The translations under genes and the position numbers were made by a program. This document shows positions 1 to 10,263 of a stretch of DNA of 10,263 bases, one piece after another. Under the pieces are notes generated by a model. The model saw only the letters and a program-made list of their open reading frames with translations, did not search any database and was not told the origin of the DNA. This DNA comes from a virus, in the UHGV virus genome UHGV-0135135; one strand, written 5' to 3'. Numbering within the stretch: position 1 is the stretch's first letter; every line of letters starts with the position of its first letter.

Positions 1-304
1 AAGTTAGCGCGCCACGCTCATCATCAAGCCCACCACGTAATCCCGCGATACTGAAAGCCTGACAAGGGGTTCCTCCGACGAGGACATCCGGGGCTTCAAT
101 TTTTCCAGCCCGGATCTTCTTAGTAAGTTTTGTCATGTCGCCAAGGTTGGTTACATGAGGCCAGTGGTGCGCAAGAACAGCAGACGGAAAAGGCTCGATT
201 TCAGCAAACCAAGCCGGACGCATACCCAACGGTTCCCAGGCAATGCTTGCGGCTTCAATTCCACTGCAAACCGAACCATATCGAAGATTAATGCTCTGCT
301 TCAC
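1..304 (-). CDS. DNA (cytosine-5)-methyltransferase, N-terminal part; gene continues past the window start
   Basis: Minus-strand frame is open from the window edge up to 304. Translation reads ...KQSINLRYGSVCSGIEAASIAWEPLGMRPAWFAEIEPFPSAVLAHHWPHVTNLGDMTKLTKKIRAGKIEAPDVLVGGTPCQAFSIAGLRGGLDDERGALT..., with an N-terminal AdoMet-binding-like block (GSVCSGIEAA) and the Pro-Cys catalytic motif of C5 methyltransferases (GGTPCQAFSIAG). Candidate GTG start at 302-304 with GGAGG about 9 nt upstream, overlapping the rdgC stop. Absent from the ORF track because it is truncated by the window edge. Confidence 0.7.
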   Translation of the reverse strand, partial: MKQSINLRYGSVCSGIEAASIAWEPLGMRPAWFAEIEPFPSAVLAHHWPHVTNLGDMTKLTKKIRAGKIEAPDVLVGGTPCQAFSIAGLRGGLDDERGALT

Positions 305-1193
305 CGCCAATGGCCTCCACCAGCAAGCTAAACATCGCGGATAATTCGCTTGTGAACAGAATGAAGTCAGCATCAAATCGCTGGGCAACATCTTCACGGT
401 CGATGTCATCGTTCTGGTCATAGAGATCATCGCAAAACGTCAGTGCTTTGATGCTCATGTCATCGTTTAACCTGAAGGTCGCGCGCTCCTGCCAGTTGAT
501 TGCAACTGTTGTTGCAACTTTTCCGGCTTCAATATGAGTCATTATTTCCTCTGACTGTAGGTCTACTTTCTTGCAACGAACTGCGCCGCCGTCATCGAAC
601 AGAGATTTCAATATGGCTTCTTCGCCTGCTTGAAAGCCTTGAGGAAATGTTGACTTGAACCATTCGGTCATAGTCATTTCGAGCGGTTCTATCGGCGTGA
701 ATGGAATCACCGGAAGGCTGCCAAGTGATTTACGTAAGAGCGCCAGCATTTCTTCTGCTTTTCTGGCGCTGGAAGCTTCTACGAAGACCAGATTGTTGTC
801 GCGATCAATAAGGATTCGCGACAATGATTTGCGAGTGAATGCGCGAGGCAACAAAGAGTGGAGAACTTCATCCTTCAGGGTGTTTTTTTCCGACTTCTTC
901 AGCTTACGGGATTGCTCATTTTCGAGCTTTTCCACTTTTTTCTGCACTTCCTCCTTAATGACATGAGAGGGCAGGAGCTTAATTTCTCGCTGTTGCTGGA
1001 GAAGTAGAAAACCGTGGTATTCATGGATCAGGTTGTCAGCCAGAACCGGCACCCATCCGACTTTTGCCATTTCTTGTGATGCGCATGGAGTGAATGTGAA
1101 TTGGCTTAAGGCATCACTAACGGTGGTTGAGTCCAGTTTAATTTCGCGGGCAAGGCGATAGACGTATATGTTTTTAAATGCGACCAATCTCAT
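288..1193 (-). CDS. rdgC: Recombination-associated protein RdgC homologue
   Basis: 301-aa ORF. Length and conserved blocks (FTPCASQEMAKVGWVP, LKDEVLHSLLPRAF, LLRKSLGSLP, DREDVAQRFDADF, C-terminal GGEAEH) match my recollection of E. coli RdgC, though clearly divergent from the chromosomal copy. ATG start at 1191-1193 has no obvious Shine-Dalgarno. Confidence 0.85.
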   Translation of the reverse strand: MRLVAFKNIYVYRLAREIKLDSTTVSDALSQFTFTPCASQEMAKVGWVPVLADNLIHEYHGFLLLQQQREIKLLPSHVIKEEVQKKVEKLENEQSRKLKKSEKNTLKDEVLHSLLPRAFTRKSLSRILIDRDNNLVFVEASSARKAEEMLALLRKSLGSLPVIPFTPIEPLEMTMTEWFKSTFPQGFQAGEEAILKSLFDDGGAVRCKKVDLQSEEIMTHIEAGKVATTVAINWQERATFRLNDDMSIKALTFCDDLYDQNDDIDREDVAQRFDADFILFTSELSAMFSLLVEAIGGEAEH

Positions 1194-1200
1194 ATTTCGT

Positions 1201-1244
1201 AAAACTGTGTTAGAAAATAAAACTCAATTATCTAACACAGTTTT
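1201..1244. promoter_or_regulatory. Perfect 14-bp inverted repeat (AAAACTGTGTTAGA, 16-nt spacer, TCTAACACAGTTTT) between the spike-like gene and rdgC
   Basis: Read directly from the sequence; the two arms are exact reverse complements. Could form an AU-rich hairpin in the minus-strand transcript or act as a dimeric protein binding site. Function not determinable from sequence. Confidence 0.4.
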
Positions 1245-1252
1245 GTATTTTG

Positions 1253-1930
1253 CTATCCCTTCACAAAGGAGAAATTGCTCGCTGTTGCTTTTAGCGCGCC
1301 ACCAGCTTTCAGGGCTATATCACCATCAGCGGCGACGGTTACATTGCTGCCTTTTACATTAACGTCTCCATCTGAGGATACATTGGTTTTGCTGCTTGAT
1401 TTGACGTTAACCTCACCTCCAGCATTGAGCACTATATTCGCAGGGCCGATTATGTAAATCTGGCCGGATTCGTTCATCCCTATCCTTGAGCCTGCGGCGG
1501 TGTTTGCTATTTCATAGCCACCGCCAGCCGTTCTGACCTCAAGGATATTGTTTCTGTGAATAACAAAATCTTCAGTCGCCGAAAACTGGGGGCGGGCAGG
1601 AGCACCATCAACTTCTTCTGGCGACCATCCGCTTCCTTGTCCGGAGGCTTCCGGAGGCACATTTGGTACGCCTCCTGGGGCATCCTGCGCCGCGCCAACG
1701 ATTAAAGGTCGACGCGTGTCTATCCTGCCTTTAGCATCCAGATAAGGAAATTCGACCCAGACTAAATCGCCGCTGACTGTAGGTGTAAAGGCGTTACCGA
1801 TAGGCATTTGATACTCTGCCCATGGGAGGTCTTCATCCGGTACACCGTTCCAGTCAGGCAGTATGCGGACCTGCGCTCGCATAAGTCCGGCAGGGTGTTT
1901 GGTCCCTACGATTTGCGCTCTGCGTTTCAC
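1253..1930 (-). CDS. Hypothetical protein with gpV/gp5/VgrG-like OB-fold and Gly-rich beta-helix-like C-terminus (baseplate-spike-like)
   Basis: 225-aa ORF with a GTG start overlapping the stop of the upstream gene (GTGA) and AGGAG about 10 nt upstream. The N-terminal half (QVRILPDW...LPWAEYQMPIGNAFTPTVSGDLVWVEFPYLDAKGRIDTRRPLIVG) follows the pattern I recall for the spike OB-fold domain; the C-terminus has short repeats (NAGGEVNVK, SSDGDVNVKGSNVTV, AADGDIALKAGG). Family call is by motif recollection, not a search. Confidence 0.5.
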   Translation of the reverse strand: MKRRAQIVGTKHPAGLMRAQVRILPDWNGVPDEDLPWAEYQMPIGNAFTPTVSGDLVWVEFPYLDAKGRIDTRRPLIVGAAQDAPGGVPNVPPEASGQGSGWSPEEVDGAPARPQFSATEDFVIHRNNILEVRTAGGGYEIANTAAGSRIGMNESGQIYIIGPANIVLNAGGEVNVKSSSKTNVSSDGDVNVKGSNVTVAADGDIALKAGGALKATASNFSFVKG

Positions 1931-2907
1931 TGGTTGGGTACTCCTAATATCATTCGTGTTGTATAGCCGATCCGGTCCTCAAAATGGGCTACGTTTTTCA
2001 CCAGCAGCTTACGAGGCAACGATTCGTCCAGCTTATTTTCCTGGTCGTAACGATACACGAGGATCTCAATAACCATTCCCGGCGTGATGTCGGGATTACC
2101 TGCGACCTCAATATCCATTTTGGGTTCGAGCGACAATTGCATATTGCGCAGAGTTTCCATATCCGGATCGGATATATGGCGTATTGGGAGTGAGCTATCG
2201 CCATATTCGACATAGCCTTCAGTCATTGAATAGCCGGTAAATCGATACTGAGTATTTGCCGTAACGGCATACTCTTGCTGTATAAGCCTCATTTTTGAAA
2301 TCGTGTATTCCGCCCTGGGGTTGTTCCCTTCATAGGTGAATGATGGTTTAGCTTTCATAAGATCAGCTAATGTATAAAAGTTAAACTGACCACGGCAGGT
2401 CCAGCATAAAGCGCCTTTGTCGCGGGCCATTTCAGATAGCATTTTGGAGGGTTTTTCCCCAGCGGAAAGATGGTACGTACAGCTTCGTTTCAATGCGCTG
2501 GAGGAAACTTTCAGTGTACCGGTATACGTCTTGAAAATGGTATCAGACGTTTTGTTTGTATGCAGGTTAGCCCGTAGAGCGGGGATCTTAAATATCCGAA
2601 CGTCTTCACTGACTGCAATGACCGTAATGACATCACCAGCCAGCACCGCAGATGTTACGAAAAAAGTTGTTTTAAACGTGCCTGCATTGCCTTGTGGATC
2701 ACCCATCTCTGCAACCAGTGCTGCGCCGTATTTTGTTTTCCAGTCATCAATTATGGTGCCGGTAATATCGTGAATTTCCAGTTTCAGCAATGGTGCACGC
2801 AGGTTTGCCTTTTCCACATATACGGCAGTGAATATCCACCCCCTGGGCACTTTGTTTCCGTTGATGGTAACGGACTGTAGAAAGTATTGCTGTAGCTCCT
2901 GGGACAT
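1927..2907 (-). CDS. Hypothetical protein (326 aa), third gene of the coupled four-gene operon
   Basis: Long ORF with ATG at 2905-2907 and GGAG 6 nt upstream. Stop overlaps the downstream GTG start; start lies 4 nt after the upstream stop. No family recognised. Confidence 0.6.
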   Translation of the reverse strand: MSQELQQYFLQSVTINGNKVPRGWIFTAVYVEKANLRAPLLKLEIHDITGTIIDDWKTKYGAALVAEMGDPQGNAGTFKTTFFVTSAVLAGDVITVIAVSEDVRIFKIPALRANLHTNKTSDTIFKTYTGTLKVSSSALKRSCTYHLSAGEKPSKMLSEMARDKGALCWTCRGQFNFYTLADLMKAKPSFTYEGNNPRAEYTISKMRLIQQEYAVTANTQYRFTGYSMTEGYVEYGDSSLPIRHISDPDMETLRNMQLSLEPKMDIEVAGNPDITPGMVIEILVYRYDQENKLDESLPRKLLVKNVAHFEDRIGYTTRMILGVPNQ

Positions 2908-2910
2908 GGC

Positions 2911-3678
2911 TTACTCCATTCTCAGAGAGGTTTCAGTAATAATTCGTTTCGCGTCCAGCTCCCAGGCGGTGATCACGTCTGCTATAACACTAATTGCCGT
3001 TTGTGCAGCATAAATACGCTCTTCCCCAATTGGGGCTGAAACATCAGTAAAACTGATGTCTTTAGCATCCTGAATCGCGCAAATTAGCGGGACGGGGACT
3101 CGTACCAGCGGGGTTGTTGCTTCAAACTGCGTTCCTGCCATCAAGCGAAGGCGTGCTCCAAGCGAATTACACATCAGACTCATGGTCGCCTTATCCGTCG
3201 CCATTAACGTAACGTCATACGTCATATTTGCCTGGGTGTATTCCAGGGCTACTAAAGGCATACCGCTGCCAGGTTCGCAGAAGTGATCACAGCTTTTGCG
3301 GTCTATCTGCTGGTCATTGTTGATATAGCTGATATCCATTGAGCGCGAGATATTAATCAGAGGGAGTGCATCGCGATTAATGTTCGGATTCTCTGGCTTT
3401 CTCCCTTGCCCGGCATTCGCACGGCGAACCGCTTTAAGGAACTCGACCGCATTATCAAAACGGGCAACATAAACACGCTCTGCTGGTGAGCGATTCAGGA
3501 ATGATGCAAAGCGCTTTTCTTCTTTTGCAGGTTCCACCAGCGTTACGTCAGAAAAAATGTCGCTGATTAGCGTAGCAAAAGCGTTATCCACTCTTTCCAG
3601 ACCAGTTGTCTGGAATTTTCCAGTACGCGTTGTCTGCCACTCGCCAATGCGGGACAGTAGAGTTTTGTTAGGTGTCAT
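2911..3678 (-). CDS. Hypothetical protein (255 aa), second gene of the coupled four-gene operon
   Basis: ATG at 3676-3678 overlaps the upstream stop (ATGA), with GGAG 7 nt upstream. No family recognised. Confidence 0.6.
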   Translation of the reverse strand: MTPNKTLLSRIGEWQTTRTGKFQTTGLERVDNAFATLISDIFSDVTLVEPAKEEKRFASFLNRSPAERVYVARFDNAVEFLKAVRRANAGQGRKPENPNINRDALPLINISRSMDISYINNDQQIDRKSCDHFCEPGSGMPLVALEYTQANMTYDVTLMATDKATMSLMCNSLGARLRLMAGTQFEATTPLVRVPVPLICAIQDAKDISFTDVSAPIGEERIYAAQTAISVIADVITAWELDAKRIITETSLRME

Positions 3679-4547
3679 TCGATCACTCCGTTTTGAGTGG
3701 TATCAAAGTTCCTGGCCGGGATGCAGTAATAAAGGGAACCAACGTGTTGTGTTCCGTAGCTGAAGATTCGATGCACGTACCACCAGCGGCGGGCGAGGCC
3801 ATTCGCCATTTCTTCGTTCCATTCCAGGATTGAACCAACAGGTACGTTGTTTGCAGCAATACGCAGGATTAGCACTTCATCAGCAAGACCATCCTGTTCT
3901 CCATCGGCATCAATGGCATGAAACGAATCCCTTCCGTCCGGGTTATCCAGGACGTATACGATTTCCGGTTCCAGATAGGCAAGCTCACGCTGGTTGTTGT
4001 CCAGTAGCGTGAAAGACTCTTCACCTGTTTCATCGTTTACGACGCCATAGGAGCCATCAGCCGGGCGATATAAAAGCGCCTCGAATGCGTCAGGGCTTGA
4101 TTCAATAATGAGCATCCAATCGGCGCGGATCTGGTCGTTGAACGCTTTGTGTCCGTTATATCGGGTTTTAAGCTGCTGGTTTGGTTGTCTGTTAGCGAGC
4201 GATGCCGGTAGGGGGGCGATGTCAGGTTCAATCACTTCCGTAACAGAGTCACCAGCATTATCAGGCCAATTATCATGGCGGCTATCTGCTTCGGTGGCAG
4301 CGTGTTCTTCCAGAATACTGAATGGCCCTGTACTGACCTTCCCATTTTCCGTTGTGCTTCCTTCATTCGCTTCAACCGTCGTTGTCTCTTCTCTCTGCGT
4401 GCTGTCATGTTCTGTTCCCTTTCTCATCAGGCTTGCATCATCAGCAAACCATTCATCAAAACGGCCCATAAGCGTCCTCAAAGGTCGATTTATCAGGTAT
4501 CGAGGGGCATTGTCAGGAGATTGTGATTTCAATTCATATCCCAGCAT
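3675..4547 (-). CDS. Hypothetical, strongly acidic protein (290 aa as drawn), first gene of the four-gene operon
   Basis: Long ORF rich in Asp/Glu. The ATG at 4545-4547 has no Shine-Dalgarno and overlaps an operator-like half-site; an internal ATG at 4467-4469 has a good GAGGA 5 nt upstream and may be the true start (264 aa). No family recognised. Confidence 0.55.
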   Translation of the reverse strand: MLGYELKSQSPDNAPRYLINRPLRTLMGRFDEWFADDASLMRKGTEHDSTQREETTTVEANEGSTTENGKVSTGPFSILEEHAATEADSRHDNWPDNAGDSVTEVIEPDIAPLPASLANRQPNQQLKTRYNGHKAFNDQIRADWMLIIESSPDAFEALLYRPADGSYGVVNDETGEESFTLLDNNQRELAYLEPEIVYVLDNPDGRDSFHAIDADGEQDGLADEVLILRIAANNVPVGSILEWNEEMANGLARRWWYVHRIFSYGTQHVGSLYYCIPARNFDTTQNGVIE

Positions 4548-4560
4548 GGGACTAAAGTGC

Positions 4561-4589
4561 TTTACATTGTCCCATATTGGGACTACTAT
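4561..4589 (+). promoter_or_regulatory. Candidate sigma70 promoter of higB/higA with an operator palindrome GTCCCATATTGGGAC (4569-4583) in the spacer
   Basis: -35-like TTTACA (4561-4566), 17-bp spacer, -10-like TACTAT (4584-4589), then AAGGAA Shine-Dalgarno and ATG at 4614. The 15-bp perfect palindrome fills the spacer, and an extra TGGGAC half-site sits at 4547-4552. Palindromic operators overlapping the promoter are typical of autoregulated TA loci. Confidence 0.45.
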
Positions 4590-4613
4590 ACTTTCAGAGA
4601 GAAGGAATCTGTG

Positions 4614-4916
4614 ATGAAAATAATTTCGGTAAAAACACTAAGGGATTTCTGGGCGAAGAATCCCGATGCAGAACAGCCATTAAAGGCATGGGTTGATGAA
4701 GCAACAAAGGCTGACTGGAAAAATCCGGCTGAGATCAAAGAACAGTACCGGACAGCCAGCATCCTTAAAAACAGGCGCGTGGTGTTCAATATTAAGGGAA
4801 ATGATTACAGGTTAATTGTCGCAATTGCTTATCAGCGAGGATGGATGTTCGTTAAGTTTATTGGAACACATAAGGAATACGATGCCATTGACGCGGATAC
4901 AATAGAACTGGAGTAA
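4614..4916 (+). CDS. higB: HigB-family toxin (YgjN-like mRNA interferase)
   Basis: 100-aa ORF starting at the ATG with AAGGAA 6 nt upstream (the ORF-track start at 4557 is an upstream extension). C-terminal GTHKEYDAID motif and overall layout match my recollection of E. coli HigB (YgjN). Followed 3 nt later by the HTH antitoxin gene. Confidence 0.8.
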   Translation: MKIISVKTLRDFWAKNPDAEQPLKAWVDEATKADWKNPAEIKEQYRTASILKNRRVVFNIKGNDYRLIVAIAYQRGWMFVKFIGTHKEYDAIDADTIELE

Positions 4917-4919
4917 ATC

Positions 4920-5279
4920 ATGAACATTAAACCTATCCGTACAGAACAAGATTATGAGGCCGCACTGCGTGCGGTCGAACCGATGTTCGATAACGAACCG
5001 GAAATGAACACCCCGGAAGGTGATTTCTTTGAGGTCATGTGTCTTCTCATTGAGGAGTACGAGAAAAAACATTACCCAATTGAGCCACCATCACCTATTG
5101 AGGCCATTAAATTCCGTATGGAACAGCAAGGGCTGACCGTGAAGGATCTGGAACCGGCGATTGGTAAGTCAAATCGTGTTTACGAAGTGCTAAATGGAAC
5201 ACGAAATTTAACGTTACCTATGATTCGTCGTTTACATTCCCAGTTTGGCATTCCTCTTGAAAGCCTGGTTGGTGTATGA
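4920..5279 (+). CDS. higA: HigA-family antitoxin (YgjM-like, C-terminal HTH)
   Basis: 119-aa ORF with GGAG 7 nt upstream. The C-terminal block (KSNRVYEVLNGTRNLTLPMIRRLHSQFGIPLESL) parallels the HTH region I recall in E. coli HigA (YgjM). Toxin-first gene order. Confidence 0.8.
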   Translation: MNIKPIRTEQDYEAALRAVEPMFDNEPEMNTPEGDFFEVMCLLIEEYEKKHYPIEPPSPIEAIKFRMEQQGLTVKDLEPAIGKSNRVYEVLNGTRNLTLPMIRRLHSQFGIPLESLVGV

Positions 5280-5283
5280 GTTC

Positions 5284-5310
5284 GGCGGTCTGTATGACCG
5301 CCTTTGTTGT
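5284..5310 (+). terminator. Rho-independent terminator after higA
   Basis: 7-bp GC-rich stem GGCGGTC / GACCGCC with a 5-nt loop, followed by TTTGTTGT, starting 5 nt after the higA stop. No U-tract in the opposite orientation. Confidence 0.6.
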
Positions 5311-5313
5311 CAA

Positions 5314-6510
5314 TCAAGAACCTTTCTTCACGTACTCCATAAACATTTTTTCAGCTTGCCCAGGTGACGTTCCTGCCATGACCAGCGCATCAATGAACGC
5401 CTGCTTCTTCAGTGCGAACTGATCGGCAAGGCGTTGCTGAAGCTCCTTGTTTTTCTGTTTCTCACGTTGCAAGGCCGCTTCTTTTGCTGCCGCTCGTTTT
5501 TTCTGTGCGTCTGACAACTTTCTGGCCCTGGTCAGTTGGTCACGTAGCTTGTCGATCTTGCCGTTGTCCTTTGCCAGTTTTGAGCTTAAAGCGGCCTGGC
5601 GTTTCTGATAGAGCTTCCATTCACGTTTAGCTGCCTCAACATTCGTTTTGCTGCTACGGTTTCGATTGAACGCCTTCTCGTCTTCTTTTGTGAAGTGTTT
5701 TGTCGAGCGGCGGCGATCGTCACCAAAGGCAACTTGCGTTGCAGCTTTTTGCAGGGCGCGAGCAATACTCATCTGCCAACTGGCAGACTGTAGTCGTGTC
5801 ATTGAGTGGATCACATGTTTACAGGCGACGCCTTGCAGCTTAGGGTTGCGAACTTTTGGATAGGCGTATTCTTTTGGCGGGGCCAGGGCAAAGTTACCTG
5901 CAGTGGCGATGTAGCGATACCAGTATTGATGGCGACCGCAGTCACAGTCGAAAGACACTCGCCCGGCACACAGTGATTTTGTGACTTTCAGGGCTGATTT
6001 ATCGTCTTCTGCGATGTCATCGATCATCTGATCCCATTCTTCAAAACGTACCCGGACAATGTGGTGCTGGTGAACGGATATATCGGACGCTTCCACGCGG
6101 ATATTAATCACATTGTGACGAAGAGATACGGGCGTAGCTCTTTTGATACCAGAACCGTCGTCTACGGCGTTATTTGCTCGCTTAATATCGATAGCCTGGC
6201 TGGACGCTACCAGTTGTGCGTATGTAATGCCAGCCGTCTTGCTGTCGTATTTTTCGCGTGCTTTGCTTCGCAGCTTTTCGAAGCCTTTCAGATCGTCACG
6301 CGTAAAGAACGTGCCGCCTTTCTTTTTCCCCAGCTTAAGAATGTCGTCGGCTGATTTATTCCTAAGCCTGCCCGGCGTGAGTGTCCTGTGCGCCTGGCGG
6401 CGTTTGCGGTTTTGCTCTTTCCTGATGAGTTCAAATACGCGTGTGAAATCCTTAGAGGACAGGCCGTCAGTGATATATCGCCCGTCCTGATTTTTCAGGA
6501 AGTCAGGCAT
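5314..6510 (-). CDS. Hypothetical protein (398 aa) with a SWIM-like Cys/His cluster and a basic coiled-coil C-terminus
   Basis: Long ORF whose start overlaps the upstream 109-aa gene by 8 nt. Central FDCDCGRHQ...GVACKHVIHS resembles a CxC...CxH SWIM-type zinc finger. The C-terminal ~90 aa are K/R/A/Q/E-rich with heptad-like periodicity (AAAKEAALQREKQKNKELQQRLADQ). No family recognised. Confidence 0.6.
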   Translation of the reverse strand: MPDFLKNQDGRYITDGLSSKDFTRVFELIRKEQNRKRRQAHRTLTPGRLRNKSADDILKLGKKKGGTFFTRDDLKGFEKLRSKAREKYDSKTAGITYAQLVASSQAIDIKRANNAVDDGSGIKRATPVSLRHNVINIRVEASDISVHQHHIVRVRFEEWDQMIDDIAEDDKSALKVTKSLCAGRVSFDCDCGRHQYWYRYIATAGNFALAPPKEYAYPKVRNPKLQGVACKHVIHSMTRLQSASWQMSIARALQKAATQVAFGDDRRRSTKHFTKEDEKAFNRNRSSKTNVEAAKREWKLYQKRQAALSSKLAKDNGKIDKLRDQLTRARKLSDAQKKRAAAKEAALQREKQKNKELQQRLADQFALKKQAFIDALVMAGTSPGQAEKMFMEYVKKGS

Positions 6511-6832
6511 TTTCTATCTCCGGTGCCGAGCCAGCGTAATCGCGGATCTTGTTTCTTAGCCATGCTGCGTCAGGAAGAGTTAACGTTGTCCCTACCGGCA
6601 TTTCTTCCATTTCTGACTCATGGCCCACCAGCACACGAAATACCCAGCGCAAATCAGCGTTGCCATAGGCGCGATAGGCCGCCAGGTCTGAGCGATAAAC
6701 CTCATCAATTTTTATCGTGTACTGGAAATTATCGGAGTGATACTCCGATACCCGCTTGATCATCTCCTGATGGAATAGTGCGCGCAGCACATCGTCTTCA
6801 ATGCATCGATCGTCGAGCCTGCTGTAACTCAT
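6503..6832 (-). CDS. Hypothetical protein (109 aa), translationally coupled to the 398-aa gene
   Basis: ATG at 6830-6832 with GAGGAA 6 nt upstream; 3' end overlaps the start of the 398-aa gene. Segment DEVYRSDLAAYRAYGNADLRWVFRVLVGHESEMEEMPVGTTLTLPD loosely resembles LysM / phage tail-protein-X-like patterning; this is weak. Confidence 0.55.
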   Translation of the reverse strand: MSYSRLDDRCIEDDVLRALFHQEMIKRVSEYHSDNFQYTIKIDEVYRSDLAAYRAYGNADLRWVFRVLVGHESEMEEMPVGTTLTLPDAAWLRNKIRDYAGSAPEIENA

Positions 6833-6924
6833 AACAGTTCCTCACAGTCATAACCTGGGGGGAACTGTATGCAGGGTGTGAAATGCGAGAAAGCAGCGCC
6901 ACCTGGCTTGGTGACGCTGTGAAA

Positions 6925-7206
6925 TTATGCGTGGAAAAATAATGGACGGATGTTTGGGCGAGTGGTTTGCGAAGCAACCCAAAGCTCATACTGGGATTGC
7001 ATACCGGTCCACATTTCGGCACTGGTTCCAAGAGCGGACTCCAGACGAAGTGCCATATCAGCAGAAATACCTGCTTTTTCGTTCAGAATTCGGGAAAGCG
7101 CCGTGCGAGTAATGCCTAATGCAGCAGCGGCGTCTGTGACTGACATGTCTCCCAAATATTCACGAAGAACCGCGCCAGGATGCGCGGGATTATGCATACG
7201 ACTCAT
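6925..7206 (-). CDS. higA: HigA-family antitoxin (COG3093-like HTH)
   Basis: Start taken at the ATG giving [18 protein letters not shown]..., with GAGGA 5 nt upstream (ORF track extends to a TTG at 7218). The MHNPAHPG N-terminus and HTH region ([38 protein letters not shown]) match my recollection of HigA antidote proteins. Confidence 0.8.
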
Positions 7207-7214
7207 AGTGTTCC

Positions 7215-7496
7215 TCAATGATAATCCTGATAGTCAACTAGAATTGCGTCTTCTCCTTCAAATCGGAAGGTAAGTCGCCAGTTACCGTTTACCGATATTG
7301 CCCAGTGACCTTTAAGGTCCGCCCCCTTTAGTGGGTGCAATTCCCATCCAGGCGCAGACATATCGTCCGGGCGTTTAGCTGTATTAAGAGCAGTCAATTG
7401 AATGCGTAGCTTAACCGCATGTTTGGCCTGAATGCCTGCGGTTGAACCTGTCTTGAAAAAGCGTTCAAGCCCTTTATGGCGAAATGACTTAATCAA
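7215..7496 (-). CDS. higB: HigB-family toxin (RelE/ParE superfamily)
   Basis: 93-aa product (L)[13 protein letters not shown]...[21 protein letters not shown] closely parallels the classical HigB toxin as I recall it. Probable TTG start at 7494-7496; the ORF-track extension to 7559 also begins with TTG and is probably leader. Toxin upstream of antitoxin, as is usual for hig loci. Confidence 0.8.
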
Positions 7497-7521
7497 AATA
7501 ATTCCATCTGTGCGCGTAACC

Positions 7522-7533
7522 TGTGTATACACA
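7522..7533. promoter_or_regulatory. 12-bp perfect palindrome TGTGTATACACA in the leader of the second higB/higA
   Basis: Read directly from the sequence, about 25 nt upstream of the proposed higB start on the minus strand. Plausible HigA operator; function not verifiable here. Confidence 0.35.
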
Positions 7534-7693
7534 CTACACACAGAGAGAGCAAAATGCAAGCACTATCCGTATAGACAGAGTTTCTTCGCCGCCCTGAATT
7601 TATTGACTGTCAACAAGTGACTTTCATTAATCTTTATGCGGGGGCCAGCTTCATTTGCTGGCATTAGATTAAAAATTAAACGGAGTGAATGAC

Positions 7694-7828
7694 ATGGATG
7701 TTATCTTCGAATTATTAATGCTAATTGATCTGTTTATGAACGCTTCATTGACCACTCAAATACTCGCGTTAGTATTTTTGTTACTCTTCTATCTGGTATT
7801 AAGGGAGTTAACAAAGCTACTGAGTTGA
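7694..7828 (+). CDS. Candidate small hydrophobic protein (44 aa), absent from the ORF track
   Basis: Hand-translated ATG...TGA encoding MDVIFELLMLIDLFMNASLTTQILALVFLLLFYLVLRELTKLLS. GGAG sits 8 nt upstream of the ATG, and a candidate promoter (TTGACT at 7603-7608, 17-bp spacer, ATTAAT at 7626-7631) lies upstream. Contains one predicted transmembrane helix; its stop abuts the stop of the convergent 217-aa gene. May be a chance ORF in AT-rich DNA. Confidence 0.3.
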   Translation: MDVIFELLMLIDLFMNASLTTQILALVFLLLFYLVLRELTKLLS

Positions 7829-8482
7829 TTAAAGTATCACCGTATCTTCATCAATTACTTGCCCGGCCAGCGATTTTGGTTGGGTATTTCCTGCTTTAGC
7901 TTTTTGATCGCTGATAATGGACAGGAACGAGGCCATTATCCCTGCTTTGTTTTCTTTCTCTACCGAACCAGTCATTTGTTTCAGGTAATCCGCGCTGGCA
8001 ACATTGTGGTATACCGTTGCATAGCAGCACAGAATCATCAGGATGTGCTCTGGTCGGATATCTTGCCAGTTAACTCGATAAACCTCTTCACCGTTGCCGT
8101 TGTATTCGGTATCGACGATAGAGTCGGGGATCTCGAATGCCCCTTTGTTCTTGTCAGGCAGGGATAGCAGCCTTTGTAGTTTCAGCTCTCGGTATCTCTC
8201 CATGCCGACAATGATCGCCGCTCTGCCGTCGGCGTGCCGTGTTTTTAATGTTACCTGGCTGGCACCTGTACCGGCTGAAATAGTTGGCGTGATTTCGTCA
8301 ACCAGCACCTTAAATTCACTTTTACGCAGCTCGGCAATTGCTGGTGGAATTTTTCGTTTTTGTTCAATAGCAGATGCTGGGAGGGGCTTTACTTTGTCAA
8401 TTACAAGCGCACCGTCTTTCAGGACTGCCGTAGCCATCAGCGGCTTGTTAGTCGAAAGGCTGAATATTGCGATCTTTTGCAT
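7829..8482 (-). CDS. Hypothetical protein (217 aa)
   Basis: ATG at 8480-8482 with GGAG 8 nt upstream; single long ORF; no family recognised. Confidence 0.6.
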   Translation of the reverse strand: MQKIAIFSLSTNKPLMATAVLKDGALVIDKVKPLPASAIEQKRKIPPAIAELRKSEFKVLVDEITPTISAGTGASQVTLKTRHADGRAAIIVGMERYRELKLQRLLSLPDKNKGAFEIPDSIVDTEYNGNGEEVYRVNWQDIRPEHILMILCCYATVYHNVASADYLKQMTGSVEKENKAGIMASFLSIISDQKAKAGNTQPKSLAGQVIDEDTVIL

Positions 8483-8508
8483 GGCTTTTACTCCACGATA
8501 GCAGGCAC

Positions 8509-8533
8509 AAAAAAAGGCCGCACATGGCGGCCT
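8509..8533 (-). terminator. Rho-independent terminator in minus orientation, immediately upstream of the 217-aa gene
   Basis: On the minus strand: 7-bp GC-rich stem AGGCCGC / GCGGCCT with a 5-nt loop followed by seven T residues (plus-strand A-run 8509-8515, stem 8515-8533). It ends about 27 nt before the gene's start codon. Confidence 0.55.
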
Positions 8534-8747
8534 GCTTTGGCGTTATGACTCCCTACCGCGCATCGGCTGAAAGTTAGTCGTCAAAAGAACCTTCAACGGG
8601 AGCCGTTTGCGCAATGGATTTTGTCCAGATTGTGATTTCCAGAATAGTGTCAACAATTTTTTTGAATTTTTTATTCGCGCTGAATTTGGCCTAAGTCATT
8701 TTGGCGGAGATGTTTTCTTTTGTAACATAAAACTTCAGTTTGTTTAC

Positions 8748-9377
8748 ATGAAGGATGGTTTTGTGAAGTTAAGGGTTTTGGGAGCAGTGCTCGCGGTTAT
8801 ATTGGGGGGAGTTTCTCTTAATGCTGCCTATGCAGGCGCGTTACCTGCAAAGTATGAGGCTGGACTGAAGGTGTTGCGAAACGCCAAAACAAACTATACG
8901 CCTGATGAAGTTTCAAACTATTGCCAGAAAGAAAATATCCCACTGAAACCTGTAGAGCCATTCTTTAAAAGCAACATTGAGTTCTGTGTATTGGCATATG
9001 CAGCAGATGAAACAGGCAAAGCCATACAAAAGACAGGGTATTCCACCAAAGACACAATGTCGGTGTTAAGTAACGGCGTGTTGCAGTTTGAGCTTTATCG
9101 TCAGCAAGGAATGGGAGATCTATTGCAGCCTTTGTATGTGCTGGCTTGGGTGCCTGAAGGGCAGCAGTTTCTTATCCGGAAAGGGATGCTTCGGCAAAGT
9201 GATGTGGCAGGATTCAATAACATGATGGAACTTGAACGATCCGCGAAGCAAAAACAAGCACCTAAGCAACCTACAGCGGAATGCATTCGTAGTGAGATCC
9301 AAAAGATATTAAGTGAGCAGCCTTACATTGATCGTGGGGTAGCCGAAGTCGCTGCAAAAATGGAATGTACTAATTAA
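8748..9377 (+). CDS. Hypothetical secreted or periplasmic protein with N-terminal signal peptide
   Basis: The ORF-track start at 8607 is almost certainly a non-coding AT-rich extension. Likely start is the ATG at 8748 or the GTG at 8763 (AAGGA 7 nt upstream), giving MKLRVLGAVLAVILGGVSLNAAYA followed by an AXA-type cleavage site. Mature part has 4 Cys. No family recognised. Confidence 0.6.
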   Translation: MKDGFVKLRVLGAVLAVILGGVSLNAAYAGALPAKYEAGLKVLRNAKTNYTPDEVSNYCQKENIPLKPVEPFFKSNIEFCVLAYAADETGKAIQKTGYSTKDTMSVLSNGVLQFELYRQQGMGDLLQPLYVLAWVPEGQQFLIRKGMLRQSDVAGFNNMMELERSAKQKQAPKQPTAECIRSEIQKILSEQPYIDRGVAEVAAKMECTN

Positions 9378-9384
9378 CCTCAAA

Positions 9385-9864
9385 TTGGATGAAAAGGCAA
9401 CAATGTCTGGAGTTAATGAAATGATACGCATAAAAAAAGAGAAACCATTTTCTTCAACAAAGACATCAAACTTGAATAAGCTGGCTATAGCGGCATTAAT
9501 GTTTTTTCCTTTGGTTGCTAATGCTGGGAATTTGCAGGTAAAGTGCGGTAGGTTTGATATAAAAATCTATCCGAACGCCATATTTCTGAATGGGAATAAG
9601 GTTGATAACGCGCACCGGAAAACTGAATCTGACGTAATGAGCTATGTGTTCCAGGAGTATGCCGAGATGGGGGGAACTTACACGTTGTACTCGCTGGATG
9701 TTCCTTCTCGCGGTGATATGACGTTATCTCATCAATGGCAGAACGCCGATGGCGAAGCTCTGCGCGAGGTTAAAACAGAAAAATGTGGCACTTTCCATTC
9801 TTTTAAAGGGAAAGCGCCCAATGTTAAATCTACGCTTGAAAAACAGCTTGCTGGTGAGCTTTAA
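9385..9864 (+). CDS. Hypothetical small secreted protein with signal peptide
   Basis: ORF begins 8 nt after the previous stop. Alternative ATG starts at 9385, 9403 and 9421; all precede a signal-peptide-like segment (KLAIAALMFFPLVANA then G). Two Cys in the mature part. No family recognised. Confidence 0.55.
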   Translation: MDEKATMSGVNEMIRIKKEKPFSSTKTSNLNKLAIAALMFFPLVANAGNLQVKCGRFDIKIYPNAIFLNGNKVDNAHRKTESDVMSYVFQEYAEMGGTYTLYSLDVPSRGDMTLSHQWQNADGEALREVKTEKCGTFHSFKGKAPNVKSTLEKQLAGEL

Positions 9865-10199
9865 GCCCCTTTAATCACGGAGATTTCGTTTCCCGCACGA
9901 TAGCGGCGGGGAACGGAACTCTCCATCAGGTCACGAATTACTCCCGCTTCACGCAGTTCCTCTGTCTCCCAGTATCTGTTTGTCACCAGGTCAAGGCTGG
10001 CAATGACTTTATGCCGGTCATTCGGCATTGCTTCTTTTTCAGCCATTATCATCAGCGAGAACTCTTCATCCAGTAGAATTTGATACCAGACTTTTGACAG
10101 TTCCAACTCTCTAATGAGGGTGAAGCGCCGCTCAATTGTGGCAGCAGAATAAGTGAAATCTATTTTTTTGGTGGCATACATTTTGCTGTGTCCGGTCAC
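9861..10199 (-). CDS. Hypothetical protein (about 106-112 aa), convergent with and overlapping the end of the secreted-protein operon
   Basis: ORF with a GTG at 10197-10199 or an ATG at 10179-10181 as start; its stop overlaps the 3' end of the plus-strand gene by about 4 nt. Weak Shine-Dalgarno; no family recognised. Confidence 0.45.
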   Translation of the reverse strand: MTGHSKMYATKKIDFTYSAATIERRFTLIRELELSKVWYQILLDEEFSLMIMAEKEAMPNDRHKVIASLDLVTNRYWETEELREAGVIRDLMESSVPRRYRAGNEISVIKGA

Positions 10200-10203
10200 T
10201 TAG

Positions 10204-10245
10204 TAGTTAAAGCCCCGGCATGACCGGGGCAAAAGCTATTAACTA
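10204..10245. promoter_or_regulatory. GC-rich hairpin GCCCCGG-CATGA-CCGGGGC (10212-10230) flanked by TAGTTAA / TTAACTA inverted arms
   Basis: Read directly from the sequence, just upstream of the 112-aa gene start. Could be an operator, a terminator remnant from a gene beyond the window, or a structural element. Confidence 0.3.
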
Positions 10246-10263
10246 ACAATCCAGTCGGTCGCT

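Follow-up and report, generated by a model that had tools for sequence, protein, structure and literature searches.

A coupled four-gene block in a D6-like phage-plasmid sequence is very probably the promoter-distal part of a P1-family late morphogenetic operon

The four-gene block

Four open reading frames on the minus strand (as longest open reading frames, positions 4547–3675, 3678–2911, 2907–1927 and 1930–1253) very probably belong, as its promoter-distal part, to the late morphogenetic operon 26-25-7-24-6-5 of the P1 family, here in a phage-plasmid of the D6 clade. They are homologues of P1 genes 7, 24, 6 and 5, i.e. ordinary virion genes of a common phage-plasmid family, and as such are already known. 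Judged by homology and gene order, the window (the whole stretch of 10,263 nucleotides that was analyzed) is part of a D6-like, P1-family phage-plasmid of Escherichia. Homology, gene order, coupling and the enrichment and positions of motifs are from the present analysis, and the structural roles are taken from published work on P1. Pfam and NCBIfam have no models for the four proteins; the assignments are based on PHROGs and on the P1 structures.

The first-pass annotation described four coupled open reading frames on the minus strand, and these are present. The gene 7/gene 24 junction is an ATGA overlap and the gene 6/gene 5 junction a GTGA overlap, as it had reported; the gap between genes 24 and 6, which it gave as 4 nt, measures 3 nt (GCC). 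Three of the genes had been credited with good Shine-Dalgarno sequences, but once the start of gene 7 is set at position 4469 all four genes are preceded by one. The corresponding junctions are a 4-nt overlap, a 3-nt gap and a 4-nt overlap in the D6 clade and a 14-nt overlap, a 1-nt gap and an 8-nt overlap in P1. Coupling is thus conserved across the family and is not due to chance. Translational coupling would help to hold the low-copy ring and trimer components at fixed ratios. A CRISPRi study of P1 scored genes 5, 6, 24 and 7 as essential.

The main value of these assignments is in annotation. Public annotations of such genes read “phage tail protein”, “baseplate” and even “tail length tape measure protein”. 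With the P1 structures available, they can be named precisely as stopper, terminator, hub and spike. The discovery value is small, as these are textbook-type virion genes whose P1 homologues have been solved by cryo-EM. For the D6 clade, the analysis also provides candidates for a late-promoter box and for a C1-type operator.

Relatives of the element

D6 displays 81% nucleotide identity across 71% of the window, with a shared gene order, and synteny is complete throughout the region that the two have in common. In the D6 annotation the counterparts are labeled as similar to P1 genes 7, 24, 6, 5, 25 and 26. Twenty-two plasmids show 95–99% identity to the window, and the closest relatives are circular Escherichia plasmids of 89–94 kb that are approximately 97% identical; the window represents a sister lineage of D6. 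Matches to the window are found in 590 of the 5426 complete E. coli genomes, and 592 of the 615 matching places are on plasmids.

The approximately 97%-identical plasmids carry the full P1-type set of virion, replication, partition and immunity genes. Its virion part comprises portal, capsid, a 1656-nt tail gene that is syntenic with the D6 sheath gene, an unannotated block at the place of the P1 tube genes, the Sit transglycosylase, baseplate, fibres and terminase. The first-pass annotation had named a complete contractile-tail module beyond the window, or clear homology of all four proteins to known baseplate proteins, as the finding that would speak against an unusual role for the four genes; in substance this is what these plasmids and the homology of the four proteins to P1 virion proteins show.

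As the window shows only 10 kb of this particular element, its completeness and its activity as a phage would be an extrapolation from these relatives. The four genes might be intact genes within a degraded P1- or D6-derived plasmid or integrated remnant that makes no virions, in which case the block would be functionless or decaying. Pfeifer and Rocha report that P1-like phage-plasmids become plain plasmids or integrated prophages through gene loss, and the other 23 of the 615 matching places are chromosomal. However, the six virion genes in the window all have the full length of their counterparts in D6, a phage that forms plaques, and are free of internal stop codons. Conservation extends to their coupling signals, Shine-Dalgarno sequences and promoter-like motifs, and the nearest relatives are the large circular plasmids with a complete virion set. 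A degraded element is therefore quite unlikely.

Gene 7 homologue: head-tail stopper

The longest open reading frame of the gene 7 homologue reaches position 4547, but the start is most likely the ATG at 4469, which is M27 of the long open reading frame. The protein is then 264 aa (positions 3675–4469, minus strand). ATG 4469 is preceded at 5 nt by a GAGGA Shine-Dalgarno sequence, the same start is used in D6 and the annotated relatives, and all 40 of the aligned family members begin with MGR[F/Y]DEW. The ATG at 4547 is the less likely start: it has no Shine-Dalgarno sequence, is part of a palindrome and precedes the candidate promoter described below.

The protein belongs to PHROG 1906 (E-value = 8.8e-110) and is 78% identical to D6 orf69 and 44% identical to P1 gp7. 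P1 Gp7 is the head-tail stopper of the connector as determined by cryo-EM (PMC12810830), and both sequence and fold of the homologue match this chain. The sequence match to PDB 9ums_B has an E-value of 2.4e-43. An AF2 model shows a helix at residues 108–124 and a beta-sandwich, and the best Foldseek match of this model is again 9ums_B, “P1 connector” (E-value = 2.5e-14, TM 0.66 on the target), followed by a T4 gp13-gp14 neck entry and then the phage 812 stopper, both matched weakly. By analogy with P1, the protein would form a stopper ring by which the portal-adaptor channel is closed and the head is docked to the tail.

The strong acidity that had been noted for this protein is real (pI 4.3–4.4, net charge −28 to −30) but is a family trait, common to P1 gp7 (pI 4.09) and the D6 homologue (pI 4.26), both of which are virion proteins. 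The acidity is mostly in an N-terminal linker that is hypervariable, differing in length and sequence among the 40 homologues, and that is predicted to be disordered; residues 10–78 of the model have a pLDDT <50. The N-terminal arm consists of the conserved MGR[F/Y]DEW tip followed by this hypervariable, strongly acidic linker of 40–130 residues. Homologues of gp7 were found only in P1/D6-type elements of Enterobacterales, in sequences that cluster around 80–100 kb.

From charge and conservation pattern one may speculate that the arm is a functional element and not a spacer, e.g. a polyanionic plug of the connector channel that helps to hold or gate the DNA end, or a segment that leaves with the DNA and for a time decoys DNA-binding defences of the host. 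This is very unlikely.

The first-pass annotation had raised the possibility that the acidic protein acts against restriction as a DNA mimic, with the block as an anti-defence system or an early accessory operon. The charge itself (pI 4.3, net charge −30) is in keeping with this. The N-terminal 80 or so residues do not align with P1 gp7 and are in a part that is unmodelled in the P1 structure; of the 242 gp7 residues, 158 were built in the connector chain. Ocr, ArdA and other known DNA mimics are folded proteins. The acidic stretch of the gp7 homologue is predicted to be disordered, no DNA mimic is present among the PDB Foldseek matches of the model, and the part that is folded matches neck proteins, the P1 stopper among them. 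In addition, an Ocr- or ArdA-type mimic would display a folded, acidic, B-DNA-like surface and be expressed early, whereas this gene has a late-type motif upstream and structural genes as neighbors. The likeness to T7 Ocr and ArdA is limited to the strongly negative net charge, and a mimic is extremely unlikely. The stopper reading accounts for the acidic stretch as a variable linker, predicted to be disordered, of a neck protein in a late structural context.

Gene 24 and gene 6 homologues: tail terminator and baseplate hub

The gene 24 homologue (positions 2911–3678, minus strand) encodes 255 aa and matches PHROG 1767 with an E-value of 2.3e-107. P1 gp24 is the tail terminator, with a core domain at residues 23–244 (PMC10304247), and the homology covers the core domain of this terminator as solved in situ: residues 14–235 align with residues 16–239 of the 261 in PDB 8jan_y (E-value = 1.7e-17). 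Identity is 85% with D6 orf68 and 22% with P1 gp24, the P1 alignment being full length and significant. The protein would be a hexameric, T4 gp15-like terminator that caps tube and sheath.

The gene 6 homologue (positions 1927–2907, minus strand) encodes 326 aa and matches PHROG 1390 (E-value = 1e-132). Its similarity to the hub solved in situ, PDB 9vzk_1 Gp6, is full length, residues 6–325 of 326 (E-value = 1.3e-72), and it is 83% identical to D6 orf67 and 38% identical to P1 gp6. It would form the trimeric baseplate hub, comparable to T4 gp27 and Mu gp44, the base on which the tube is built.

Gene 5 homologue: central spike

The gene 5 homologue (positions 1253–1930, minus strand) has a translated sequence of 225 aa and was taken at first reading for a gp5-type spike. 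This is supported by homology to the structurally solved P1 Gp5, which is significant and full length: positions 2–199 align with positions 7–200 of PDB 9vzk_q (E-value = 1.5e-53). Identity is 78% with D6 orf66 and 45% with P1 gp5. The GTG start codon is supported by the N-terminal conservation with P1 gp5, which begins at residue 2. The sequence also matches PHROG 430, “baseplate hub subunit and tail lysozyme” (8e-43), at profile positions 20–252 of 868, and its C-terminal region, positions 150–225, displays weak matches to VgrG and central-spike beta-helices. The predicted layout lacks a lysozyme domain between the N-terminal OB-fold part and the C-terminal beta-helix, and the protein would assemble as a trimeric spike of this type. 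P1 gp5 likewise has no lysozyme domain (P1 cryo-EM and proteomics papers, including PMC12810830), and it is Sit, the tape-measure protein, that is credited with the muralytic activity of P1.

The spike gene had been described as an orphan. No sheath, tube or tape-measure gene is present in the 10,263-nt window, and to that extent the description holds; homologues of genes 25 and 26 are however found in the same window. The window also has no PAAR gene, and the hub gene adjoins the spike gene; D6 encodes a PAAR-motif protein that is annotated as similar to P1 upfC. P1-type phages scatter their tail genes over several late operons.

A remnant tail module and an early accessory cluster had both been considered at first reading. 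Neither is supported, the four proteins being clear homologues of P1 virion proteins, Gp7, Gp24, Gp6 and Gp5, all solved by cryo-EM (PDB 9ums, 8jan and 9vzk).

Candidate late promoter

A candidate Lpa-type late promoter is located at positions 4509–4529 on the minus strand. It consists of the box AAATCACAA (4529–4521), a 6-nt spacer and a −10-like GACAAT (4514–4509), and it lies within a block of approximately 65 nt that is conserved just 5′ of gene 7 in every relative, regardless of the cargo. A complete 94-kb relative has 12 occurrences of the motif, defined as the box with at most one mismatch, N6 and nAnnnT, compared with 1.7 ± 1.6 in shuffled sequences. Of these, 10 precede late operons on the coding strand: portal, dar/head, lysozyme, R/S fibres, pmgB-sit, capsid, upfC, gene 7 and mat. 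At gene 26 the box of the copy is mismatched at two positions. Within the D6 stretch, mat, gene 7, upfC and gene 23 are the only genes preceded by the motif. Neither a generic sigma-70 scan nor a search with the P1 LP26 pattern yielded hits above the chance level. The distribution of the motif suggests that the four genes are served by their own Lpa-type late promoter, approximately 40 nt upstream of ATG 4469.

Genes 26 and 25 and the cargo cassette

Upstream of the block, on the same strand, are homologues of P1 gene 26 (positions 6832–6503), the baseplate plug, and of gene 25 (positions 6510–5314). Both match PHROGs (1269 and 1722), and the former matches Gp26 in PDB 9ay5_S/9vzk (2.4e-18). 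Their products are 92% and 95% identical to those of D6 and 43% and 55% identical to those of P1, respectively. Genes 26 and 25 (positions 5314–6832) are the upstream half of the ancestral 26-25-7-24-6-5 operon, split off by a cargo cassette. No place in the P1 structure is assigned to gp25, a conserved SWIM-zinc-finger protein.

Genes of the toxin-antitoxin (TA) type occupy a cargo slot at the gene 25/gene 7 junction, where the D6 clade has a cassette on the opposite strand. In the window this is a two-gene HigB/HTH pair at positions 4611–5279; in D6 the slot has RelE/HigA, a regulator and a hypothetical gene. A second HigBA pair is found upstream of gene 26 in the window. The first cassette protein matches component A of PD-lambda-2 (3.5e-42). 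This defence system requires a HigB-like A, a B with Xre-HTH and a C-terminal peptidase, and a P4-antitoxin-like C. The second cassette protein covers positions 1–119 of the 402-position B profile and has no peptidase, and the third gene is absent, as only 34 nt (5280–5313) separate the cassette gene from the gene 25 stop codon. A complete PD-lambda-2 was thus rejected, and the cassette is a HigB/HTH pair related to this system but incomplete.

An exclusion or anti-defence role for the block, with the spike and its neighbors as a stand-alone device or as a tailocin-, eCIS- or T6SS-like fragment, could point to the VgrG similarity and the adjoining TA-type genes, but it is barely credible, as that similarity is marginal (E-values 0.014 and 0.0023, vs. 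1.5e-53 to the P1 spike), the gp7 homologues were found only in P1/D6-type elements, the TA genes are a variable insertion absent from P1, and the four proteins, all homologous to P1 virion proteins, match zero families among the PADLOC defence models at E-values up to 0.01.

Palindrome, rdgC and methyltransferase genes

The interval between gene 5 and rdgC has a palindrome at positions 1201–1244, with 18-nt arms that are 94% complementary and an 8-nt spacer. Its RNA fold has a free energy of −18.5 kcal/mol (z = −5.0). The palindrome is conserved in five relatives, and the D6 group shows compensatory changes in the outer stem. The core, TGTGTTAGA, is found in 8 exact copies in the 94-kb relative, where about 0.7 would be expected from length alone, and the copies sit at or between gene ends. 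Among them are paired sites upstream of ref and of the pdcB-like gene, whereas the repressor gene is preceded, at 30 nt, by a single site. These placements parallel those of the P1 C1 operators, and the reverse complement of the core resembles the P1 C1 operator ATTGCTCTAATAAATTT. The palindrome is probably a bivalent C1-type operator, and possibly also a hairpin at the transcript end.

Beyond it, on the minus strand, is rdgC (positions 288–1193; Pfam RdgC, 1.4e-100), the homologue of P1 hrdC, with a product that is 77% identical to that of D6 and 51% identical to P1 HrdC. This is followed by the N-terminus of a C5 cytosine methyltransferase (positions 1–304, cut by the window edge; PF00145, 4.8e-17), which displays the PCQ motif in GGTPCQAFS. 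Its GTG start at 304 overlaps the rdgC stop codon by 17 nt, and the D6 overlap is identical. The order of spike gene, rdgC and methyltransferase is thus as first annotated. The tail genes do not, however, appear to run on into the recombination genes as had been proposed. The equivalent operon of P1 carries Odmt/Pdmt, so that hrdC-dmt has its own C1-controlled promoter; this, together with the conserved operator-like palindrome, indicates that the tail block and rdgC-methyltransferase appear to be two separate operons. The block would end at the palindrome, and an rdgC-methyltransferase operon, separately regulated like hrdC-dmt, would start there.

Comparison with known systems

The closest known system is D6, where orf69–orf66 are the homologues of P1 genes 7, 24, 6 and 5 and are followed by hrdC-like and methyltransferase genes. 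Order, orientation and junctions are identical to those in the window, and both have the late-promoter-like box 5′ of gene 7 and the palindrome 3′ of gene 5. The four proteins are 78–85% identical, and the window spike is 8 residues longer.

P1 has the four homologous proteins in the same order and translationally coupled, with identities to the window of 22–45%. In P1 the six genes 26-25-7-24-6-5 are contiguous, downstream of ban-dbn and under promoter LP26, unlike the window, where the cargo slot splits the operon after gene 25. The late box also differs in sequence and in its spacing from the −10, being AAATCACAA-N6 in the window and AAATGACTA-N4 in P1 LP26. The rdgC and methyltransferase genes adjoin the block in the window, whereas their P1 counterparts are approximately 7 kb away and oppositely oriented.

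The counterpart genes of T4 are not known to be organized as a single four-gene operon. Sequence similarity to the T4, Mu and phage 812 counterparts is limited to weak beta-helix matches, and the lysozyme domain is not part of the window spike. The correspondence is one of architecture: according to the P1 structure papers gp5, gp6 and gp24 are the equivalents of T4 gp5, gp27 and gp15, and the T4 gp5/gp27 and Mu gp45/gp44 spike-hub complexes, T4 gp15, and the T4 gp14 and phage 812 stoppers are the architectural equivalents of the proteins encoded by the block.

Relationship to D6 and the P1 family

Among phage records, megablast matches the window to D6, an Escherichia phage of the P1 family, with 81% identity over 71% of the window. 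The D6 gene order is that of the window; the depositors' labels are 'similar to P1 gene 7', '24', '6' and '5', followed by an hrdC-like gene and a methyltransferase. In the plasmid collection 589 records match the window and 22 of these are 95%–99% identical, the closest plasmids among the matches listed being non-mobilizable circles of about 89–94 kb. A match is present in 590 of 5426 complete E. coli genomes, and 592 of the 615 matching places are plasmid-borne. NZ_CP099353 (94 kb, 97% identical), which was examined in full, has genes for terminase, portal, capsid and a Sit-type transglycosylase, and also carries baseplate and fibre genes, a repressor, and replication and partition genes. 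A 1656-nt 'phage tail protein' gene is syntenic with the D6 sheath gene, and an unannotated block is at the P1 tube-gene position. The window is a member of the D6 clade of P1-family phage-plasmids, a group previously described in the literature. Whether the copy in this window sits in an intact element carries residual uncertainty.

The four-gene block

The block is on the minus strand and consists of open reading frames at positions 4547–3675 (290 aa, the longest open reading frame of the first gene), 3678–2911 (255 aa), 2907–1927 (326 aa) and 1930–1253 (225 aa), which are homologues of P1 genes 7, 24, 6 and 5. As read from the sequence, the first and second overlap at ATGA, the second and third are separated as TAA-GCC-ATG, and the third and fourth overlap at GTGA. 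The three internal starts each have GGAG or AGGAG 6–10 nt upstream. Downstream of the block is rdgC (1193–288, minus strand; Pfam RdgC, 1.4e-100), and the 5′ part of a C5 cytosine methyltransferase gene (minus strand; PF00145, 4.8e-17; PCQ motif) starts at GTG 304, which overlaps the rdgC stop by 17 nt. The first-pass annotation had described four coupled open reading frames followed by these two genes. By the junctions and the Pfam matches this description is essentially right and the observation holds after minor corrections: the ATGA and GTGA junctions stand, however the gap given as 4 nt is three bases, GCC.

Pfam and NCBIfam scans assigned no family to the four proteins, models being absent; the single NCBIfam match of the spike, to VgrG, is sub-threshold. 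All four are in 'tail' families of PHROGs (E-values 8e-43 to 1e-132). The protein encoded at 4469–3675 matches Gp7 (PDB 9ums_B, 2.4e-43), the head-tail stopper of P1, and that at 3678–2911 matches the tail terminator Gp24 (PDB 8jan_y, 1.7e-17). The products of 2907–1927 and 1930–1253 match the baseplate hub Gp6 (PDB 9vzk_1, 1.3e-72) and the central spike Gp5 (PDB 9vzk_q, 1.5e-53). The P1 roles are from cryo-EM (PMC12810830, PMC10304247) and from proteomics with HHpred (PMC9024508). According to these sources gp7 caps the adaptor as a hexameric stopper and docks onto the terminator; gp24 is a hexameric tail terminator, gp6 is a trimeric hub, and gp5 is a trimeric spike that resembles T4 gp5 but is without the lysozyme domain. 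The four proteins are 78%–85% identical to those of D6 and 22%–45% identical to those of P1, and genes 5, 6, 24 and 7 are essential in a P1 CRISPRi screen. Since the P1 homologues are stopper, terminator, hub and spike, the block encodes two head-proximal and two distal tail proteins, not four baseplate proteins.

In related plasmids the hub gene (1927–2907, minus strand) is often annotated as 'tail length tape measure protein', a name taken over from the old 'tail length' phenotype of P1; the actual tape measure is Sit.

Start and acidity of the gene 7 homologue

The true start of the gene 7 homologue is almost certainly ATG 4469. This codon is preceded by a GAGGA Shine-Dalgarno sequence, the gene begins at the equivalent site in D6 and in PGAP-annotated relatives, and the PHROG profile match begins here. 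The N-terminus MGR[F/Y]DEW is found in 40 of 40 aligned homologues and echoes MAGFFDDMF of P1 gp7. ATG 4547 is without a Shine-Dalgarno sequence and is inside the first of two TCCCAnnnTGGGAC palindromes, which argues against it as the start; these palindromes belong to the divergent higB promoter region.

The first-pass annotation noted that the first gene is strongly acidic, which is borne out (pI 4.3–4.4, net charge −28 to −30), and suggested a DNA mimic. This acidity is common to P1 gp7 (pI 4.09) and D6 orf69 (pI 4.26), the gene 7 homologue of that phage. The family alignment displays a conserved tip, then a linker variable in length and sequence, and a conserved domain from about residue 85 to the C-terminus. 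An AlphaFold2 model built with this alignment has pLDDT below 50 at residues 10–78, followed by a helix and a beta-sandwich. The top Foldseek match of the model is the P1 connector chain 9ums_B (E-value = 2.5e-14), in which 158 of the 242 gp7 residues are built; a T4 gp13-gp14 neck entry, the phiCD508 neck and the phage 812 stopper rank next, and no DNA mimic is among the Foldseek matches. A DNA-mimic identity is therefore rejected, because the acidity is shared with P1 and D6, the linker is variable and of low pLDDT, and the fold is that of the P1 connector. An anti-defence function for the four genes was also proposed; a PADLOC test went against it, and a defence-system identity was rejected.

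Genes 26 and 25 and candidate accessory-gene slots

Contrary to the first-pass annotation, the spike gene is not an orphan. Homologues of gene 26 (6832–6503, minus strand; six-fold baseplate plug; PDB 9ay5/9vzk Gp26, 2.4e-18) and gene 25 (6510–5314, minus strand) are in the window, and P1 groups all six genes, 26-25-7-24-6-5, contiguously behind the late promoter LP26. The P1 tail and baseplate genes are scattered over the genome (PMC9024508), thus it is unsurprising that a 10-kb window has no sheath or tube genes.

P1 has genes 25 and 7 side by side, with no cargo between them, and in the D6 clade an opposite-strand cargo cassette separates the two. The window has a HigB toxin gene here (4611–4916, plus strand; PF09907, 3.4e-34) that matches PD-lambda-2 component A, and an HTH protein gene (4920–5279, plus strand) that matches the first 119 of 402 positions of component B. 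The cassette has no peptidase domain and no component C, both of which are necessary for PD-lambda-2 defence in published work. A complete PD-lambda-2 system at 4611–5279 is rejected since these are missing, and the cassette is a two-gene relative of that system. A terminator-like hairpin is found at 5284–5302. The two TCCCAnnnTGGGAC palindromes (4539–4563 and 4570–4594, 31 bp apart) overlap a sigma-70-like TTTACA-17-TACTAT sequence (4561–4589, plus strand) just upstream of higB, and are probably antitoxin operators.

The cargo at this junction differs among relatives, as compared between the window (5280–5313 and 4470–4610) and the comparison loci L001 (16149–18262), L003 (23884–24799, of NZ_CP099353), L005 (4481–6122), L006 (4743–6910) and L007 (4743–6378). 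One relative has the same HigB/HTH pair and a 245-aa open reading frame, one has RelE/HigA with a regulator and a hypothetical gene, and one has a 'stationary phase growth adaptation protein'. The junction appears to be a slot for accessory genes, interrupting a late structural operon.

A second pair, a HigB-like toxin (7559–7215, minus strand; PF05015, 1.2e-20) and a HigA antitoxin (7218–6925, minus strand; TIGR02607, 1.3e-28), is inserted directly upstream of gene 26. It is also in L006 and is absent from D6, L003, L005 and L007. The region 8607–9864 is possibly a further variable slot, with genes for exported proteins. It has two plus-strand open reading frames, 8607–9377 (PHROG 12786, matched from residue 48) and 9385–9864 (PHROG 13864, matched from residue 30), in each of which a hydrophobic signal-peptide-like segment coincides with the start of the PHROG match. 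D6 has a SimB-like gene at this position; homology of 8607–9377 to it was rejected, as there is no similarity (E-value = 18).

Candidate late promoter

The roughly 65 nt immediately upstream of gene 7 are conserved irrespective of the adjoining cargo. Within this block is a candidate late promoter, AAATCACAA-N6-GACAAT (4529–4509, minus strand). The same arrangement precedes mat (8638–8618, minus strand) and a two-mismatch version precedes gene 26 (6884–6864, minus strand). Counted as a box with at most one mismatch, N6 and nAnnnT (consensus AAAT[C/A]ACA[A/C]-N6-nAnnnT), the motif has 12 copies in NZ_CP099353, against 1.7 ± 1.6 in shuffled sequence. Of these copies, ten precede late operons on the coding strand (portal, dar/head, lysozyme, R/S fibres, pmgB-sit, capsid, upfC-upfB, gene 7 and mat). 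Motif positions in this relative (L002 and L003) are 21513, 27533, 34718, 45706, 53216, 61790, 64545, 73945, 76379 and 77468. In a 33-kb D6 stretch the motif is found only before mat, gene 7, upfC and gene 23, and the P1 stretch examined has no copy.

P1 has 11 late promoters with a common 9-bp Lpa box; the annotated LP26 is AAATGACTA-N4-TAGAAT. Because the motif is found ahead of almost every late morphogenetic operon in the D6 clade and the P1 late promoters share the Lpa box, we infer that it is a candidate clade-specific version of the Lpa-dependent late promoter. The four genes would then form a late operon with its own promoter. The LP26 pattern has 14 matches in the window vs 9.1 expected, none usefully placed, and a generic sigma-70 scan gave fewer sites than shuffles.

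Palindrome between gene 5 and rdgC

Gene 5 and rdgC are 59 nt apart, and in this interval is a palindrome with 18-nt arms (1201–1244). As RNA it has −18.5 kcal/mol (z = −5.0). It is kept in relatives, with compensatory changes of the outer stem in the D6 group. The palindrome core TGTGTTAGA has eight exact copies in NZ_CP099353 vs about 0.7 expected from length alone. These are single or paired, at or between gene ends, and include sites upstream of ref, upstream of a pdcB-like gene and 30 nt upstream of the repressor gene. The reverse complement of the core resembles the P1 C1 operator ATTGCTCTAATAAATTT. A dispersed motif, T[G/A]TGTTAGAAAA[T/C]TAA, is similar to the reverse complement of the P1 C1 operator. 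It is present at 1201–1244 in the window, and in NZ_CP099353 (L002 and L003) it occurs both as single copies and as inverted pairs, located at gene ends or between them, at 2400, 10680/10713, 13013, 21448, 23569, 24754, 61830/61865, 70620/70653, 81559/81592 and 84783/84816. It is a candidate operator for the D6-clade repressor.

A canonical intrinsic terminator was not detected at the palindrome. Because the stem is AT-rich and the D6 group is without a following T-run, an operator is favoured over a terminator; an additional, secondary function as an RNA hairpin is possible. In P1 the promoter Pdmt, controlled by the C1 operator Odmt, drives the hrdC-dmt operon. Read most simply, rdgC and the methyltransferase gene would be a separate C1-repressed operon. 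The tail block does abut these genes, however the operon described as running into them would be separated from them functionally by the operator-like palindrome. The promoter and operator assignments are motif-based, with residual uncertainty as to whether they are correct.

Comparison with known systems

The earlier view, in which the spike was an orphan or the block a possible anti-defence system, is not supported, as the four proteins match P1 virion chains. With close annotated relatives and solved homologous structures, the block is already known: it is a late virion operon of a familiar kind, and the phage-plasmid family that carries it is very common.

Follow-up and report, generated by a model that had tools for sequence, protein, structure and literature searches.

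Two inverted repeats at the higBA promoter of a D6-like phage-plasmid as probable autoregulatory operators of a mobile toxin-antitoxin cassette

The stretch of DNA analyzed here (the window, 10,263 nt) belongs to a D6-like, P1-related phage-plasmid; it shares 96.8% identity with NZ_LR890273, an E. coli plasmid, and 81% with phage D6. Its minus strand encodes homologues of P1 genes 26, 25, 7, 24, 6, and 5 as well as of hrdC/rdgC, and a toxin-antitoxin (TA) cassette, higBA, is located on the plus strand between genes 25 and 7 (Table 1). In P1, genes 26-25-7-24-6-5 are contiguous and form one late tail operon under the control of the late promoter LP26. The genes flanking the cassette are D6/P1 homologues in the identical order; while the P1 operon is uninterrupted, antisense cargo whose content varies between plasmids lies here between genes 25 and 7. 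The cassette occupied this place, in the opposite orientation, in every variant seen. To judge from homology and gene order, what a sequence-only reading of this DNA had taken for a divergent four-gene operon is the distal part (7-24-6-5) of a P1-type late tail operon into which reverse-oriented cargo has been inserted.

TABLE 1 Predicted genes and regulatory elements of the window
Feature	Position	Strand	Basis or description
hrdC/rdgC homologue	288-1193	-	Profile and D6/P1 homology
P1 gene 5 homologue	1253-1930	-	Profile and D6/P1 homology
P1 gene 6 homologue	1927-2907	-	Profile and D6/P1 homology
P1 gene 24 homologue	2911-3678	-	Profile and D6/P1 homology
P1 tail gene 7 homologue	3675-4469	-	First gene past the cassette; PHROG tail protein, 1.8e-109, full coverage
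O1, putative operator	4539-4551		TCCCA-gca-TGGGA, TCCCAgcaTGGGA, centre 4545, exact match
higBA -35 hexamer	4561-4566	+	TTTACA; TTG kept at equal operator offset in family alignment
O2, putative operator	4569-4583		GTCCCA-tat-TGGGAC, GTCCCATATTGGGAC, centre 4576, about -20
higBA -10 hexamer	4584-4589	+	TACTAT; TAnnnT directly after TGGGAC in family consensus
Predicted short higB leader	4596-4613	+	Shine-Dalgarno AAGGA at 4602-4606, direct reading
higB	4614-4916	+	100-aa RelE-fold toxin, PF09907
higA	4920-5279	+	119-aa antitoxin; N-terminal helical domain, C-terminal HTH at residues 63-115 (Pfam HTH_3)
Intrinsic terminator of higBA	5284-5309	+	GGCGGTC-tgtat-GACCGCC, then TTTGTTG
P1 gene 25 homologue	5314-6510	-	Profile and D6/P1 homology
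P1 gene 26 homologue	6503-6832	-	Profile and D6/P1 homology

The start codon of gene 7 is relevant to the suggestion that a TGGGAC half-site overlaps the first ATG of these tail genes. The overlapped ATG at 4547 (complement of 4545-4547) is the first ATG of the longest open reading frame only. A downstream ATG at 4469 is preceded by GAGGA 5 nt upstream, is equivalent to the ATG picked by PGAP in LR890273, and aligns with the annotated start of D6 gp69 (orf69, "similar to P1 gene 7"); the 264-aa product encoded from it spans the full length of the PHROG tail-protein profile. Because the Shine-Dalgarno sequence, PGAP, the D6 annotation, and the full profile coverage agree, ATG 4469 is taken as the start of gene 7. 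The extension of the reading frame from 4470 to 4547 enters DNA that is not common to D6. The distance between the gene 7 start codon and the nearer of the two repeats described below (O1) is 70 nt.

The higBA genes are arranged in toxin-first order, with higA following higB directly after a gap of 3 nt. HigB matches the Pfam family HigB_toxin (PF09907) with an E value of 3.3e-34 and 117.4 bits (cutoff 27) and the E. coli/Shigella HigB structures 5YCL_B/5IFG_A with an E value of 1e-7. Its ATG is preceded by AAGGA, and its homologues align from residue 1. HigA matches the HigA chains 5IFG_B/5YCL_A with an E value of 2e-8 over residues 6 to 112 (phmmer); its homologues number thousands, several of which are called HigA by their sources, and none of the NCBIfam models scored above threshold for this protein. 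In a K-12-like HigBA architecture, HigB would be toxic and would be neutralized by HigA. The higBA terminator, when read on the minus strand, has no U tract: the RNA fold there consists of the hairpin followed by GAACUCAUACACC. An Rfam search retrieved no RNA family in the window. A separate module composed of a PF05015-type HigB and a HigA with N-terminal HTH is present in the window at 6925-7496.

The plus strand between the divergent reading frames reads ...ATATCCCAGCATGGGACTAAAGTGCTTTACATTGTCCCATATTGGGACTACTATACTTTCAGAGAGAAGGAATCTGTGATG (direct reading) and contains two full inverted repeats of the form TCCCA-N3-TGGGA, at 4539-4551 (O1) and at 4570-4582 (O2). Upstream of higB, a sigma-70-like promoter composed of TTTACA, a 17-bp spacer, and TACTAT was recognized, which is the only plus-strand promoter-like site in the region; taken alone, such a match is at chance level (2 found versus 1.7 expected). 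From its position we infer that higB transcription starts at about 4596, which places the center of O1 at about -51. The two repeats flank the -35 box, from which the end of O1 is separated by 9 bp, and the earlier statement that a repeat occupies the spacer of the candidate higB promoter holds: O2 fills the 17-bp spacer and abuts the -10 box. It had also been described as a perfect palindrome. The element is present, with arms of 6 bp (GTCCCA/TGGGAC), but the TAT at its center is non-symmetric. Likewise, the third half-site noted at that time, TGGGAC at 4547-4552, is real, but it is the right arm of the full repeat O1, the left arm of which lay beyond the segment considered. The centers of O1 and O2 are 31 bp apart, and a 25-nt direct repeat encloses both. 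A TAAAGT follows O1, and O1 was considered as a second promoter; this candidate was rejected, as a -35 box is missing and relatives have not kept the hexamer.

The frequency of the repeat in the window was compared with chance expectation. The motif TCCCANNNTGGGA had exactly two matches, which are O1 and O2; at up to one mismatch there were three matches versus 0.29 expected, a number reached in none of 200 shuffles. In contrast, the bare hexamer TGGGAC was not enriched in the window (4 matches versus 3.4 expected).

To cover the relatives of HigA, one genome per species was scanned, yielding 80 loci that encode HigA homologues with 53 to 92% identity, and the 58 distinct loci with a full-length higB immediately upstream of higA were used. 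They span Enterobacterales, Pasteurellaceae, Chromatiales, Halomonadaceae, and Burkholderiales (gamma- and betaproteobacteria) and have varied flanks. Within 120 nt before higB, the exact motif was found at 45 of the 58 loci and the motif with at most one mismatch at 56; the other two have TCCCG-N3-CGGGA, in which both arms are altered. The remaining 240,941 nt of these loci, used as background, contained no exact and two one-mismatch matches. Alignment of 59 sites on the dyad resulted in the consensus TTG(-35)...tAGTCCCAwwwTGGGACTAnnnT, whose core positions are invariant or nearly so. The dyad center is located 20 to 21 nt before the higB ATG at 50 of the 58 loci; both plasmid-borne cassettes have the Shine-Dalgarno leader, which most chromosomal relatives lack. 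A second site 22 to 31 bp upstream of the proximal one was detected at 15 loci of the 58, mostly in Enterobacterales. Because an O1-type site is absent from most distant relatives, the role of O1 is less certain than that of O2. The putative operator consensus, tAGTCCCAwwwTGGGACTAnnnT, of this widespread HigA subfamily is apparently undescribed; a literature search combining the operator sequence with antitoxin terms returned nothing relevant to the consensus or to a leaderless higB mRNA.

The HigBA system of E. coli K-12 and Shigella (YgjN-YgjM; 5IFG, 5YCL) resembles the present one in its toxin-first order, its PF09907 HigB, and the unusual layout of HigA, with an N-terminal dimerization and toxin-binding domain and a C-terminal HTH; a single HigA-repressed promoter, as predicted here, serves higBA of K-12 (PMC2814082). 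In the K-12 upstream region, a pair of inverted repeats spaced 29 bp apart surrounds the -10 box, so that both systems have two promoter repeats separated by about 29 to 31 bp. The relationship is nevertheless distant (E about 1e-8), and the K-12 HigA has 138 aa compared to 119 aa here. In K-12 the repeats enclose the -10 box and the start site, whereas here it is the -35 box that they enclose, and the half-sites are TTGCCA-N5-TGGCAA-like in K-12 but TCCCA-N3-TGGGA in the present case; half-sites thus differ between HigA subfamilies, as expected of cognate operators. Furthermore, higBA of K-12 is chromosomal, whereas the present cassette is phage-plasmid cargo, which resembles a moron in carrying its own promoter and terminator. 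A two-operator logic is also found in the HigBA-like SehAB system of Salmonella, where SehB binds two palindromes at -35 and -10 (PMC7160566). With 46% identity to K-12 HigA, SehB is a member of the K-12 subgroup, and it is the layout of the sites that is alike. For HigBA of the Proteus vulgaris plasmid Rts1, Schureck et al. reportedly described in 2019 inverted-repeat operators O1 and O2 that overlap promoter elements and are each bound by a HigA dimer. The Rts1 proteins differ in family, with a PF05015 HigB and a HigA carrying an N-terminal HTH.

The element is symmetric and fixed in the promoter spacer, and the operon encodes a single DNA-binding product, an HTH dimer; this combination argues for an autoregulatory operator. 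Very probably, the conserved dyad is the operator of HigA and serves autoregulation throughout the family. The earlier idea that the repeat is an operator of higBA has thus gained support from its occurrence at 56 of 58 loci against two background matches in 241 kb and from the autorepression of K-12 HigBA; it is now stronger than first stated, since both sites are complete. The motif and its geometry, its conservation throughout the family, its linkage to higBA, and the homology of the encoded proteins to an autoregulated HigBA point to binding by HigA and to repression of higBA. Specifically, a HigA dimer, alone or as HigB-(HigA)2-HigB, would bind each TCCCA-N3-TGGGA dyad via the C-terminal HTH domains. 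Bound O2 would cover the spacer between the -35 and -10 boxes and bound O1 the DNA just upstream of -35, so that RNA polymerase would be excluded and higBA repressed. With O1 and O2 approximately three helical turns apart, the two sites would lie on the same face of the DNA, which makes cooperativity plausible. Loss of the labile antitoxin would derepress higBA, as in classical type II TA autoregulation. The region is, in short, an ordinary type II TA autoregulatory switch.

Comparison with related elements was used to define the DNA to which the repeats belong. D6 can be aligned without interruption from gene 7 to approximately position 4529, where the alignment breaks off, to the left of O1. 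At that place, D6 and CP085065 encode instead a RelE/ParE-type toxin with a TIGR02607-type HigA; this pair has another inverted repeat (GCGCAC...GTGCGC) beside its own -10 box, and no TCCCA-N3-TGGGA was found at the same place in either element. Among complete E. coli genomes, the region occurs only on plasmids of approximately 90 kb. The full higBA cassette is present in 19 of 95 E. coli D6-like plasmids, whereas the other 76 have the higA part only, without the operators, and yet have kept the tail genes. Conversely, in the P1-like plasmid pMTY1886 a higBA cassette with 87% identity adjoins c1 and the integrase; it conserves O1, the -35 box, O2, the -10 box, and the Shine-Dalgarno leader, and its similarity to the window begins about 3 to 5 nt to the left of O1. 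Tail genes without the operators are therefore found in D6, CP085065, and 76 of the 95 plasmids, and operators without these tail genes in pMTY1886 and at the 58 chromosomal loci. Judged by this distribution, O1 and O2 belong to cassette-specific DNA and not to the phage tail genes, and the predicted cassette is made up of O1, promoter, O2, Shine-Dalgarno leader, higB, higA, and terminator (roughly 4530-5310), with O1 forming its left edge. The junction of genes 25 and 7 in the D6-like tail operon appears to be a hot spot for cargo, where different TA cassettes replace one another. In the complete sequence of LR890273 (92.8 kb), the only exact operator sites are the two at the higBA promoter, and thus nothing suggests that HigA controls a wider regulon on this element; the four one-mismatch sites, about the number expected by chance, are changed at invariant positions.

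The transcription of genes 7-24-6-5 was addressed by searching for late promoters. The P1 late promoter consensus, taken from the four annotated P1 promoters LPlyz, LPdar, LP26, and LPpmgL, consists of AAGTnACTT (the 9-bp -22 box), a 4-nt gap, and the -10 sequence TAnnnT. With up to three mismatches allowed, the minus-strand segment 4470-4613 contained no P1-type late promoter. The sole perfect P1-type late promoter of the window is located at 7615-7633 on the plus strand and is conserved in D6 and LR890273. In the whole of LR890273 there are only one or two P1-type late boxes, and the D6-like consensus may be another; a de novo search of this relative for 9-bp palindromes followed by TAnnnT revealed no recurrent motif. 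Two weaker matches were rejected. A three-mismatch match antisense inside higB (4807-4789) is at chance level, with 28 such matches versus 25.9 expected, and the plus-strand sequence AAGTGCTTT (4555-4563), which agrees with the LPlyz box at 8 of 9 positions, has no -10 box after it and is not conserved in pMTY1886. Besides the TATAGT considered below, the minus strand has a second sigma-70 candidate, CTGACA-16-GATAAA (4516-4489), which scored 9 of 12 under relaxed scoring and, although it lies in the segment shared with D6, is not conserved there. Three weak terminator-like sites were found on the minus strand inside the cassette. A published P1 CRISPRi data set was uninformative on an internal promoter with respect to genes 25 and 26, as its knockdowns failed to score known essential genes.

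Most likely, genes 7-24-6-5 are reached by late antisense read-through across the cassette or from another promoter, to judge from the sequence features described. Read-through is the simplest route because no P1-type late promoter was found between higB and gene 7 and because the terminator lacks a U tract on the minus strand. A sigma-70 or D6-type promoter for gene 7 may lie near the operators. An organization of tail-gene expression around O1 and O2 is not supported by the comparative data.

If read-through takes place, the late antisense transcript would traverse higA and higB and meet HigA-bound O2 and O1, together with polymerases at the higB promoter, before reaching gene 7. Such incidental interference would shift the ratio of proximal (26, 25) to distal (7, 24, 6, 5) tail proteins with the TA state, and late antisense transcription would silence higBA. 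The constant position and opposite orientation of the cassette between genes 25 and 7, the terminator structure, the lack of a P1-type late promoter between higB and gene 7, and the single six-gene operon of P1 are all in line with it. We nevertheless regard it as unlikely: the read-through route is itself inferred, the weak terminator-like sites inside the cassette face the antisense transcript, and most D6-like plasmids have a different cassette at this place, which would make any interference a side effect and not a conserved design. It is quite improbable that HigA or HigBA at O1/O2, together with the higB-promoter polymerases, act as a tunable roadblock on late transcription, which would tie the supply of distal tail and baseplate proteins to the TA state, while late antisense transcription would stop higBA expression, releasing HigB once cells are committed to lysis.

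According to the sequence-only reading, the operators are shared by divergent promoters, and the minus-strand TATAGT (complement of 4585-4590) would drive the tail genes, so that HigA would repress them and their expression would follow the TA state. The -10-like TATAGT does exist and matches the -10 consensus at 5 of 6 positions. With its best -35 partner, ATCACA, it scored 9 of 12 under relaxed scoring; O1 and O2 would sit just downstream of the resulting start, and the scans gave no other clear candidate for a gene 7 promoter. As a promoter it is weak, however, having a 19-bp spacer, longer than the 16 to 18 bp required, and no TG extension, and it is omitted by a standard scan; moreover, TATAGT is the mirror reading, shifted by one base, of the plus-strand -10 box. 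The ATG said to overlap a half-site is not the start of gene 7, which begins 70 nt from O1. D6 and 76 of the 95 E. coli plasmids hold genes 7-24-6-5 without the operators or this -10 box, whereas pMTY1886 and the 58 chromosomal loci have the operators without such a divergent gene, and P1-type tail genes are late and Lpa-dependent. As tail genes and operators are not co-inherited, shared control of this kind is highly doubtful. Finally, that the repeats are not HigA sites but a recombination or insertion site, a site for a host regulator, or a product of chance is barely credible, for although the left border of the cassette falls on O1, the proximal site keeps a constant place in the promoter spacer (a position expected of a repressor and not of a recombination site) at 56 of 58 loci from two proteobacterial classes with unrelated flanks, HigA is the only co-occurring DNA-binding protein, and chance is excluded by the shuffle test and by the background count of the 58 loci.

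Overall, O1 and O2 are in all likelihood autoregulatory operators of a self-contained, mobile higBA cassette, and the data do not support a designed control of the tail genes. The value of the analysis lies in this corrected picture, in which the region between the divergent genes appears as the autoregulatory region of a mobile cassette and not as a regulatory link between TA state and tail genes. If interference by the cassette did occur, the element would provide a simple system for studying how cargo within a late operon affects virion production, and a true roadblock would mean that an addiction module and virion assembly functionally influence one another in a phage-plasmid. Beyond this element, the consensus can be used to predict where HigA binds in many proteobacterial genomes, in which higB mRNAs are expected to be leaderless for the most part.

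The higBA cassette of the window, which lies between the minus-strand tail genes 25 and 7, also occurs with 87% identity in the P1-like plasmid pMTY1886 (L086; NZ_CP128972, 20653-26399), where it occupies a different site, flanked by a small ORF near c1 and by a site-specific integrase gene. Because the same cassette is found at another location, the cassette and its operators move as one unit. In the draft genome of Pasteurellaceae bacterium Macca, the higBA locus is present eight times in near-identical form (L043 and L045-L051), spread over five contigs, three of which hold two copies each; this multiplicity within a single draft genome suggests that the locus there rides on a multicopy repeated element.

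Among the 58 chromosomal relatives (within L006-L085), the −10 hexamer ends 6 to 7 nt before the higB ATG in 50, a spacing which implies that the higB mRNAs of these relatives would be leaderless. An extra leader of approximately 16 to 18 nt with a Shine-Dalgarno sequence is present in both phage-plasmid cassettes (window 4590-4613 and L086) and in two Pasteurellaceae loci. The features located in this part of the analysis are compiled in the table.

Coordinates of features in the window and of the replaced region in related loci
Feature	Location	Strand	Remarks
TAATCATTT-CCCT-TAATAT	4789-4807	-	antisense within higB; would point towards gene 7
TCCCAGTTTGGCA	5238-5250	+	operator-like, one mismatch; 3′ part of higA
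Terminator-like hairpin	~6890-6915		after the 6925-7496 module
TIGR02607 HigA	6925-7218	-	partner of the PF05015 HigB-like toxin
PF05015 HigB-like toxin	7215-7496	-	TTG start
AAGTGACTT-TCAT-TAATCT	7615-7633	+	perfect P1-type late-promoter-like element
Replaced region	D6 (L002) 5811-6938; plasmid locus L004 3611-4739		

The operator-like site TCCCAGTTTGGCA falls in the higA codons for the conserved HSQFGI motif, and it is probably not functional, since its mismatch falls where 58 of 59 operators have a G. The antisense element TAATCATTT-CCCT-TAATAT resembles the P1 late promoter LPpmgL, with eight of nine box positions matched and a good −10 hexamer; such a match is at chance level, as the scan of the whole window returned 28 hits with 25.9 expected. 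The element AAGTGACTT-TCAT-TAATCT is kept in the window, in D6 (L002 9393-9411), and in two plasmids (L001 9143-9161 and L004 7205-7223). Its palindromic box AAGTGACTT could also serve the minus strand, for which P1 provides a model in LP26 and LPpmgL, which use one common box; no TAnnnT follows the AAGTGACTT box on the minus strand.

A second higBA module, unrelated to that at 4614-5279, is encoded at 6925-7496 between gene 26 and the late-promoter-like box and is oriented like the tail genes. The perfect 12-bp palindrome TGTGTATACACA (7522-7533), located approximately 26 nt upstream of the toxin start, is a likely operator of this module, which is absent from the corresponding position in LR890273 and D6.

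D6 and 76 of 95 E. coli D6-like plasmids have a RelE/ParE-type toxin and a TIGR02607-type HigA in place of higB and both operators; the window-type higA persists there as an orphan that immediately follows a terminator-like hairpin. The two loci searched, of 12 kb and 7.7 kb, contain no cognate operator for this orphan. The orphan higA may be a remnant or may have an anti-addiction function. Between higA and gene 25, LR890273 (L001 6739-7476) and D6 carry a 245-residue hypothetical ORF (D6 orf73 homologue), which the window lacks at 5304-5313. At least three different gene contents occur at the 25/7 junction, a variable hot spot for cargo.

Follow-up and report, generated by a model that had tools for sequence, protein, structure and literature searches.

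Late promoters of phage P1, among them LPmat, LPdar and LP23, are activated by Lpa (gp10), also need host SspA, and drive morphogenetic or lysis operons. They combine a 9-bp AAGTGACTT box, a 4-nt spacer and a TAnnnT hexamer, with a preceding (A/G)AC and without a -35 element. In other systems, the late activator of one phage works on a promoter carried by a different element: Ogr of P2 acts on the helper-activated satellite promoters Psid and PLL of P4, and in an engineered lactococcal 'triggered suicide' cassette a late promoter of phage phi31 drives a lethal gene, trans-activation having been demonstrated in both cases. The small ORF analysed here would, judging from its sequence, follow the same logic, in which the promoter of a resident element answers the late activator of another phage; however, the outputs of the P2/P4 and phi31 systems are satellite morphogenesis genes or a restriction enzyme, whereas that of the ORF is a predicted 44-aa membrane peptide. 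Its counterpart in the phage-plasmid D6, orf77, is on record with neither a function nor a promoter.

The ORF lies in a window of 10,263 nt (the whole stretch of viral DNA analysed, UHGV-0135135), and the features of the locus are collected in Table 1. It occupies the same slot as D6 orf77, between baseplate gene 26 and mat, has the same 44 codons at 93% nucleotide identity, and in both elements its stop abuts that of mat (here TGA 7826-7828 against 7829-7831). A match to phrog_38362 over residues 1-43 (E = 9.6e-28) places it, at the sequence level, in the D6 orf77 / phrog_38362 family of small proteins, annotated as ASR76398.1 in D6 and as the hypothetical protein WP_032323274.1 in RefSeq; PGAP omits it in most RefSeq records. 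The automatic call on the plus strand begins at a GTG (7685..7828, 47 aa), and the ATG at 7694 yields the 44-aa peptide MDVIFELLMLIDLFMNASLTTQILALVFLLLFYLVLRELTKLLS. Most clade A loci have GGAG as their Shine-Dalgarno element; clades B and C have GGA, and one subclade (L002-L006) has a weakened AGAG or AGTG. The whole window has a GC content of 0.47, which drops to 0.37 over 7560-7828 and to 0.33 within the ORF itself. The initial annotation had thus correctly described a 44-aa ORF in an AT-rich spacer, preceded by GGAG and ending directly against the stop of a convergent 217-aa gene.

That convergent gene is mat, which is 85% identical to D6 orf78 (mat) and 33-35% identical to P1 Mat, matches phrog_1837, and carries a D6-type late promoter of its own at 8638-8618. 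On the other side, the higBA module, absent from D6 at the same site, precedes the window copy as variable cargo inserted between gene 26 and the late promoter of the ORF. Its boundary with the conserved block falls at about 7612, immediately 5' of the late-promoter box, and homology to loci without higBA starts at ACAAGTGACTTTCAT. The ORF has higBA and a simB-like gene as neighbours.

Table 1. Features of the small-ORF locus (positions are those of the window).
Feature	Position	Strand	Remarks
higBA toxin-antitoxin module	6925..7500	-	PHROG matches; RefSeq annotation of 98%-identical pEC361_3
P1-type (Lpa-dependent) late promoter	7612..7633	+	Architecture matches P1 LPmat and LPdar; no -35
'AC' preceding the box	7613-7614	+	
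9-bp inverted repeat AAGTGACTT (-22 box)	7615-7623	+	Exact; identical to the '-22 region' of curated P1 LPmat
-10 TAATCT, after spacer TCAT	7628-7633	+	
5'-proximal stem-loop GCCAGC-TTCATTT-GCTGGC	7644..7662	+	MFE and centroid folds
Shine-Dalgarno GGAG	7682..7685	+	8 nt 5' of the ATG; read from the sequence
Small two-helix membrane-peptide gene (predicted), D6 orf77 family (phrog_38362)	7694..7828	+	44 codons, ATG start
Long imperfect hairpin (predicted) in the 3' third of the ORF	7769..7823	+	Fold of 7640-7900
mat (maturation control protein), convergent neighbour	7829..8482	-	3' end overlaps the small transcript (predicted)
3' stem-loop with U-rich tail UUUCCUGCUUUAGCUUUUU	7860..7886	+	Terminator-like in scan; embedded in the last mat codons

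Comparison of related loci identifies the ORF as almost certainly a real gene. Its 44-codon frame is open in all 38 ORF-bearing relatives, which represent 19 distinct haplotypes, and in these haplotypes each of the other five frames over the ORF contains stops. Variable sites within clade A are distributed 6/4/21 over the three codon positions (p=9e-5), and pN/pS within clades is 0.12-0.24, compared with 0.03-0.18 for mat. In clades B and C about half of the nucleotides in codons 1-28 differ, yet the ATG, the frame and the length are kept. Codons 29-44 hardly vary in nucleotide sequence from clade to clade, including loci whose mat has diverged by 22-26%, and a recombination breakpoint is seen within the ORF. 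Intact 44-aa versions occur in about 246 contigs, odd or disrupted ones in about 10. The chance ORF that the initial annotation had allowed for in AT-rich DNA is rejected because frame and length persist over roughly 50% nucleotide divergence, with third-position bias and low pN/pS; the conservation of the frame in homologous loci, named there as a check, is what was found.

The promoter is of the P1 late type. Positions 7615-7633 match AAGTGACTT-N4-TAATCT exactly, where curated LPmat reads AAGTGACTT-N4-CAGAAT and LPdar has the same layout, and the transcript would begin near 7640. Nine P1 late promoters found by scan have (A/G)AC-AAGTGACTT-N4-TAnnnT in common, and the window site is nearly the same as LP23. 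It scores 24.5 bits on the position weight matrix (PWM) of P1 late promoters, whose own members span 23.9-28.4, and -3.0 bits at the aligned offset on the matrix of D6-type promoters, with lower values nearby (D6 set 20.5-29.6); exact promoter matches are expected 0.005 times in the window by analytic calculation. In each of the two complete D6-type genomes the P1-type matrix finds a single outlier, at 23.4 bits in D6 (next 13.7) and 24.5 bits in pEC361_3 (next 14.0), and this only P1-type site is the one before the ORF. Between ORF clades the promoter is identical at 20-21 of 21 positions where the 5' UTRs are 52% identical; the -10 element reads TAAACT or TAACCT in clades B and C, and no -35 is conserved.

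A sigma-70 scan of the plus strand 5' of the ORF gave no -35/-10 pair. The sole TTGACT (7603-7608), at a distance of 19 nt from the -10-like TAATCT, is part of the junction on the higBA side, and D6-type loci without higBA lack it. The pairing TTGACT(7603)-N17-ATTAAT was rejected as a sigma-70 promoter, since position 2 of its -10 is not A and its -35 is missing in loci without higBA. The late-promoter box was also considered on the minus strand, where it has no -10 and therefore does not serve higB or gene 26. The promoter of its own that had been proposed for the ORF is thus present, as a P1-type late promoter at 7615-7633, while the -35/-10 pair of the proposal was not found. This site is probably the functional promoter of the ORF.

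What sets this promoter apart from the P1 late promoters is its surroundings: it resides in a genome whose late promoters and Lpa are of D6 type, and it drives a single tiny gene. The D6-type late-promoter motif, derived here, is AAATCACA-N7-[T/C/G]AnnnT, and in the window mat, gene 26 and gene 7 each have such a box on their 5' side. The D6 genome has eight exact sites, or 9 with that of lydA at one mismatch, and pEC361_3 has 11 PWM matches of at least 18.5 bits; the sites in both genomes mostly precede late operons. Each of the two genomes encodes one Lpa, 31-34% identical to P1 Lpa. The two box types share AA.T.AC, and some P1 boxes, for example AAATGACTA, are two positions off the D6 box.

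At the level of the gene product, the hydrophobic peak of the window peptide lies at residues 18-36 (best 19-residue Kyte-Doolittle mean 2.30) and is followed by RELTKLLS; the corresponding maximum is 1.66-2.30 in all clades, with GRAVY values of 0.94-1.57. An AlphaFold2 model (pLDDT 95) has helices at 3-16 and 19-43, and the peptide is therefore modelled as an N-terminal amphipathic helix followed by a C-terminal hydrophobic helix predicted to span the membrane. A single membrane helix with a charged tail had been proposed; the hydrophobic helix and the RELTKLLS tail stand, and the AlphaFold2 model adds the amphipathic helix before them. The broader description of a small membrane peptide with expression signals of its own agrees with the Kyte-Doolittle profile, the AlphaFold2 model and the late promoter.

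Searches for known families were negative within their scope: three variants of the peptide, scanned against Pfam, NCBIfam and PADLOC, had no match at E <= 1 except a sub-threshold EPV_E5, and a Foldseek comparison of the AlphaFold2 model with BFVD returned nothing with E < 1. Like holins, the peptide is small, has at least one (predicted) transmembrane helix and ends in a charged tail; with its 44 aa it falls below the usual holin length, and no holin family matched it in Pfam or NCBIfam. Nor does its position recall a lysis cassette, as D6 orf77, at 71.2 kb between gene 26 and mat, is far from lydA/lydB (30.7-31.5 kb) and from the peptidoglycan hydrolase (19.3 kb). A holin-style dual start, GTG7685/ATG7694, is present in the window and was rejected since it is not conserved in clades B and C. 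Membership in the type I toxin or holin families, both suggested in the initial annotation, thus finds no backing in these scans, in Rfam, in a conserved antisense promoter or in proximity to the lysis cassette. A toxin-like or holin-like action nevertheless is the best guess at what the peptide may do.

The predicted transcript is structured. Its 5' stem-loop persists despite the divergence of clades B and C, where it reads ACCAGCTC-N6-GAGCTGGT with another loop and a longer stem, and may act as an mRNA stabiliser or control element. The fold of 7640-7900 has an MFE of -67.2 kcal/mol (z = -2.25), and the long hairpin predicted within the ORF coincides with the part whose nucleotides hardly change between clades. 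The 3' stem-loop lies 32-58 nt inside the end of mat and has an 11-bp stem with 4 G.U pairs; it folds only as plus-strand RNA (-15.3 versus -6.4 kcal/mol), three independent transitions in relatives keep its pairing on that strand only (about 1/8 by chance), and it is degraded or altered in both loci without the ORF. These observations are suggestive of a terminator or 3' end of the small transcript. Overlap of the convergent transcripts at their 3' ends, likewise part of the initial annotation, is a prediction that follows from the abutting ORF and mat stops, and the strand-specific stem-loop inside mat reinforces it. The search for an antisense RNA gave another outcome: Rfam at E <= 1 over 7300-8700 returned two chance-level matches and no antitoxin RNA, and no antisense promoter is conserved between clades, the sole minus-strand candidate (7740-7711, 9/12) being weak and lying where clades B and C have diverged. 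The overlapping mat mRNA is the only antisense candidate.

The reading preferred here, to which we assign a probability of roughly 0.45, is that the ORF is an accessory membrane-peptide gene switched on by a P1-type late activator and directed against a competitor. The P1-type late promoter, the 5' stem-loop, GGAG, the ORF and the 3' stem-loop about 30 nt inside the mat end would form a self-contained unit of some 250 nt. The ORF is expected to be silent in the lysogen because a promoter without a -35 needs an activator of the Lpa type, and we infer the Lpa of a P1-type phage to be the best-fitting one because the late operons and the Lpa of the element itself are D6-type. Should a P1-type phage reach late transcription in a cell that harbours the plasmid-prophage, its Lpa would fire the ORF promoter; the peptide would then insert into the inner membrane and compromise it in the manner of a holin or small toxin, a presumed toxicity whose biological role would be to harm the competitor. 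Only the rival-lineage type of the promoter and the membrane-peptide prediction point to such phage-triggered suicide; PADLOC gave no match. As a separate proposition, read from the sequences, heterotypic triggering with an anti-competitor role is held tentatively and may well be wrong. Mosaic recombination of P1-type with D6-type phages could also have left the P1-type promoter behind as a relic, in keeping with the breakpoint in the ORF, and it is possible that the resident D6-type Lpa cross-recognises this promoter.

Among the alternatives, the one with most in its favour, though still unlikely, is that the ORF belongs to the normal late gene set of the resident phage, its box being recognised also by the D6-type Lpa or another resident factor, and its product made late as a lysis-timing or holin accessory, a membrane-anchored assembly factor or a superinfection exclusion protein. 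The ORF does sit among late morphogenetic genes (mat, 26, 25), its promoter has late-promoter architecture, the boxes of the two homologous Lpa proteins have a core in common, and the peptide is under purifying selection. However, no offset of the D6-type matrix improves on -3.0 bits, all other late operons in the two complete genomes use the D6 box with its different spacing, and a native promoter that was simply weak should not reach 24.5 bits against the consensus of another lineage. The ORF is, moreover, dispensable (absent in two relatives and interrupted by an insertion sequence in a third) and does not lie beside lydA/lydB or an endolysin gene. Quite improbable is a type I toxin-antitoxin or post-segregational killing system, with the peptide as toxin and, as antitoxin, either the convergent mat mRNA, through its overlapping 3' part or its read-through, or an antisense RNA that has escaped recognition. 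Type I toxins (Hok/Gef, Ldr, TisB, Ibs, ShoB, Fst) resemble the ORF in having fewer than 60 aa, one dominant hydrophobic helix and a structured mRNA; 44 aa with GRAVY 0.94-1.57, the predicted 5' and internal hairpins, the necessary overlap of convergent transcription and the location in a toxin-antitoxin hot spot of the plasmid-prophage all fit this. Those toxins, however, have a constitutive or SOS promoter and a dedicated antisense RNA gene, whereas the ORF has an activator-dependent promoter with no sigma-70 signal, neither such a gene nor an antisense promoter conserved between clades, no antitoxin RNA in Rfam, and no match to the models of these families; mat, presumably a lytic-cycle gene by its homology to P1, would be a poor source of a constitutive antitoxin.

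A shade less probable again is that the main product is an RNA, the late promoter driving antisense transcription into the mat 3' end that modulates mat, with the ORF secondary. The abutting stops, the plus-strand-specific 3' hairpin inside mat and the predicted hairpin in codons 29-44, almost invariant in nucleotides, would suit such a role, but selection at the protein level is clear and includes the diverged 5' half, the start codon and GGA/GGAG are kept in the diverged clades, and, should transcription end at the 3' hairpin, the predicted overlap would take in no more than about 60 nt of mat coding sequence. Least credible of all is a functionless chance or decaying ORF in AT-rich intergenic DNA: the base composition, the omission by PGAP, the occasional frameshifted or IS-disrupted copies and the relatives without the ORF are what it would lead one to expect, whereas a sole open frame in 19 of 19 haplotypes, the third-position bias, the pN/pS values and the retention of length and frame over the diverged half are not.

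A mirror image of the arrangement is found in P1. That genome has only one D6-type late promoter (20.1 bits, next best 12.8), and it precedes lydC, a 93-aa holin by homology for which the curated P1 record gives no promoter. Both lydC and the ORF are small membrane-protein genes without a native-type promoter, each standing behind the one late promoter in its genome that is typical of the other lineage. They differ in that lydC is a LydA paralogue beside the lysis cassette with no sequence similarity to the ORF peptide, and the conservation of its D6-type box could be due to a predicted cin promoter that overlaps the box. A recent import of lydC from a D6-type lydA was considered and discarded at only 33% identity. 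It is conceivable, though on balance unlikely, that P1-type and D6-type phage-plasmids carry reciprocal 'booby traps', in which the rival's Lpa switches on a resident membrane-damaging protein and aborts the infection; each genome would hold one rival-type late promoter, before the 44-aa peptide in D6-type elements and before lydC in P1.

If the promoter does respond to a rival activator, a membrane peptide of 44 residues behind a decoy late promoter would make up a minimal device for defence or competition; this would explain why the ORF is retained without an antitoxin, would give P1 lydC a function, and would mean that the late-promoter specificity classes of P1-family phage-plasmids are exploited in inter-phage conflict. 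The booby-trap arrangement, if true, would amount to a suicide defence found in nature, triggered by transcription and working without a sensor protein or antitoxin. Under a more ordinary reading, the analysis still adds a validated small protein gene mostly missed by standard annotation, and a D6-lineage late-promoter motif defined as distinct from that of P1.

With regard to distribution, D6-like phage-plasmids of the P1 family carry the ORF as a genuine accessory gene of 'moron-like' character. The ORF has a promoter of its own (7615-7633), a terminator-like 3' hairpin (7860-7886), atypical GC content and a presence/absence pattern in syntenic relatives; unlike that of classic morons, the promoter of the unit is activator-dependent. 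Its absence was seen in L007, where another toxin-antitoxin module is in place, and in L031, and its interruption in L029. Neither tblastn nor the profile search uncovered a P1-type phage with a homologue that would reveal the donor. Searched with tblastn, phages and, with filtering off, the P1 genome showed no homologue beyond the D6-like elements. In a profile HMM search, 1.84 billion representatives yielded the ORF's own family and nothing else, with 29 + 8 close homologues, and the ORF is limited to D6-like phage-plasmids, the hosts being Escherichia, Salmonella and Shigella. A contig scan with an 18-mer from the ORF added one D6-like plasmid and one chance match.

The small gene between higBA and the convergent mat gene had been described in the initial annotation as a 44-aa reading frame preceded by GGAG and ending against the stop of its convergent neighbour, and these features are all seen in the sequence, so that the observation was largely right. 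The ORF listing gives a GTG start and 47 aa (7685..7828), the ATG at 7694 yields the 44-aa peptide, GGAG lies at 7682-7685, 8 nt 5' of that ATG, and the TGA (7826-7828) adjoins the reverse-strand mat stop (7829-7831). GC content is 0.33, against 0.47 for the window. The gene is already annotated in phage D6 as orf77, is called by RefSeq in some records (WP_032323274.1) and matches PHROG phrog_38362 (E = 1e-27). As it thus stands in databases as a hypothetical gene, what this analysis adds is its foreign-type late promoter and the model that such regulation suggests.

Coding status was assessed in 38 ORF-bearing loci drawn from viral contigs, plasmids and genomes, representing 19 distinct nucleotide versions. 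Every one of the 19 is exactly 44 codons long, whereas stops interrupt each of the other five frames in most or all versions; in the main clade (clade A, the window type), the variable sites are distributed 6/4/21 over the three codon positions (binomial p = 9e-5), and pN/pS within clades (0.12-0.24) is comparable to that of mat (0.03-0.18). The most telling evidence comes from the diverged clades B (MNIFNKLIDLLNKFISASLTQQVSTSVF...) and C (E. fergusonii), in which about half of the nucleotides in codons 1-28 and the 5'UTR differ from the window, and which retain the ATG, frame, length, amphipathic-then-hydrophobic pattern and stop abutting mat. In the protein database, intact 44-aa versions occur on about 246 contigs and frameshifted, extended or junction versions on about 10. 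Given this conservation, the ORF very probably encodes a protein, and the option of a chance ORF in AT-rich DNA is rejected. In clade B (e.g., locus L040, 1280-1473; proteins P0032-P0036), the 5' stem-loop contains an ATG in frame with the ORF, from which gene callers predict a 63-aa version; as stop codons occupy the corresponding stretch in clade A, the extension is not conserved, and the 44-aa form is the conserved product. One locus, L038 (Salmonella sp. pSa1423-90k, NZ_MK356557.1), carries many single-base indels across the small ORF and an unannotated mat; it was left out because these have the look of long-read errors left uncorrected, not of biological decay.

The window is a piece of a D6-like, P1-family phage-plasmid from Escherichia. 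A 1.4-kb query around the small ORF has matches in 126 of 5426 complete E. coli genomes, nearly always on plasmids of ~90 kb, as well as in Salmonella and Shigella plasmids and, at 83%, in phage D6. The closest complete plasmid, pEC361_3, also bears a 191-aa protein annotated 'MW1434 family type I TA system toxin' beside its lpa/pac region (63196-63771; L092 18196-18771), unrelated to the small ORF and representing other toxin-like cargo of the element.

Features of the window around the small ORF, with late promoters of the D6 type
Feature	Position	Strand	Remark
D6-type late promoter of gene 7	4529-4509	-	motif match
Tail gene 25	5314-6510	-	
Baseplate gene 26	6503-6832	-	
D6-type late promoter of gene 26	6885-6864	-	two mismatches in box
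higA + higB	6925 to about 7500	-	
Small ORF	7694-7828	+	between higB and mat
mat	7829-8482	-	
D6-type late promoter of mat	8638-8618	-	motif match
simB-like gene	8607-9377	+	

The earlier claim of a dedicated promoter holds in a different form: scanning for sigma-70 sites revealed no -35/-10 pair ahead of the small ORF on the + strand, and the gene has instead a predicted late promoter of the P1 kind. In the curated P1 record, LPmat consists of a '-22 region' AAGTGACTT, 4 nt and a -10 CAGAAT, with an identical layout for LPdar; scanning P1 for (A/G)AC-AAGTGACTT-N4-TAnnnT recovers sites upstream of mat, prt, lyz, lydA, R, pmgC/sit, 23, 26 and pacA. Window positions 7610-7633 read GTCAAC-AAGTGACTT-TCAT-TAATCT, an exact match to this layout (0.005 expected in the window) and almost identical to P1 LP23. 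ORF clades that share just 52% of their UTR positions agree at 20-21 of the promoter's 21 nt, the sole change being at an unconstrained -10 position, and it is exactly at this element that loci carrying higBA and loci lacking it begin to be homologous.

Judged by their motifs, the late promoters of D6-like phage-plasmids differ in kind from those of P1. The motif derived here, AAATCACA, 7 nt and a -10-like [T/C/G]AnnnT, has eight exact sites in D6 (0.18 expected), preceding the late operons of the peptidoglycan hydrolase, prt, ddrB, R, pmgB, 23, 7 and mat, and nine when lydA is counted with one mismatch; pEC361_3 has 11 PWM matches of at least 18.5 bits, most ahead of late operons. The PWMs of the two promoter sets exclude each other, every cross-score being negative; the promoter of the small ORF reaches 24.5 bits with the P1 matrix vs -3.0 with that of D6. 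Across the entire D6 genome it is the single P1-type outlier (23.4 bits vs 13.7 for the next site), as it is in pEC361_3 (24.5 vs 14.0 bits). Each genome has one Lpa, the late-promoter activator; those of pEC361_3 and D6 are 82% identical to each other and 34% and 31% identical, respectively, to P1 Lpa.

Transcription should start near 7640. A predicted 5' stem-loop (7644-7662) is retained in clades B and C with a longer stem and a different loop, the 3' third of the ORF is almost invariant in nucleotides and predicted to form a long hairpin (7769-7823), and a further stem-loop with a U-rich tail (7860-7886) lies within the last mat codons. The latter folds well on + strand RNA only (-15.3 vs -6.4 kcal/mol), and three independent transitions in relatives keep its pairing on that strand only, which is suggestive (about 1/8 by chance). 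Together, these features would define a unit of ~250 nt overlapping the mat 3' end.

AlphaFold2 with the family alignment models the peptide as two helices (3-16 and 19-43; pLDDT 95). The first is amphipathic (hydrophobic moment 0.34-0.65), and in every clade residues 18-36 give the Kyte-Doolittle 19-residue maximum, at 1.66-2.30. The peptide matches no family in Pfam, NCBIfam or PADLOC, and the known type I toxin and holin families find no support as its relatives; a profile search of 1.84 billion representatives returned nothing beyond the family itself, and Foldseek against viral structures gave no match. On these searches, the family is restricted to D6-like phage-plasmids.

P1 late promoters lack a -35 and depend on Lpa; they reportedly depend on host SspA as well. 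Because its promoter is of this kind, the small gene would be off in the lysogen, and a harmful peptide could therefore be carried without an antitoxin. The fitting activator would be a P1-type rather than the resident Lpa, so the favoured reading is that the peptide would be made when a P1-type phage reaches late transcription in a cell carrying the D6-like element, and may then act on the inner membrane, holin-like or small-toxin-like, to the competitor's cost. We infer such heterotypic triggering, with a role in competition or defence, at a probability of roughly 0.3; the neighbourhood (higBA, simB-like gene) and the accessory status of the gene fit such a role. The main rival, given a lower probability, holds that the resident Lpa recognises the site too and that the peptide has its part in the late stage of the resident phage's own cycle, a reading to be set against the negative D6-matrix score. 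Less likely are a type I toxin-antitoxin pair, which the small hydrophobic product recalls and the family scans do not bear out, an antisense RNA, against which the coding constraint must be weighed, and the chance ORF.

A mirror case occurs in P1, where the D6-type PWM finds one outlier (20.1 bits, next best 12.8) at OP279344 27030-27010 (-) (locus L044; NC_005856 about 31570-31592). Some 40 nt downstream of this site lies lydC, a holin homologue without a promoter in the curated record; LydC is 33% identical to D6 LydA, which rules out a recent copy. Conservation of the box extends over 40 P1-like loci (L048-L087), including those in which the downstream leader diverges; on the opposite strand, the box overlaps the -35 predicted for P1cin, an overlap that could explain its conservation. 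Like the small ORF, lydC is a small membrane-protein gene behind the sole late promoter of the other lineage's type. Such reciprocal singletons are what a mutual booby-trap model between P1-type and D6-type elements would predict, and mosaic module exchange between the lineages could have produced them as well.

The small ORF is an accessory gene, and the stretch separating gene 26 from mat is a hot spot for cargo (window 6925-7612; loci L007, L015, L024, L031, L035-L037 and L040). Its content is higBA in the window, the small ORF alone in D6, and further toxin-antitoxin modules in other loci. L007 has a 95% identical mat, yet its ORF region is swapped for a different, RelE/ParE-type module with higA; in L031 (mat 74% identical), the gene 26/25 promoter directly follows mat, with neither cargo nor small ORF. 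L029 is a natural knock-out, in which an IS3-family element (about 2790-4120; ORFs of 121 and 263 aa) after codon 2 (ATGGAT) parts the intact P1-type promoter from the remainder of the gene. The ORF itself is mosaic: L001 and L040 share mat at 98.9% identity and small ORFs at only 70%, with a recombination breakpoint near codon 28 (window about 7775) separating the nearly invariant codons 29-44 of all clades from two deeply diverged allele types of codons 1-28 and 5'UTR.

At the higBA-side junction, beside the late-promoter box, lies a palindrome, TTGACTGTCAA (7603-7613), possibly the HigA operator. On the other side of mat, a strong intrinsic-terminator-like hairpin (8515-8533, - strand; AGGCCGC-CATGT-GCGGCCT, then TTTTTTT), identical in sequence in D6, falls between the mat late promoter and start codon, and this position in the leader hints that mat is controlled by attenuation or antitermination.

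Follow-up and report, generated by a model that had tools for sequence, protein, structure and literature searches.

The immunity RNAs c4 of phages P1 and P7, CI of P4 and CA of N15 are small RNAs that are cut or terminated from phage operon leaders. Their short loops pair with sites on phage mRNAs, and they either block an antirepressor or cause premature termination of their own operon. In the regulation of rpoS by DsrA, RprA and ArcZ, the initiation region is paired in a helix whose upstream strand is bound by the small RNA, and dependence on Hfq was shown experimentally. StxS of Shiga-toxin lambdoid phages is a short transcript running from PR' to tR' (Sy, Lan and Tree, 2020; PMC7547250). 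It base-pairs with its targets in trans, in the case of rpoS as an anti-antisense activator; lysogens produce it from a constitutive promoter, with read-through that depends on the antiterminator Q, and its targets are stx1 and the host rpoS. In the Gifsy-1 prophage, the short form of IsrK switches on a structurally inactive mRNA in trans (Hershko-Shalev et al., 2016; PMC4825925). The target of IsrK is its own read-through isoform (orf45/anrP), which leads to the antiterminator AntQ. IsrK is a member of the C4-like RNA group.

The locus described here lies on the minus strand of a 10,263-nucleotide stretch of viral DNA (UHGV-0135135; hereafter the window), which we identify as a D6-like phage-plasmid of the P1 family: D6-like E. 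coli phage-plasmids match it at 92-98% and phage D6 at 82% (sequence comparison). We propose with moderate confidence that a hairpin upstream of its mat gene ends a late small RNA of about 100 nt, which would act in trans by pairing with the leader of the capsid mRNA, and that mat and baseplate genes would be expressed by read-through. As with StxS, a late-promoter transcript would meet an intrinsic terminator just 5' of late genes that need read-through, and the action of StxS in trans is similar to that proposed here. Unlike StxS, the mat leader has a predicted promoter of the activator-dependent late type and no known antiterminator, and its putative target is the phage's own capsid mRNA; the two share no sequence or Rfam relation. 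The layout also resembles lambda PR'-6S-tR', and no Q-like gene was found among the annotations of D6 and P1. The mat leader resembles IsrK in that a single promoter would yield two products, a small RNA that stops at the terminator and an mRNA made by read-through, whereas its covarying target belongs to a separate operon at a distance of 18-56 kb. The c4-type RNAs, of which c4 itself is found in the same phage family, serve immunity and lysogeny, whereas the mat leader appears to be driven by a late promoter, lies before mat and has a structural gene as its candidate target. Identity with c4 (C4 antisense RNA, Rfam RF01695) was considered and rejected: neither the window nor the P1 mat region matched the model at E<=1, and the genomic context does not fit; in D6 and in the nearest plasmid, icd/ant form a unit of their own at a distance of about 3 kb.

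The mat gene and its predicted late promoter

The gene behind the hairpin is an open reading frame of 217 codons with an ATG start (8482-7829, minus strand; in the ORF list), preceded by a Shine-Dalgarno sequence GGAG at 8494-8491. Its protein had been described as matching no family. This holds for sequence searches of Pfam, NCBIfam and PDB with the 217-aa protein, all of which were empty, but not for PHROG 1837 (E 6.6e-90) or for P1 Mat, to which the ORF is 33% identical over 94% of the length (tblastn, E 1e-30). We identify it from these matches as a homologue of P1 Mat, the maturation control protein; an alignment of Mat proteins that includes P1 Mat has 28 invariant columns. The requirement of Mat for particle maturation comes from the genetics of P1 amber mutants. 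P1 Mat is listed as essential in a literature table (PMC10695390). Mat may be an RNase H-fold DNA-processing protein. In both D6 and the window it adjoins genes 26, 25, 7, 24, 6 and 5; mat overlaps gene 26 in most relatives, and in the window a HigB-type module sits between the two. For P1 itself, the GenBank start of Mat (2716) is probably wrong and the ATG at 2827 likely right, and a 4G/5G indel puts the upstream ATG out of frame in many P1-type loci.

The minus strand carries a conserved, predicted promoter of the P1 late (Lpa) type at 8638-8618, with the box AAATCACAATC at 8638-8628, a 4-nt spacer (TGGA) and the -10 element CAAAAT at 8623-8618. It is presumably active, and its geometry predicts a start site at about 8611-8615. 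In D6, the same combination of box, 4-5 nt spacer and -10 element also precedes gene 7, pmgB/sit, R/S, lydA, ddrB and gene 23, i.e., the mat-leader promoter is of a type shared with six other late operons. The annotated P1 promoters LPmat and LP23 have a comparable -22 box (AAGTGACTT), which is separated by 4 nt from a -10 element. A second, identical late-promoter box was seen in the window at 4529-4519. Further upstream on the minus strand, a TTGACA element can be read at 8653-8648, and TTGAC is kept at this position in most lineages; it is unlikely to be a standard sigma-70 -35 element because it lies 24 nt from the -10 element, which is too far.

The conserved leader and its predicted terminator

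Downstream of the promoter, a terminator scan predicted an intrinsic terminator at 8533-8509 on the minus strand, with the arms AGGCCGC and GCGGCCU around the loop CAUGU and then U7. The stem (8533-8515) has 7 pairs, 6 of them G-C, and a 5-nt loop; its folding energy is -13.1 kcal/mol and the TTTTTTT run reaches 8509. The distance given in the earlier note, 27 nt from hairpin and T-run to the start of the gene, was reproduced by counting from the last T (8509) to the A of the ATG (8482). A single site of this kind is weak proof of a terminator, since a 2-kb scan gave five terminator-like sites against 2.5 expected from shuffles. Hairpin and T-run are kept 5' of mat in about 130 related loci, and the stems carry compensatory changes: GGCCGCC/GCGGCC, AGCCGCC/GGCGGCU and GCCGCC/GGCGGC occur, and AAGCCGCC/GGUGGCUU in phage P1. 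The stem differs in sequence among L032, L120 and P1. In the model-based alignment 99.2% of its cells are paired, with changes on both sides at 2 pairs. The U-tract of the Pantoea-type loci is broken (UUUCGCCUUUU), so termination may be weak there.

Only 26 nt separate the T-run from the ATG, and the Shine-Dalgarno sequence lies within them. This stretch is too short for a promoter and the scan found none, so that transcription of mat would be by obligatory read-through of the terminator; a separate, unseen promoter for the gene, as had been suggested, is unsupported. An attenuator had been offered as one explanation of the hairpin. The read-through part of it stands, as mat has no promoter of its own after the hairpin, but the other explanation, a small minus-strand RNA encoded in 8534 to about 8620, fits better and is the best-fitting option, with a predicted start at the conserved late-type promoter and an end at the T-run. 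Attenuation through a leader peptide was rejected: the leader contains no conserved ORF, the short ORF at the ATG of the window leader is lacking in D6, and the 2716 ATG of P1 is the one frameshifted in many loci.

The predicted RNA extends from about 8614 to 8509 on the minus strand (~100-105 nt, its 5' end placed from the promoter). The arrangement of promoter, leader, hairpin, T-run and mat was found in all 53 distinct upstream sequences from 115 D6-type and P1-type loci. Every examined enterobacterial relative with an intact locus has it, including P1, in which the order is LPmat (2678-2696), hairpin (2787-2805) and ATG (2827). A Vibrio plasmid relative, whose Mat is 32% identical, has no such leader. 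Within clades the leader is almost invariant, while promoter spacers and Mat proteins vary. The covariance model R1 scored 116.8 bits on the window (8498-8620, minus strand) and 121.9 bits on D6; it gave exactly one strong match per phage genome and matched 41 of the 41 D6-type and intermediate loci at E<=1e-5. The P1-type leader reached just 15 bits with the D6-type model (E 0.14), so homology between the two leader types is not demonstrated. A scan of genome contigs found just 4 loci, and viral contigs scanned with a permissive DNA pattern gave mostly chance matches. Rfam 15, searched at a permissive threshold (E<=1) with the window, the P1 mat region and two capsid leaders, returned chance-level matches only, none of them relevant. 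A literature search for a small RNA from the P1 mat leader or one targeting the capsid found none, and the link between leader RNA and capsid mRNA is apparently undescribed.

The leader was predicted to fold around a closing helix, P1, formed by GGCUCCC (8604-8598) and GGGAGUC (8553-8547); the flanking GCG at 8612-8610 is able to pair with CGC at 8543-8541. Helix P1 is kept with other sequences in the relatives (UUUCC/GGAGA, AGAUUCUUU/AAAGAAUCU, CGAACC/GGUUCG, UCUGG/CCAGA, and GCCCGGUAC/GUACCGGGC in phage P1), and its cognate duplexes have a mean energy of -18.5 kcal/mol versus -11.6 for non-cognate ones. Single-sequence folds gave a second hairpin, P2 (8594-8569), in which GAAGGUU (8594-8588) pairs with AACUUUC (8575-8569) around the loop CUUUUGACGACU. 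A short hairpin, P3, pairs GCCG (8567-8564) with CGGU (8558-8555), and its 3' side holds the motif GCGCGG (8561-8556), which is invariant in D6-type and intermediate leaders. Pairs were counted in a first-pass model alignment. The closing helix (helix 2) was 86.5% paired and both partners had changed at 5 of its 6 pairs; hairpin P2 (helices 3 and 4) was 79-100% paired, both partners having changed at 6 of 7. Helices P1a and P3 were 51% and 59% paired, respectively, values that are understated because neither the MAFFT nor the first-pass model alignments hold a consistent register there. Over the whole model, both-side changes were seen at 20 of 31 pairs against 11.8 in shuffles, and 76.7% of cells were paired against at most 62% when the partners were slid. 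The minimum-free-energy fold in the window and D6 is a long hairpin, not the three-way junction.

Complementarity to the capsid mRNA and its possible readings

The 5' arm and loop of P2 contain a candidate seed, UGAAGGUUCUUUUGACGA (8595-8578, minus strand), with a YUNR-type UUGA, which is complementary to the extreme 5' end of the mRNA of gene 23, the major capsid gene, of the same phage type. In a contig whose Mat is 100% identical to that of the window, the capsid 5'UTR contains CUCGUCAAAAGAAUCUUCAC, and 18 contiguous pairs can form, one of them G.U. The capsid target of the seed lies beyond the window. In D6 the match is perfect over 17 nt, and it is the sole run longer than 11 nt with complementarity to the leader elsewhere in the 91-kb genome. 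In P1, seed bases lie at 2722-2729, and the corresponding segment of the gene 23 leader is GAAAAGGGAUUCA (58817-58805). Seed and capsid leader are complementary in eight lineages, namely the window type, D6, the L032, Salmonella, Klebsiella/Citrobacter and Pantoea types, another type with a Mat at 39% identity, and P1. Cognate combinations reach 10-18 bp in their longest contiguous helix and non-cognate ones 5-10; in the Klebsiella and Salmonella types the cognate helix has just 10-11 bp, with a G.A mismatch nearby. Contiguous-helix length separated cognate from non-cognate combinations, whereas whole-sequence duplex energies failed to discriminate because G+C-rich segments pair promiscuously.

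The two partners change together. At alignment positions 7-9, U-A is exchanged for A-U and C-G for U-A, and one lineage carries a matched C/G insertion in seed and target. Core positions other than Watson-Crick are 10 G.U versus 3 A.C, two of the latter from one truncated, mis-anchored row. Leader and capsid sites lie on the same DNA strand in D6 and on opposite strands in P1; complementarity at the RNA level is all that the two have in common. The conserved covariation of seed and target is what would be expected of a trans-acting, base-pairing small RNA released from a terminated leader. The invariant GCGCGG is tentatively a second pairing site, for CCGCGC in the capsid UTR.

At the target, the predicted folds of the capsid 5'UTR pair the start codon through UUCACG/CGUGAA, CUCACA/UGUGAG or CUCGCAG/UUGUGAG, and through AUUCA/UGAGU in P1. 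The predicted unpaired probability of the start codon is 0.16-0.26 in the seven non-P1 lineages, and the seed site abuts or overlaps the start-codon helix. On the reading that we favour, the Lpa-type promoter would produce a non-coding RNA of about 100 nt late in the lytic cycle, which would fold as a three-way junction of P1, P2 with its U-rich loop, and P3, followed by an A-rich linker and the terminator. Transcripts halted at the terminator would accumulate as the small RNA, while the fraction reading through would be the mRNA for mat and, in most relatives, also for baseplate genes 26 and 25, to which mat is directly coupled. The 5' arm and loop of P2 would serve as an antisense seed for the first ~12-18 nt of the gene 23 mRNA, whose own late promoter is situated in another part of the genome. 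In the gene 23 leader a helix would bury the GUG or UUG start codon. Since the seed site overlaps the 5' strand of this helix, the most likely outcome is anti-antisense activation, in which pairing would probably open the helix and allow translation of the capsid; protection of the mRNA 5' end would be a further possible outcome. Blocking the seed site in silico clearly raised start-codon accessibility in just 3 of 8 lineages, so activation of capsid translation is not established, and repression, stabilisation or no effect on translation are possible as well. In this respect our case differs from DsrA, RprA and ArcZ, which are host stress small RNAs, in that activation here is deduced from the folds. 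What the sequences show is the anatomy of the element, its conservation, and covariation both inside the RNA and with its target; the sign and direction of regulation, the start sites, termination, accumulation of the short RNA and pairing in vivo are what we infer from them. P1vir grown on an hfq mutant was reported to have smaller heads and a lower burst, which is circumstantial for a role of a chaperone such as Hfq or ProQ (bioRxiv 10.64898/2025.12.28.696737).

The same complementarity and covariation would also apply if the direction were reversed, the leader being a cis-acting attenuator whose read-through is set by the 5' end of the capsid mRNA, or another RNA, pairing with the nascent leader. 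Expression of DNA-maturation and baseplate genes would then be coupled to the level of capsid mRNA. The obligatory read-through, with mat having no other promoter, and the two alternative leader folds in the window and D6 are in line with it, and by eye the invariant GCGCGGU(U) could pair with the 5' arm GGCCGC of the terminator. However, a conserved seed-dependent alternation between antiterminator and terminator was not demonstrable, in the folds the terminator hairpin forms a unit separate from P1-P3, and the conserved start-codon-sequestering helix beside the capsid target site would be left unexplained. We regard this reading as unlikely, though it survives best among the alternatives.

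Ranked behind it, and rather improbable in our view, is a plain attenuator or insulator, i.e., a constitutively leaky terminator that would damp the output of a strong late promoter for mat and the low-copy baseplate genes, or would block stray transcription arriving from upstream, with the short RNA as a by-product that has no function in trans. The terminator is canonical, the downstream baseplate genes are needed in few copies per virion, and there are phage transcripts, short and terminated, that arise as by-products when genes are regulated (StxS paper, PMC7547250). Such an element would not explain why about 75 nt 5' of the hairpin are nearly invariant while promoter spacers and Mat diverge, nor the covarying helices and the cognate-specific complementarity to the capsid leader in eight lineages.

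A three-way junction directly before an intrinsic terminator is also a common riboswitch layout, and the put RNAs of HK022 lie between promoter and terminators. The junction could accordingly control the terminator in cis, either as an aptamer for a ligand or protein or in the manner of put, by rendering RNA polymerase resistant to termination. Against this, no Rfam family matched at E<=1, we found no conserved alternative pairing that involves the terminator, the junction loops show no striking conservation beyond GCGCGG, and the most conserved unpaired stretch is the very one that covaries with a distant mRNA; we consider the idea quite improbable. Least of all do we believe in a coincidence or a DNA-level feature, such as a shared protein-binding site after late promoters: both sites do lie just downstream of similar late promoters and have in common an A/T-rich core (GUCAAAAG/CUUUUGAC) that is invariant in most lineages, but a perfect 17-nt match in D6 has an expectation of ~1e-3 (our arithmetic: ~85 leader windows x 1.8e5 positions / 4^17), flanking positions change compensatorily with G.U rather than A.C wobbles, the site relation is inverted in D6 and direct in P1, and the other D6 late leaders are without the site.

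Possible implications for virion morphogenesis

Returning to the proposed trans-acting small RNA, one may go further and suppose that translation or stability of the capsid mRNA depends on the RNA from the leader of the maturation/baseplate operon, which would amount to an RNA licence for heads; we hold this more tentatively and with some doubt. If true, capsid protein would be made only once a second, independent late promoter has fired. Such a two-input gate would coordinate the head, tail and DNA-processing modules, and it might keep leaky capsid expression by a plasmid prophage in check, capsid protein being sensed by several host defence systems. One and the same transcript would be a small RNA when terminated and an mRNA when read through.

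Few phages have been studied as much as P1, whose relatives are phage-plasmids widespread in the Enterobacterales, often with resistance genes. Control of the late genes of P1 has so far been described only as the activator Lpa and the late promoters. If true, a conserved late small RNA pairing with the major capsid mRNA would mean that virion morphogenesis is also controlled after transcription, and it would be a rare case of a phage small RNA that has a structural gene of the same phage as its conserved target.

The mat gene, its promoter and the phage P1 locus

The 217-aa protein had been described in the earlier note as matching no recognised family. Searches of Pfam, NCBIfam and PDB sequences with it indeed returned nothing, but it matched PHROG 1837 (E 6.6e-90) and, in tblastn, the Mat (maturation control) proteins of phages P1 and P7 (33% identity, 94% of length, E 1e-30). 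About 100 E. coli plasmids, each of ~90 kb, matched window 7600-9400 (NZ_CP159120.1 with 98% identity), as did phage D6 (82% match), and these are P1-family phage-plasmids. The D6 counterpart of the gene is orf78, annotated as "similar to P1 gene mat" and adjoining homologues of P1 genes 26, 25, 7, 24, 6 and 5. Judged by homology, the 217-codon gene (minus strand, ATG 8482, end 7829) is mat. The end of mat and the beginning of gene 26 overlap in most relatives, so the leader RNA preceding mat would head an operon of mat and baseplate genes. In the window the two are separated by an inserted toxin gene of HigB type (7215-7559 (-), Pfam PF05015, E 1e-20), together with a 97-aa ORF (6925-7218 (-)) that overlaps it and is presumably the antitoxin.

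On the minus strand, TTGACA (8653-8648) is followed by the late-promoter box AAATCACAATC, 4 nt (TGGA) and the -10 element CAAAAT (8638-8618), a G+C-balanced stretch of ~75 nt, and the terminator hairpin AGGCCGC-CAUGU-GCGGCCU with seven T (8533-8509). The 26 nt separating the T-run from the mat ATG include GGAG (8494-8491); the coordinates reported earlier and the 27-nt figure from hairpin and T-run to start codon agreed with this sequence. A box A[AG]T[CA]ACAAAC, 4 nt and a -10-like hexamer were common to all D6-type and intermediate lineages 5' of the leader. In D6 this arrangement is found 5' of the mat leader, gene 7, pmgB/sit, R/S, lydA, ddrB and also gene 23 (major capsid protein); the D6 operons with the late-type box correspond to P1 late operons, and the annotated P1 late promoters carry a comparable box, AAGTGACTT, with a -10 after 4 nt. 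Furthermore, a second identical AAATCACAATC box lies at 4529-4519 (-), followed by TCCTG and ACAAT, 5' of the gene 7 (tail) homologue; it falls within a listed ORF (3675-4547) whose real start is probably further downstream. These comparisons identify the leader promoter as a putative late promoter. With the usual ~7-nt spacing from the -10, the RNA would start at about 8611-8615, which coincides with the beginning of its closing helix. An ORF on the plus strand (8607-9377) has a TTG start at 8607, also chosen by RefSeq in the nearest plasmid, that overlaps the leader RNA. Its match to PHROG starts only from residue 48, and the D6 orf79 start is an ATG equivalent to 8748, so the true intergenic region is probably 8483-8747.

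The phage P1 mat locus (AF234172) has the same order as its relatives: the annotated late promoter LPmat (-22 box 2678-2686, -10 2691-2696), a leader of about 85 nt, the hairpin AAGCCGCC-GCU-GGUGGCUU (2787-2805) followed by UUUUCUUUUUU, then GGGGG and ATG 2827. The GenBank Mat start is at 2716. However, homology to all other Mat proteins begins at 2827 in the alignment, the 2716 frame runs through the leader hairpin, and a 4G/5G indel before ATG 2827 throws 2716 out of frame in many P1-type loci. ATG 2827 is therefore very probably the real start, and the N-terminal extension of 37 residues is probably a mis-annotation.

Conservation and structure of the leader RNA

The mat loci were drawn from IMG/VR, species-representative genomes, metagenomes, assemblies with specific homologues and plasmids, and their Mat proteins ranged from 100% to about 39% identity to that of the window (33% for P1). 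Every enterobacterial lineage had a conserved leader with a GC hairpin and T-run at its end, 20-70 nt 5' of the mat start. The exceptions were two rearranged loci: in L282 (45-115) an IS1 end sits within the leader at GCG|CGCGG, and in L280 (1117-1187) unrelated DNA replaces the leader 5' of the hairpin while hairpin and mat are retained. In a Vibrio alginolyticus plasmid (NZ_CP046807; locus L428), a distant Mat homologue (32% identity) lies directly 3' of ref after a 97-nt gap (19892-19988); the enterobacterial leader was not found in this gap, which has a different hairpin, of 12 bp and lacking a T-run.

A three-way junction recurred in single-sequence folds of several lineages. Its closing helix P1 joins the transcript 5' end to the segment directly 5' of the terminator linker, hairpin P2 has the loop CUUUUGAC(G/A)A, and the short hairpin P3 has the invariant GCGCGG at its end; the junction is followed by a linker rich in A and then by the terminator. 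A covariance model built on this structure picked out a single strong match in each phage genome (D6, 121.9 bits; window 8498-8620 (-), 116.8 bits) and found 41/41 tested loci at E<=1e-5. Two distant members scored 41 and 34 bits and unrelated control loci <=25 bits; the P1-type leader, of the same architecture, scored 15 bits with this D6-type model. In the model-based alignment 76.7% of cells were paired, compared with 69.9% in shuffles and <=62% when the partners were slid, and both sides had changed at 20 of 31 pairs (11.8 in shuffles). Helices P1b (86.5% paired), P2 (79%) and the terminator (99%) are well supported, whereas P1a (51%) and P3 (59%) are not, partly through register differences between lineages. 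The closing helix is kept in each lineage with varying sequence: GGCUCCC/GGGAGUC in the window, GCGUUAA..GUUUCC/GGAGAC..UUAACGC, AGAUUCUUU/AAAGAAUCU, CGAACC/GGUUCG and UCUGG/CCAGA in other lineages, and GCCCGGUAC/GUACCGGGC in phage P1. Cognate closing segments averaged -18.5 kcal/mol and non-cognate ones -11.6 (sd 3.8). In the minimum-energy fold of the window and D6 leaders, the 5' segment is not in the closing helix but paired with AGCCG..GCGC, giving a long hairpin.

No Rfam family matched the leader, and membership of the C4 or another Rfam family was ruled out on that ground. Elsewhere in the window, a 13-bp perfect inverted repeat (AAACUGUGUUAGA...UCUAACACAGUUU; 1202-1243 (-)) between two minus-strand ORFs gave a chance-level Rfam mir-8 match (E 0.79) and may be a terminator or operator.

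Complementarity to the capsid mRNA

When the D6 genome was scanned for complements of the leader, one 17-nt perfect match appeared (chance expectation ~1e-3 by our own arithmetic) and elsewhere <=11 nt. The D6 leader segment UGAAGGUUCUUUUGACG, the P2 5' arm and loop (the seed; 8595-8578 in the window), is complementary to CGUCAAAAGAACCUUCA at 54118-54102 (-), 28-44 nt 5' of the gene 23 GTG and directly 3' of the late promoter TTGACT-AAATCACAAAG-TAGG-TATTGT. In P1, with sequences different from D6, leader UGGAUCCCUUUUC (2717-2729) is complementary to GAAAAGGGAUUCA (58817-58805), directly 3' of annotated LP23.

With mat and capsid leaders paired when from one contig, the complementarity was present in all lineages compared. 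Seed and capsid 5'UTR site were UGAAGGUUCUUUUGACGA and UCGUCAAAAGAAUCUUCA in the window type (18 bp, 1 G.U), UGAGGGUUCUUUUGACG and UGUCAAAAGAACUUUCA in the L032 type (3 G.U), GAGGGUACUUUUGACA and UGUCAAAAGUAACCUC in the Salmonella type (1 G.A), GGUACUUUUGAC and GUCAAAAGUAAC in the Klebsiella/Citrobacter type (10 contiguous bp, G.A next), GAUGGAAUUUUUGAC and GUCAAAAAUUCCCUC in the Pantoea type (12 contiguous bp), and AGCUUUUUCGACG and CGUCGAAAAGCU in the type with 39% Mat identity (matched C/G insertion). The longest contiguous helix was 10-18 for cognate and 5-10 for non-cognate combinations. Watson-Crick switches occurred at three aligned positions (U-A to A-U twice; C-G to U.G to U-A), and the non-Watson-Crick core cells comprised 10 G.U and 3 A.C, two of the latter from one truncated, mis-anchored row. 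Seed and target DNA sites lie on the same strand in D6 and on opposite strands in P1, with only the RNA-RNA complementarity in common; this and the bias towards G.U speak for RNA-RNA pairing, and not a DNA motif, as the object of selection. The P2 loop holds a YUNR-type turn (UUGA; UUCA in P1), which is frequent in fast-pairing antisense loops. A second contact, between leader GCGCGG and UTR CCGCGC, is possible but ambiguous, since the leader 5' segment could pair with the same UTR stretch.

Expression of mat and possible outcome of the pairing

The gap from U-tract to ATG is too short for a promoter, so mat would depend on read-through, which may be either simply leaky or regulated. The terminator appears to be a strong one in the window and in P1; in the Pantoea type, whose U-tract is interrupted, it appears weaker. 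Of the arrangements put forward in the earlier note, the 3' end of a small minus-strand RNA agrees with the conserved leader and late promoter, and read-through into the gene with the lack of promoter room; the same gap speaks against a separate unseen promoter, including one between hairpin and start codon. The late small RNA would end at the hairpin, read-through would yield the mat-operon mRNA, and the seed would pair with the capsid mRNA 5' end.

Leader-derived immunity RNAs such as c4, CI and CA are close mechanistic analogues. So are StxS, a short late-promoter transcript stopped at tR' that works as a small RNA (PMC7547250), and IsrK, whose short terminated isoform turns on translation of the read-through mRNA (PMC4825925). 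Our literature searches did not find a mat-leader RNA or small-RNA control of P1 gene 23, and earlier mention in genome papers is possible. [quoted passage not shown]

The gene 23 5'UTR has a conserved two-helix structure (D6, L309 9075-9160 (-); capsid loci L375-L427): UTR bases form an outer helix with the GUG start and the second codon, with one covarying pair (AAU against AGC/AGU at codon 2), and an inner hairpin GCCC/GGGC contains the AGGG Shine-Dalgarno. The predicted folds of all seven non-P1 lineages place the start codon in a helix whose other strand adjoins or overlaps the target site (UUCACG/CGUGAA in D6, CUCACA/UGUGAG in the Salmonella type, CUCGCAG/UUGUGAG in the Pantoea type), and the predicted probability of an unpaired start codon is 0.16-0.26 in these lineages; in P1, AUUCA/UGAGU lies over the UUG start. 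This geometry is that of anti-antisense activation, and we therefore favour activation of capsid translation by the leader; the sign of the regulation nevertheless stands at about even, because in-silico blocking of the target site clearly opened the start codon in only 3/8 lineages. Pairing could also shield the capsid mRNA 5' end. The main rival reverses the direction, with the capsid mRNA modulating leader termination. The comparisons establish the anatomy and the covariation. Our preferred reading of the hairpin is that it terminates a conserved late small RNA which also serves as leader of the mat operon, and the conserved, covarying partner of this RNA is the major capsid mRNA at its 5' end.
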